A stretch of 62,855 nucleotides of DNA, counting the filler. It is 10 parts of 10 records of this genome, joined end to end, with 100 filler letters (N's around TTAATTAATTAA, not from the genome) between each part and the next. Parts side by side here need not be neighbours in the genome. Positions count along the whole stretch, not along the records: positions 60,802 to 62,855 come from SRR11831586_136; 9 more parts are not named here. One strand, given 5' to 3'. Below the pieces are notes generated by a model that was not told the DNA's origin, searched no databases, and was given only the letters and a program-made list of their open reading frames with translations. The position numbers and the translations under genes are program-made. Every line of letters starts with the position of its first letter. The first letter of the stretch is position 1. Shown one piece after another: positions 1 through 62,855 of the stretch.

Positions 1-554
1 ACCTCCAGCGTACGCGAGGTAATCAACTGCGCCTGACGGAACAGCTCCGGCACCTGGATTGTCGCGGCCAGCGACGTATCTTTTACCAGGCTAATAAAGC
101 TGTTCGACAGCGGCGGCAACGCCACACGCGCCGCCTGTGGCAAAATCGCGCGACGCATGGTCTGCCACGGCGTCATACCAATACTGGCTGCCGCTTCCCA
201 CTGACCTTTATCAATAGAAGAAATGGCGGCGCGCAGCGTTTCGGCAGCATAGGCGGCAGTGTTCAACGACAGACCAATCATTGCTGACGGAATGGGATCT
301 AATTCGATACCAAACTGCGGCAGGCCGTAATAGATCATAAACAGTTGTGCGATGAGCGGCGTACCACGAAAAATAGAGATATAAAAACGCGCCAGCCAGC
401 GCACGGGCCAGATTGGCGACAGACGCATCAGCGCGAGAATAAACCCGAGCAGTAAGCCAAAAAACATGCCGCCGATACTGAGTTGCAGCGTATACCCAGC
501 CCCTTTCAGCAGGAACGGCAAGGAATCAATAACCAGTTGTATACTTTCTTGCAT
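1..554 (-). CDS. tcyL: Cystine ABC transporter permease (3' end runs off window)
   Basis: ATG at 554 reads MQESIQLVIDSLPFLLKG; contains RGTPLIAQL and the EAA loop; lies downstream of dcyD (yecS position). Confidence 0.93.
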   Translation of the reverse strand, partial: MQESIQLVIDSLPFLLKGAGYTLQLSIGGMFFGLLLGFILALMRLSPIWPVRWLARFYISIFRGTPLIAQLFMIYYGLPQFGIELDPIPSAMIGLSLNTAAYAAETLRAAISSIDKGQWEAAASIGMTPWQTMRRAILPQAARVALPPLSNSFISLVKDTSLAATIQVPELFRQAQLITSRTLE

Positions 555-568
555 GAGCGTTTCCGGAG

Positions 569-1648
<1,080 letters not shown>

Positions 1649-1660
1649 TCATTATGCTGA

Positions 1661-2461
1661 TTATTTGGTCACATCAGCACCAAACCATTTTTCGGAAAGG
1701 GCTTGCAGAGTGCCATCTTTTTGCATTTCCGCAATTGCATCATTCACTGCTTTCAGCAGGTCCTCATTTCCTTTACGCAGCGCCACGCCAGACTCCTGAC
1801 GGGAGAATGCTTCACCGGTTACTGCCAGCGTATCGTTGGTTTTCTTCACCAGATCCAGCGCCGCCAGACGATCAACGAGGATCGCATCGATACGCCCTAC
1901 GCGCAGATCCTGATATTTGGTCGGGTCATCATCATAGGTACGCACATCGACGCCCTGAACATTCTGCCGCAGCCACTCTTCATAGTTGGTGCCCAGACCG
2001 ACCCCCACTTTTTTGCCTTTCAGATCATCGGCTGTTTTAATGGTGCCTTCGTTACCTTTTTTCACCAGCGCCTGAATACCAGAAATGGTGTACGGGGTTG
2101 AGAAATCGTATTTTTTCTTGCGCTCATCAGAAATGGTGACCTGATTAATCACCACATCAATACGTTTAGAGTCCAGCGACGCCAGCATACCGTCCCATTT
2201 GGTCGGTTTTAGTGACGCCTCAACGCCAAGATGTTTTGCCAGCTGTTGGGCAAATTCCACTTCAAAACCGGTTAATTTGCCGTCATCTCCCTGAAAACTG
2301 AACGGCGGATAAGTTCCTTCCAGCCCTACCAGCAGCGTGCCGCGCTCTTTAACTTTATTAAGCAGACCTTCATCTGCAAAACTTTTAACGCTCATGCCCG
2401 CAACCAGCGCCACGGCCATCACACCCATCAATGCCTGACGTCCCAGATGTGCTAATTTCAT
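1661..2461 (-). CDS. fliY: Cystine ABC transporter periplasmic binding protein
   Basis: Start MKLAHLGRQ at 2461 gives 266 aa; signal peptide and SBP family 3 motifs (also called tcyJ). Confidence 0.96.
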   Translation of the reverse strand: MKLAHLGRQALMGVMAVALVAGMSVKSFADEGLLNKVKERGTLLVGLEGTYPPFSFQGDDGKLTGFEVEFAQQLAKHLGVEASLKPTKWDGMLASLDSKRIDVVINQVTISDERKKKYDFSTPYTISGIQALVKKGNEGTIKTADDLKGKKVGVGLGTNYEEWLRQNVQGVDVRTYDDDPTKYQDLRVGRIDAILVDRLAALDLVKKTNDTLAVTGEAFSRQESGVALRKGNEDLLKAVNDAIAEMQKDGTLQALSEKWFGADVTK

Positions 2462-2548
2462 ATTCACCCCGAATGTTGTTATGTCTGTTTGCAGTGTAGA
2501 GCCATTGTTTGTAAACACAAAAACAACTCCGCTACATCTTATTCTTAT

Positions 2549-3100
2549 TTAATATATATCAGAAGAAGGCAGGCTGGAGGATTTCTGCACAAGTCTGGTA
2601 CAGGTTTGGCGCTGATAGTGTTGATACTTCCGTAACGCGATGCGGTAATTGTTGGTGCTGGTGGTGGGCAGCCACGGGGCGAGGATTTCATCAAGGAAAC
2701 CGTCCTGCAGCTGATCGAGGGAAATATTTTGCTCGTGTAGATGATTCCCCAAACGGCGCAAACGAACGACATATTCACGCACCGTACCTGGGCTCATTTC
2801 AGTTTGCTCAAAAAGAAATTGCTTAAAGCCGATAATATCGAAAAAATCACTCTGCGTTTTGCAATGTAAATCACCGCAAAATCGGCACAATGCCGCCCAT
2901 GATTTTTGTTCCGTTTGCCAGCCATTTTCATCAAGCAGCGTGTCCAGGCGGGAAATCTCGATTTTATTCACTATTTTGCCGTCGCGAACTAAGGTAATGC
3001 GATCGAGTAATTTACGGCAATGCGCGCAATGGGTCTGGCTGTGTTTAAAGTCTTTAAGATAGCGGCTTAATGGCCGTCTTTTCAGGTGCTGCACCATCAT
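2549..3100 (-). CDS. fliZ: Regulator FliZ (RpoS antagonist)
   Basis: MMVQHLKRRPL, 183 aa, GGAG RBS, between fliA and fliY. Confidence 0.95.
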   Translation of the reverse strand: MMVQHLKRRPLSRYLKDFKHSQTHCAHCRKLLDRITLVRDGKIVNKIEISRLDTLLDENGWQTEQKSWAALCRFCGDLHCKTQSDFFDIIGFKQFLFEQTEMSPGTVREYVVRLRRLGNHLHEQNISLDQLQDGFLDEILAPWLPTTSTNNYRIALRKYQHYQRQTCTRLVQKSSSLPSSDIY

Positions 3101-3145
3101 TAAGAACTCCTGGTAGTCAAAGTTAAAGTGCGGCATTTACTGACG

Positions 3146-3865
3146 TTATAACTTACCCAGTTTAGTGCGTAACCGTTTAATAGCCTGGCTGTGTAACTGA
3201 CTGACCCGCGATTCCCCGACCTCCAGCACCGCGCCAATCTCTTTGAGATTCAGCTCTTCCTGGTAATAGAGGGTTAATACCAGTTTTTCGCGCTCCGGCA
3301 ACGTTTCGATGGCTTCCATCACCCGCTGGCGCAGATTACTGTCCAGTAGTTGTTGTAGCGGGTTTTCTCGCTGATGATCATCAGTAACCAGTTCGATGCT
3401 ATCGCCGTGCTCTTCGCGCCACTCATCGTAGGAGAAGAGCTGGCTGTTATTGGTGTCGAGCAACATTTGGCGATAATCGGCAATATCGATCCCTAAACGT
3501 TCCGCTACCTCAGTTTCCGTGGCGTTGCGGCCAAGTTCCTGCTCCAGTTGCCCTATTGCCTGTGCCACTTCACGCGCGTTGCGTCGCACGCTGCGCGGCA
3601 CCCAGTCACGGCTGCGAAGTTCATCCAGCATAGCGCCACGGATACGCTGCACTGCGTAAGTTGTAAATGCCGTTCCTTGTAGGGCGTCATAGCGTTCGAC
3701 GGCATTAAGTAACCCAATGCCGCCCGCCTGTAGCAGATCGTCAAGTTCCACGCTCGCGGGCAGTCGAACCTGCAGGCGCAATGCTTCGTGACGCACCAGC
3801 GGGACATAACGCTGCCACAGCGAGTGTTTATCCATTACACCTTCAGCGGTATAGAGTGAATTCAC
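3146..3865 (-). CDS. fliA: Flagellar sigma factor sigma-28
   Basis: 239 aa with sigma regions 2 and 4 (DDLLQAGGIGL; SRVSQLH). Confidence 0.98.
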   Translation of the reverse strand: MNSLYTAEGVMDKHSLWQRYVPLVRHEALRLQVRLPASVELDDLLQAGGIGLLNAVERYDALQGTAFTTYAVQRIRGAMLDELRSRDWVPRSVRRNAREVAQAIGQLEQELGRNATETEVAERLGIDIADYRQMLLDTNNSQLFSYDEWREEHGDSIELVTDDHQRENPLQQLLDSNLRQRVMEAIETLPEREKLVLTLYYQEELNLKEIGAVLEVGESRVSQLHSQAIKRLRTKLGKL

Positions 3866-3890
3866 GATAAACAGCCCTGCGTTATATGAG

Positions 3891-3920
3891 TTATCGGCAT
3901 GATTATCCGTTTCTGCAGGG
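3891..3920 (-). promoter_or_regulatory. Sigma-28 promoter of fliA
   Basis: Perfect GCCGATAA -10 box on the minus strand at 3891-3898; weak -35. Confidence 0.7.
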
Positions 3921-3986
3921 TTTTTAATCGGACGATTAGTGGGTGAAATGAGGGGTTATTTGGGGGTTACAGGTAAATTCCAGGCA

Positions 3987-4010
3987 GAAAAAACCCCGCC
4001 GGTGGCGGGG
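3987..4010 (-). terminator. Intrinsic terminator (fliC side)
   Basis: Minus strand CCCCGCC-ACC-GGCGGGG followed by T7. Confidence 0.8.
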
Positions 4011-4041
4011 AAGCACGTTGCTGACAAATTGCGCTTTATGT

Positions 4042-4068
4042 TGCCGGATGCGGCGTAAACGCCTTATC
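4042..4068. repeat. REP element truncated at contig end
   Basis: TGCCGGATGCGGCGTAAACGCCTTATC matches the REP consensus. Confidence 0.9.
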
Positions 4069-4168
4069 NNNNNNNNNNNNNNNNNNNNNNNNNNNNNNNN
4101 NNNNNNNNNNNNTTAATTAATTAANNNNNNNNNNNNNNNNNNNNNNNNNNNNNNNNNNNNNNNNNNNN
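4069..4168. other. Artificial contig linker
   Basis: 44 N + TTAATTAATTAA (stops in six frames) + 44 N. Confidence 0.99.
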
Positions 4169-4245
<77 letters not shown>

Positions 4246-4264
4246 CTGCTCCAGACGCCGCAAC

Positions 4265-4543
4265 TTACTGCTGTGACGCCTGCTGAAACAGGTTTTCCCA
4301 CATATCGGTCACCAGCGCCTGGTCACGCGGCGACAATTCACCAGCACCAATGGCTTTTTCCAGACTCTGGCTAACGGTCGTATGCACCGCCTGAGCGGAG
4401 TGGTCATCACCACTTTCCAGTTCTGCGATGGCTAATGTCAGGTGGCCACGCAAATACCCACTGGCAAACAACTCATCATCACTGGCATGGTCAACCATAC
4501 CGTCGATTAATGCCAGAATGCGTGATTCAAACTCCGCGATCAT
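4265..4543 (-). CDS. yfcL: YfcL family protein
   Basis: 92 aa [10 protein letters not shown]; synteny with epmC. Confidence 0.92.
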
Positions 4544-4576
4544 CTTCTTTCCTCATTGTAAAACGTGGCGCTGGCT

Positions 4577-5125
4577 TCAGTTGAGCGCTTCCGGCCACGG
4601 GAACTGTTCCGCCGTAAGTTCCGGCGTGTGATAATAATTTTGTAGTGCTTTAATGAAGCGTGCCGGACGTTCCGGAATGCCATTTGTCAGATAATCCATC
4701 ACCTGCGCATGTACTCGCCGTTGAAACACCACACGATCCGGTTCGAAATCCCCTTCCAGATTGTCGCAACTGACGTTAAACGGATATCCCGCCGCCACAC
4801 AGAACAACCAGTCGAGCGCCTGCGGCTTCACTTCAACATCTTCAAACTGGCTTTGCGTTTGGGCATCGCGTCCGTCCGGGCAATACCAGTAGCCGAAATC
4901 AACCAGCTCACGGCGCGCTTTCCCGGCAATACACCAGTGCGAAATCTCATGAATTGCGCTGGCATAAAAGCCATGAGCAAAGACGATTCGGTTATACGGT
5001 ACTTCCGCATCAGCAGGAAGATAGATCGGTTCGTCGTCGCCTTTAATCAGACGGGTATTAAAATCATCGGCAAAGCAGCTATTAAAAATTTCAATCAACT
5101 GCTCGTAGTGGTGTGTACTGTTCAT
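4577..5125 (-). CDS. epmC: Elongation factor P hydroxylase
   Basis: Start MNSTHHYEQ at 5125, 182 aa; HEISHW and DFGYWY motifs (yfcM). Confidence 0.94.
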   Translation of the reverse strand: MNSTHHYEQLIEIFNSCFADDFNTRLIKGDDEPIYLPADAEVPYNRIVFAHGFYASAIHEISHWCIAGKARRELVDFGYWYCPDGRDAQTQSQFEDVEVKPQALDWLFCVAAGYPFNVSCDNLEGDFEPDRVVFQRRVHAQVMDYLTNGIPERPARFIKALQNYYHTPELTAEQFPWPEALN

Positions 5126-5934
5126 TAGTTCATCCCCAACCAGTGGAGGATCTCCTGTCCGTGGCTGTCGTAAAGTAATTTGGCACTCATCACCGCCGAG
5201 ACGATAACAATCATCGGGCGGATCAGCTTTTGTCCTTTGCTCAACACCAGTCGTGAACCCATGCGCGCGCCGAGGAACTGCCCCACCAGCATGACAAAGC
5301 CCGTCGCCCAAATCACTTTGCCGCCGAGAATAAACAGCAGTAAACCGCCGATGTTTGACGTTGCGTTGAGTAATTTGGCGTGAGCCGTGGCTTTGGCGAG
5401 GTTAAATCCGCACAGCGTAACGAAGGCCAGCGCGTAAAACGACCCGGCAGCCGGGCCAAAGAATCCATCATAAAAACCGACGCAGCCACCGGCTATTAAC
5501 GCGAAGGGTAAACCGTACATCCGGCGCTGGCGGTCTTCTTCACCTAGCTTTGGCATCAGCAAGAAATAGAGGCCGATACAAATTACCAGAATGGGCAAAA
5601 TCTGCCGTAAGACATCAGCCTGAACGTATTGCACCAGCAGTGCGCCGCTCATTGAGCCGACAAAGGTCATGGCGATATTGAGTTTCTGATCGCTTAAACT
5701 AACCACTTTGCGGCGAATAAAGTAGATAGTAGCGGAAATAGAGCCGCCGCAGGCTTGCAGTTTATTGGTTGCCAGCGCATTAGCGGGAGACATCCCCGCT
5801 GCCATCAATGCCGGAATGGTGAGTAACCCACCGCCACCGGCAATCGAGTCGATAAATCCCGCCAGCATGGCGACAAAAAAGAGAACTCCCAGCAACAGCG
5901 GGGAAACCATAAACAGGCTATTAAACGTTTCCAT
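5125..5934 (-). CDS. yfcA: TauE/SafE (TSUP) family membrane protein
   Basis: 269 aa hydrophobic; AGFIDSIAGGGG and GFYDGFFGP. Confidence 0.94.
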   Translation of the reverse strand: METFNSLFMVSPLLLGVLFFVAMLAGFIDSIAGGGGLLTIPALMAAGMSPANALATNKLQACGGSISATIYFIRRKVVSLSDQKLNIAMTFVGSMSGALLVQYVQADVLRQILPILVICIGLYFLLMPKLGEEDRQRRMYGLPFALIAGGCVGFYDGFFGPAAGSFYALAFVTLCGFNLAKATAHAKLLNATSNIGGLLLFILGGKVIWATGFVMLVGQFLGARMGSRLVLSKGQKLIRPMIVIVSAVMSAKLLYDSHGQEILHWLGMN

Positions 5935-6758
5935 TAGATCACGTGCTCATCCAGTAGCGCCTGGCAGGAAGGCGGCAACGGAGGCGGTGTCTTCTTCTCA
6001 GGCTTTGTTGTTCCCGGTTTTGGAGGTTCAAACCAGCTTTGCAGTTCTGCCCCGCAACCATCGCCTGATGGCGGTAAAGGTTGATCTTCACACTCCAGAC
6101 TATCGGCAGGGCAACGTAATCGTACATGCATATGCGCGCGATGCTGGAACCAGGGTCGCACTTTGCGCAACCAGTCGCGATCGGTGCCCGCATCAAGGCA
6201 AAGTTGTTGTTTAATCGCCGGATTAACAAAAATGCGCGTGACGTCTTTGTCCTGGGCGGCGAGTTTGATCAAGCTGAAAATTTCTGGCTTCCACAGCGTG
6301 GAGACAACGTGTTTACCGTCGCGGGAAACTAAGTCCAGTGCTTGCGGGCGCAAGAGCTGCGCGGAGGTCCAGCGAGTTTTCGGCAGTTGCAGAAAGATAT
6401 CGACATCCAGTCCGGTCTGGTGGCTGGCATGACCGCCGTTGAAACGCCCACCAGCGGGCATCCCCATATCGCCAATCAGCACCGTACCCATGCCCAGATT
6501 GCTCACCTGGCTACTCAGACGCTGGATAAACATCACCAGATCCGGGTGACCGAAATAGCGACGCTGATCGGTACGCATGACCTGATAATGTTCGGACTGT
6601 ATCGGCAGCGTGTCAGCGCCGACAATACAGCCATTAGAAAAACTGCCTATCGATTGTGCGCTACCCGGCACAGGTTGGGTTATTTTTTGCCACGGCGTCG
6701 CTGCCAGGCTGGCGCTACTGGCAAGCAGAGCCAGCAGCGCAATCGCGGTTTTATTCAT
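5934..6758 (-). CDS. mepA: Penicillin-insensitive murein endopeptidase
   Basis: 274 aa with signal peptide, [11 protein letters not shown] and HMH zinc motifs. Confidence 0.96.
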
Positions 6759-6761
6759 TTT

Positions 6762-7847
6762 TTACCAGCGTGGAATATCAGTCTTCACATCGGCATTTTG
6801 CGCCCGTTGCCGTAACAGGTGATCCATTAAAACGATCGCCAGCATCGCTTCTGCGATCGGCACTGCGCGGATCCCGACACAGGGATCGTGACGGCCTTTG
6901 GTGATCATCTCAACTTCTTCGCCAAAGCGGTTAATGGTACGACCCGGCACGGTAATGCTGGAGGTCGGTTTCAGCGCCATATGGGCAATGATTTGCTGCC
7001 CGCTGCTGATACCGCCGAGAATGCCGCCCGCATGGTTGCTCTGGAAACCGTCTTTGGTGATTTCATCGCGGTTCTGGCTGCCGCGCAGCGCCACCACGTC
7101 AAAGCCGTCGCCAATTTCCACGCCTTTCACCGCGTTGATGCTCATCAGCGCATGGGCGATGTCAGCATCCAGGCGGTCAAAGACCGGCTCGCCAAGTCCG
7201 GCAGGAACGCCACTGGCAACAACGGTGACTTTAGCGCCGATGGAGTCGCCCTCTTTTTTCAGCGCACGCATCAACTCGTCTAACGCGTCGATTTTGTCGG
7301 GGTCCGGGCAAAAAAACGGATTTTGCTCGACCTGCGACCAGTCTTTGATATCCAGCGGAATGTCGCCCATCTGGGTCAGGCAGCCACGGATTTCAATACC
7401 AAATTTCTCGGCGAGATATTTTTTGGCAATAGCTCCTGCCGCCACGCGCATGGCGGTTTCGCGGGCGGAAGAACGTCCACCGCCGCGATAATCGCGCAGA
7501 CCGTATTTTTGTTCGTAGGTGTAATCGGCATGGCCTGGACGGAAAACGTCCTTAATCGCACTGTAATCCTGAGAGCGCTGGTCAGTGTTTTCGATCAACA
7601 AGCCAATGCTGGTGCCGGTAGTAACGCCTTCAAAAACACCGGAGAGAATTTTGACCTGATCCGGCTCGCGGCGCTGGGTGGTATAGCGCGATGTCCCAGG
7701 GCGACGACGGTCGAGGTCATGTTGCAGGTCCGCTTCCGTCAGCGGAATGCCTGGCGGAACACCATCGACGATGCAGCCGAGCGCCAGCCCGTGCGATTCG
7801 CCGAAGGTGGTTACGCGAAAGAGTTGTCCAATTGTGTTTCCAGCCAT
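6762..7847 (-). CDS. aroC: Chorismate synthase
   Basis: MAGNTIG start; [12 protein letters not shown] and RHDPC signatures; 361 aa. Confidence 0.98.
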
Positions 7848-7881
7848 CACGGCTCCGTTATTGTTGTGTTTGCGTGTTTAC

Positions 7882-8803
7882 TTAATCTTTATAAATCGCG
7901 AAATGTTCTCGTGCGGCAATAAGCTGCTCTTTGGTGAGCATAAACACACCATCGCCGCCGTTATCAAACTCCAGCCAGGTGAACGGAACATCCGGATATT
8001 GTTCCATAAGATGTACCATGCTGTTGCCGACTTCACAAATCAACACGCCATCATCAGCAAGGTAATCTGCCGCGTTACCGAGAATGCGACGCGTCAGTTT
8101 CAGGCCGTCAGTGCCAGATGCCAGGCCCAGTTCCGGCTCGTGGCGGTATTCGTTTGGCAGGTCGGACATATCTTCCGCATCGACATACGGCGGGTTAGTG
8201 ACAATCAGGTCGTACTGCACTTTCGGCAAGTCGCGGAACAGATCGGAACGAATCGGAATGACGTTGTGGATCAGACCGTGTTCTTCGATGTTCTGTTCAG
8301 CAACCGCCAGCGCGTCTGGAGAGATATCCACCGCGTCGACTTCTGCATCCGGGAAGGCATAAGCACAGGCAATGGCGATGCAGCCGCTACCAGTACACAT
8401 ATCTAAAATATGCTGCGGTTGCTTGCTGATAAGTCCGGCAAATTTATTGTTGATCAGTTCACCAATCGGCGAGCGCGGCACCAGCACGCGTTCATCGACG
8501 TAAAATTCATGGCCGCAGAACCACGCTTTGTTGGTCAGGTAAGCCACCGGAATGCGTTCATTGACGCGGCGGATCACGCGTTCAACAATACGGTGTTTTT
8601 CGCTGGAGGTCAGACGCGCGGTGCGCATATCTTCCGGAATATCCAGCGGCAGGTAGAGCGAAGGCAACACCAGCTGTACGGCTTCATCCCACGGGTTATC
8701 GGTACCGTGACCGTACCAGATATTTGCCGCGCTGAAGCGGCTCACCGACCAGCGCAACATGTCCTGAATGGTTTGCAGCTCATTTACTGCTTCATCAACG
8801 AAA
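7882..8803 (-). CDS. prmB: Ribosomal protein L3 N5-glutamine methyltransferase (start lost at contig end)
   Basis: [14 protein letters not shown] motif and NPPY; frame stays open to the linker. Confidence 0.96.
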
Positions 8804-8903
8804 NNNNNNNNNNNNNNNNNNNNNNNNNNNNNNNNNNNNNNNNNNNNTTAATTAATTAANNNNNNNNNNNNNNNNNNNNNNNNNNNNNNNNNNNNNNNNN
8901 NNN
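8804..8903. other. Artificial contig linker
   Basis: N44-TTAATTAATTAA-N44. Confidence 0.99.
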
Positions 8904-9499
<596 letters not shown>

Positions 9500-9523
9500 T
9501 CAGGATTGTCCTGCTGAACTGTT

Positions 9524-9638
9524 AATACAATTTGCGTGCCAATTTTTATCTTTTTGATTTATAAAGATCTGATTGAAGAATCAACAGCAACATGCCAGGA
9601 TGAGTTAGCGAATTACACTAACAAGTGGCGAATTTCAT
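9524..9638 (-). promoter_or_regulatory. Sigma-54 pspA promoter with IHF site and PspF upstream activating sequences
   Basis: Minus strand TTGGCACGCAAATTGTA (-24/-12) at about 9526-9542; AT-rich IHF-like tract; paired GCGAATT motifs at 9605-9638. Confidence 0.8.
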
Positions 9639-9639
9639 C

Positions 9640-10617
9640 ATGGCAGAATACAAAGATAATTTACTTGGTGAGGCGAACAGCTTTCTCGAAGTGCTGGAAC
9701 AGGTTTCGCATCTCGCACCGCTGGACAAACCGGTGCTCATCATCGGCGAACGCGGCACCGGTAAAGAGCTGATTGCCAGCCGCCTGCATTATCTCTCCTC
9801 CCGTTGGCAAGGGCCGTTTATTTCCCTTAACTGCGCGGCGTTAAATGAAAATCTGCTGGATTCCGAACTGTTTGGTCACGAAGCGGGGGCGTTTACCGGT
9901 GCGCAAAAACGTCATCCAGGGAGATTTGAACGTGCCGACGGCGGTACGCTATTTCTTGATGAACTCGCTACGGCACCGATGATGGTGCAGGAGAAATTAT
10001 TGCGCGTGATTGAGTACGGTGAACTGGAGCGCGTTGGCGGCAGCCAACCATTGCAGGTGAATGTGCGGTTGGTATGCGCGACGAATGCCGATCTCCCGGC
10101 GATGGTCAATGAAGGCACTTTTCGCGCTGACCTGCTCGACCGACTGGCTTTTGATGTTGTACAACTGCCACCACTGCGCGAGCGCGAAAGCGACATAATG
10201 TTGATGGCAGAATACTTTGCCATCCAGATGTGTCGGGAAATCAAGCTGCCTCTGTTCCCGGGGTTTACGGAGCGCGCCAGAGAAACATTGCTGAATTATC
10301 GTTGGCCGGGAAATATTCGTGAATTGAAAAACGTGGTGGAACGTTCAGTGTATCGCCACGGCACCAGCGATTATCCGCTTGATGACATCATTATTGATCC
10401 CTTTAAACGGCGTCCGCCTGAAGACGCTATCGCCGTTTCAGAAACCACCTCGCTTCCAACACTGCCGCTGGATTTACGTGAGTTTCAGATGCAGCAGGAA
10501 AAAGAGTTGCTGCAACTCAGTTTGCAACAAGGGAAATATAACCAGAAGCGCGCGGCTGAATTACTGGGGTTAACTTATCATCAGTTCCGCGCGTTGTTGA
10601 AAAAGCACCAGATTTAG
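9640..10617 (+). CDS. pspF: Sigma-54 enhancer-binding activator PspF
   Basis: MAEYKDNLL start, 325 aa; GERGTGKE, GAFTGA, WPGNIREL, C-terminal HTH. Confidence 0.97.
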   Translation: MAEYKDNLLGEANSFLEVLEQVSHLAPLDKPVLIIGERGTGKELIASRLHYLSSRWQGPFISLNCAALNENLLDSELFGHEAGAFTGAQKRHPGRFERADGGTLFLDELATAPMMVQEKLLRVIEYGELERVGGSQPLQVNVRLVCATNADLPAMVNEGTFRADLLDRLAFDVVQLPPLRERESDIMLMAEYFAIQMCREIKLPLFPGFTERARETLLNYRWPGNIRELKNVVERSVYRHGTSDYPLDDIIIDPFKRRPPEDAIAVSETTSLPTLPLDLREFQMQQEKELLQLSLQQGKYNQKRAAELLGLTYHQFRALLKKHQI

Positions 10618-10637
10618 CGAAGTTGAGCAATACAACT

Positions 10638-10720
10638 TGCCGGATGCGGCGTGAATGCTTTATTCGGCATACATAATCAATACGTCGTTTGCAGGCCTGA
10701 TAAGCGCAGCGCATCAGACA
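10638..10720. repeat. BIME-1/RIB element (two inverted REPs around an IHF-like site)
   Basis: Degenerate REP, AATCAATACGTCG spacer, inverted REP, between convergent pspF and puuE. Confidence 0.8.
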
Positions 10721-10736
10721 TTATTGCGTTGGGCTA

Positions 10737-12002
10737 TTAATCGCTCAGCGCATCCTGCAAAATTTTCATTGCCGCATCGAATTGCGCATCCGGGATGGTC
10801 AGCGGATACAGGAAGCGAATCACGTTGCCGTATGCGCCACAGGTCAGCAGGAGCAGCCCCTGCGCCAGCGCGCGTTGCTGGATTTTCTGTGCAATCGCCG
10901 CTGACGGCTCGCCCGTTTGCGGATCGTTAAACTCTACCGCAATCATCGACCCCAGGCCGCGTACCGCAGCAATGGCCGGAACGCTTTCTTTGGCATCAAT
11001 CAACGTGTTTTTGAGACGCTGGCCCAGTTGATTCGCGCGTTCGCAGAGTGATTCTTTGTCGATAATGTTGAGCACCGCGTGCGCGGCAGCCACCGCCAGC
11101 GGGTTACCGGCGTAGGTGCCGCCAAGCCCGCCCGGCGCGGGTGCGTCCATAATATTCGCGTTACCGACCACGCCCGAAAGCGGCATCCCGCCCGCGAGGC
11201 TTTTCGCCATCGTCATTAAATCCGGCTTATCGGCGTAATGATCCATGGCAAACAGCTTACCGGTACGCGCAAAGCCGCTTTGCACTTCATCAGCAATCAT
11301 CACAATACCGTGCTCGTCGCACAGGCGGCGAATAGCGGCAACCAGCTCTTTTGGCGCAACGTTGAAACCGCCCTCGCCCTGCACCGGTTCGAAAATAATC
11401 GCCGCCACCTGCTTCGCTTCGATGTCTGATTTAAACAAGCGTTCGATGGCGTCGAGGGAGTCCTGTGTTGAAATGCCGTGTAAATCTGACGGATAAGGTA
11501 CGTGATACACCGAACCAGGGAACGGGCCGAAGCCGATTTTGTACGGCGCAACTTTTCCGGTCAGCGCCATGGTCATATACGTACGACCGTGAAAGCCGCC
11601 GCTAAACGCAATCACGCCAGGGCGTCCGGTATGGGCGCGAGCAATTTTCACCGCGTTTTCCACCGCTTCCGCACCGGTGGTGAAGAACGCGGTTTTGGCC
11701 TGCCCGCTCACCGGGGCAAGGGCGTTGATTTTCTCCGCCAGGGTGACGTAGCTTTCATACGGCACAATCTGATACGCGGTGTGGGTAAACTGTTGCAGTT
11801 GCTGCTCCACCGCCGCGACCAGATCAGGGTGGCGATGTCCGGTATTCAGCACCGCAATGCCTGCGGCGAAATCGATGTACTCGTTGCCCTCAACATCCTT
11901 CAGCGTGGCGTTTTCAGCCGACTGGGCGAAGAAGTTACACATCACGCCAACCCCGCGCGGAGTGGCAGAAAGACGACGCTGATGGAATTCATTGTTGCTC
12001 AT
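10737..12002 (-). CDS. puuE: 4-aminobutyrate aminotransferase
   Basis: 421 aa class III aminotransferase (DEVQSGFARTG; AKSLAGG). Confidence 0.96.
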   Translation of the reverse strand: MSNNEFHQRRLSATPRGVGVMCNFFAQSAENATLKDVEGNEYIDFAAGIAVLNTGHRHPDLVAAVEQQLQQFTHTAYQIVPYESYVTLAEKINALAPVSGQAKTAFFTTGAEAVENAVKIARAHTGRPGVIAFSGGFHGRTYMTMALTGKVAPYKIGFGPFPGSVYHVPYPSDLHGISTQDSLDAIERLFKSDIEAKQVAAIIFEPVQGEGGFNVAPKELVAAIRRLCDEHGIVMIADEVQSGFARTGKLFAMDHYADKPDLMTMAKSLAGGMPLSGVVGNANIMDAPAPGGLGGTYAGNPLAVAAAHAVLNIIDKESLCERANQLGQRLKNTLIDAKESVPAIAAVRGLGSMIAVEFNDPQTGEPSAAIAQKIQQRALAQGLLLLTCGAYGNVIRFLYPLTIPDAQFDAAMKILQDALSD

Positions 12003-12039
12003 GTTTCACACCTTTTGACTCTTCACGGTTAATCGGAAA

Positions 12040-13320
12040 TTAAACGCCCAGACGATCGCGCAGGCTGTAATACGCCGCGCCCATCGCGGTAAACGGCACA
12101 CGCAGCGTGCGCCCGCCGGGGAACGGGTAATGCGGCAGATTGGCGAAGGCATCGAAACGTTCGGCGTCGCCGCGCAGCAGTTCGGCAATCAAACGTCCGG
12201 CTAGATGAGTACAGGTCACGCCGTGGCCGCTGTAGCCCTGCATGTAATAGATGTTGGTATCGAGGCGACCAAACTGCGGCATACGCGACAGGGTCAGCAG
12301 GAAGTTGCCCGTCCAGCGGTAATCAATTTTCACGCCCTTCAGCTGCGGGAAGGTTTTCAGCAGTTTCGGCACCACAAGGCGCTCAACGTCATCCGGGTCG
12401 CGCGCGCCGTAGACCACGCCGCCGCCGTACAGCAGGCGGTTGTCGGCGGTAAGACGGTAGTAATCAAGCAGATAGTTACAGTCTTCCACACAGTAGTTTT
12501 TCGGGATCAGCGAACGGGCTAAATCTTCCGACAGCCGTTCGGTGGTGATCACCTGCGTGCCGCACGGCATGCTGCGTTTCGCCAGTTCCGGCTCTACTTT
12601 ATCGCCCAGATACGCATTCCCGGCGACAATCACATACTTCGCCGTCACCTGACCTTTGGCAGTTCGCACAACGGCTGGCGTGGTGTGCTGGATCTGCGTC
12701 ACGGCAGAAAGTTCATACACGCGCCCGCCGTTGAGGCGGATGGCGTCCGCTTCGCCAATGGCAAGGTTTAGCGGATGAATATGCCCACCGCTGTGATCCA
12801 GCAGCGCACCGGTATAGCGATCGCTGGCTACTTCACGGCGAATGGCGTTGGCGTCCAGCAATTCCAGCTGTTTATTGCCGTAGCGTTCCCAGTTCTCTTT
12901 CTGCTCTTCAAGTGTGGCGAGCTGTTTATCATTCATCGCCACAAACAGGCCGCCGGGGCGGTAGTCGCAGTCAATCTGATAACGTTTGATACGTTCGCGG
13001 ATGATCTCACCACCTTCGAACATCATGCTGCCGAGCATACGGGCGGTGTCCATGCCGTAGCTTTTTTCGATCACGTCGATGTCGCGGCTGTAGGAGTTCA
13101 CAAGCTGTCCGCCATTGCGCCCGCTTGCGCCAAAGCCGATGCGTGAGGCTTCGAGAACCACTACGTCAAAGCCCGCTTCCGCCAGATGCAGCGCGGAGGA
13201 GAGCCCGGTATAGCCGCCGCCAACCACGCAAACGTCGCAGGTGATTGACTCATTCAGCGTGTCGAATGGTGCATATTTATTCGCACTGGCGGCGTAGTAA
13301 CTGCTGGTATGTTCGGTCAT
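12040..13320 (-). CDS. puuB: Gamma-glutamylputrescine oxidase
   Basis: 426 aa FAD-dependent (GGGYTG; GASGRNGG). Confidence 0.95.
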   Translation of the reverse strand: MTEHTSSYYAASANKYAPFDTLNESITCDVCVVGGGYTGLSSALHLAEAGFDVVVLEASRIGFGASGRNGGQLVNSYSRDIDVIEKSYGMDTARMLGSMMFEGGEIIRERIKRYQIDCDYRPGGLFVAMNDKQLATLEEQKENWERYGNKQLELLDANAIRREVASDRYTGALLDHSGGHIHPLNLAIGEADAIRLNGGRVYELSAVTQIQHTTPAVVRTAKGQVTAKYVIVAGNAYLGDKVEPELAKRSMPCGTQVITTERLSEDLARSLIPKNYCVEDCNYLLDYYRLTADNRLLYGGGVVYGARDPDDVERLVVPKLLKTFPQLKGVKIDYRWTGNFLLTLSRMPQFGRLDTNIYYMQGYSGHGVTCTHLAGRLIAELLRGDAERFDAFANLPHYPFPGGRTLRVPFTAMGAAYYSLRDRLGV

Positions 13321-13321
13321 T

Positions 13322-14401
13322 TCAGGCCTCCAGGCTTATCCAGATGGTTTTCAGTTCAGTGAATTTTTCAAGGGCATGCAGGGATTTGTCGCGACCGTTG
13401 CCGCTCTGCTTATAGCCGCCAAACGGCACGGTCATATCGCCGTCGTTGTAGTTATTGACGAAGACGGAACCGGCTTTCAGGCGTCGGCTCATGCGGTGCG
13501 CGCGGGAGAGGTCGCGCGTCCATACCGCCGCGCCAAGGCCGTACTGGCTGTCGTTGGCAAGCTGTAGCGCCTGTTCTTCTGATGTGAAACGCGTGACCAC
13601 CAGCACCGGACCGAAAATCTCTTCGCGACTTAAGGACGCATTCGGGTCCACATCCACAAAGATGGTCGGGCCGATGGCGGCAGCCAGCCCGGCGTTACGG
13701 CCATCCAACAACAGTTGCCCTTTGCTTTCGCCTTCCCGAATAAAGCTATGGACCGAGTCGGCGTGGGCGCAGTCGATTAAGGTGCCCATGGTGGTTGCGG
13801 GATCAAGTGGATGGCCCGGCTGCCAGTTTTGCGCCTGCTGTTTTAACAGGGCTAAGAATTCATCGGCGATGCTCTCTTCCAGCAACAGGCGCGTTCCGGC
13901 GATGCACACCTGTCCCTGGTTGTAGAAAATGCCTGCTGCGGTGGCGCTTGCCGCCTGTTGCAAATCCGGGCAGTCAGCGAAAACGATGTTGGCGCTTTTG
14001 CCGCCCGCTTCCAGCCAGACGCGTTTCATGTTGCTGTCGCCCGCATCTTTCAGCAGCTGTTTCCCGGTACGGGTTGAACCGGTAAAGGCAATGGCGTCGA
14101 TATCGTTATGACGCGACAGCGCCTGCCCGGCTTCATGACCAAAACCCGTCACCACGTTCAACACACCATCCGGCAAGCCTGCTTCTTTCGCCAGCCCCGC
14201 GAGACGAATCGCACTGAGCGGTGATTTTTCAGACGGTTTTAGAATCACGCTGTTTCCCGCCGCCAGCGCCGGGCCGAGTTTCCAGCAAGTCAGCAACAGC
14301 GGGAAGTTCCACGGCACGATGGCGGCAATCACGCCGACCGGTTCACGCACGATCATCGCCAGCTCATGGCTACTGGTGGTCGCCACTTCGCCATACACTT
14401 T
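13322..14401 (-). CDS. puuC: Aldehyde dehydrogenase (5' truncated)
   Basis: PWNFP, LEAGGKS, catalytic Cys and EEIFGP motifs. Confidence 0.95.
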   Translation of the reverse strand, partial: KVYGEVATTSSHELAMIVREPVGVIAAIVPWNFPLLLTCWKLGPALAAGNSVILKPSEKSPLSAIRLAGLAKEAGLPDGVLNVVTGFGHEAGQALSRHNDIDAIAFTGSTRTGKQLLKDAGDSNMKRVWLEAGGKSANIVFADCPDLQQAASATAAGIFYNQGQVCIAGTRLLLEESIADEFLALLKQQAQNWQPGHPLDPATTMGTLIDCAHADSVHSFIREGESKGQLLLDGRNAGLAAAIGPTIFVDVDPNASLSREEIFGPVLVVTRFTSEEQALQLANDSQYGLGAAVWTRDLSRAHRMSRRLKAGSVFVNNYNDGDMTVPFGGYKQSGNGRDKSLHALEKFTELKTIWISLEA

Positions 14402-14501
14402 NNNNNNNNNNNNNNNNNNNNNNNNNNNNNNNNNNNNNNNNNNNNTTAATTAATTAANNNNNNNNNNNNNNNNNNNNNNNNNNNNNNNNNNNNNNNNNNN
14501 N
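14402..14501. other. Artificial contig linker
   Basis: N44-TTAATTAATTAA-N44. Confidence 0.99.
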
Positions 14502-14510
14502 ACCAGGAAA

Positions 14511-14533
14511 CATATTTCATGATGAGAATTATG
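14511..14533. promoter_or_regulatory. NagC operator (distal) in the fimB-nanC intergenic region
   Basis: Imperfect palindrome CATATTTCATGATGAGAATTATG, 212 nt from a similar site at 14723. Confidence 0.65.
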
Positions 14534-14722
14534 CTCAGCCTGATGGCGGGTAAACACTGATTTTCACCAAGCTCACTGAGTTAGCTTGCAAAGCTCCCCT
14601 TGTTTAGACTCTTAATAAATTATTTATAAAACAAATAGTTAAACTAAGATCTTTAGTTTTTGAAGACCACCGCAAGTGTTCGTCTGGCTTCACATGGCAT
14701 CTTCCTCTTAGAAAAAGATCGA

Positions 14723-14745
14723 CATATTTTGTGACACGAATTGCA
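14723..14745. promoter_or_regulatory. NagC operator (proximal)
   Basis: CATATTTTGTGACACGAATTGCA next to a GATC site. Confidence 0.65.
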
Positions 14746-14779
14746 AATCTGGTTTTGTTGTATGGATTGCGTGATTTTT

Positions 14780-14807
14780 GATCTGGTATAACAGGTATAA
14801 AGGTGCA
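14780..14807 (+). promoter_or_regulatory. NanR operator
   Basis: GATCT-GGTATA-aca-GGTATA-aa-GGTGCA direct repeats upstream of nanC. Confidence 0.8.
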
Positions 14808-15225
14808 CCAAGATAGTCAATGAGACAGGGCATCTCGCAATCTATGGCAAACATCACTTCAGTTCTTTCTCATCGGGTGATGAAAACGCACTTCAGTCTG
14901 AAAGGAATATGAAAATGAGATCAACAGACATTCTATTTTATGACTCTGGGTAAAATGGATTGAGTAAGTGATATAGCTTACGAACATTCAAATCAATTAA
15001 ACATCAGAAGAGATTTTATACTCAGGTATTTAATCTGGATCTCTGTTTATTTAAATAATGTGAAAAGAGATTTTTCACAGGAGACCTTATACAAAAAAAT
15101 ATAAAATACAGCTACCGGTTGCCAAAGACACTATAAGCCTGGCAAAAAAATATTACACAACATAAATGCTAATTGTTTATGCGGGCTTTGTATTGCTTTC
15201 TGTATCCTACAAATGAGTGAAATTT

Positions 15226-15941
15226 ATGAAAAAGGCTAAAATACTTTCTGGCGTATTATTACTGTGCTTTTCGTCCCCATTAATTTCTCAGGCTGCGACA
15301 CTGGACGTACGTGGTGGATATCGTAGTGGAAGCCACGCCTATGAGACTCGACTCAAAGTCAGTGAGGGATGGCAAAATGGATGGTGGGCAAGCATGGAAA
15401 GTAATACCTGGAATACCATTCATGATAATAAAAAGGAAAATGCCGCACTCAATGATGTTCAGGTTGAAGTTAATTACGCGATTAAACTTGATGATCAATG
15501 GACGGTGCGCCCGGGAATGTTAACGCATTTTAGCAGCAACGGCACACGCTACGGACCCTACGTAAAACTGTCCTGGGACGCGACAAAGATCTTAATTTTG
15601 GCATTCGCTATCGTTACGACTGGAAAGCTTACCGACAACAAGACTTATCCGGTGATATGTCTCGTGATAACGTTCATCGTTGGGATGGATATGTCACTTA
15701 CCATATTAATAGTGATTTCACCTTCGCATGGCAAACGACGCTATACAGCAAACAGAACGATTATCGCTATGCAAACCATAAGAAATGGGCGACGGAAAAT
15801 GCATTTGTTCTACAATACCATATGACGCCCGATATTACGCCATACATAGAATATGACTACCTTGACCGTCAGGGTGTTTACAACGGCAGAGATAATTTAT
15901 CGGAAAACAGTTATCGCATTGGTGTGTCATTTAAACTGTAG
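15226..15941 (+). CDS. nanC: Sialic acid outer membrane channel (apparent 1-nt deletion at about 15586)
   Basis: N-terminal half MKKAKILSG...DATK and C-terminal half ...GVSFKL are in different frames; span is 716 nt. Confidence 0.92.
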
Positions 15942-15960
15942 TAGACAGGAGACAGTCACA

Positions 15961-17067
15961 ATGAATAAAACAATAACGGCGCTTGCTATCATGATGGCTT
16001 CATTTGCCGCAAACGCGTCTGTATTACCGGAAACTCCTGTGCCATTTAAAAGTGGTACCGGAGCAATTGATAACGACACTGTCTACATTGGTTTAGGTAG
16101 CGCAGGTACGGCATGGTACAAGCTGGATACACAGGCCAAAGATAAAAAATGGACAGCGTTAGCTGCATTCCCTGGCGGACCAAGAGATCAAGCAACCTCT
16201 GCATTTATTGATGGCAATCTGTATGTGTTTGGCGGCATTGGCAAAAACAGCGAGGGCTTGACTCAGGTATTTAATGACGTACACAAATACAACCCCAAAA
16301 CCAATAGTTGGGTTAAATTGATGTCGCACGCGCCGATGGGCATGGCGGGCCATGTGACTTTTGTACACAACGGCAAGGCTTATGTTACTGGTGGTGTTAA
16401 CCAGAATATCTTCAATGGCTATTTTGAAGATCTCAACGAGGCTGGAAAAGATTCAACCGCTATAGATAAAATCAATGCTCACTATTTTGACAAAAAAGCA
16501 GAAGATTATTTCTTCAATAAGTTTCTGTTGTCTTTTGATCCCTCAACACAGCAATGGAGTTACGCTGGCGAATCGCCCTGGTACGGAACGGCTGGTGCGG
16601 CGGTTGTGAATAAAGGTGATAAAACCTGGCTTATTAATGGCGAAGCCAAACCAGGATTGCGAACGGATGCCGTATTTGAACTTGATTTCACCGGTAATAA
16701 TTTAAAATGGAATAAGCTTGCTCCCGTCTCATCACCAGATGGCGTAGCTGGCGGTTTTGCGGGGATAAGCAATGATTCTCTTATATTTGCCGGAGGGGCC
16801 GGATTCAAAGGTTCACGAGAAAATTACCAGAACGGTAAGAACTATGCGCATGAAGGCCTGAAAAAATCATATAGCACTGATATTCATCTTTGGCATAACG
16901 GGAAATGGGATAAATCGGGTGAATTATCGCAAGGTCGGGCCTACGGAGTATCATTGCCCTGGAATAATAGTCTATTGATTATTGGCGGTGAAACTGCAGG
17001 CGGCAAAGCGGTGACGGATTCAGTTTTGATCACTGTGAAGGATAATAAAGTCACAGTACAAAACTAA
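15961..17067 (+). CDS. nanM: N-acetylneuraminate mutarotase (Kelch repeats)
   Basis: MNKTITALA signal peptide, 368 aa, GG-containing Kelch repeats. Confidence 0.95.
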   Translation: MNKTITALAIMMASFAANASVLPETPVPFKSGTGAIDNDTVYIGLGSAGTAWYKLDTQAKDKKWTALAAFPGGPRDQATSAFIDGNLYVFGGIGKNSEGLTQVFNDVHKYNPKTNSWVKLMSHAPMGMAGHVTFVHNGKAYVTGGVNQNIFNGYFEDLNEAGKDSTAIDKINAHYFDKKAEDYFFNKFLLSFDPSTQQWSYAGESPWYGTAGAAVVNKGDKTWLINGEAKPGLRTDAVFELDFTGNNLKWNKLAPVSSPDGVAGGFAGISNDSLIFAGGAGFKGSRENYQNGKNYAHEGLKKSYSTDIHLWHNGKWDKSGELSQGRAYGVSLPWNNSLLIIGGETAGGKAVTDSVLITVKDNKVTVQN

Positions 17068-17072
17068 CGCTT

Positions 17073-17097
17073 CAGGGCCCCGGTAAAGGGGCCCTGC
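17073..17097 (+). other. Intergenic GC hairpin between nanM and nanS
   Basis: CAGGGCCCC-ggtaaa-GGGGCCCTG with no U tract. Confidence 0.6.
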
Positions 17098-17131
17098 TAT
17101 CAATTTGTCATTTCAATTACGCGAAATTTAT

Positions 17132-18112
17132 ATGAACGCAATAATATCGCCCGATTATTACTATGTTCTTACCGTTGCTGGTCAGTCTAATGCCATGGCG
17201 TATGGCGAAGGACTGCCATTACCGGACAGGGAAGATGCGCCTCATCCCAGAATTAAACAATTAGCGAGATTTGCGCATACGCATCCCGGAGGCCCGCCAT
17301 GTCACTTTAACGACATTATTCCACTGACTCACTGCCCACACGATGTTCAGGATATGCAGGGTTATCACCATCCTCTGGCAACGAATCATCAAACACAGTA
17401 CGGCACCGTTGGCCAGGCACTGCATATTGCACGGAAATTACTGCCCTTCATTCCTGATAATGCAGGGATTCTTATCGTTCCGTGTTGCCGTGGCGGATCG
17501 GCTTTTACCGCGGGCAGCGAAGGGACATATTCAGAACGGCACGGAGCCAGCCATGATGCTTGTCGTTGGGGAACGGATACTCCGCTGTACCAGGATTTAG
17601 TCAGCAGAACGCGAGCCGCACTGGCAAAAAATCCGCAGAACAAATTCCTCGGCGCATGCTGGATGCAAGGCGAATTTGACTTAATGACCAGTGACTACGC
17701 GTCACACCCTCAACACTTTAATCATATGGTTGAAGCCTTTCGTAGGGATCTAAAACAATACCATTCTCAGCTTAATAATATTACTGACGCGCCGTGGTTT
17801 TGCGGCGATACCACCTGGTACTGGAAAGAAAATTTCCCGCATTCGTATGAAGCTATTTATGGCAATTATCAAAATAATGTTTTAGCCAATATTATTTTCG
17901 TCGACTTCCAGCAACAAGGTGAAAGAGGACTGACGAACGCGCCTGATGAAGACCCGGACGATTTAAGCACGGGATATTACGGTTCAGCGTACCGGTCACC
18001 GGAGAACTGGACGACGGCACTGCGAAGCAGTCATTTCAGCACTGCAGCCCGTCGGGGGATTATTTCTGACAGATTTGTAGAAGCAATTTTGCAGTTTTGG
18101 CGCGAAAGGTGA
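17132..18112 (+). CDS. nanS: 9-O-acetyl-N-acetylneuraminate esterase
   Basis: 326 aa SGNH/SASA fold: AGQSNA, WMQGEFD, RSSH. Confidence 0.95.
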   Translation: MNAIISPDYYYVLTVAGQSNAMAYGEGLPLPDREDAPHPRIKQLARFAHTHPGGPPCHFNDIIPLTHCPHDVQDMQGYHHPLATNHQTQYGTVGQALHIARKLLPFIPDNAGILIVPCCRGGSAFTAGSEGTYSERHGASHDACRWGTDTPLYQDLVSRTRAALAKNPQNKFLGACWMQGEFDLMTSDYASHPQHFNHMVEAFRRDLKQYHSQLNNITDAPWFCGDTTWYWKENFPHSYEAIYGNYQNNVLANIIFVDFQQQGERGLTNAPDEDPDDLSTGYYGSAYRSPENWTTALRSSHFSTAARRGIISDRFVEAILQFWRER

Positions 18113-18197
18113 GCGGGGAGTTTATTCATGGGGGATGTCCTTGTTCGTTCTCAGAGTAGACAACAAAAAACAAATGAGATCAAGGTAATATCTCTTC

Positions 18198-18490
18198 ACT
18201 TGCGGGCTCGAACAGCAGGCAATTGCCAATATAATAATCTGGCACAAGGGTGAAAAACGCGCACCGCATAAACCGTTGTTATTGCTTACAGATTAGCCGG
18301 ATGCCTTAATAGACATCCGCGCCTTTTCGATTATGGCTCGGAAATCTACGAACATCTACACAGTTTACTGGAACGTTTTGGGCCACAGCGTTCGCAGCAC
18401 CGTCCTGATATGCCGTTCTGGCGATTATAAGTCGACGGATTCTGGCAAATAGACGATGATGATATGCTTAATGATGTTCAAAGAAATTAG
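18198..18490 (+). pseudogene. Decayed sulfur-binding domain of a phosphorothioate-dependent (SBD-HNH type) restriction endonuclease
   Basis: Hand translation QQAIANIIIWHKGEKRAPHKPLLLL, frameshift near 18290, then HPRLFDYGSEIYEHLHSLLERFGPQRSQHRPDMPFWRL*VDGFWQ. Confidence 0.75.
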
Positions 18491-18605
18491 GCCATTATTA
18501 TATTATTGCTTGCATTTTCTTTCATTCCTAAAAGCACCCGCCATTAATCCCAGGCGCATTATGCAAAGGAAAATGATTAGGTAAACAATAAGATTTATAA
18601 TCAGG

Positions 18606-18641
18606 AAAGGCGACTCGCAATAAAACGGAAAGTCGCCTTAA
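18606..18641 (-). terminator. Possible terminator downstream of yjhR
   Basis: AAGGCGACT ... AGTCGCCTT inverted repeat with a long loop. Confidence 0.45.
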
Positions 18642-18694
18642 CATTGGTAAAATATGCCCTTTACTACTCCTGTATCATGAACGGCTCATCACAT

Positions 18695-19920
18695 TTAAAG
18701 CTGACGTTGATCCAGACTACCATATATTGCCTTTATTTCATTTTTTACGCCTTCACCACGGTACACCAAAGACGTATCGTATCGTTGATACTTATCTTCC
18801 CGTGTAGCACTGAACCAGTTAAAAGATCCGACACACAGCAGTTCTTCATCCTCAATCACAATTTTGCTGTGAACACGATTAACCAATTTCGTAGCGATAC
18901 CCATCTTATTGAGCTTTTCAACAGCATCATTCAGCAGATGTTGTTTCTCCTGACGCTTATCATCATCGACATGCGCTATATTGCAGTTTTTATCCGTCAC
19001 CACGGTAATATCAATGCCCCGGGAACGGGCCAAAGCCATTGATGCCAGAAATCCCGTTTGCTCCACTTTTTGCCAGGATAACCAAGGGGAAATAATCGTT
19101 ATTTTCTTTTGAGCTCCGGCAAGAGTCTTGTTCAAAAATTCATCATGCTGCTCCACACCATGCAGCGTTGAAATTTGTGTATGTGCGGAAATTAAATCCT
19201 GTCGTTTCTGAAACTCAAATTGCAACGCATTATTATCTGAAGAAAAGAGATATTTTGCCAATAACCCTCGCGGCGAAAATGCGGGCTGCATCTCGATAAG
19301 GTCCATATCGCCAAATACCAGAAAACTATCTTTAGCGCGTGAGACAGCAACATTGAGGATAGTGCTGTTGCTATCAAGAAACCTGCCATCTTCATGTTTT
19401 GAGTAGACAGGAGAAAAGAGAACAATCGCCCTTTCCGCCCCCTGCAAGGAGTGCACAGTCCCCACTGTCAGTAAACCCTGCTCGTCTTTGCCATTAATTT
19501 CCAGCTTACGCAATGACATTTTGATAGCATTAACCTGCGCCGAAAATGGCGTCACAACACCAACAACTTTGTACAGTGGTTCCCCGTAATGGCGCTCTAT
19601 ATCATCCTTATGTGCCACCAGCCATGCTGCTATTGTTTCAGCTTCAAGAGGGTTATGACGGCTCCCTCCATTTGGCTTCATGCCTCTACCATCAATATGT
19701 AAATATCCCATTGCGGGGAAAATCGTCCTTTTTCCATCCCTCTTTTAGGCTGCAACTTACCGTGATAGCAAAGTGAGTTACAGTAGTCGATGATGTTATT
19801 GAAACAGCGACGATGCTCATACAGATACATTCCGCGCTCGAACTTGGGATCATACTGGTAGTGAGAGTTGAACTGGGCTACCTGCATTACGCTGCCAGAT
19901 GCTGCACTTTTTCCAGACCC
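18695..19920 (-). pseudogene. yjhR: Truncated, frameshifted SF1 (DNA2/NAM7-like) helicase C-terminus fused to a PLD-like nuclease domain
   Basis: 338-aa ORF with [27 protein letters not shown] and [13 protein letters not shown]; upstream out-of-frame piece LYEHRRC (19678-19887); no Walker A half. Confidence 0.85.
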
Positions 19921-20029
19921 ATTTATTATCGAATACGGTGACCGCCTGAGCGGCCACCTTTAATCGTGGGCAGTTACACAGAATTATTTACAGGGTCTTG
20001 CTGGGAGTTCTTACACTTGCTCGCGATAT

Positions 20030-20296
20030 TCAATTGGCCATTGTCAACAAATGACGCAGGTTTTGATTGGTGATATCTATTTACGTCAGCAATGCGATGT
20101 GTTTTGGCTCGGCTATACCATCAGTCCCGCTTATGCTCGCCAGGGATATGCAATTGAAGCAATTACCGCCACGATTGACTGAATAAAAGAGAACGGTTTT
20201 TCACTCATCAAAGCCGGTGTGAATCCGGAAAATACCCTTTCAAAAAAATTACTTATCAGGATTGGCTTCAATTTTTCAAGCATCGAAGATGGGTGA
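20030..20296 (+). pseudogene. RimJ/RimL-type GNAT acetyltransferase remnant
   Basis: LIGDIYL..WLGYTISPAYARQGYAIEA..ID*IK..VNPENTLSKKLLIRIGF with an in-frame TGA at 20180. Confidence 0.75.
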
Positions 20297-20533
20297 GCAT
20301 ATTTATGTTCTGGATTTAACAAAAGGAGAATAATCTCCCGAAGGGAAAAGCCGATGAGGCCATTTCAGGCGTACTTCAACATGCATTCGTCAGTGTCATC
20401 TGCCTTTTCCAGTAAATGGGTTGGCATTCAATTTCCAAAGTACATCACACTTTTTCTACTGAAACATATCCCTCCTATAACTACGTGTTAATATTCGCTC
20501 CGTAAATACCTTTCAACTCAACCCGAGGCTTTG

Positions 20534-20560
20534 ATGCTGGAGAATGTAATCATCCGATAA
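20534..20560 (+). CDS. toiL: 8-codon regulatory leader peptide (MLENVIIR) upstream of topAI
   Basis: GAGG RBS then ATG CTG GAG AAT GTA ATC ATC CGA TAA; TAATCATC is complementary to GATGATTA just before the topAI start. Confidence 0.75.
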   Translation: MLENVIIR

Positions 20561-20672
20561 TCAGTTCCCCGACCTTTTCAGGCCGGACTGATTATCAATG
20601 CGCCGAAATCGAATGCGGACACCGCGGTGTGTTTGCACGTTTTGCACATGATGATTAAATAGGTTCTTCAGT

Positions 20673-20930
20673 ATGAATTTATCCCGTCAGGAACAACATA
20701 CCTTACACGTTCTCGCTAAAGGTAGACGTATTGCGCACGTCCGCGATTCTTCAGGCCGCGTCACTTCCGTTGAATGCTACAGCCGCGAAGGGCTGTTGCT
20801 GACCGACTGCACGCTCGCCGTCTTCAAAAAACTCAAAACCAAAAAACTTATCAAGTCCGTCAATGGCCAGCCCTATCGAATCAACACCACCGAGCTGAAT
20901 AAAGTTCGCGCTCAGCTCGATAATCGCTAA
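20673..20930 (+). CDS. topAI: Topoisomerase I inhibitor toxin (YjhX/UPF0386)
   Basis: 85 aa basic protein [17 protein letters not shown]. Confidence 0.92.
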
Positions 20931-20941
20931 GGAGAGTTTCT

Positions 20942-21487
20942 ATGACAGTACACCACTTCACTTTTCATATCACAGATAAAAGTGATGCCAGTGATATCCG
21001 GGAAGTCGAAACCCGCGCATTTGGCTTCAGCAAAGAAGCCGATTTAGTGGCCTCTTTACTTGAGGATGAAAGCGCGCGCCCCGCGTTATCGCTGCTAGCC
21101 CGGTATGAAGGCAAAGCCGTCGGGCATATTTTATTTACCCGGGCAACCTTCAAAGGAGAAATGGATTCACCGTTGATGCACATCCTCGCTCCCCTGGCGG
21201 TCATACCGGAATACCAAGGGATGGGCGTGGGAGGACGGTTGATACGCACTGGCATCGAGCACCTGAGGTTGATGGGCTGCCAGACGGTTTTTGTTCTCGG
21301 CCACGCCACCTATTACCCCCGACATGGGTTCGAACCCTGTGCCGGAGACAAAGGCTATCCGGCACCTTATCCCATCCCGGAGGAGCACAAAGCCTGCTGG
21401 ATGATGCAATCACTCACCGCTCAGCCCATGACCCTGACCGGCCACATCCGGTGCGCAGACCCTGATGAAACCGGAGCACTGACGTGA
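20942..21487 (+). CDS. yjhQ: GNAT acetyltransferase / TopAI antitoxin
   Basis: 181 aa; LAPLAVIPEYQGMGVG and YYPRHGF. Confidence 0.92.
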   Translation: MTVHHFTFHITDKSDASDIREVETRAFGFSKEADLVASLLEDESARPALSLLARYEGKAVGHILFTRATFKGEMDSPLMHILAPLAVIPEYQGMGVGGRLIRTGIEHLRLMGCQTVFVLGHATYYPRHGFEPCAGDKGYPAPYPIPEEHKACWMMQSLTAQPMTLTGHIRCADPDETGALT

Positions 21488-21542
21488 ATAACAATCTTGT
21501 TGTGTCCTTTTTAAGGCTTAACCCAATAACAGGAATTAAATA

Positions 21543-22289
21543 ATGGATATCCCACGTATTTTTACCATCAGCGAAAGTGAACACCGCATCCATAACCCGT
21601 TCACCGAAGAGAAGTACGCCACGCTGGGTCGCGTGCTGCGCATGAAGCCGGGCACCCGCATTCTTGACCTCGGCAGCGGCTCGGGCGAGATGCTCTGCAC
21701 CTGGGCCAGGGATCATGGCATTACGGGGACTGGCATCGACATGAGTTCGCTCTTCACCGCGCAGGCAAAGCGTCGCGCGGAAGAACTCGGCGTCAGCGAA
21801 CGCGTACATTTTATTCATAACGATGCGGCCGGTTACGTCGCAAATGAAAAATGTGACGTGGCGGCCTGCGTCGGCGCGACATGGATTGCCGGTGGGTTTG
21901 CCGGGGCGGAGGAGCTGCTAGCGCAAAGCCTGAAACCGGGCGGGATCATGCTTATCGGCGAACCCTACTGGCGTCAGCTACCAGCAACAGAAGAAATAGC
22001 CCAGGCCTGCGGCGTCAGCTCGACAAGCGATTTCCTGACGCTGCCAGGACTTGTCGGAGCGTTCGACGATCTCGGCTATGACGTGGTGGAAATGGTACTG
22101 GCAGACCAGGAAGGCTGGGACCGGTATGAAGCCGCAAAATGGCTGACCATGCGCCGCTGGCTGGAAGCGAATCCTGACGATGACTTCGCCGCCGAAGTCA
22201 GGGCCGAACTAAACATCGCGCCGAAACGCTACGTGACCTACGCGCGGGAATGCTTTGGCTGGGGCGTGTTCGCACTCATCGCCCGGTAA
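21543..22289 (+). CDS. yjhP: SAM-dependent methyltransferase
   Basis: 248 aa; ILDLGSGSG. Confidence 0.93.
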   Translation: MDIPRIFTISESEHRIHNPFTEEKYATLGRVLRMKPGTRILDLGSGSGEMLCTWARDHGITGTGIDMSSLFTAQAKRRAEELGVSERVHFIHNDAAGYVANEKCDVAACVGATWIAGGFAGAEELLAQSLKPGGIMLIGEPYWRQLPATEEIAQACGVSSTSDFLTLPGLVGAFDDLGYDVVEMVLADQEGWDRYEAAKWLTMRRWLEANPDDDFAAEVRAELNIAPKRYVTYARECFGWGVFALIAR

Positions 22290-22415
22290 CAACAGGTTCC
22301 CGGTATTTCTGGCTGGAAATATCGAGGCTTTACCTTTGCTTTGATCTGATGTATCACCTGCACAATACATATTCAGTATGTTTATTAATCAAGATGTCAC
22401 CATAAGGAGCATCAT

Positions 22416-22676
22416 ATGTCACAACATGAACAGTTCTGTCAGGCTTGCGGAATGCCGATGTCGGCACCAGATGCACACAGTGCCAGTGATCAATATTGTG
22501 CGTAATGCAGCGACAGCAACGGCAATCTCAAACCCTGGGAAGAAGCGGTATCAGGTTTAGCCAGCTTCCTTGATTCCTGGCAAAAAGTCGGCCCGGAGGA
22601 AGCACATAAGCGTGCAAAACGTTATCTGACGGCAATGCCAGCCTGGGCTCATAAAGCGGAGAGTGATTTGAGCTGA
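22416..22676 (+). pseudogene. yjhY: Zinc-ribbon protein with a premature stop
   Basis: AAGGAG RBS; MSQHEQFCQACGMPM...QYCA*CSDS...MPAWAHKAESDLS; TAA at 22503 lies inside the second CxxC. Confidence 0.75.
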
Positions 22677-22713
22677 TTATCTATACTCCCTCTGAATCTA
22701 TTCAGGAGATCCG

Positions 22714-22851
22714 ATGTTTTCTTACATTATGCTGGGAACCAACGACCTGCCACGCGCCATTACATTCTAAGATCCGCTGATGGAGATGCTGGGGTATCCA
22801 CGTGCAGGACGTAATGAAGAGGGAGCGTCCTGCAACAAAGTGGTGCTATAA
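22714..22851 (+). pseudogene. VOC/glyoxalase family N-terminal remnant
   Basis: AGGAG RBS; MFSYIMLGTNDLPRAITF*DPLMEMLGY with TAA at 22768; truncated after about 45 codons. Confidence 0.7.
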
Positions 22852-23074
22852 CAGTTACCGCGTTTTATTCATCCTCATTATTTCAACCATAATCACTGGT
22901 CTCTCCAGCCCGTAACTTTCACAAACGTTGAGCGCTTTTATTCCACTCGGCTCACATAATTTTTTATTTGTTCAGCTTTGCGCGTTTTCACGTGAACGTT
23001 CTCACAATTATTCGACCAGTCTGCGCCTATAAAACGCTCAACGAGTGATTGTTTTACGGTCTACGGAGATAGCT

Positions 23075-24196
23075 ATGTCATTTTCTGTGCAGGAAACCCT
23101 GTTCTCGCTTTTGCAGCACAATGCGATTTCAGGACACGAAAACGCTGTCGCTGACGTCATGCTGTGCGAATTCAGGCGTCAGGCAAAAGAGGTCTGGCGA
23201 GACAGGCTTGGGAATGTCGTCGCGCGCTACGGTAGTGATAAACCCGATGCGCTGCGACTGATGATTTTTGCGCATATGGATGAAGTCGGTTTTATGGTGC
23301 GCAAAATAGAGCCGTCTGGATTTTTACGCTTTGAACGCGTAGGCGGTCCTGCGCAGGTCACTATGGCTGGTTCCATCGTCACCCTCACCGGGGACAAAGG
23401 GCCAGTCATGGGGTGTATCGGCATTAAGTCCTACCACTTTGCCAAAGGCGACGAGCGCACGCAGTCACCTTCTGTCGACAAACTGTGGATTGATATTGGT
23501 GCCAAAGACAAAGACGACGCTATACGGATGGGCATTCAGGTCGGTACGCCTGTCACTCTGTATAACCCGCCGCAACTCCTGGCAAACGATCTGGTGTGCA
23601 GTAAAGCACTAGACGATCGTCTAGGCTGTACTGCCCTGCTCGGTGTAGCGGATGCTATCAGTACTATGGAGCTTGATATCGCCGTTTATCTGGTGGCTTC
23701 GGTACAGGAAGAATTTAATATCCGCGGCATTGTTCCCGTATTACGCCGTGTAAAACCTGACCTGGCGATTGGTATTGATATCACTCCATCGTGTGACACC
23801 CCTGATTTACACGATTATTCCGAGGTCAGGATTAATCAGGGCGTTGGGATCACCTGCCTGAACTACCATGGTCGGGGAACGCTGGCCGGATTAATCACGC
23901 CTCCTCGCCTGATACGGATGTTGGAACAAACGGCTCTTGAACACAACATTCCGGTGCAGCGAGAAGTGGCTCCCGGCGTGATAACAGAAACCGGTTATAT
24001 CCAGGTTGAGCAGGATGGTATTCCCTGCGCCAGTCTCTCTATTCCTTGTCGCTATACCCATTCTCCGGCGGAGGTTGCCAGCCTGCGTGATTTGACTGAT
24101 TGCATCCGCCTATTGACCGCTCTGGCAGGTATGTCAGCAGCACATTTCCCCGTTGAGCCTGATTCAGGCACTACACAAGAGGCACATCCATTATGA
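23075..24196 (+). CDS. sgcX: M42 family peptidase-like protein
   Basis: 373 aa from ATG 23075; AHMDEVG, KALDDR, VQEE. Confidence 0.93.
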   Translation: MSFSVQETLFSLLQHNAISGHENAVADVMLCEFRRQAKEVWRDRLGNVVARYGSDKPDALRLMIFAHMDEVGFMVRKIEPSGFLRFERVGGPAQVTMAGSIVTLTGDKGPVMGCIGIKSYHFAKGDERTQSPSVDKLWIDIGAKDKDDAIRMGIQVGTPVTLYNPPQLLANDLVCSKALDDRLGCTALLGVADAISTMELDIAVYLVASVQEEFNIRGIVPVLRRVKPDLAIGIDITPSCDTPDLHDYSEVRINQGVGITCLNYHGRGTLAGLITPPRLIRMLEQTALEHNIPVQREVAPGVITETGYIQVEQDGIPCASLSIPCRYTHSPAEVASLRDLTDCIRLLTALAGMSAAHFPVEPDSGTTQEAHPL

Positions 24197-24471
24197 AAAA
24201 GATCCTTGTGGCATGCGGTACCGGCATGTCGACTTCAACCATGATTGCACACAAGCTGCAAGAGTTCCTGACTGAACAGGGCATTTCAGCCACTACCGCC
24301 CAATGCTGTCTGAATGAGATCCCTCTTAACTGTAACGGTATGGACCTTATTGTAACCTCCATGCGAACCAACAGTGATTACGGCATCCCTACGCTTAATG
24401 GCGCCGCCCTGCTCACAGGGATCAACGACGACGCGTTAAAACAACAAATCAAGGCTCTGTTAACTCAATAA
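24193..24471 (+). CDS. sgcB: PTS EIIB (galactitol family)
   Basis: ILVACGTGMSTS P-loop. Confidence 0.94.
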   Translation: MKKILVACGTGMSTSTMIAHKLQEFLTEQGISATTAQCCLNEIPLNCNGMDLIVTSMRTNSDYGIPTLNGAALLTGINDDALKQQIKALLTQ

Positions 24472-24482
24472 AAGGAGGCATT

Positions 24483-25796
24483 ATGTTTGATTACATCCTG
24501 TCTCTCGGCGGTACCGTTTTCGTCCCTATCATCATGATCGTGATTGGCCTTATCTTCCGCATCCCCTGGCTGCAGGCGATTAAGGCAGGGGTAACGGTTG
24601 GGATTGGTTTTGTCGGTATGGGACTGGTGATCGTCATGGCGATCGACAGCCTCAGTCCCCCTATCAAAGTGATGATTGAGCGTTTCGGCCTAGCCCTGCA
24701 TGTCTTTGACGTTGGCGCAGGCCCTGCCTCCGGCGTTGGTTATGCGACAGCCATTGGCGCCATGATTATCCCAGTTATTTTTCTTCTCAATGTCGCCATG
24801 CTGGTCACCCGTCTGACCAAAACGATGAACGTCGATATTTACAATTACTGGCACTACGCCATTACGGGTACGGTGGTCCAGCTTATGACCGGTAGCCTGA
24901 TTTATGGTGTGCTGGGGGCAATCTGCCATGCGGCGCTATCGTTAAAAATGGCCGACTGGACGGCAAAACGGGTACAGAACATCGTCGGGCTGGAAGGTAT
25001 TTCGATACCGCAAGGCTACGGTTCCAGTTCAGTACCGCTTTTCGTTCTACTTGATGCTATCTATGAAAAAATCCCTTTCATGAAGGGACGCAATATCGAT
25101 GCTCAGGAGATCCAGAAACGCTACGGCATGGTCGGCGATCCGGTGATTATCGGCGTAGTGCTCGGTCTGATTTTTGGCCTGGCGGCTGGTGAAGGCTTTA
25201 AAGGTTGCGCCAGTCTGATGATTACCGTTGCGGCAATCATGGTGTTGTTCCCGCGCATGATCCGCCTGATTGTTGAGGGCCTGCTGCCCATCTCCGACGG
25301 TGCAAGAAAGTTCTTCCAGAAATATTTCAAAGGACGTGAAGTGTATATCGGTCTGGATACTGCTGTGACGCTGGGGCATCCAACCACCATTGCTGTCGGT
25401 CTGCTACTGATACCCATTATGTTAATTCTGGCCAGCATTTTACCGGGCAACAAAGTGTTACCCCTCGCAGACCTGCCGGTAGCACCGTTCTTTATCTGTA
25501 TGGCTACGGTTATCCACCGCGGAGACCTGGTCAGGACGTTGATAAGCGGGGTCATCGTGATGATTACCGTCCTGCTGATCGCCACCCAGTTCGCGCCTTA
25601 CTTCACTGAAATGGCGCTCAAAGGCGGTTTCAGTTTTGCCGGTGAAAGTGCGCAAATCTCAGCGTTGTCCGTGGGCAATATGTTCGATTGGTCGATTTCT
25701 GAATTGATGTCGCTTGGGATTATTGGCGTTGTCGTGGCGGTCGGTATTGTCGCCAGCGTCGTGCTGTTCTTACGTAAACGTGAATTATCGGAATAA
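24483..25796 (+). CDS. sgcC: PTS EIIC (GatC family)
   Basis: 437 aa; TMNVDIYNYWH. Confidence 0.94.
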   Translation: MFDYILSLGGTVFVPIIMIVIGLIFRIPWLQAIKAGVTVGIGFVGMGLVIVMAIDSLSPPIKVMIERFGLALHVFDVGAGPASGVGYATAIGAMIIPVIFLLNVAMLVTRLTKTMNVDIYNYWHYAITGTVVQLMTGSLIYGVLGAICHAALSLKMADWTAKRVQNIVGLEGISIPQGYGSSSVPLFVLLDAIYEKIPFMKGRNIDAQEIQKRYGMVGDPVIIGVVLGLIFGLAAGEGFKGCASLMITVAAIMVLFPRMIRLIVEGLLPISDGARKFFQKYFKGREVYIGLDTAVTLGHPTTIAVGLLLIPIMLILASILPGNKVLPLADLPVAPFFICMATVIHRGDLVRTLISGVIVMITVLLIATQFAPYFTEMALKGGFSFAGESAQISALSVGNMFDWSISELMSLGIIGVVVAVGIVASVVLFLRKRELSE

Positions 25797-25808
25797 GGAG
25801 TACTTTCA

Positions 25809-26615
25809 ATGAGTTGGCTGAAAGAGGTTATTGGGACGGAAAAAGCGGTCATCGCCATGTGCCATCTACGTGCATTGCCCGGCGACCCGAGTTTTGATGC
25901 GCAGTTGGGGATGAACTGGGTTATCGACAAAGCCTGGGACGATCTGATGGCGCTCCAAAATGGTGGGGTGGATGCAGTCATGTTCTCCAACGAGTTTAGT
26001 CTTCCCTATCTCACGAAGGTGCGTCCGGAAACCACTGCGGCAATGGCACGAATCATCGGGCAATTAATGAGCGATATCCGCATCCCGTTTGGCGTGAATG
26101 TTCTGTGGGATCCGGTCGCCTCATTCGACCTGGCGATGGCTACCGGCGCTAAGTTTATCCGCGAGATATTTACCGGTGCCTATGCCAGCGACTTTGGCGT
26201 CTGGGACACTAACGTCGGTGAGACCATCCGTCATCAACACCGGATTGGTGCAGGCGAAGTGAAAACCTTGTTCAATATCGTCCCAGAGGCCGCCGTGTAT
26301 CTGGGCAATCGCGATATCTGTTCTATTGCTAAATCGACAGTATTTAACAACCATCCTGATGCGCTCTGTGTTTCTGGCCTGACCGCCGGGACGCGTACCG
26401 ACAGCGCGCTGTTAAAACGGGTCAAAGAAACGGTGCCTGACACCGTCGTGTTGGCCAACACGGGCGTCTGCCTGGAAAACGTGGAGGAACAACTCAGTAT
26501 CGCCGATGGCTGTGTGACCGCAACCACCTTTAAAAAGGACGGCGTTTTTGCCAATTTCGTTGACCAGGCGCGAGTCAGTCAGTTTATGGAGAAAGTGCAT
26601 CATATACGCCGATAA
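25809..26615 (+). CDS. sgcQ: BtpA/SgcQ family protein
   Basis: 268 aa; HLRALPGDP and PFGVNVL. Confidence 0.93.
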   Translation: MSWLKEVIGTEKAVIAMCHLRALPGDPSFDAQLGMNWVIDKAWDDLMALQNGGVDAVMFSNEFSLPYLTKVRPETTAAMARIIGQLMSDIRIPFGVNVLWDPVASFDLAMATGAKFIREIFTGAYASDFGVWDTNVGETIRHQHRIGAGEVKTLFNIVPEAAVYLGNRDICSIAKSTVFNNHPDALCVSGLTAGTRTDSALLKRVKETVPDTVVLANTGVCLENVEEQLSIADGCVTATTFKKDGVFANFVDQARVSQFMEKVHHIRR

Positions 26616-26659
26616 GATGGGGATAAGCAGAGCGCTTATCCCCGGCAAAGAGCAATAAC

Positions 26660-26749
26660 CCTTCTGCGATCCCTGCCGCCTTCGTCAAAAGTATCGACGG
26701 GGATCGCTACCAGATTAACCCGAATCGGCATGGAGTCAACGACGGATGA
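26660..26749 (-). ncRNA. ryjB: Probable small RNA RyjB in the sgcQ-sgcA intergenic region
   Basis: Position recalled from K-12 annotation; the intergenic region contains strong hairpins; ends approximate. Confidence 0.45.
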
Positions 26750-27177
26750 TTAACGATATTAAATGGGTACAGGCACAACGTAAAGCCACCGACTGGCGTC
26801 AGGCCGTGGAAATCGCCACCCGCCCGCTGGTAGCCTATGGTGCCGCGCAGCCATGCTACGTTAATGGGATCATCGAAAATACCCTTAACTGGGGGCCTTA
26901 TTATCTGATAGCCCCAGGAATCGCCTTGCCTCACGCCCGACCAGAGCAAGGCGCAAACTATAATCAGGTCAGTATCACCACGCTACGCACCCCGGTCGCC
27001 TTTGGTAACGAGGAGTGCGACCCCGTCTGGCTGCTTCTCTGCGTCAGCGCCACGGATGCCAACGCACATATTTTGACCATTCAGCGCATCAGCCAGTTTA
27101 TTGATTCGCCACAACGCTTAACGGCAGTGGGAAATGCCAGCACAGACGATGCACTGTTTGCGCTGGTATCAGGTTAA
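26746..27177 (+). CDS. sgcA: PTS EIIA component
   Basis: 143 aa; GIALPHARP phospho-His motif. Confidence 0.94.
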   Translation: MINDIKWVQAQRKATDWRQAVEIATRPLVAYGAAQPCYVNGIIENTLNWGPYYLIAPGIALPHARPEQGANYNQVSITTLRTPVAFGNEECDPVWLLLCVSATDANAHILTIQRISQFIDSPQRLTAVGNASTDDALFALVSG

Positions 27178-27188
27178 CGGAGGCGCTT

Positions 27189-27301
27189 ATGATCCTGCAC
27201 CCTTCTCTCGCCAGCGCAAATCCTCTGCACTATGGTCGTGAGCTGACGGCATTGGACAATCTGGATTTTGGGAGCCTGCATCTGGATATTGAGGACAGCA
27301 G
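27189..27301 (+). CDS. sgcE: Ribulose-phosphate epimerase-like protein (5' fragment)
   Basis: MILHPSLASAN...LHLDIEDS, cut by the linker. Confidence 0.88.
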
Positions 27302-27401
27302 NNNNNNNNNNNNNNNNNNNNNNNNNNNNNNNNNNNNNNNNNNNNTTAATTAATTAANNNNNNNNNNNNNNNNNNNNNNNNNNNNNNNNNNNNNNNNNNN
27401 N
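27302..27401. other. Artificial contig linker
   Basis: N44-TTAATTAATTAA-N44. Confidence 0.99.
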
Positions 27402-29141
27402 AAGGTTAAATTCCTCACCTGCAATTTCATGCGCTTTCTTTTCCAGCTCAGCCAGACGAAGGGTGAGCTCTTCAGAATGATTGTGCAGCACTTTCGGATC
27501 GATCTTCACACCGTTACGTTCAATGCGTGAAAGCACCGGCACCAGCGGCATTTCGATATTCTCGAAGACGTTCAACGGCCCTTTGTGTTTTTGCAGATCC
27601 GGCCACATTTTCAGATGCAACTGCAAGGTGACATCTGCATCTTCGGCGGCGTAACGTCCGGCTTCTTCGAGGGCAATCTGGTTAAAGGTCAGTTGATTTT
27701 TGCCTTTACCAGCAATCTCTTCAAAAGTGATGGTTTTGTGCTTCAACCAACGTTCCGCGAGGCTGTCCATATCGTGACGCCCGGCAACGCTATTGAGAAT
27801 GTAGGACTCCAGCATGGTATCAAACGCAATCCCACGCAGTTCAATGCCGTAGTTCGCCAGAATACCGCGATCGTATTTCAGGTTTTGCCCGACCTTCAGC
27901 GCCTTTTCATCTTCCAGCAGCGGTTTTAGCAACTCGAGTGCACGCTCGCGAGAGATTTGATCGGGCGCATCAAGATAATCATGAGCAACCGGAATATATG
28001 CCGCTACGCCTGGCTCGATAGCAAAAGAAAGCCCGACCAGGTTAGCAGAGATGTTATCAAGGCTGTCGGTTTCGGTATCAAATGCAAATACCGGCGCTTT
28101 TTCCAGCTTCGCAATCCACGCTTTCAGTGTTTCTTCATCAAGGATGGTGACGTAGTTGTCATAAGAAATCACCGTTGCCGTCACTTCTGGTGCTTCGTCT
28201 GCAACACTGGTTTCCTGTGGCTTCGCGGCTGGTTTTGCCCCTTTGGCCTGTAACCATTTGCCCGCTTCGACATCAGCAGTCCAGCGTTTGAACTCATACT
28301 TTTTGAACAGCCCCAACAACTCTTCCGCTGCCGGTTGCTGCACTTCCAGTTGTTCACAGGTCAGCTCCAGTTCAACGTCGGTTTTAATCGTCGCCAGCTG
28401 GTATGAGAGATAAGCAACTTCTTTGTTTTGCTCGAGCTTCGCTGCCATTGTTTTCGCGCCACGGAAGCTCAACCCAGCAATTTTTTCTGGCTCGGCATAC
28501 AGCGTATCCAGTCCGCCAAGACCTTGCAGCAATGCCTGCGCGGTTTTTTCACCGACGCCCGGTACGCCAGGAATGTTATCAGAGGAGTCACCCATCAGCG
28601 CCAGGAAATCGATGATCAGTTCTGGCGGCACGCCGTACTTATTCACCACCTCTTCCGGTCCGAGGATGGTATTCGTCATGGTATTGATAAGCGTAATATT
28701 TGGCGTCACCAGCTGCGCCATATCTTTATCGCCAGTGCTGATCAGCACCGGACGCCCGGCTTTTTCGGCTTCGCGCGCCAGAGTACCGATAACGTCGTCC
28801 GCTTCTACGCCAGAAACCGCCAGCAGCGGCAGTCCCATCGCTTTAACCATCGCGTGCAAGGGTTCGATTTGTGCACGCAGATCGTCCGGCATTGGCGGGC
28901 GATGTGATTTGTAATGTTCAAACAGTTCATCACGAAAGGTTTTTCCCTTGGCGTCAAAGACCACCGCTGCATGCGTCGGTTTATATTGCATGATCAGACT
29001 GCGCAGCATGTTGAGGACACCATACATCGCACCGGTCGGCTCGCCTGCGCTGTTAGTCAGCGGGGGAAACGCGTGATATGCGCGATAAAGATAAGATGAA
29101 CCATCTACAAGGATAAGTGGATTTTGGGGGATCTGAACCAT
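27402..29141 (-). CDS. polA: DNA polymerase I (3' truncated)
   Basis: [21 protein letters not shown]; 5'-3' exonuclease and 3'-5' exonuclease (FDTET) domains. Confidence 0.98.
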
Positions 29142-29264
29142 AATGTCCGTGCCTGTTTATCAGATTATGGGTAAAGGATGCCACAGACAGGATGAAAACA
29201 TGAGTTTTTCACCGCTTTTCGTGAAAATCTTTTGTAGATCTTCTGGATCGCTCGCAAATCGTCA

Positions 29265-29285
29265 TGTGGATAACTTTGTGCATAA
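29265..29285 (-). promoter_or_regulatory. DnaA boxes upstream of polA
   Basis: Minus strand TTATCCACA (29265-29273) and TTATGCACA (29277-29285); a near match at 29406-29414. Confidence 0.75.
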
Positions 29286-29504
29286 ATTATTTACATCGCT
29301 TTTAATTTATTATCATGCTTTTTACAGCATGATGTTTGTCTTTGTTTTTCATGCAGTTAAAAATAAATCCATCCCTAATAATTGAGATAATGGGATTTTT
29401 TCTAATGTGGATAGATATGAATTATTTTTCTCCTTAAGGATCATCCGTTATTTGGGTCGTTTTCTGCTAAAATCTGCGCCTTGCGCTTCTTTAGCGCACT
29501 GTCT

Positions 29505-30437
29505 ATGGCTAACCTTTTGAATAAATTCATTATGACGAGAATACTCGCTGCGATAACCCTTTTGCTGAGTATCGTATTGACCATTTTGGTCACTATTTTT
29601 TGTTCCGTCCCGATCATCATTGCCGGGATTGTAAAACTATTGCTACCTGTGCCAGTCATTTGGCGAAAGGTTTCGCGTTTTTGTGATTTTATGATGTATT
29701 GCTGGTGTGAAGGTCTGGCGGTATTACTGCATCTGAACCCACACCTTCAATGGGAAGTTCACGGGCTGGAAGGGTTAAGTAAGAAGAACTGGTATCTGCT
29801 TATTTGTAACCACCGTAGTTGGGCAGATATTGTCGTACTGTGCGTGCTGTTTCGTAAGCACATTCCGATGAATAAATATTTCCTCAAGCAACAGCTGGCC
29901 TGGGTGCCATTTCTTGGCCTGGCGTGCTGGTCGCTGGATATGCCGTTTATGAAGCGTTATTCCCGCGCTTATTTATTACGTCATCCGGAGCGACGTGGTA
30001 AAGATGTTGAAACCACTCGGCGTTCTTGTGAAAAGTTTCGCCTGCATCCCACCACCATTGTCAATTTCGTTGAAGGCTCCCGTTTCACGCAAGAAAAACA
30101 TCAGCAAACCCACTCCACTTTTCAAAACTTGTTGCCACCAAAGGCGGCAGGCATTGCGATGGCGCTAAATGTACTGGGTAAACAATTCGATAAACTGCTT
30201 AATGTTACGCTGTGTTATCCGGACAATAACCGTCAGCCGTTCTTCGATATGTTAAGCGGTAAACTGACGCGGATTGTCGTACATGTGGATTTACAGCCTA
30301 TTGCCGATGAGTTACATGGCGACTACATCAATGACAAAAGCTTTAAGCGCCATTTTCAGCAATGGCTGAACTCATTGTGGCAGGAAAAAGACCGGCTTCT
30401 GACGTCTCTCATGTCATCACAGCGTCAGAATAAGTAA
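29505..30437 (+). CDS. yihG: Lysophosphatidic acid acyltransferase
   Basis: 310 aa; NHRSWAD and FVEGSR motifs. Confidence 0.94.
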
Positions 30438-30442
30438 GTTTT

Positions 30443-30470
30443 ACTCGCCTCTGAATGAGCAGAGGCGAGT
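30443..30470. terminator. Hairpin between convergent yihG and yihF
   Basis: ACTCGCCTCTG-aatgag-CAGAGGCGAGT. Confidence 0.7.
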
Positions 30471-30477
30471 GAGTATT

Positions 30478-31908
30478 TTAATGAACAAAACGTCCGGCAC
30501 GAGACATAAATTCTTCTTCGCTCATCTCCTGTCCGTTAAAAACAACTTTACCCGGTGTATAACGCAGCTGCAGCGAGGCGGTATTGTTGTCAATCGTGAT
30601 TAACTGAAACATCTGACCTAATGTCATCATCCCGCTGATTTGTTTATCAGCCTGCTTTTGCGCTTTTTCCGCATCCATTCCTTCAGATAAATTAAGCTGT
30701 TTTGCGGTTTCTGTGACGACATTAAGCGGTAACTTCACATCAAAATTGAGCGATTTGATATCTTTGTTTGTGGATGATGAAGATTTGGCTGGGTCGGCAA
30801 TACTGATATCCAGATTGGCATTTAGTTCGCCGAGTGCGTTCTTCCATCTTACCGGTTGTTTAATGGTCGGCTCACTTTTTTGTAATAACGGTAAATACTC
30901 TTTGAACAATGCAGCATTCACTTCTTGCAGAGCAACTTCATCGTTTGCTAACTCAGGGTGTGCAGCAAGCTGCTTCTGCATCGCAATGTTATACTGGATG
31001 ATAAATTGGCGCACTGCTGAGGGATCAATAGATTCAGCAATCAATGACCACTCACCACTACCGAGTTGCTGATTCCCTTTTGTTAACTTATCAAGTTCGT
31101 AGGTGAGATTGACATTGATATAATCTTTGTCTTTAACGCGATCCAGCCTGGTTTTTGCAACGAAAGCATCGATTTGGGCAACGTCTTCCCCGTGATTGAT
31201 AATGTTAATCTGATTAAATTTCGACTCGCTTTCACCAACCGGAAATTTCTTTTCTTCTAATCGCGCCAGAGAATCAATGGTAAAACTTTTTGCCGTTACT
31301 TTGTTCATTGGTGATAATTGCAGAACAATATCTTCGACTTTGCCTTCAATATCCAGGTTAGACAATGAACTACCATCACCATTAAAAGTAAACTGGCCCT
31401 CACCAAAAGAAAACTTTCCATACTCTGCAGGGGCAACATCTAATGTCGTAGAGAATGAGCCACCAAACGCGAATCGCAATGTCGCTTCCACGGGCGATTT
31501 ATTTTTCGCGGCGATAAATAGCGGTTGTGTCAGTTCATTATTCACTAAGTTCACTTTTGCCGCTGCCAGTGCTGGGATGACATTACCATGCATTAACATT
31601 GTGATGGGCAACGGACCGTGCTCAACATCCACATCAAATACAACTTTCTGGCCTGGCTTGATATTGAGATCGGGTGCACCGTTATCGAATGTCATTTGCA
31701 TTTGAAAACGGGAATTAAAAAAGCCTTTGTCAAAATTTTGATAACTTAACGTCATATCGTAGGCATGTTCACCTTTCTTTTTAGCATCGTTAAAATCTTT
31801 AATAAATTTTTCGACACCAGGCTGAATTTGCGTACCTGTGTACCATGTGCCACCACCCCAGATTACGGCTAACGCAACAATAACACCTGTAGCTGACTTA
31901 CGTATCAT
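30478..31908 (-). CDS. yihF: DUF945 (YdgA family) protein
   Basis: 476 aa from MIRKSATG; GGGTWYTG and VEHGPLP. Confidence 0.92.
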   Translation of the reverse strand: MIRKSATGVIVALAVIWGGGTWYTGTQIQPGVEKFIKDFNDAKKKGEHAYDMTLSYQNFDKGFFNSRFQMQMTFDNGAPDLNIKPGQKVVFDVDVEHGPLPITMLMHGNVIPALAAAKVNLVNNELTQPLFIAAKNKSPVEATLRFAFGGSFSTTLDVAPAEYGKFSFGEGQFTFNGDGSSLSNLDIEGKVEDIVLQLSPMNKVTAKSFTIDSLARLEEKKFPVGESESKFNQINIINHGEDVAQIDAFVAKTRLDRVKDKDYINVNLTYELDKLTKGNQQLGSGEWSLIAESIDPSAVRQFIIQYNIAMQKQLAAHPELANDEVALQEVNAALFKEYLPLLQKSEPTIKQPVRWKNALGELNANLDISIADPAKSSSSTNKDIKSLNFDVKLPLNVVTETAKQLNLSEGMDAEKAQKQADKQISGMMTLGQMFQLITIDNNTASLQLRYTPGKVVFNGQEMSEEEFMSRAGRFVH

Positions 31909-32014
31909 ATAAATATTCCCTGATAAAACAGCAAAACTTTGAATATCCACTTATGCTGAAATAATGTCCAGCGGCAGGATGCATTATCAGAATGTATTTA
32001 TATTTATTAAATAA

Positions 32015-32046
32015 TAAAAAAAGCCCGTGAATATTCACGGGCTTTA
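32015..32046 (-). terminator. Intrinsic terminator (dsbA side)
   Basis: AAAGCCCGTGAATATTCACGGGCTTT palindrome followed by a T tract on the minus strand. Confidence 0.8.
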
Positions 32047-32059
32047 TGTAATTTACATT

Positions 32060-32159
32060 NNNNNNNNNNNNNNNNNNNNNNNNNNNNNNNNNNNNNNNNN
32101 NNNTTAATTAATTAANNNNNNNNNNNNNNNNNNNNNNNNNNNNNNNNNNNNNNNNNNNN
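32060..32159. other. Artificial contig linker
   Basis: N44-TTAATTAATTAA-N44. Confidence 0.99.
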
Positions 32160-33505
32160 ACACTCACTATCGCCACCTGCCGGATGAGTTTGACGATTAC
32201 GTCGCTAACCCGAAACCAAACGGTTATCAGTCTATTCATACCGTGGTTCTGGGGCCGGGTGGAAAAACCGTTGAGATCCAAATCCGCACCAAACAGATGC
32301 ATGAAGATGCAGAGTTGGGTGTTGCTGCGCACTGGAAATATAAAGAGGGCGCGGCTGCTGGCGGCGCACGTTCGGGACATGAAGACCGGATTGCCTGGCT
32401 GCGTAAACTGATTGCGTGGCAGGAAGAGATGGCTGATTCCGGCGAAATGCTCGACGAAGTACGTAGTCAGGTCTTTGACGACCGGGTGTACGTCTTTACG
32501 CCGAAAGGTGATGTCGTTGATTTGCCTGCGGGATCAACGCCGCTGGACTTCGCTTACCACATCCACAGTGATGTCGGACACCGCTGCATCGGGGCAAAAA
32601 TTGGCGGGCGCATTGTGCCGTTCACCTACCAGCTGCAGATGGGCGACCAGATTGAAATTATCACCCAGAAACAGCCGAACCCCAGCCGTGACTGGTTAAA
32701 CCCAAACCTCGGTTACGTCACAACCAGCCGTGGGCGTTCGAAAATTCACGCCTGGTTCCGTAAACAGGACCGTGACAAAAACATTCTGGCTGGGCGGCAA
32801 ATCCTTGACGACGAGCTGGAACATCTGGGGATCAGCCTGAAAGAAGCAGAAAAACATCTGCTGCCGCGTTACAACTTCAATGATGTCGACGAGTTGCTGG
32901 CGGCGATTGGTGGCGGGGATATCCGTCTCAATCAGATGGTGAACTTCCTGCAATCGCAATTTAATAAGCCGAGTGCCGAAGAGCAGGACGCCGCCGCGCT
33001 GAAGCAACTTCAGCAAAAAAGCTACACGCCGCAAAACCGCAGTAAAGATAACGGTCGCGTGGTAGTCGAAGGTGTTGGCAACCTGATGCACCACATCGCG
33101 CGCTGCTGCCAGCCGATTCCTGGAGATGAGATTGTCGGCTTCATTACCCAGGGGCGCGGTATTTCAGTACACCGCGCCGATTGCGAACAACTGGCGGAAC
33201 TGCGCTCCCATGCGCCAGAACGCATTGTTGACGCGGTATGGGGTGAGAGCTACTCCGCCGGATATTCGCTGGTGGTCCGCGTGGTAGCTAATGATCGTAG
33301 TGGGTTGTTACGTGATATCACGACCATTCTCGCCAACGAGAAGGTGAACGTGCTTGGCGTTGCCAGCCGTAGCGACACCAAACAGCAACTGGCGACCATC
33401 GACATGACCATTGAGATTTACAACCTGCAAGTGCTGGGGCGCGTGCTGGGTAAACTCAACCAGGTGCCGGATGTTATCGACGCGCGTCGGTTGCACGGGA
33501 GTTAG
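32160..33505 (+). CDS. relA: (p)ppGpp synthetase I (5' truncated)
   Basis: PKPNGYQSIHT, EIQIRT, AAHWKYKE, TGS and ACT domains. Confidence 0.97.
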
Positions 33506-33519
33506 GCCGAAATTTGCTC

Positions 33520-33558
33520 GTATCTACAATGTAGATTGATATATACTGTATCTACATA
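33520..33558 (+). promoter_or_regulatory. mazEF autoregulatory alternating palindrome
   Basis: ATCTACA / TGTAGAT / ATCTACA: the central arm can pair with either flank. Confidence 0.8.
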
Positions 33559-33582
33559 TGATAGCGGTTTGAGGAAAGGGTT

Positions 33583-33831
33583 ATGATCCACAGTAGCGTA
33601 AAGCGTTGGGGAAATTCACCGGCGGTGCGGATCCCGGCTACGTTAATGCAGGCGCTCAATCTGAATATTGATGATGAAGTGAAGATTGACCTGGTGGATG
33701 GCAAATTAATTATTGAGCCAGTGCGTAAAGAGCCCGTATTTACGCTTGCTGAACTGGTCAACGACATCACGCCGGAAAACCTCCACGAGAATATCGACTG
33801 GGGAGAGCCGAAAGATAAGGAAGTCTGGTAA
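33583..33831 (+). CDS. mazE: Antitoxin MazE
   Basis: 82 aa AbrB fold [12 protein letters not shown]. Confidence 0.97.
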
Positions 33832-34166
33832 TGGTAAGCCGATACGTACCCGATATGGGCGATCTGATTTGGGTTGATTTTGACCCGACAAAAGGTAGCG
33901 AGCAAGCTGGACATCGTCCAGCTGTTGTCCTGAGTCCTTTCATGTACAACAACAAAACAGGTATGTGTCTGTGTGTTCCTTGTACAACGCAATCAAAAGG
34001 ATATCCGTTCGAAGTTGTTTTATCCGGTCAGGAACGTGATGGCGTAGCGTTAGCTGATCAGGTAAAAAGTATCGCCTGGCGGGCAAGAGGAGCAACGAAG
34101 AAAGGAACAGTTGCCCCAGAGGAATTACAACTCATTAAAGCCAAAATTAACGTACTGATTGGGTAG
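33831..34166 (+). CDS. mazF: mRNA interferase toxin MazF
   Basis: 111 aa; GSEQAGHRPAVVLS; 1-nt overlap with mazE. Confidence 0.97.
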   Translation: MVSRYVPDMGDLIWVDFDPTKGSEQAGHRPAVVLSPFMYNNKTGMCLCVPCTTQSKGYPFEVVLSGQERDGVALADQVKSIAWRARGATKKGTVAPEELQLIKAKINVLIG

Positions 34167-34236
34167 TGTTACTAACTCACTTCTATTCTGGTCACAGGTT
34201 TCCACCTGACAGACCCGCAATTTTCAGGACAATTCA

Positions 34237-35028
34237 ATGAATCAAATCGACCGTTTGCTCACTATTATGCAGCGCCTGCGCGATCCGGAAAACGGCTGCC
34301 CGTGGGATAAAGAGCAGACATTTGCCACCATTGCGCCTTACACCCTTGAAGAAACCTACGAAGTGCTGGACGCCATCGCCCGTGAAGATTTTGACGATCT
34401 TCGCGGTGAACTGGGCGATCTGCTATTCCAGGTGGTGTTTTACGCGCAAATGGCTCAGGAAGAAGGGCGCTTTGACTTTAATGATATTTGCGCTGCTATT
34501 AGCGATAAATTAGAGCGTCGCCATCCGCATGTTTTTGCTGATAGTTCTGCCGAAAACAGTAGTGAAGTGCTTGCCCGTTGGGAGCAAATCAAAACCGAAG
34601 AGCGCGCGCAGAAAGCGCAGCATTCGGCGCTGGACGATATTCCTCGTAGTTTACCGGCTTTAATGCGTGCGCAAAAAATCCAGAAACGTTGCGCCAACGT
34701 TGGCTTCGATTGGACGACGCTTGGTCCGGTAGTCGATAAAGTCTACGAAGAGATCGACGAGGTGATGTACGAAGCGCGGCAGGCTGTTGTCGACCAGGCT
34801 AAACTGGAGGAGGAAATGGGGGACCTGCTGTTTGCCACGGTTAATCTGGCTCGCCATTTAGGGACGAAAGCAGAAATCGCATTGCAAAAAGCGAACGAAA
34901 AATTCGAGCGTCGTTTTCGCGAAGTGGAGCGTATTGTTGCCGCGCGTGGACTGGAAATGACAGGTGTTGACCTCGAAACAATGGAAGAAGTCTGGCAACA
35001 GGTAAAACGGCAGGAAATTGATCTCTAA
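34237..35028 (+). CDS. mazG: Nucleoside triphosphate pyrophosphohydrolase
   Basis: 263 aa; GCPWDKEQT and ELGDLL. Confidence 0.97.
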   Translation: MNQIDRLLTIMQRLRDPENGCPWDKEQTFATIAPYTLEETYEVLDAIAREDFDDLRGELGDLLFQVVFYAQMAQEEGRFDFNDICAAISDKLERRHPHVFADSSAENSSEVLARWEQIKTEERAQKAQHSALDDIPRSLPALMRAQKIQKRCANVGFDWTTLGPVVDKVYEEIDEVMYEARQAVVDQAKLEEEMGDLLFATVNLARHLGTKAEIALQKANEKFERRFREVERIVAARGLEMTGVDLETMEEVWQQVKRQEIDL

Positions 35029-35240
35029 GGGAATTACGCGGTCAAGCGCCATTTGTGTCATTTTTTAAATGACAAGCGCTTGATTTGCGTCAAAAACATT
35101 TACCCCAAAGGGGCTATTTTCTCACTCCTGATTTCAATAGTGCGCTGGCGAAGAGGAGGGATAATGAAAGTTTGTGGCACAGGTCATGTTCGGGTATACT
35201 GCTTTCCCGTCTTGGTTATTCCATCGTCTTTTCAACCTAA

Positions 35241-35818
<578 letters not shown>

Positions 35819-35918
35819 NNNNNNNNNNNNNNNNNNNNNNNNNNNNNNNNNNNNNNNNNNNNTTAATTAATTAANNNNNNNNNNNNNNNNNNNNNNNNNN
35901 NNNNNNNNNNNNNNNNNN
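35819..35918. other. Artificial contig linker
   Basis: N44-TTAATTAATTAA-N44. Confidence 0.99.
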
Positions 35919-36377
35919 GGCGTAGTCAGAAAGCACCAGCGCGCCAATCGAACTCAGCGCCTGATTAATCCGCTCGTGCAGCGGCTGCGGATCAACACCT
36001 TCGAAACCTTCTTCAAAATCCAGACGGATCAGCTGTTGGTTGCGGGAAAGTACCCGTAATTTGGTAATGGTCGGATGCGTCGGTACAGAAACGAAGTCGC
36101 ATTTGACGTTGACGTCGGCCAGAGATTTACTCAGCGCGCGCGCTGCATCGTCAATGCCCGTCAACCCGACCAGGCGTGCATTAGCACCGAGAGAAGCGAT
36201 ATTCATCGCCACGTTAGCCGCGCCGCCCGGACGTTCTTCGATGGTATTCACTTTAACCACGGGCACCGGCGCTTCCGGCGAGATACGACTGGTGGGGCCG
36301 TACCAGTAACGATCCAGCATCACATCACCAACCACCATCACTCCTGCACGTTCAAACTCTGGCAGCGTTACTTTCAT
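35919..36377 (-). CDS. hldE: Bifunctional heptose kinase/adenylyltransferase (3' truncated)
   Basis: [27 protein letters not shown]. Confidence 0.96.
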
Positions 36378-36424
36378 TCCTGTCTCCTGAGAGATTCAAA
36401 ATTTGCGCGCGATAATACCATACT

Positions 36425-39265
36425 TCATTCTTCCACCAGCCACTTCTGCCAGCTTGCCCGCACCAGTTCACGCTCTGCGGTGAAGCAATCCTCCGACACA
36501 TGGCCCGGCAATTCCTGTAATGCCAGATGATGAAGTTCATCGCGAAGCGTAGTGTAAGCACGGGTCAGCGCCATCGCTTCCTGCTCTTCCATAATGTCGT
36601 TTTGCGCCAGTAGTTCCAGAATACGCACGTTGTCTGACCAGCGCGTTAACTTCGGTTTTTCATGAGCGTAGCGCAACACCAGATATTGGGTAATAAATTC
36701 GATATCGGTAATTCCCCCTTCATCAGCTTTGATATCAAAGCGATCGCGATGTTTATTGCCGAGATGAGCGCGCATTTTCTCGCGCATTTCCCGCACTTCC
36801 GTTTGCAGAGTTTTACCTTCACGCGGCAGCGTCATAATCTCGCGACGCACTGCGTCAAAGTGCGCGGTGAGCTGCGGATCGCCGTACACTACACGCGCAC
36901 GCACCAGCGCCTGATGTTCCCACGTCCAGGCCTCGTTTTTCTGATAATCGGCAAATGCTTCTGCGGATGTCACCAGCATTCCCGCCGCCCCGGACGGACG
37001 CAGTCGAGCATCCACTTCATACAAAATGCCGGAAGAGGTACGCGTACTGAACAGATGCATAATGCGTTGCGCCAGACGCAGATAAAACTGCCGCCCGTCG
37101 ATTTCCCGCTCACCGTCAGTCATCGCATCCATTGGGCAATCATGGAGGAAGATAAGGTCAAGATCGGAACTGTAGCCTAACTCCCAGCCGCCCAGCTTGC
37201 CGTAGCCGACCACCGCAAAACCACGCCCTTCGCGTTCGTTCAGGTGATTCGGCTTACCGTAGCGGGCAACCATTTGAACCCACGCCTGCTGAACGACGGC
37301 ATCTATCATGGCTTCCGCCAGCCAGGTTAAGTGATCGCTCACTTTCATCACCGGTAGCGTACCGGCGATATCCGCTGCGGCGATGCGTAACAGCTGCGCC
37401 TGTTTGAACTGACGCAGCGCCTCAAGCTGTTGCTCTTCGTCATCTTCCGGCACGCGCAGCAAATACTGGCGCAACTCATCGCGGTAGGCATCGGTCGCCG
37501 TCGGCTGGTAAAGGGTGTTTGGATCGAGCAATTCATCCAGCAATAATGGATAACGCGCCAGCTGGCTGGCAATCATCGGCGACGCGGCACACAGAGAAAT
37601 CAAATGTTTAAGCGCCGCGGGGAATTCACTGAGCAATTCTAAATAGGTGGTGCGGGTAACAATCCCCACCAGCAAGGCGGTAATGCGCGACAGCGTAACG
37701 GCAGCGTCTTCACGCGCACAGACATCACTTAGCAGATGCGGCATCAGATGGTCGAGCACCTGACGTCCTCGCGGCCCGATGGTGCGCTTATCCAGCTCTT
37801 TGCGGAAATCGGCAATCAGCGTTAGCACCTGTTTGCGATCATCCTCGCTAAGATGCGCCAGCACTGGCGTAGTGTCATCTTCCTGCAACGCATCCTGCCA
37901 CAGCTCACGCCACTGTTCCGACAGCGACTCTTCCTGAGTTTCACTTTCATCGTCGCCAATCAATTCATTAAACACCCGGCGCACATTGGTCATATGTGCG
38001 GTCAGCGCCCCGGTCAGTTGCGGCCAGTCAGCAAAGTCCATCGCCCACGCCAGCCGCGCACGATTAAGCTCATCAGAAGGAAGCGTCTGGGTTTGTTCGT
38101 CGTTAATGCTTTGCAGCAGGTTTTCCAGACGCCGCAGGAACAGATACGCCACTCGCAATTGTTCAGCATCGTTTTCAGAAAGCAGATGCAGCTCGGCAAT
38201 GGCGCTGAGCGTTGGCAGTAAAGAGCGCGATTGCAGCGACGGTTCGCGTCCGCCGCGAATGAGCTGGAACACCTGAACGATAAATTCAATTTCGCGAATG
38301 CCGCCTGCGCCGAGTTTGATATTGTCGGTCAAACCACGTCGACGCACTTCACGGGCAATCATCCCTTTCATGTTGCGCAGCGACTGAATCACGCTGAAAT
38401 CGATGTAACGACGGAAAACAAACGGGCGCAGCATCGCACGCAACTCGTTAGCATAGACGCCTTCGCTATCGCCCATAATCCGCGCCTTGACCATCGCGTA
38501 ACGCTCCCAGTCGCGCCCCTGCTCCTGGTAATAATCTTCCAACGCGGCAAAGCTCAGCACCAGCGGGCCACTTTCGCCAAACGGACGCAGCCGCATATCC
38601 ACGCGATAGACGAAGCCATCCTGCGTTGGTTGATCCAGCACTTTAATCAGCCGCTGCCCCATGCGGGTAAAAAACTGCGCGTTATCCAGTTCCCGGCGTC
38701 CACCCTGCGTACAACCATGTTCCGGCCAGGCAAAAATCAGATCGATATCAGAGGAGAAATTCAGCTCCCCACCGCCCAGCTTACCCATGCCTAAAATCAG
38801 CAGCGGTTGCGCTTCGCCCTGCGCATTGCACGGCGTTCCCCACTCGCGGCAGCAGGCGTCATACAGCCAGTCACGCGCCGCAACAATCAGCGTCTCCGCC
38901 AGATAGCTGAGCTGCTGCAATATGCTCTCTTCAGTAACCAGTGCCAGCGTTTGCGCCCAGGCGATGCGCACCATAATGCGCCGCCGGAATAGCCGCAGCT
39001 CGCGCATTAACCCGGCTTCGTCACTCACATTACAGAGCGCCTCCTGCAACCATGCCGCGTAATGCTGCCATTCGTCGGCCTGCGGCGGTTGGCTTTCCAG
39101 TTCCGTCAGCCACTCTGGATGCGCAATCACGCTGTCCTGCACAAAATCACTAAAAGTAAGTACTGACTTCGCCTGTGCGCTAAGTGATTCCTCGGCTAAA
39201 GGCTCTGGCAGCCGCTCAACAACGGTCTGCCAGTACTGCTGTAACGGTGAAGAGAGCGGCTTCAT
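36425..39265 (-). CDS. glnE: Glutamine synthetase adenylyltransferase
   Basis: 946 aa from MKPLSSPLQ; two GKLGGxEL..SSDxDL nucleotidyltransferase motifs. Confidence 0.97.
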
Positions 39266-39287
39266 AAGCGATTTTATCCTTGCCTGA

Positions 39288-40589
39288 TTAACGTTTTCCG
39301 CTGTGCAACCAGAACGGTTCCTGATTGTTTGCCTCATTACGGAAATGTTCAATTTCGATGCGTTGCCCGGTCGCAATAGCGTGATGCAGCCCCTGCCAGT
39401 TCTCCAGCCAGGCTTGCGCGACGACAGGATCATAGTAACCCGCCAGCAACAGTATTGAGTCAATATCACGCGTCAGGCGTGGCAACTGGTCACGGTAGCG
39501 ATCGCCTAACGGCTGGCAGAAAACGCTTTTCAGTTCAGCGGCATGGCGGGAAAGATGGATATCGGCAAAGCGTTTGAAGGAGTCGCTGATTTTGCCCTGC
39601 GCTTTGGCATCTAAAAATGGCTGCCATGCTTTGCTTACCAACCATTCGGTCAACGCCAGCTTCGCCATTGCCGTTTCGGTAGAGTAGACCGCCGTCACGG
39701 CAGACACCGCAGAAGCAATGGTCGCCTCGCATTGAGTCAGCAGATCACGTAAGTGAGTGCTCGCTTTACGCGGCACAATACCACCGAACAGCATCAGCGT
39801 ATGACGGACCAGGCTAATGGCTGCCAGCACCTGTTCTTTCGCCGCATCGTTGCCGCGTACCCACAGTTCTTCATGATACTGCCATTGCGCTAACGCCAGC
39901 TCGAGCGCCGCTTCCAGCCCCTGTTCCACATCGGCTTTTGCCGCAACATGCAAAATGGTGGTCGGTTTGATTTCACGCGCCGGATTGCCCTGCGCCAGAT
40001 GATAGCCACGCGCCGCTTTGCTCAGGCTGCCCTGGCGTAATCCGGTTTGCGATACCAGTTGGTTCGCCAGTTTCAGCACCGCGCGCGTGTCGCCGCTAAG
40101 CAGTTCCAGTTCCAGCTCACAGATAGGTTCAGCAAATTCACCCGCTTTCACTTCCCCCTGGTCGAGGGCGATTTCAATTTGGCTACCATCGACCGCCACC
40201 AGCCATTTTTCGCGATAAAAATCGGTGCTGAACAGCGGCTGCACGCGGGAGGCGAGATCGGCGGGCAATTCGCCGTTCGGCCAGACTTCCGTCGGTAACT
40301 GCGCCAGGTCGAGCGTCGGTTCGCTCAACGCCACGTTATATTCCGGGCGCTGATGTAAGCCGCCTGTCACTCTTCCTGCAACTTTCATGGTCATCTCATA
40401 GCGACCGTTTTCGCCACGAATACGTAAGCCCATATCGTGCCCACGCAGCCAGTTATCCGGCGTTTCGTAGTAAATATTCAGCAACTGCACGGGGTCATGG
40501 TGCTCGCCGCCCAGCGTATTGAGATGGTCACGCAACGCCTCAACGGCACTGTGATTAACAATAAACTTTAATTCGATTTCCTGAGCCAT
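39288..40589 (-). CDS. ygiF: Inorganic triphosphatase (CYTH-CHAD)
   Basis: 433 aa; EIELKF and ELELEL. Confidence 0.95.
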
Positions 40590-40830
40590 GGCCTTTACTT
40601 ATCGGTTATGTCACATAAGTGACGATGAACGGCGAACTTAATGCGATCTTTTTTGTCAGTAGATAGTATTTTGCGCCAAATTGCCATGCAACGGGCAATT
40701 TGACGGGCGTAAAAGTTTGAAGCAGTGGCAAGACCTGACACAGAGGATTCCGATTGATGTCGAATGCTTTGCGTAGCGACACTGATGCCACTACTATCGT
40801 TCCACTTTCCATGACAATAACGACAGCCTG

Positions 40831-41451
40831 ATGCCAAAATTACGCCTGATCGGATTAACTTTACTCGCACTTAGCGCGACTGCCGTCTCACACGCTGAAG
40901 AAACGCGCTATGTTTCCGACGAACTGAATACCTGGGTCCGCAGCGGTCCGGGAGATCATTATCGCCTCGTGGGCACGGTTAACGCCGGCGAGGAAGTGAC
41001 CTTATTACAAACTGACGCCAACACCAATTATGCCCAGGTGAAAGACAGCTCTGGCCGTACCGCCTGGATCCCGTTGAAACAACTTAGCACTGAGCCAAGC
41101 CTGCGCTCCCGTGTGCCAGATCTGGAAAATCAGGTCAAAACCCTGACCGATAAACTCACCAATATCGATAACACCTGGAATCAGCGCACCGCAGAAATGC
41201 AGCAAAAAGTGGCGCAGAGCGACAGCGTGATCAACGGGTTAAAAGAAGAAAATCAGAAACTGAAAAACGAGCTGATTGTCGCGCAGAAAAAGGTCGATGC
41301 CGCCAGCGTACAGCTGGATGACAAACAGCGCACCATCATCATGCAATGGTTTATGTATGGCGGTGGCGTGCTGGGGCTTGGCTTGCTGCTCGGTCTGGTA
41401 CTGCCGCACCTGATCCCAAGCCGCAAACGCAAAGATCGCTGGATGAACTAA
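40831..41451 (+). CDS. ygiM: SH3 domain membrane protein
   Basis: 206 aa; signal peptide, VRSGPG SH3b, coiled coil, C-terminal TM. Confidence 0.94.
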   Translation: MPKLRLIGLTLLALSATAVSHAEETRYVSDELNTWVRSGPGDHYRLVGTVNAGEEVTLLQTDANTNYAQVKDSSGRTAWIPLKQLSTEPSLRSRVPDLENQVKTLTDKLTNIDNTWNQRTAEMQQKVAQSDSVINGLKEENQKLKNELIVAQKKVDAASVQLDDKQRTIIMQWFMYGGGVLGLGLLLGLVLPHLIPSRKRKDRWMN

Positions 41452-41514
41452 ATCGCCTTCTTCGTTGCACTGTCTTATTATTAGGAATTGTGTATTTGAC
41501 GAAGGGATGATGGC

Positions 41515-42753
41515 GTGAAGATTTATCTGGTCGGTGGTGCTGTTCGGGATGCATTGTTAGGGCTACCGGTCAAAGACAGAGATTGGGTGGTGGTCGGCAG
41601 TACGCCACAGGAGATGCTCGACGCGGGCTACCAGCAGGTAGGCCGCGATTTTCCTGTGTTTCTGCATCCGCAAACGCATGAAGAGTATGCGCTGGCACGT
41701 ACCGAACGGAAATCCGGTTCCGGTTACACCGGTTTTACTTGCTATGCCGCACCGGATGTCACGCTGGAAGATGATCTTAAGCGTCGCGATCTGACCATTA
41801 ATGCGCTGGCCCAGGACGATAACGGCGAGATTATCGACCCGTACAACGGTCTGGGCGATCTGCAAAATCGTCTGTTGCGCCATGTTTCCCCCGCTTTTGG
41901 CGAAGATCCGTTACGCGTATTGCGCGTGGCGCGTTTTGCTGCGCGTTATGCCCACCTCGGTTTTCGTATTGCCGATGAAACTCTGGCGTTGATGCGCGAG
42001 ATGACCCATGCGGGTGAACTGGAACACCTGACGCCTGAACGGGTATGGAAAGAGACGGAAAGCGCCCTCACCACCCGCAATCCACAGGTGTTCTTCCAGG
42101 TACTGCGCGATTGCGGCGCACTGCGCGTTTTATTCCCGGAAATTGACGCACTGTTTGGCGTTCCGGCCCCTGCCAAGTGGCATCCGGAAATCGATACGGG
42201 TATTCATACCTTAATGACGCTCTCAATGGCGGCGATGCTGAGTCCGCAGGTCGATGTCCGTTTCGCAACTTTATGCCACGATCTCGGTAAAGGGCTGACG
42301 CCGCCAGAACTCTGGCCGCGTCATCATGGTCATGGCCCGGCGGGTGTTAAGTTAGTGGAACAACTATGCCAGCGTCTGCGCGTGCCAAATGAAATTCGCG
42401 ATTTAGCCAGACTGGTGGCTGAGTTTCACGATCTCATCCACACCTTCCCAATGCTGAACCCAAAAACCATCGTCAAATTATTTGATTCCATCGATGCCTG
42501 GCGTAAACCGCAGCGTGTCGAGCAACTGGCGCTGACCAGCGAGGCTGACGTGCGCGGCAGAACCGGTTTTGAATCAGCGGACTACCCGCAAGGCCGCTGG
42601 TTGCGCGAAGCCTGGGAAGTGGCGCAGTCAGTGCCGACAAAAGCCGTCGTTGAAGCGGGATTTAAAGGTGTGGAGATTCGCGAGGAGCTGACCCGACGGC
42701 GGATTGCGGCGGTAGCCAGCTGGAAGGAACAACGTTGCCCAAAGCCTGAATGA
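41515..42753 (+). CDS. cca: tRNA CCA-adding enzyme
   Basis: 412 aa; [19 protein letters not shown] domain. Confidence 0.98.
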
Positions 42754-42766
42754 GTATTGGGCATTT

Positions 42767-42794
42767 TGCCGGATGCGGCGTAAACGCCTTATCC
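42767..42794. repeat. REP element truncated at contig end
   Basis: TGCCGGATGCGGCGTAAACGCCTTATCC. Confidence 0.9.
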
Positions 42795-42894
42795 NNNNNN
42801 NNNNNNNNNNNNNNNNNNNNNNNNNNNNNNNNNNNNNNTTAATTAATTAANNNNNNNNNNNNNNNNNNNNNNNNNNNNNNNNNNNNNNNNNNNN
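42795..42894. other. Artificial contig linker
   Basis: N44-TTAATTAATTAA-N44. Confidence 0.99.
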
Positions 42895-42916
42895 CAGAAA
42901 TAACGGATTTAACCTA

Positions 42917-44344
42917 ATGATGAATGACGGTAAGCAACAATCTACCTTTTTGTTTCACGATTACGAAACCTTTGGCACGCACCCCGCGTTAGATCGCCCT
43001 GCACAGTTCGCAGCCATTCGCACTGATAGCGAATTCAATGTCATCGGCGAACCCGAAGTCTTTTACTGCAAGCCCGCTGATGACTATTTACCCCAGCCAG
43101 GAGCCGTATTAATTACCGGTATTACCCCGCAGGAAGCACGGGCGAAAGGAGAAAACGAAGCCGCGTTTGCCGCCCGTATTCACTCGCTTTTTACCGTACC
43201 GAAGACCTGTATTCTGGGCTACAACAATGTGCGTTTCGACGACGAAGTCACACGCAACATTTTTTATCGTAATTTCTACGATCCTTACGCCTGGAGCTGG
43301 CAGCATGATAACTCGCGCTGGGATTTACTGGATGTTATGCGTGCCTGTTATGCCCTGCGCCCGGAAGGAATAAACTGGCCTGAAAATGATGACGGTCTAC
43401 CGAGCTTTCGCCTTGAGCATTTAACCAAAGCGAATGGTATTGAACATAGCAACGCCCACGATGCGATGGCTGATGTGTACGCCACTATTGCGATGGCAAA
43501 GCTGGTAAAAACGCGTCAGCCACGCCTGTTTGATTATCTCTTTACCCATCGTAATAAACACAAACTGATGGCGTTGATTGATGTTCCGCAGATGAAACCC
43601 CTGGTGCACGTTTCCGGAATGTTTGGAGCATGGCGCGGCAATACCAGCTGGGTGGCACCGCTGGCGTGGCATCCTGAAAATCGCAATGCCGTAATTATGG
43701 TGGATTTGGCAGGAGACATTTCGCCATTACTGGAACTGGATAGCGACACATTGCGCGAGCGTTTATATACCGCAAAAACCGATCTTGGCGATAACGCCGC
43801 CGTTCCGGTTAAGCTGGTGCATATCAATAAATGTCCGGTGCTGGCCCAGGCGAATACGCTACGCCCGGAAGATGCCGACCGACTGGGAATTAATCGTCAG
43901 CATTGCCTCGATAACCTGAAAATTCTGCGTGAAAATCCGCAAGTGCGCGAAAAAGTGGTGGCGATATTCGCGGAAGCCGAACCGTTTACGCCTTCAGATA
44001 ACGTGGATGCACAGCTTTATAACGGCTTTTTCAGTGACGCAGATCGTGCAGCAATGAAAATTGTGCTGGAAACCGAGCCGCGTAATTTATCGGCACTGGA
44101 TATCACTTTTGTTGATAAACGGATTGAAAAGCTGTTGTTCAATTATCGGGCACGCAACTTCCCGGGGACGCTGGATTATGCCGAGCAGCAACGCTGGCTG
44201 GAGCACCGTCGCCAGGTCTTCACGCCAGAGTTTTTGCAGGGTTATGCTGATGAATTGCAGATGCTGGTACAACAATATGCCGATGACAAAGAGAAAGTGG
44301 CGCTGTTAAAAGCACTTTGGCAGTACGCGGAAGAGATTGTCTAA
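42917..44344 (+). CDS. sbcB: Exodeoxyribonuclease I
   Basis: 475 aa DEDDh exonuclease: HDYETFG, YNNVRFDD, AHDAMAD. Confidence 0.98.
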   Translation: MMNDGKQQSTFLFHDYETFGTHPALDRPAQFAAIRTDSEFNVIGEPEVFYCKPADDYLPQPGAVLITGITPQEARAKGENEAAFAARIHSLFTVPKTCILGYNNVRFDDEVTRNIFYRNFYDPYAWSWQHDNSRWDLLDVMRACYALRPEGINWPENDDGLPSFRLEHLTKANGIEHSNAHDAMADVYATIAMAKLVKTRQPRLFDYLFTHRNKHKLMALIDVPQMKPLVHVSGMFGAWRGNTSWVAPLAWHPENRNAVIMVDLAGDISPLLELDSDTLRERLYTAKTDLGDNAAVPVKLVHINKCPVLAQANTLRPEDADRLGINRQHCLDNLKILRENPQVREKVVAIFAEAEPFTPSDNVDAQLYNGFFSDADRAAMKIVLETEPRNLSALDITFVDKRIEKLLFNYRARNFPGTLDYAEQQRWLEHRRQVFTPEFLQGYADELQMLVQQYADDKEKVALLKALWQYAEEIV

Positions 44345-44351
44345 TTTGAAG

Positions 44352-44375
44352 CCTCCGCCGCTGGTACGGCGGAGG
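44352..44375. terminator. Hairpin between convergent sbcB and yeeD
   Basis: CCTCCGCCG-ctggta-CGGCGGAGG. Confidence 0.7.
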
Positions 44376-44386
44376 ACAATGTTGAG

Positions 44387-44613
44387 TCAGGCTTTTTGAA
44401 CGGTGATGCTCCACGCTGCATCGCCAATCTGCTGATAATCGGTGATGGCATGTCCTTCTTCTGCCGCCCACTGTGGGATTGCTTCAGTTGTCTGGGTGCA
44501 ATCAAACTCAATCACTAACTCATCGCCGCTGACCATTTCTGCCAGAGCTGCTTTTGCTTCTATGAGTGGAAACGGACAGACCTGCGTCACCACATCCAGC
44601 TTTTAATCACCAT
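44387..44613 (-). CDS. yeeD: TusA-family sulfur carrier (apparent 1-nt deletion near the start)
   Basis: LDVVTQVCPFP motif; the RBS-linked ATG at 44613 is out of frame and the span is 227 nt. Confidence 0.9.
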
Positions 44614-44615
44614 CT

Positions 44616-45686
44616 TTACACCTTACTTAATTTGCCGCAGCAAGTTGCCAGTCGCGCCTTACGCTGCGGTCGAACATACACAAGCCAGGACGCAGTCCAG
44701 ACTCCGAGAATCATAAATACAAGGCCAATCCAGCCCTGCCAGGTCATCATTGCAGTCATAACCAGTCCATTACCGATAGAGCAACCACCTGCAATACTGG
44801 CACCGAAGCCCATCAGTACACCACCTAACCCGCTACGTAATGTTGTTTGTGCATCAGCTGCGCGAACGCGGAACTCACGGCTCGCTTTGGCTGCAATAAA
44901 TGACCCCACGAAGATCCCTAACACCAGGAAAACGCCCCAGTTAATGTATTTCATGTCACCCGCGACCAGAAATTGCAGAATATTGGCCGTTGGGGAAGTG
45001 ATTCCTAACCCAAACATGCGTCCGGTTGCTTCACTCAGGGGCCAGGCTAAAAGCGCAATCAAACCGATGAGTACAGCTGTGACAAAGGGATGCCAGCGTT
45101 TTTCAAACAGAATATGAGCGATCCCGGTTCGGCGCGGCGGTAAGGTCGCGACTTTGAGTTTTGGCTTCTTCAACTCTTTCATCACCACCCAGAGCGTTAT
45201 CACCAGCAAAACGGCAACCAACGGCCACACAGACAAATTAAAAGTCTCAGCAATAGAGTTATGTTCAGTACTGTAGTGCTGCAAGGTTTGATTTAAACCA
45301 CTGGCATGTGGAGAACGCATCACCGCACTCATCACCATATAAGTGAAAAGCGCGATCCAACTGCCGATCAATCCCTCACCCGCGCGATACCAGGTCCCGG
45401 TGGCACATCCACCCGCCAGAACAATTCCCAGCCCGAAGATATACCCACCTATAACAGTACCAAGCCACGGGAACGCCCCAGCTTCGTAAGTCAGTAGGCC
45501 CGCCTGAATTAACGCAAAAACCCCCACGCTTTGTACCGAAATTGCAATCAGCAAGGCGTAAAACATGCGATTATTTTTCACGATATACATATCGCGAAAA
45601 CCACCTGTCAGGCAAAAACGCCCACGCTGCATGACAAATCCCAGCAGAGCACCACAAATTAGCCCGCTTAATATCATTGAAAACAT
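44616..45686 (-). CDS. yeeE: Thiosulfate transporter YeeE/YedE family (apparent 1-nt insertion near the C-terminus)
   Basis: RGRFC, AGGCA and AGGCS motifs; likely native stop at 44627. Confidence 0.93.
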   Translation of the reverse strand: MFSMILSGLICGALLGFVMQRGRFCLTGGFRDMYIVKNNRMFYALLIAISVQSVGVFALIQAGLLTYEAGAFPWLGTVIGGYIFGLGIVLAGGCATGTWYRAGEGLIGSWIALFTYMVMSAVMRSPHASGLNQTLQHYSTEHNSIAETFNLSVWPLVAVLLVITLWVVMKELKKPKLKVATLPPRRTGIAHILFEKRWHPFVTAVLIGLIALLAWPLSEATGRMFGLGITSPTANILQFLVAGDMKYINWGVFLVLGIFVGSFIAAKASREFRVRAADAQTTLRSGLGGVLMGFGASIAGGCSIGNGLVMTAMMTWQGWIGLVFMILGVWTASWLVYVRPQRKARLATCCGKLSKV

Positions 45687-45864
45687 AAATTAATTAACCA
45701 GATGAATGTTAATGAGGAAATTATTCATGACTGGTGGAATGCAGACCAATAACCAAATTCTCTAAATTAGAACAAATGGTTATTAATGAGGAGTTCGATA
45801 CAAAAGAATAAAAAAACCGGAGCCAAATGTTCATTCGACTCCGGTTTATTATTAGAAAAGATGA

Positions 45865-46503
45865 TTATGCTACGTCTTCGTACTGCGGAACCGGATTACG
45901 GAAGCTCTTGGTGACGCAAGCCAGGTAAATCAGACCGATAGCAGCCCAGATCAGACCCAGAACCATTGAGCTTTCTTCCAGGTTAACCCACAGCGCACCA
46001 ACGGTCAGCGCACCACACATCGGCAGGAACAGATACTGGAAGTGATCTTTCAGCGTCTTGTTACGCTTCTCACGGATCCAGAACTGCGAGATGACCGACA
46101 GGTTAACGAAAGTGAACGCCACCAGCGCACCAAAGTTAATCAGCGCCGTTGCCATTACCAGGTCGAAGTTGATTGCCAGCAGGGCAATCGCGCCAACCAG
46201 GATGATGTTCATCGCCGGAGTACGCCATTTCGGGTGTACATAACCGAAGAAGCTTTTCGGGAATACGCCGTCACGACCCATTACGTACATCAGACGCGCT
46301 ACGCCTGCATGCGCCGCCATACCGGACGCCAGTACGGTAATGGTGGAGAAGATCAGCGCGCCAACCTGGAACGCTTTACCCGCAACGTACAGCATGATTT
46401 CAGGCTGTGACGCATCCGGATCTTTAAAGCGAGAGATATCCGGGAAGTACAGCTGCAGGAAGTAAGTTGCAAAGATGAAGATCATGCCGCCGATCAGCGC
46501 GGT
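45865..46503 (-). CDS. plaP: Putrescine importer, APC family (5' truncated)
   Basis: [11 protein letters not shown] and HPKWRTP; ends PVPQYEDVA (yeeF). Confidence 0.9.
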
Positions 46504-46603
46504 NNNNNNNNNNNNNNNNNNNNNNNNNNNNNNNNNNNNNNNNNNNNTTAATTAATTAANNNNNNNNNNNNNNNNNNNNNNNNNNNNNNNNNNNNNNNNN
46601 NNN
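46504..46603. other. Artificial contig linker
   Basis: N44-TTAATTAATTAA-N44. Confidence 0.99.
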
Positions 46604-47627
46604 TTTTTTTCAGGCGGGACGCTGTGCGTACGCGCTGGCGCGCGGGCAGGCCGCTGGCGGTGTTACCGCTTAGTTTTGCCAGCAAAGGCTGTACCAGTTG
46701 ATAGAAGGTCAGCGTCGCTGAAACCGGGTTGCCCGGCAGGCCGCAGAACCAGCTATTGCTGAGTTTACCGAACGCGAACGGTTTACCTGGTTTAATCGCC
46801 AGCTTCCAGAAGGCGATCTCCCCCAGCTCTTCAAGAATCGTTTTGGTGTAATCCGCCTCACCCACTGAAACACCGCCGGAACTGATCACCACATCCGCCT
46901 GGCTGTCGGCTTCAATAAATGCGGCGCGCAGGGCATGGGGATCGTCGCGGATAATCCCTAAGTTAATTACCTCGCATCCCAACTGTTCTAACATCAGGTG
47001 TACGGCGAGACGGTTGGTATCGTAGATTTGGCCGTCGCCCAGCGGCTGACCGGGCAACTGGAGTTCATCACCGGTAGAAAAAAGCGCTACACGCACTTTA
47101 CGAATCACCGGAACTTCGGCAATCCCCAGTGAAGCAATTACTGGCAGCTCTGCGGTAGTCAGGCGAGTTCCCGCCGGGAAAACAACCGCACCTGCAGAGA
47201 TATCTTCACCGCGACGGCGAATATTTTGCCCGCTACGCACTTCAGCAGTAAAACGCACGCCATTGTCCATTTGTTCAGTCTGCTCCTGCATCACCACCGC
47301 TTCGCAGCCTTCCGGCACCGGCGCACCGGTCATAATACGAATGCAGGTACCCGCAGGCCATTCACCATGGTATGGCTGACCGGCAAAGGATTTACCGGCA
47401 ACGGGCAGCGGTTGCCCGGAGGCAATATCGGCTAAACGCACCGCGTAGCCGTCCATTGCGGAGTTATCAAACCCCGGAACATCAAGCGGCGAAACGACAT
47501 CGCTCGCCAGAATACGACCAAAACACTGTACCAGTGGCAGCGTTTCCTGGGCGGTCAGTGGGGTGACGCGAGAAAGCATCTCATTAAGCGCGGTGTCGAG
47601 CGACATCAATCCGGTGGTAAATTCCAT
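46604..47627 (-). CDS. moeA: Molybdopterin molybdotransferase (3' truncated)
   Basis: SAMDGYA, STGDEL, SSGGVS, GLPGNP. Confidence 0.97.
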
Positions 47628-47830
47628 GAAAACACTCCTGCGGAGGCAAAATCGAATTTGCCTATTATGTCAGAAAAACGCCACAGACTGTATGCCACCT
47701 CGGGCGTAGCGCTGGGTCCTGCCTTTACATGCCATATCCATCTTTCTATATTCAAAAATTGAATGAGTAATTCATAAAAATTCTGATATTTATAGCAAAA
47801 GTGGCGAACCACCCTTAATGGACGAATACT

Positions 47831-48796
47831 ATGGGCAAAGCAGTCATTGCAATTCATGGTGGCGCAGGTGCAATTAGCCGCGCGCAGATGAGTCTGCAAC
47901 AGGAATTACGCTACATCGAGGCGTTGTCTGCCATTGTTGAAACCGGGCAGAAAATGCTGGAAGCGGGCGAAAGTGCGCTGGATGTGGTGACGGAAGCGGT
48001 GCGTCTGCTGGAAGAGTGTCCACTGTTTAACGCCGGAATTGGCGCTGTCTTTACGCGTGATGAAACCCATGAACTGGACGCCTGTGTGATGGATGGTAAC
48101 ACCCTGAAAGCCGGTGCGGTGGCGGGCGTTAGTCATCTGCGTAATCCGGTTCTTGCCGCCCGGCTGGTGATGGAGCAAAGCCCGCATGTGATGATGATTG
48201 GCGAAGGGGCAGAAAATTTTGCGTTTGCTCGTGGCATGGAGCGCGTCTCGCCGGAGATTTTCTCCACGTCTTTGCGTTATGAACAACTACTGGCAGCGCG
48301 CAAGGAAGGGGCAACCGTCCTCGACCATAGCGGTGCGCCACTGGATGAAAAACAGAAAATGGGCACCGTGGGGGCCGTGGCGTTGGATTTAGACGGCAAT
48401 TTGGCGGCAGCCACGTCCACAGGCGGAATGACCAATAAATTACCCGGACGAGTTGGCGATAGTCCCTTAGTGGGTGCCGGATGCTACGCCAATAACGCCA
48501 GTGTGGCGGTTTCTTGTACCGGCACGGGCGAAGTCTTCATCCGCGCGCTGGCGGCATATGACATCGCCGCGTTAATGGATTACGGCGGATTAAGTCTCGC
48601 GGAAGCCTGCGAGCGGGTAGTAATGGAAAAACTCCCTGCGCTTGGCGGTAGCGGTGGCTTAATCGCTATCGACCATGAAGGGAATGTCGCGCTACCGTTT
48701 AACACCGAAGGAATGTATCGCGCCTGGGGCTACGCAGGCGATACGCCAACCACCGGTATCTACCGTGAAAAAGGGGACACCGTTGCCACACAGTGA
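47831..48796 (+). CDS. iaaA: Isoaspartyl peptidase / L-asparaginase
   Basis: 321 aa Ntn hydrolase: IHGGAG, GTVGAVA, GRVGDSP. Confidence 0.96.
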
Positions 48797-50654
48797 TGAA
48801 CTTGATGCCGGTAATGTGCTGGCGGTTGAAAATCTGAATATTGCCTTTATGCAGGACCAGCAGAAAATAGCTGCGGTCCGCAATCTCTCTTTTAGTCTGC
48901 AACGCGGTGAGACGCTGGCAATTGTTGGCGAATCCGGCTCCGGTAAGTCAGTGACTGCGTTGGCATTGATGCGCCTGTTGGAACAGGCGGGCGGTTTAGT
49001 ACAGTGCGATAAAATGCTGTTGCAGCGGCGCAGTCGCGAAGTGATTGAACTTAGCGAGCAGAACGCTGCACAAATGCGCCATGTTCGCGGTGCGGATATG
49101 GCGATGATATTTCAGGAGCCGATGACATCGCTGAACCCGGTATTTACTGTGGGTGAACAGATTGCCGAATCAATTCGTCTGCATCAGAACGCCAGTCGTG
49201 AAGAAGCGATGGTCGAGGCGAAGCGGATGCTGGATCAGGTACGCATTCCTGAGGCACAAACCATTCTTTCACGTTATCCGCATCAACTCTCTGGCGGGAT
49301 GCGCCAGCGAGTGATGATTGCGATGGCGCTGTCATGCCGCCCGGCGGTGCTGATTGCCGATGAGCCAACCACCGCGCTGGATGTCACTATTCAGGCGCAG
49401 ATCCTGCAATTAATCAAAGTATTGCAAAAAGAGATGTCGATGGGCGTTATCTTTATCACTCACGATATGGGCGTGGTGGCAGAGATTGCCGATCGGGTAC
49501 TGGTGATGTATCAGGGCGAGGCGGTGGAAACGGGTACCGTCGAACAGATTTTTCATGCACCGCAACATCCTTACACCCGTGCGCTGTTAGCTGCTGTTCC
49601 GCAACTTGGTGCGATGAAAGGGTTAGATTATCCCCGACGTTTCCCGTTGATATCGCTTGAACATCCAGCGAAACAGGCCCCCCCCATCGAGCAGAAAACG
49701 GTGGTGGATGGCGAACCTGTTTTACGAGTGCGTAATCTTGTCACCCGTTTCCCTTTGCGCAGCGGTTTGTTGAATCGCGTAACGCGGGAAGTGCATGCCG
49801 TTGAGAAAGTCAGTTTTGATCTCTGGCCTGGCGAAACGCTATCGCTGGTGGGCGAGTCTGGCAGCGGTAAATCCACTACCGGGCGGGCGTTGCTGCGCCT
49901 GGTCGAATCGCAGGGCGGCGAAATTATCTTTAACGGTCAGCGAATCGATACCTTGTCACCCGGCAAACTTCAGGCATTACGCCGGGATATTCAGTTTATT
50001 TTTCAGGACCCTTACGCTTCGCTGGACCCACGTCAGACCATCGGTGATTCGATTATCGAACCGCTGCGTGTACACGGTTTATTGCCAGGTAAAGACGCGG
50101 CTGCACGCGTTGCGTGGTTGCTGGAGCGCGTGGGCCTGTTACCTGAACATGCCTGGCGTTACCCGCATGAGTTTTCCGGCGGTCAGCGCCAGCGCATCTG
50201 CATTGCTCGCGCGTTGGCATTGAATCCAAAAGTGATCATTGCCGACGAAGCCGTTTCGGCGCTGGATGTTTCTATTCGCGGGCAGATTATCAACTTGTTG
50301 CTCGATCTCCAGCGTGATTTCGGCATTGCGTATCTGTTTATCTCCCACGATATGGCGGTGGTAGAGCGGATTAGTCATCGTGTGGCGGTGATGTATCTCG
50401 GGCAAATTGTTGAAATTGGTCCACGGCGCGCGGTCTTCGAAAACCCGCAGCATCCTTATACGCGTAAATTACTGGCGGCAGTTCCGGTCGCTGAACCGTC
50501 CCGACAACGACCGCAGCGTGTACTGCTGTCGGACGATCTTCCCAGCAATATTCATCTGCGTGGCGAAGAGGTGGCAGCCGTCTCGTTGCAATGCGTCGGG
50601 CCGGGGCATTACGTCGCACAACCACAATCAGAATACGCATTCATGCGTAGATAA
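48783..50654 (+). CDS. gsiA: Glutathione ABC transporter ATP-binding protein
   Basis: TTG start, 623 aa, two [11 protein letters not shown] domains. Confidence 0.95.
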
Positions 50655-50673
50655 CATTCAGGCGGAGAATAAA

Positions 50674-52212
50674 ATGGCAAGAGCTGTACACCGTAGTGGG
50701 TTAGTGGCGCTGGGCATTGCGACAGCGTTGATGGCATCTTGTGCATTCGCTGCCAAAGATGTGGTGGTGGCGGTAGGATCGAATTTCACCACGCTCGATC
50801 CGTATGACGCAAATGACACGTTATCTCAGGCCGTAGCGAAATCGTTTTACCAGGGGCTGTTCGGTCTGGATAAAGAGATGAAACTGAAAAACGTGCTGGC
50901 GGAGAGTTATACCGTTTCCGATGACGGCATTACTTACACCGTGAAATTGCGGGAAGGCATTAAATTCCAGGATGGCACCGATTTCAACGCCGCGGCGGTG
51001 AAAGCGAATCTGGACCGGGCCAGCGATCCGGCGAATCATCTTAAACGCTATAACCTGTATAAGAATATTGCTAAAACGGAAGCGATCGATCCGACAACGG
51101 TAAAGATTACCCTCAAACAGCCGTTCTCAGCGTTTATTAATATTCTTGCCCATCCGGCGACCGCGATGATTTCACCGGCAGCGCTGGAAAAATATGGCAA
51201 GGAGATTGGTTTTTATCCGGTGGGAACCGGACCGTATGAACTGGATACCTGGAATCAGACCGATTTTGTGAAGGTGAAAAAATTCGCGGGTTACTGGCAG
51301 CCAGGATTGCCCAAACTGGACAGCATAACCTGGCGTCCGGTGGCGGATAACAACACCCGCGCGGCAATGCTGCAAACCGGTGAAGCGCAGTTTGCTTTCC
51401 CCATTCCTTACGAGCAGGCCACACTGCTGGAGAAAAACAAAAATATCGAGTTGATGGCCAGTCCGTCAATTATGCAGCGTTATATCAGTATGAACGTGAC
51501 GCAAAAGCCGTTCGATAACCCGAAGGTCCGTGAGGCGCTGAATTACGCCATTAACCGTCCGGCGCTGGTGAAAGTTGCCTTTGCGGGCTATGCAACGCCA
51601 GCTACTGGTGTGGTACCGCCAAGTATCGCCTACGCGCAAAGTTATAAACCGTGGCCTTACGATCCAGTGAAAGCGCGCGAATTACTGAAAGAGGCGGGAT
51701 ATCCCAACGGTTTCAGTACCACGCTGTGGTCGTCACATAACCACAGCACCGCGCAGAAAGTGCTGCAATTTACCCAGCAGCAGTTAGCGCAGGTCGGGAT
51801 TAAAGCCCAGGTGACTGCGATGGATGCCGGACAGCGGGCGGCAGAAGTTGAAGGTAAAGGGCAAAAAGAGAGCGGCGTGCGGATGTTCTACACTGGCTGG
51901 TCGGCTTCAACCGGCGAAGCGGACTGGGCACTATCGCCGCTGTTTGCCTCGCAGAACTGGCCACCGACGCTGTTTAATACCGCGTTTTACAGCAATAAAC
52001 AGGTGGATGACTTCCTGGCTCAGGCACTGAAAACTAATGATCCGGCGGAAAAGACCCGCTTATATAAGGCGGCGCAGGATATCATCTGGCAAGAATCGCC
52101 GTGGATCCCGCTGGTGGTAGAAAAACTGGTGTCGGCACACAGTAAAAACCTGACCGGTTTTTGGATCATGCCAGACACCGGCTTCAGCTTTGAAGACGCG
52201 GATTTGCAATAA
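50674..52212 (+). CDS. gsiB: Glutathione ABC transporter periplasmic binding protein
   Basis: 512 aa from [12 protein letters not shown] family 5. Confidence 0.95.
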
Positions 52213-52229
52213 GCAACGCAGGGAGTGGA

Positions 52230-53150
52230 ATGCTTAATTACGTTATCAAACGCTTACTGGGGTTGATTCCGACGCTGTTTATCGTCTCGGTGCTGGTGTT
52301 TTTATTTGTCCATATGCTGCCCGGCGATCCGGCGCGATTGATTGCCGGGCCCGAAGCTGATGCGCAGGTTATAGAACTGGTGCGTCAGCAGCTGGGGTTG
52401 GATCAGCCGCTGTATCACCAGTTCTGGCACTATATCAGCAATGCTGTGCAGGGGGATTTTGGCCTGTCGATGGTGTCGCGTCGTCCGGTTGCCGATGAGA
52501 TTGCCAGCCGCTTTATGCCAACGCTGTGGCTGACCATAACCAGTATGGTCTGGGCGGTTATATTTGGTATGGCGGCGGGAATTATCGCCGCCGTCTGGCG
52601 TAACCGTTGGCCGGATCGATTGAGTATGACCATTGCGGTGTCGGGGATCTCGTTTCCGGCATTTGCTCTGGGGATGCTTTTAATTCAGGTATTCTCCGTT
52701 GAACTGGGCTGGCTGCCTACCGTGGGAGCAGACAGTTGGCAGCACTACATTTTACCCTCCCTGACGCTCGGCGCGGCAGTGGCCGCCGTGATGGCGCGCT
52801 TTACCCGCGCGTCGTTTGTCGATGTTTTAAGCGAAGATTATATGCGTACCGCGAGGGCGAAAGGGGTGAGCGAAACCTGGGTTGTCCTCAAACACGGGCT
52901 ACGTAACGCGATGATCCCGGTAGTGACCATGATGGGCTTACAGTTTGGCTTTTTGCTCGGTGGTTCCATCGTTGTGGAGAAAGTTTTCAACTGGCCGGGA
53001 CTTGGACGCTTACTCGTTGACTCCGTAGAAATGCGTGATTACCCGGTGATTCAGGCGGAAATTCTGCTTTTCTCGCTGGAATTTATTCTTATCAACTTAG
53101 TGGTGGATGTGCTTTACGCCGCCATTAACCCGGCTATCAGGTACAAGTAA
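52230..53150 (+). CDS. gsiC: Glutathione ABC transporter permease
   Basis: 306 aa; LPGDPA and TARAKG. Confidence 0.95.
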
Positions 53151-53152
53151 GG

Positions 53153-54064
53153 ATGCGACTATTTAACTGGCGACGTCAGGCGGTGTTAAACGCCATGCCA
53201 CTGGTCAAACCTGACCAGGTACGTACACCGTGGCATGAATTCTGGCGACGATTTCGCCGTCAGCATATGGCGATGACCGCCGCATTATTCGTTATTTTAT
53301 TGATTGTGGTGGCCATTTTTGCACGCTGGATCGCTCCCTATGACGCCGAAAATTATTTTGATTATGACAATCTGAATAACGGACCTTCTTTGCAGCACTG
53401 GTTTGGCGTCGATTCACTGGGGCGTGACATTTTCAGCCGTGTCCTGGTTGGTGCGCAAATCTCGCTGGCGGCGGGCGTGTTTGCCGTGTTTATCGGTGCG
53501 GCGATCGGGACGTTGCTGGGCTTGCTCGCTGGATATTATGAAGGCTGGTGGGATCGGCTGATCATGCGCATTTGCGATGTGCTGTTTGCCTTCCCGGGTA
53601 TTTTACTGGCGATCGCTGTTGTTGCGGTGTTGGGAAGCGGCATTGCTAACGTGATTATTGCAGTCGCCATTTTTTCCATCCCCGCGTTTGCCCGCCTGGT
53701 GCGCGGCAACACGCTGGTGTTGAAACAGCAAACCTTTATTGAGTCAGCACGCAGTATTGGTGCCAGCGATATGACCGTTTTGTTGCGTCATATCCTGCCT
53801 GGGACCGTCTCTTCTATCGTGGTGTTTTTCACCATGCGCATTGGTACCTCGATTATCTCTGCCGCCAGCCTCTCATTTCTCGGCCTCGGTGCGCAGCCGC
53901 CGACACCAGAGTGGGGAGCAATGCTCAATGAGGCTCGAGCGGATATGGTTATCGCGCCGCATGTCGCTGTTTTTCCGGCCCTGGCTATTTTTCTGACCGT
54001 ACTGGCGTTCAATTTGTTGGGCGATGGTTTACGCGATGCGCTGGATCCGAAAATTAAAGGATAG
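53153..54064 (+). CDS. gsiD: Glutathione ABC transporter permease
   Basis: 303 aa; GRDIFSR and [10 protein letters not shown]. Confidence 0.95.
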
Positions 54065-54241
54065 TTACGTTTGAATATTGCTTGAAAGGGTAATCACCTC
54101 ACAGGAAATTATTGCCCTAAGCAAGTGTTGTAACTTTCTGCTGATTTTGTAGAATCGGGTAATTTGGTTAAAAAGCCGCAGCAAGGGACAATTTTTGCAG
54201 CGGCACAGCGTTCAGATAGTTATTTTGTTAAATGTATTAAC

Positions 54242-56591
54242 ATGCTGAGTTTATACGAAAAGATAAAGATAAGGCTGATAATTTTATTTTTATTGGCAGC
54301 ACTGTCATTTATTGGTCTTTTTTTCATCATTAACTATCAACTGGTATCGGAGCGCGCGGTAAAACGTGCCGATAGCCGCTTTGAACTTATTCAGAAAAAC
54401 GTTGGCTATTTCTTTAAAGATATTGAACGTTCGGCCCTGACATTAAAGGACTCACTGTATTTATTAAAAAATACAGAGGAGATTCAACGCGCCGTGATTC
54501 TTAAAATGGAAATGATGCCATTTTTAGACTCGGTGGGACTGGTACTTGATGATAATAAATATTATCTTTTTTCGCGGAGGGCGAATGATAAAATCGTTGT
54601 TTATCATCAGGAACAAGTAAATGGACCGCTTGTCGACGAGTCAGGGCGGGTTATTTTTGCCGATTTTAACCCATCGAAACGACCGTGGTCGGTGGCTTCA
54701 GATGACTCTAACAACAGCTGGAATCCGGCATACAATTGCTTTGATCGTCCGGGTAAAAAATGTATCTCTTTTACGCTACACATCAACGGCAAAGATCACG
54801 ATTTGTTAGCGGTGGATAAAATTCATGTCGATTTAAACTGGCGATATCTGAACGAGTATCTTGATCAAATCAGCGCTAATGATGAAGTTCTATTTTTGAA
54901 ACAAGGCCATGAGATCATTGCCAAGAATCAACTCGCTCGTGAAAAACTGATTATTTATAATAGCGAAGGTAATTATAATATTATTGATTCTGTCGATACT
55001 GAATATATCGAAAAAACATCAGCGGTGCCAAACAACGCATTATTCGAAATCTATTTTTATTATCCTGGCGGTAATTTATTGAACGCATCAGATAAACTTT
55101 TTTATCTGCCGTTTGCGTTCATTATTATCGTATTGCTGGTGGTTTATTTAATGACCACTCGTGTGTTCCGTCGGCAATTTTCTGAAATGACAGAGCTGGT
55201 TAATACGCTGGCGTTTTTGCCTGACTCAACGGATCAAATCGAGGCTCTGAAAATTCGTGAAGGCGATGCGAAAGAGATTATCAGCATCAAAAATTCGATC
55301 GCGGAAATGAAAGATGCCGAAATTGAAACGGTCAAATAAATTGCTCTCACTGATCTCTTACGATCAGGAAAGTGGTTTTATTAAAAATATGGCGATTATT
55401 GAGTCTAACAATAATCAGTATCTGGCTGTGGGGATCATCAAACTGTGTGGTCTGGAAGCCGTGGAAGCGGTGTTTGGTGTTGATGAGCGCAATAAAATCG
55501 TCAGGAAATTGTGTCAGCGAATTGCCGAGAAATATGCGCAATGCTGCGATATCGTGACATTCAATGCCGATCTCTATTTACTTCTGTGTCGGGAAAATGT
55601 ACAGACATTTACCCGTAAAATAGCGATGGTAAACGATTTTGACAGCAGCTTTGGCTACCGCAATCTGCGCATCCATAAGTCTGCCATTTGTGAACCTTTG
55701 CAGGGGGAAAACGCCTGGAGTTACGCAGAAAAACTGAAACTGGCGATTTCCAGTATCCGTGACCATATGTTCTCAGAGTTTATTTTCTGTGATGACGCGA
55801 AACTCAACGAAATAGAAGAGAATATCTGGATTGCGCGTAATATTCGCCATGCAATGGAAATTGGCGAACTATTCCTCGTCTATCAACCGATCGTTGATAT
55901 TAACACCCGCGCCATTCTGGGCGCGGAGGCGTTGTGCCGTTGGGTGTCTGCGGAGCGGGGGATCATTTCACCGCTGAAGTTCATTACCATTGCTGAAGAT
56001 ATCGGGTTTATCAATGAGCTGGGTTATCAGATTATTAAAACGGCAATGGGTGAATTCAGACATTTTAGTCAGCGTGCGTCGCTGAAGGATGATTTCTTAC
56101 TGCATATTAATGTTTCGCCCTGGCAGTTAAACGAACCACACTTTCATGAGCGTTTTACCACCATCATGAAAGAAAATGGCCTGAAGGCGAACAGCCTCTG
56201 TGTTGAGATCACTGAAACCGTGATCGAGCGAATTAATGAACATTTTTATCTCAATATTGAACAACTGCGTAAACAAGGGGTACGGATATCGATTGATGAC
56301 TTTGGCACCGGTTTGTCAAACCTGAAACGTTTTTATGAAATTAATCCAGACAGCATAAAGGTGGACTCGCAATTCACCGGCGATATTTTCGGTACTGCGG
56401 GAAAAATTGTGCGCATTATTTTCGACCTGGCACGCTATAACCGGATCCCGGTGATTGCGGAAGGCGTAGAGAGCGAAGACGTTGCGCGCGAATTAATCAA
56501 ATTAGGATGTGTTCAGGCTCAGGGGTATCTGTACCAGAAACCCATGCCATTCTCCGCCTGGGATAAAAGTGGAAAATTAGTAAAAGAGTAG
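54242..56591 (+). CDS. pdeI: c-di-GMP phosphodiesterase, EAL domain (apparent 1-nt insertion at about 55327)
   Basis: Sensor/TM half and EAL half (AEALCRW, DDFGTG) are in different frames; span is 2350 nt (yliE). Confidence 0.9.
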
Positions 56592-56598
56592 TTTACGT

Positions 56599-57927
56599 AT
56601 GTCCAGAATCAATAAGTTCGTACTTACAGTCAGTCTGCTGATTTTTATCATGATTTCAGCAGTTGCCTGCGGGATCTACACTCAAATGGTAAAGGAACGG
56701 GTGTATAGCCTGAAACAGTCCGTTATTGATACTGCTTTTGCGGTGGCAAATATTGCTGAATATCGGCGTAGCGTGGCAATTGATCTTATCAACACGCTAA
56801 ATCCCACGGAGGAACAGCTGTTGGTTGGTTTGCGCACAGCTTACGCCGACTCGGTTTCCCCCTCTTATTTGTACGATGTCGGTCCTTATCTGATTTCCAG
56901 TGACGAATGTATTCAGGTAAAGGAGTTCGAGAAAAATTATTGTGCAGATATTATGCAGGTTGTGAAGTATCGACATGTCAAAAATACAGGGTTTATCTCT
57001 TTTGACGGTAAAACCTTCGTCTATTACCTCTATCCGGTAACTCACAATCGTAGTCTGATATTTTTGCTTGGTCTGGAGCGTTTTTCTTTACTGTCAAAAT
57101 CGCTGGCGATGGACAGCGAGAACCTGATGTTCTCTCTATTTAAGAACGGTAAACCGGTGACCGGTGATGAATATAATGCTAAAAACGCCATCTTCACCGT
57201 TTCGGAAGCGATGGAGCACTTCGCCTATTTGCCGACCGGATTGTATGTATTTGCGTATAAAAAAGATGTTTATTTGCGGGTTTGTACATTGATTATTTTC
57301 TTTGCCGCATTGGTGGCAGTGATATCGGGTGCCAGTTGCCTCTATCTGGTACGCAGAGTGATTAATCGTGGTATTGTGGAGAAAGAAGCCATCATTAATA
57401 ACCATTTTGAACGCGTACTGGATGGCGGGCTTTTCTTTTCGGCTGCCGATGTCAAAAAACTCTACAGTATGTATAACTCGGCGTTCCTGGACGACCTGAC
57501 CAAAGCAATGGGCAGAAAATCCTTTGACGAAGATTTAAAAGCGCTGCCGGAAAAAGGCGGTTATTTGTGCCTGTTTGACGTCGATAAATTCAAAAACATT
57601 AACGACACCTTCGGTCATTTGCTGGGCGATGAAGTGTTGATGAAAGTGGTGAAAATCCTTAAATCACAGATCCCGGTAGATAAAGGTAAAGTCTACCGCT
57701 TCGGCGGTGACGAATTTGCGGTGATTTATACGGGTGGAACGCTGGAAGAGTTGCTATCGATTCTAAAAGAAATCGTTCATTTCCAGGTGGGAAGCATTAA
57801 TTTAAGTACCAGTATCGGTGTAGCACATTCAAATGAATGTCCTACCGTCGAACGCTTGAAAATGCTGGCGGATGAGCGGCTGTATAAGAGTAAGAAAAAC
57901 GGCAGGGCACAGATTAGCTGGCAGTAA
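56599..57927 (+). CDS. dgcI: Diguanylate cyclase
   Basis: 442 aa; [14 protein letters not shown] and RFGGDEF (yliF). Confidence 0.94.
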
Positions 57928-57937
57928 TCATTATTCG

Positions 57938-57968
57938 CAGGCCGGACAAATGATTTTGCCCGGCCTGA
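57938..57968. terminator. Hairpin between convergent dgcI and rimO
   Basis: CAGGCCGG ... CCGGCCTG inverted repeat. Confidence 0.6.
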
Positions 57969-57973
57969 ATTAA

Positions 57974-59299
57974 TTAAACCCGGCTACCCCACAAATCGTA
58001 CTCATCGGCGTGCTCGACTTTCACACGCAGGATATCACCCGGCTTAACGTTGGTTTCACCATTGAGATAAACCGCGCCGTCGATTTCCGGTGCATCTGCC
58101 ATGCTGCGACCAATCGCGCCTTCTTCGTCCACTTCGTCGATAATCACCAGAATTTCACGGCCCACTTTCTCTTGCAGGCGCTCGGCGGAAATCTGCTGCT
58201 GCAGCTGCATGAAACGGTTCCAGCGTTCTTCTTTAACTTCTTCCGGAACCTGGTCAGGCAGGGCATTGGCGTCTGCACCTTCAACCGGGCTGTATTTAAA
58301 GCAGCCAACGCGATCCAGACGCGCTTCTTTCAGGAAGTCGAGTAGCATCTGGAAATCTTCTTCTGTCTCGCCAGGGAAGCCGACAATAAAGGTTGAGCGT
58401 AGGGTCAGTTCCGGGCAGATTTCGCGCCACTGTTTGATGCGCGCCAGTTGGCGATCTACAGAACCCGGACGCTTCATCAGTTTGAGAATGCGCGGGCTGG
58501 CGTGCTGCAACGGAATGTCCAGATACGGCAGGATTTTGCCTTCTGCCATCAGTGGGATGACGTCGTCCACATGCGGATAAGGGTAAACGTAGTGCAGACG
58601 TGTCCAGATCCCCAGTTTCGATAACTGTTCGCACAGGCTGACCATGCTGGTTTTTACCGGCTCGCCGTTGTGGAAGCCAGTACGATGTTTAACATCAACG
58701 CCATAGGCGGAAGTATCCTGCGAGATCACCAGAATCTCTTTAACGCCCGCATCTACCAGACGTTTCGCTTCACTTAACACTTCGCCAATCGGACGGCTCA
58801 CCAGGTCGCCGCGCATAGACGGAATAATGCAGAAGGTGCAGCGGTGATTACAGCCTTCAGAAATTTTCAGATAGGCATAATGACGCGGCGTCAGTTTCAC
58901 ACCTTGTTCTGGCACCAGGCTCAGGAATGGGTTGTGTTTCGGTTTTGGCACGTAGTGATGAACGTGCTCCAGAACCTGCTCATAGCTATGAGGCCCGGTG
59001 ATTTCCAGCACTTTCGGGTGGACTTCGCGGATCTGATCTTCTTTTGCCCCCAGACAACCGGTCACAATAACCTTGCCGTTTTCATTCAACGCTTCACCAA
59101 TGGCTTCCAGTGATTCTTGTACCGCGCTGTCAATAAAGCCGCAGGTGTTGACGATCACCATGTCCGCATCGTCATAGCTCGGTACCACGTCATAACCTTC
59201 AGTGCGGAGTTCGGTGAGAATACGCTCTGAATCAACAAGGTTTTTCGGACAGCCAAGGGAAACAAAGCCGATTTTCGGCTGGGGAGTTACTTTGCTCAT
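57974..59299 (-). CDS. rimO: Ribosomal protein S12 methylthiotransferase
   Basis: 441 aa; SLGCPKN, radical [15 protein letters not shown] domain. Confidence 0.97.
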
Positions 59300-59511
59300 A
59301 GCTTAAAAAATATTCAGTTACAGGAAAGGTCAGGGCAGGGATTCTACAGAGTTCTGGATAAAATTTGTATCGCAATCTCATTCGCTGGCGGAGGCGAAGG
59401 AAATGTAAATTTTGTTAATTCGGCGTGAAGAATTGATCCTGGACAGCATTTTGCTCAAAAAATAGCCATACTATTTAATTGCAACAAGGCTGGGAAGAGG
59501 AGGATCGAAGT

Positions 59512-59895
59512 ATGTTCGTTGACAGACAGCGAATCGATCTGCTGAACCGGTTGATCGACGCACGCGTTGACCTCGCCGCATACGTGCAACTGAGGAAGGC
59601 AAAAGGATACATGTCCGTCAGCGAAAGCAATCATCTACGAGATAACTTTTTTAAACTGAATCGCGAACTGCACGATAAATCGCTGCGGTTGAATCTTCAT
59701 CTGGATCAGGAAGAGTGGAGTGCTCTTCATCATGCTGAAGAAGCATTAGCGACAGCCGCAGTATGTTTGATGAGTGGGCACCATGATTGCCCGACTGTTA
59801 TTACCGTCAACGCCGATAAGCTTGAAAATTGTCTGATGAGCTTAACGCTGAGTATCCAGAGCCTGCAGAAGCACGCCATGCTTGAGAAGGCCTGA
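59512..59895 (+). CDS. bssR: Biofilm regulator BssR
   Basis: 127 aa from MFVDRQRID with AGGAGG RBS. Confidence 0.93.
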   Translation: MFVDRQRIDLLNRLIDARVDLAAYVQLRKAKGYMSVSESNHLRDNFFKLNRELHDKSLRLNLHLDQEEWSALHHAEEALATAAVCLMSGHHDCPTVITVNADKLENCLMSLTLSIQSLQKHAMLEKA

Positions 59896-59900
59896 AAACT

Positions 59901-59940
59901 AAGGGGGAGAAAGCGTCTCCCCCTTCATGTTTAAGTTTTT
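59901..59940 (+). terminator. Terminator after bssR
   Basis: AAGGGGGAGA-aagcg-TCTCCCCCTT followed by T-rich sequence. Confidence 0.7.
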
Positions 59941-60005
59941 GTAAAAATGAATTTGTTATCTCCTCCACTGACTACGCTTTAAGCCAGAGTCAATCCGGAG
60001 GCGTT

Positions 60006-60701
60006 ATGCATCGACAATCCTTTTTCCTTGTGCCCCTTATTTGTCTTTCTTCCGCTCTCTGGGCGGCTCCTGCAACGGTAAATGTCGAAGTACTGCAAGA
60101 CAAACTCGACCATCCCTGGGCACTGGCCTTTTTACCCGATAATCACGGTATGTTAATCACTCTGCGCGGCGGCGAGTTGCGTCACTGGCAAGCAGGAAAA
60201 GGATTATCTGCGCCGCTTTCCGGAGTTCCGGACGTTTGGGCGCACGGGCAGGGCGGCCTGCTGGACGTGGTTTTAGCGCCTGATTTTGCTCAGTCTCGCC
60301 GCATCTGGTTAAGTTATTCCGAAGTTGGCGATGATGGCAAAGCCGGAACTGCTGTGGGTTATGGCCGCTTAAGTGATGATCTCTCAAAAGTGACCGACTT
60401 CCGCACCGTCTTTCGCCAGATGCCAAAACTGTCTACCGGCAACCATTTTGGCGGGCGGCTGGTATTCGACGGTAAAGGTTATCTTTTTATTGCTCTGGGC
60501 GAAAACAATCAGCGCCCGACGGCGCAGGATCTGGATAAATTACAGGGCAAACTGGTGCGTCTGACCGACCAGGGCGAAATCCCGGATGATAATCCTTTTA
60601 TAAAGGAATCCGGTGCGCGCGCCGAGATCTGGTCTTATGGCATTCGTAATCCGCAAGGAATGGCGATGAATCCGTGGAGTAATGCACTGTGGCTGAATGA
60701 A
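60006..60701 (+). CDS. yliI: PQQ-dependent aldose sugar dehydrogenase (3' truncated)
   Basis: HPWALAFLP, GQGGLLDV, HFGGRL, YGIRNPQG. Confidence 0.95.
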
Positions 60702-60801
60702 NNNNNNNNNNNNNNNNNNNNNNNNNNNNNNNNNNNNNNNNNNNNTTAATTAATTAANNNNNNNNNNNNNNNNNNNNNNNNNNNNNNNNNNNNNNNNNNN
60801 N
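60702..60801. other. Artificial contig linker
   Basis: N44-TTAATTAATTAA-N44. Confidence 0.99.
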
Positions 60802-62822
60802 TGCATGCCATCCACAACGATGTCCTACACACACGCACACACAGATACAGACAGACACAAACACACACACAGACACAAAGGAACGTGCAAGGATCATGAG
60901 TATGCATTCACACACATACGGACATATTTTCCACACACAGGCACAAAGTCATACAGTATGCACACATAGCATAACATCGCGCAACTTTTACGCAGTAACA
61001 CATTCACACACAGGAAAAATGCACACCTGCACAACGCCTCCGCGCTCGCGTCCTGACTTGATAAACAGTCCGTTACCGGTTAGTCGCATCGTGTTATTTC
61101 GGAGAGTCACATTGTGCACACCTCCACCCGTCTCACTAATTTGCGCAGAGTGTTAAAAGAAAACATACACAGACACACACAAACAATGTCAAAGAAACGA
61201 AGCACGCACACGACCTACACACTCACACATACATACACACTCACACGCACATACACGCACATACACGCACACACACACACCTCCCGATCGCTAATCCGTT
61301 CCCCGGCCCGAACACGTTGTTTTCCACCACAATATTCTGTGAGGGCACACCAAACGCCACCCCTGCCTCATCCCAACCGCTCTTGATTGCAATGTTGTCA
61401 TCTGCCCACATTTTGTCAGTATATGCATGCGCGGTGTAGTGGCAAAAACGACGAGACGAAGAACCACTAGCGGGTATGCGACAAGATATGTACTTGTAAA
61501 ATGTTGAAAGATGAGTCTACTGACAATGACATAAAATCTAATACAAACGAAAAATACAGAAAGTAATAACAGCTGTTGGACAGACCCGACCATTGTGCAA
61601 CGCACGCTTCATATAACAAATTCGTATACAGAACAACAACTCGCAGCACAGCCAGCACATACGCACTTGCTCTGTATGTAAGGACGCGGCAGACACCCAC
61701 GTGTCAATCTGCGAACATATAACAACACACACGCAACATACCGCCACACTGGATCACGTTATTGGCGATATAAACCATGTTGCTAGAATCGGGGTCAATA
61801 CCGTCCGTGTTGGCTACCAGCGGGTTGAGAATGTGACAGTTGGTAACACGTACATTTTCGCAGTACACGGGGTGTACGGTCCAGAAGGGACTACAGAACA
61901 AGCAAAGTGAATCTTAGATCGATACACGCAGACACAGACACGCACAACAAGCACGCGTCATACTCGCATACTCCCTCGCTCATTCACTTATACACTAGCA
62001 CAGTGTCACGCACTCACACACTCACGCACATATACACAGATACAGTCACATGAAATAAGCAATGACGCGTATCGATGCAGCTAAAGGCTGCACGCACAAC
62101 AACAACGCGTGTGTGCAACTCAAATGTCAGTAGACGATCACTTGCGATCAGATGTATTACCATAGCGTTCAAGAAACACAAACAGAAACAGATGACGAAT
62201 GCATGTATCTAGAGAGTGTGTGTGAAGAGACACAGAAAGAAGCAAACACCGCGCTACCTGTTTTTGAATGTCATGTTATCGATGACGATGTTGGTGCCGT
62301 ACTGAACCTCAAGCAAACCAGGGCGCGTGCAGTTCAGCTACAATAGCAAACACAACACACACACACACGTACACACATACACACTGCGTCAGGCTTATGG
62401 ATTTTCAAACTCCGCTACGAGCGATATCCCGTACATCAACCGCGAGCACAAACAGTGAATGATACGTGTAACTCGTATACACTGAACAACTAACACCGAC
62501 ACCTGAGCTGGTATCCACAGAGCAACGCACAAACGTTCTCTAGGACAGTACATACAGCACATTTATACACGAATACATATGCTATGAACGTACCATGCCC
62601 TGATCATGCCATGTGTACCACTCTTGTCCCTGTCCGTCAATCACACCACCACCTGCCAGCACAACACACCGCCACACACATAACACACACGTAGTAATAC
62701 ATTTACACGGACACATACACATGCACATACAAACGTGTAGATACGCACGAATGACAGCGTCAGCGAACAGCGTGTGACACTGCAACAACGCATACATACC
62801 TGTGAAAGTCAGATCGGTAACA
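60802..62822 (-). CDS. Intron-containing eukaryotic GH28 (polygalacturonase-like) gene, partial at both ends
   Basis: Exons 62822-62800, 62652-62594, 62337-62258, 61890-61742, 61401-61281, 61135-61027, 60824-60802; all six introns are GT..AG and in phase; product contains IDGQG, RP, NSPFW, NTDGID, GDDNIAIKSG, AIGSE, IKS..RGG. Confidence 0.92.
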
Positions 62823-62855
62823 CTGAGGACATACACACACACACACACACACACA
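60825..62855. repeat. Dispersed imperfect (CA)n/(TG)n microsatellite tracts confined to introns
   Basis: Examples at 60826-60876, 61215-61280, 62350-62383 and 62833-62855. Confidence 0.9.

Follow-up and report, generated by a model that had tools for sequence, protein, structure and literature searches.

A fragment of an intron-rich GH28 polygalacturonase gene on a probable contaminant contig in an Escherichia coli draft assembly

How does a gene interrupted by six introns come to be filed with Escherichia coli, and is it joined to bacterial DNA at all? The window, that is, the whole stretch of 62,855 nucleotides that was analyzed, was resolved by a script locating N runs into ten draft contigs joined by nine identical 100-base linkers, at 4069-4168, 8804-8903, 14402-14501, 27302-27401, 32060-32159, 35819-35918, 42795-42894, 46504-46603, and 60702-60801. 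Each linker consists of 44 N, TTAATTAATTAA, and another 44 N, and TTAATTAATTAA yields a stop codon in all six frames. Six-frame-stop spacers of this kind serve to string draft contigs into one record. Since the window is a concatenation of draft contigs, features lying across a spacer from each other are not truly adjacent. The gene piece lies wholly within the tenth and last contig (60802-62855, 2,054 bp), which is preceded by a linker and runs to the end of the window. The first-pass annotation had placed it within E. coli DNA, but the linker at 60702-60801 separates it from the contig that carries rimO, bssR, and yliI.

The tenth contig stood out by its texture. Its GC content is 0.468, with plus-strand frequencies of 0.34 for A, 0.285 for C, 0.18 for G, and 0.19 for T. 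Stop-free frames of at least 100 amino acids cover 0.39 of its length, compared with 0.74 to 0.98 in the other nine contigs, and (TG/CA)n runs amount to 112 bases here and to none in the other nine. All 14 rows of the tandem-repeat scan within the contig fall in introns or in a 33-nt remnant of an upstream intron. On the plus strand, the five stop-free frames tested were His/Thr-rich translations of CA repeats, none of which matched a Pfam family, and a search of the contig against Rfam gave no match at an E value of ≤0.1. Megablast against 5,426 complete E. coli genomes (20,395 records) gave no match for the contig, nor was one found in G001, the nearest genome compared, or among 72,556 plasmids in a sensitive distant-mode search. 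With a linker at one end, the window end at the other, and no genome match, physical continuity with E. coli sequence was not found.

On the minus strand, seven exon pieces were found to join into a single frame. The contig breaks within a (TG)n microsatellite (AC in period 2, 13.5 copies, 62829-62855) in the 3' end of an upstream intron, which runs to the acceptor cctcag (62855-62823). Exon piece 1 (62822/62821-62800, 23 nt) opens with the last base of a codon, the other two bases of which are outside the contig, and ends with the G of the split codon G|GT; most blastp alignments begin at its residue 1. Intron 1 (62799-62653, 147 nt) is followed by exon piece 2 (62652-62594, 59 nt), with tblastn matches at 62665-62609. 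Intron 2 (62593-62338, 256 nt) contains an (AC/TG) repeat at 62350-62384 and leads to exon piece 3 (62337-62258, 80 nt; tblastn 62325-62260), which ends with the AG of AG|T. Downstream of intron 3 (62257-61891, 367 nt), exon piece 4 (61890-61742, 149 nt) encodes PFWTVHP and NTDGIDPDS, ends with the G of G|AT, and reached E values of 8e-05 against PF00295 and down to 1e-14 in tblastn.

Intron 4 (61741-61402, 340 nt) precedes exon piece 5 (61401-61281, 121 nt; tblastn 61405-61283), which completes the GDD motif and ends with the AG of a second AG|T. Intron 5 (61280-61136, 145 nt) is mostly a TG-rich tandem repeat (61207-61280), and exon piece 6 (61135-61027, 109 nt) completes a G-S-E motif and carries K170 and R175-G-G. 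A further TG-rich repeat (60827-60879) occupies part of intron 6 (61026-60825, 202 nt), and exon piece 7 (60824-60802, 23 nt) is ended by the contig edge. Intron bounds, computed from the coordinates, are GT..AG in six of six cases. The spliced frame of 563 nt encodes 187 residues without a stop, with split codons G|GT, AG|T, G|AT, and AG|T and the two remaining junctions in phase 0. Every number previously given for the splice sites, the six intron lengths, the split codons, and the frame was thus reproduced, the exon-wise translations agreed with the peptide of about 187 residues proposed earlier, and the earlier remark that the ORF track was unable to show the gene was borne out.

The exons have a GC content of 0.52 and a GC3 of 0.61, while the introns range from 0.44 to 0.48 in GC and from 0.61 to 0.77 in T+G. 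GT..AG borders, a frame kept throughout, and homology running continuously across the junctions are all features of a nuclear gene with spliceosomal introns. PMC4691745 describes (GT)n/(AC)n intron pairs, and the gene piece is without such pairs. Literature on TG-rich introns in algae, judged from abstract openings, offered nothing usable.

Membership in family GH28 was supported both exon by exon and for the spliced product. Scanned separately, exons 4, 5, and 6 matched PF00295 with E values of 8e-05, 0.0096, and 0.074, at profile positions 121 to 161, 164 to 191, and 201 to 230, i.e., in profile order. The individual scores of 22.3, 15.5, and 12.6 bits each lie below the gathering score of 22.9, with a rough sum of 50.4; the Pfam check proposed earlier, run exon-wise, was borne out in the order of the matches and fell short in the score of each. 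Exon 3 (26 amino acids), scanned alone against Pfam, gave no match. In blastp, the spliced peptide aligned over residues 1 to 182 up to 1 to 187 with GH28 polygalacturonases at 44 to 52% identity and E values down to 5e-57. Proteins matched in this way themselves score against PF00295 at E values of 1.9e-61 and 2.1e-40. Taken together, the exon-wise Pfam scores and the blastp result place the piece in GH28 (PF00295), as a eukaryotic gene with spliceosomal introns, the identification made at the outset and now backed by profile order, tblastn, and conserved columns.

The junctions were supported as well. When four full-length homologues were searched against the DNA with tblastn, collinear minus-strand matches were obtained for exons 2 to 6 in three reading frames, and the homologue coordinates abut (for P0042, 55 to 110, 110 to 150, and 151 to 191). 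Conservation was assessed in an alignment of 65 rows, comprising the query and 64 relatives (44 nonbacterial and 20 bacterial). Conservation among the 64 relatives reached 90% or more at 30 columns, and at each of them the query carries the consensus. These columns include S54, D104, and S144, which arise from the split codons AG|T, G|AT, and AG|T and are conserved in 60 to 64 of the 64 relatives; without the proposed junctions, none of the three would be present. Within 5 residues of junctions 3 to 6, none of the 44 nonbacterial rows has an indel. Junctions 1 and 2 lie within a variable stretch of the alignment, and across junction 2 GQG and TR are as far apart as in the closest homologue.

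That the GT/AG sites and open frames line up by chance could be argued only from how common GT dinucleotides are in TG-rich DNA. E values down to 5e-57, Pfam matches in profile order, collinear tblastn matches, and 30/30 conserved columns with three split-codon residues among them leave such a coincidence a negligible probability, and the gene pattern is far beyond chance.

The gene is not whole, as had been claimed for it with seven exons. The piece matches approximately residues 150 to 350 of homologues of about 470 amino acids, roughly the middle 40%, and is truncated at both ends. Because it begins right after a splice acceptor and ends at the contig edge, it represents a gene fragment rather than a complete gene. 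The suggestion that the gene is functional is likewise untenable for this record, since the piece is truncated, has no start, and contains six introns that bacteria cannot remove.

The same anatomy bears on genuine horizontal transfer, by which this E. coli would have naturally captured or integrated intron-bearing eukaryotic nuclear DNA. Only the filing in an E. coli record speaks for such an event, which is extremely improbable: no E. coli base is joined to the contig, which linkers bound; the contig is absent from all of the 5,426 complete E. coli genomes; its composition is unlike that of every other contig in the window; and six unspliceable introns have been kept while both gene ends are missing.

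The sequence motifs of the family were examined against the definitions of the GH28 motifs, and the role of the motif aspartates, given in PMC6102391. Motif I (N81-T-D83) and motif II (G103-D104-D105) are present, and their N and three D residues are each invariant in 64/64 relatives. Motif III, by definition G-H-G with a catalytic His, reads G143-S-E145 in the query, with the S found in 63 and the E in all 64 of the relatives. The G-S-E in place of G-H-G characterizes the subfamily as a whole, so that this copy is not defective in motif III. From motif IV (R-I-K), K170 is kept, as in 64/64 relatives, and the position of the R (168) is occupied by F. The equivalent residue is R in 36 of 44 nonbacterial and 9 of 20 bacterial rows, with N and Y also occurring. 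R175-G-G is kept.

With 30/30 conserved columns retained, the visible part looks intact for its source organism, and the product is predicted to have enzymatic activity; full activity is not assured, because F replaces the R of the RIK motif. A profile of the subfamily, A1, built mostly from homologues and not from the window sequence, was compared with solved structures and matched 3jur (E value of 3.5e-70) and 5olp (7.1e-63), followed by 1bhe, 7b7a, and 7b8b, the last two from Arabidopsis. This match of the subfamily profile to solved beta-helix GH28 structures suggests a right-handed parallel beta-helix fold for the product.

The closest known system is the plant and protist "probable polygalacturonase" subfamily with PF12708 and PF00295, represented by Hevea (P0059), Tripterygium (P0008), Welwitschia (P0015), and an Alexandrium cluster (P0092/P0069). 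The query shares PFWTVHP, NTDGIDPDS, GDD..IAIKSG, GSE..GG, and K....RGG with these proteins and aligns nearly without gaps over the 187 residues. It differs from them in its identity of only 44 to 52%, in its position on a long branch outside their 96% clade, and in several substitutions: F in place of R two positions ahead of the conserved K, T-G for M-S after GSE, and E for G before RGG. The comparison covers the middle of the protein only, with the PF12708-type N-terminal part lying beyond the contig.

Among bacterial exo-acting GH28 enzymes (the exo-poly-alpha-D-galacturonosidase 3jur, 5olp, and the exopolygalacturonase 2uve), 3jur and 5olp gave the strongest matches of any solved structure to the profile of the subfamily. 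Homologues from bacterial genomes have the same motifs as the query at 33 to 46% identity and are without introns. Full-length-peptide alignments spanned 183 to 195 columns for plant and protist proteins, whereas most bacterial proteins required 204 to 227 columns owing to extra insertions. The classical endo-polygalacturonases (1czf PG II, 1bhe, 7b7a PGLR, and 7b8b ADPG2) belong to the same family, and the query shares with them the Asp of NTD, the Asp residues of DD, and the motif IV Lys. In contrast to the query and its subfamily, which have G-S-E, they have G-H-G as motif III. In PMC6102391, motif III is described as missing in "rhamno-PGs," and a clade E is described that spans algae to angiosperms; the query's subfamily would correspond to this clade E. 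The gene piece is a divergent, otherwise ordinary family member, and as such a new one of the well-known GH28 family.

Which organism the DNA came from was approached through its relatives. The best protein matches bearing names were land-plant "probable polygalacturonases" with PF12708 and PF00295, and by cluster name the relatives included Welwitschia (a gymnosperm), Alexandrium ostenfeldii (a dinoflagellate), a transcript of MMETSP (a marine protist transcriptome collection), and wheat. Bacterial relatives came from Treponema and other spirochaetes, Bacteroidota, and other bacteria. Identity to the 219 relatives fetched reached 52% at most, with a median of 45.8%; roughly 150 of these relatives were land-plant proteins, and the set also included bacterial, protist, and unnamed proteins. 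In a quick maximum-likelihood tree (65 rows, 209 columns, LG+G4, SH-aLRT supports only), the query grouped at 84% with sequences of land plants and protists and with unnamed ones, and it fell outside a clade of land plants, Alexandrium, and MMETSP with an SH-aLRT support of 96%. Its branch length of 0.77 makes this placement unsure.

Land-plant DNA as the contaminant, for example from material from which the strain was isolated, would fit the land-plant identity of the best named matches. It is nevertheless a decidedly unlikely source, given that identity stays at or below 52% even though roughly 150 of the 219 relatives are land-plant proteins, and that the query falls outside the 96% land-plant/dinoflagellate/MMETSP clade, its unsure placement notwithstanding. 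Flowering-plant introns are A/T-rich, unlike the introns of this gene with their GC of 0.44 to 0.48 and T+G of 0.61 to 0.77. The source was probably a eukaryote other than a land plant.

Searches for DNA or protein of the same organism were extended to contig collections. Exon 4 (149 nt), searched exactly against 32 million prokaryote contigs, gave no match. A degenerate protein-guided scan of metagenome contigs matched 299 stretches, with 101 relatives, of which 80 were kept, and the corresponding scan of genome contigs matched 317 stretches, with 116 relatives, of which 80 were also kept. The best relatives in both scans reached 56 to 68% over part of exon 4, with one exception of 85% over 13 residues. 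When the spliced peptide was searched against the 160 kept loci with tblastn, the best identity was 53%, over residues 1 to 87, and no TG-rich introns were found in these loci. The best protein match within exon 4 was 66%, and a protein search for exon-sized ORF fragments of the same organism returned one protein, at 64%. The profile search identified 6,215 family members at an E value of ≤1e-20 among 7,999 scored, and the best 120 of the 6,215 were at most 52% identical. Across these contig, protein, and profile searches, no DNA or protein of the same organism was found. The source may be a lineage without a sequenced close relative, its gene being at most 52% identical to relatives fetched from approximately 15 billion proteins.

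The reading that best accommodates these observations, with a probability of about 0.85, is that 60802-62855 is nuclear DNA of a eukaryote, present in the E. coli draft as contamination and carrying the central part of the GH28 gene. Contamination is favored because the contig is short and stands alone, breaks in a microsatellite, is foreign in composition, contains no host DNA, and carries a truncated gene with six introns. From this anatomy we infer contamination as the route, ahead of a cloned insert and not horizontal transfer. Draft-assembly contamination in general presents the same picture of a small unplaced contig of foreign composition, without a link to host DNA and filed with the host; proof usually comes from coverage and read pairs, and 60802-62855 is judged here from its sequence anatomy.

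The main alternative is that the strain carries the DNA as a cloned insert, for instance from a eukaryotic plasmid, fosmid, or BAC library, in which case the contig would be man-made yet physically part of the culture. Cloning is usually done in E. coli, and the low end of the contig (60802-60808) reads T followed by the palindromic hexamer GCATGC, so that the contig edge lies one base before the palindrome. This hexamer may be a cloning or restriction remnant or may be due to chance, and it is not significant alone, as 64 palindromic hexamers are possible. Vector sequence is missing from both contig ends, none of the 72,556 plasmids matched, the nine other contigs of the window are chromosomal, and one end falls within a (TG)n microsatellite, the kind of break that assemblers make at low-coverage repeats. 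A cloned insert is consequently considered unlikely.

Under contamination, eukaryotic nuclear DNA would have been carried into the E. coli draft assembly, and the contaminant contig would then have been concatenated with true E. coli contigs via the six-frame-stop linkers. The contig holds the central part of an intron-rich GH28 gene of the "probable polygalacturonase" subfamily, which occurs in plants, some protists, and bacteria. In the native host, splicing would remove six GT-AG introns from the pre-mRNA, and the encoded part of the product would make up the catalytic turns of a right-handed beta-helix hydrolyzing galacturonan-type pectin, with one Asp from NTD and two from GDD presumably carrying out catalysis. 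Within the E. coli record, the gene piece is inert.

Most likely, the gene piece is filed with E. coli through an artifact, and this has consequences mainly for curation, as at least one contig in the record does not come from E. coli whereas others do. Any gene count, pan-genome "accessory" list, or horizontal-transfer screen made from the record would carry over a false eukaryotic gene. The case also illustrates that a sequence-only reading can splice a gene correctly yet overlook the linker standing between that gene and its supposed host.

The remaining contigs that were tested proved to be ordinary E. coli chromosome. The end of contig 9 (58700-60701), with rimO, bssR, and a truncated yliI, matched 5,425 of the 5,426 complete E. 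coli genomes, at best with 100% identity. It stops inside yliI, the aldose sugar dehydrogenase gene (60600-60701), a truncation due to the contig end and not to mutation. Contigs 1 (1-4068; dcyD-tcyJ-fliA-fliZ), 2 (4169-8803; aroC-prmB-mepA), and 5 (27402-32059; polA-yihF-yihG) were 100% identical to complete E. coli chromosomes, in the case of contig 1 to those of K-12 strains. Contigs 3, 4, 6, 7, and 8 matched G001 with 93 to 100% identity, contig 7 having been searched to position 40000. The G001 positions of contigs 1 to 9 (approximately 2.00, 2.44, 1.36, 4.52, 4.03, 2.90, 3.19, 2.08, and 0.87 Mb) are scattered, and hence the contigs are out of chromosomal order.

Contigs 1, 2, and 5 scored only 78%, 83%, and 75% against G001. 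A second enteric genome in the mix, suggested by these identities of 75 to 83%, was rejected, as the same three contigs are 100% E. coli. The G001 identity figures therefore look unreliable, perhaps owing to masked stretches. The contig at 14502-27301 has a stop-free coverage of 0.74, the lowest among the E. coli contigs (0.89 to 0.98 in the others), with a GC content of 0.48; it is 100% identical to G001 4513588-4526388. The first ~85 bases of contig 2 (4169-4253) matched about 50 places in G001 at 76 to 98% identity, many of them in arrays with a spacing of ~100 bases. This stretch is a dispersed intergenic repeat and probably the source of the contig break. A second short repeat, at 10637-10732, matched several places in G001 (339138-339509 and 356876-357156) at 76 to 80% identity, with copies spaced about 100 to 200 bases apart.
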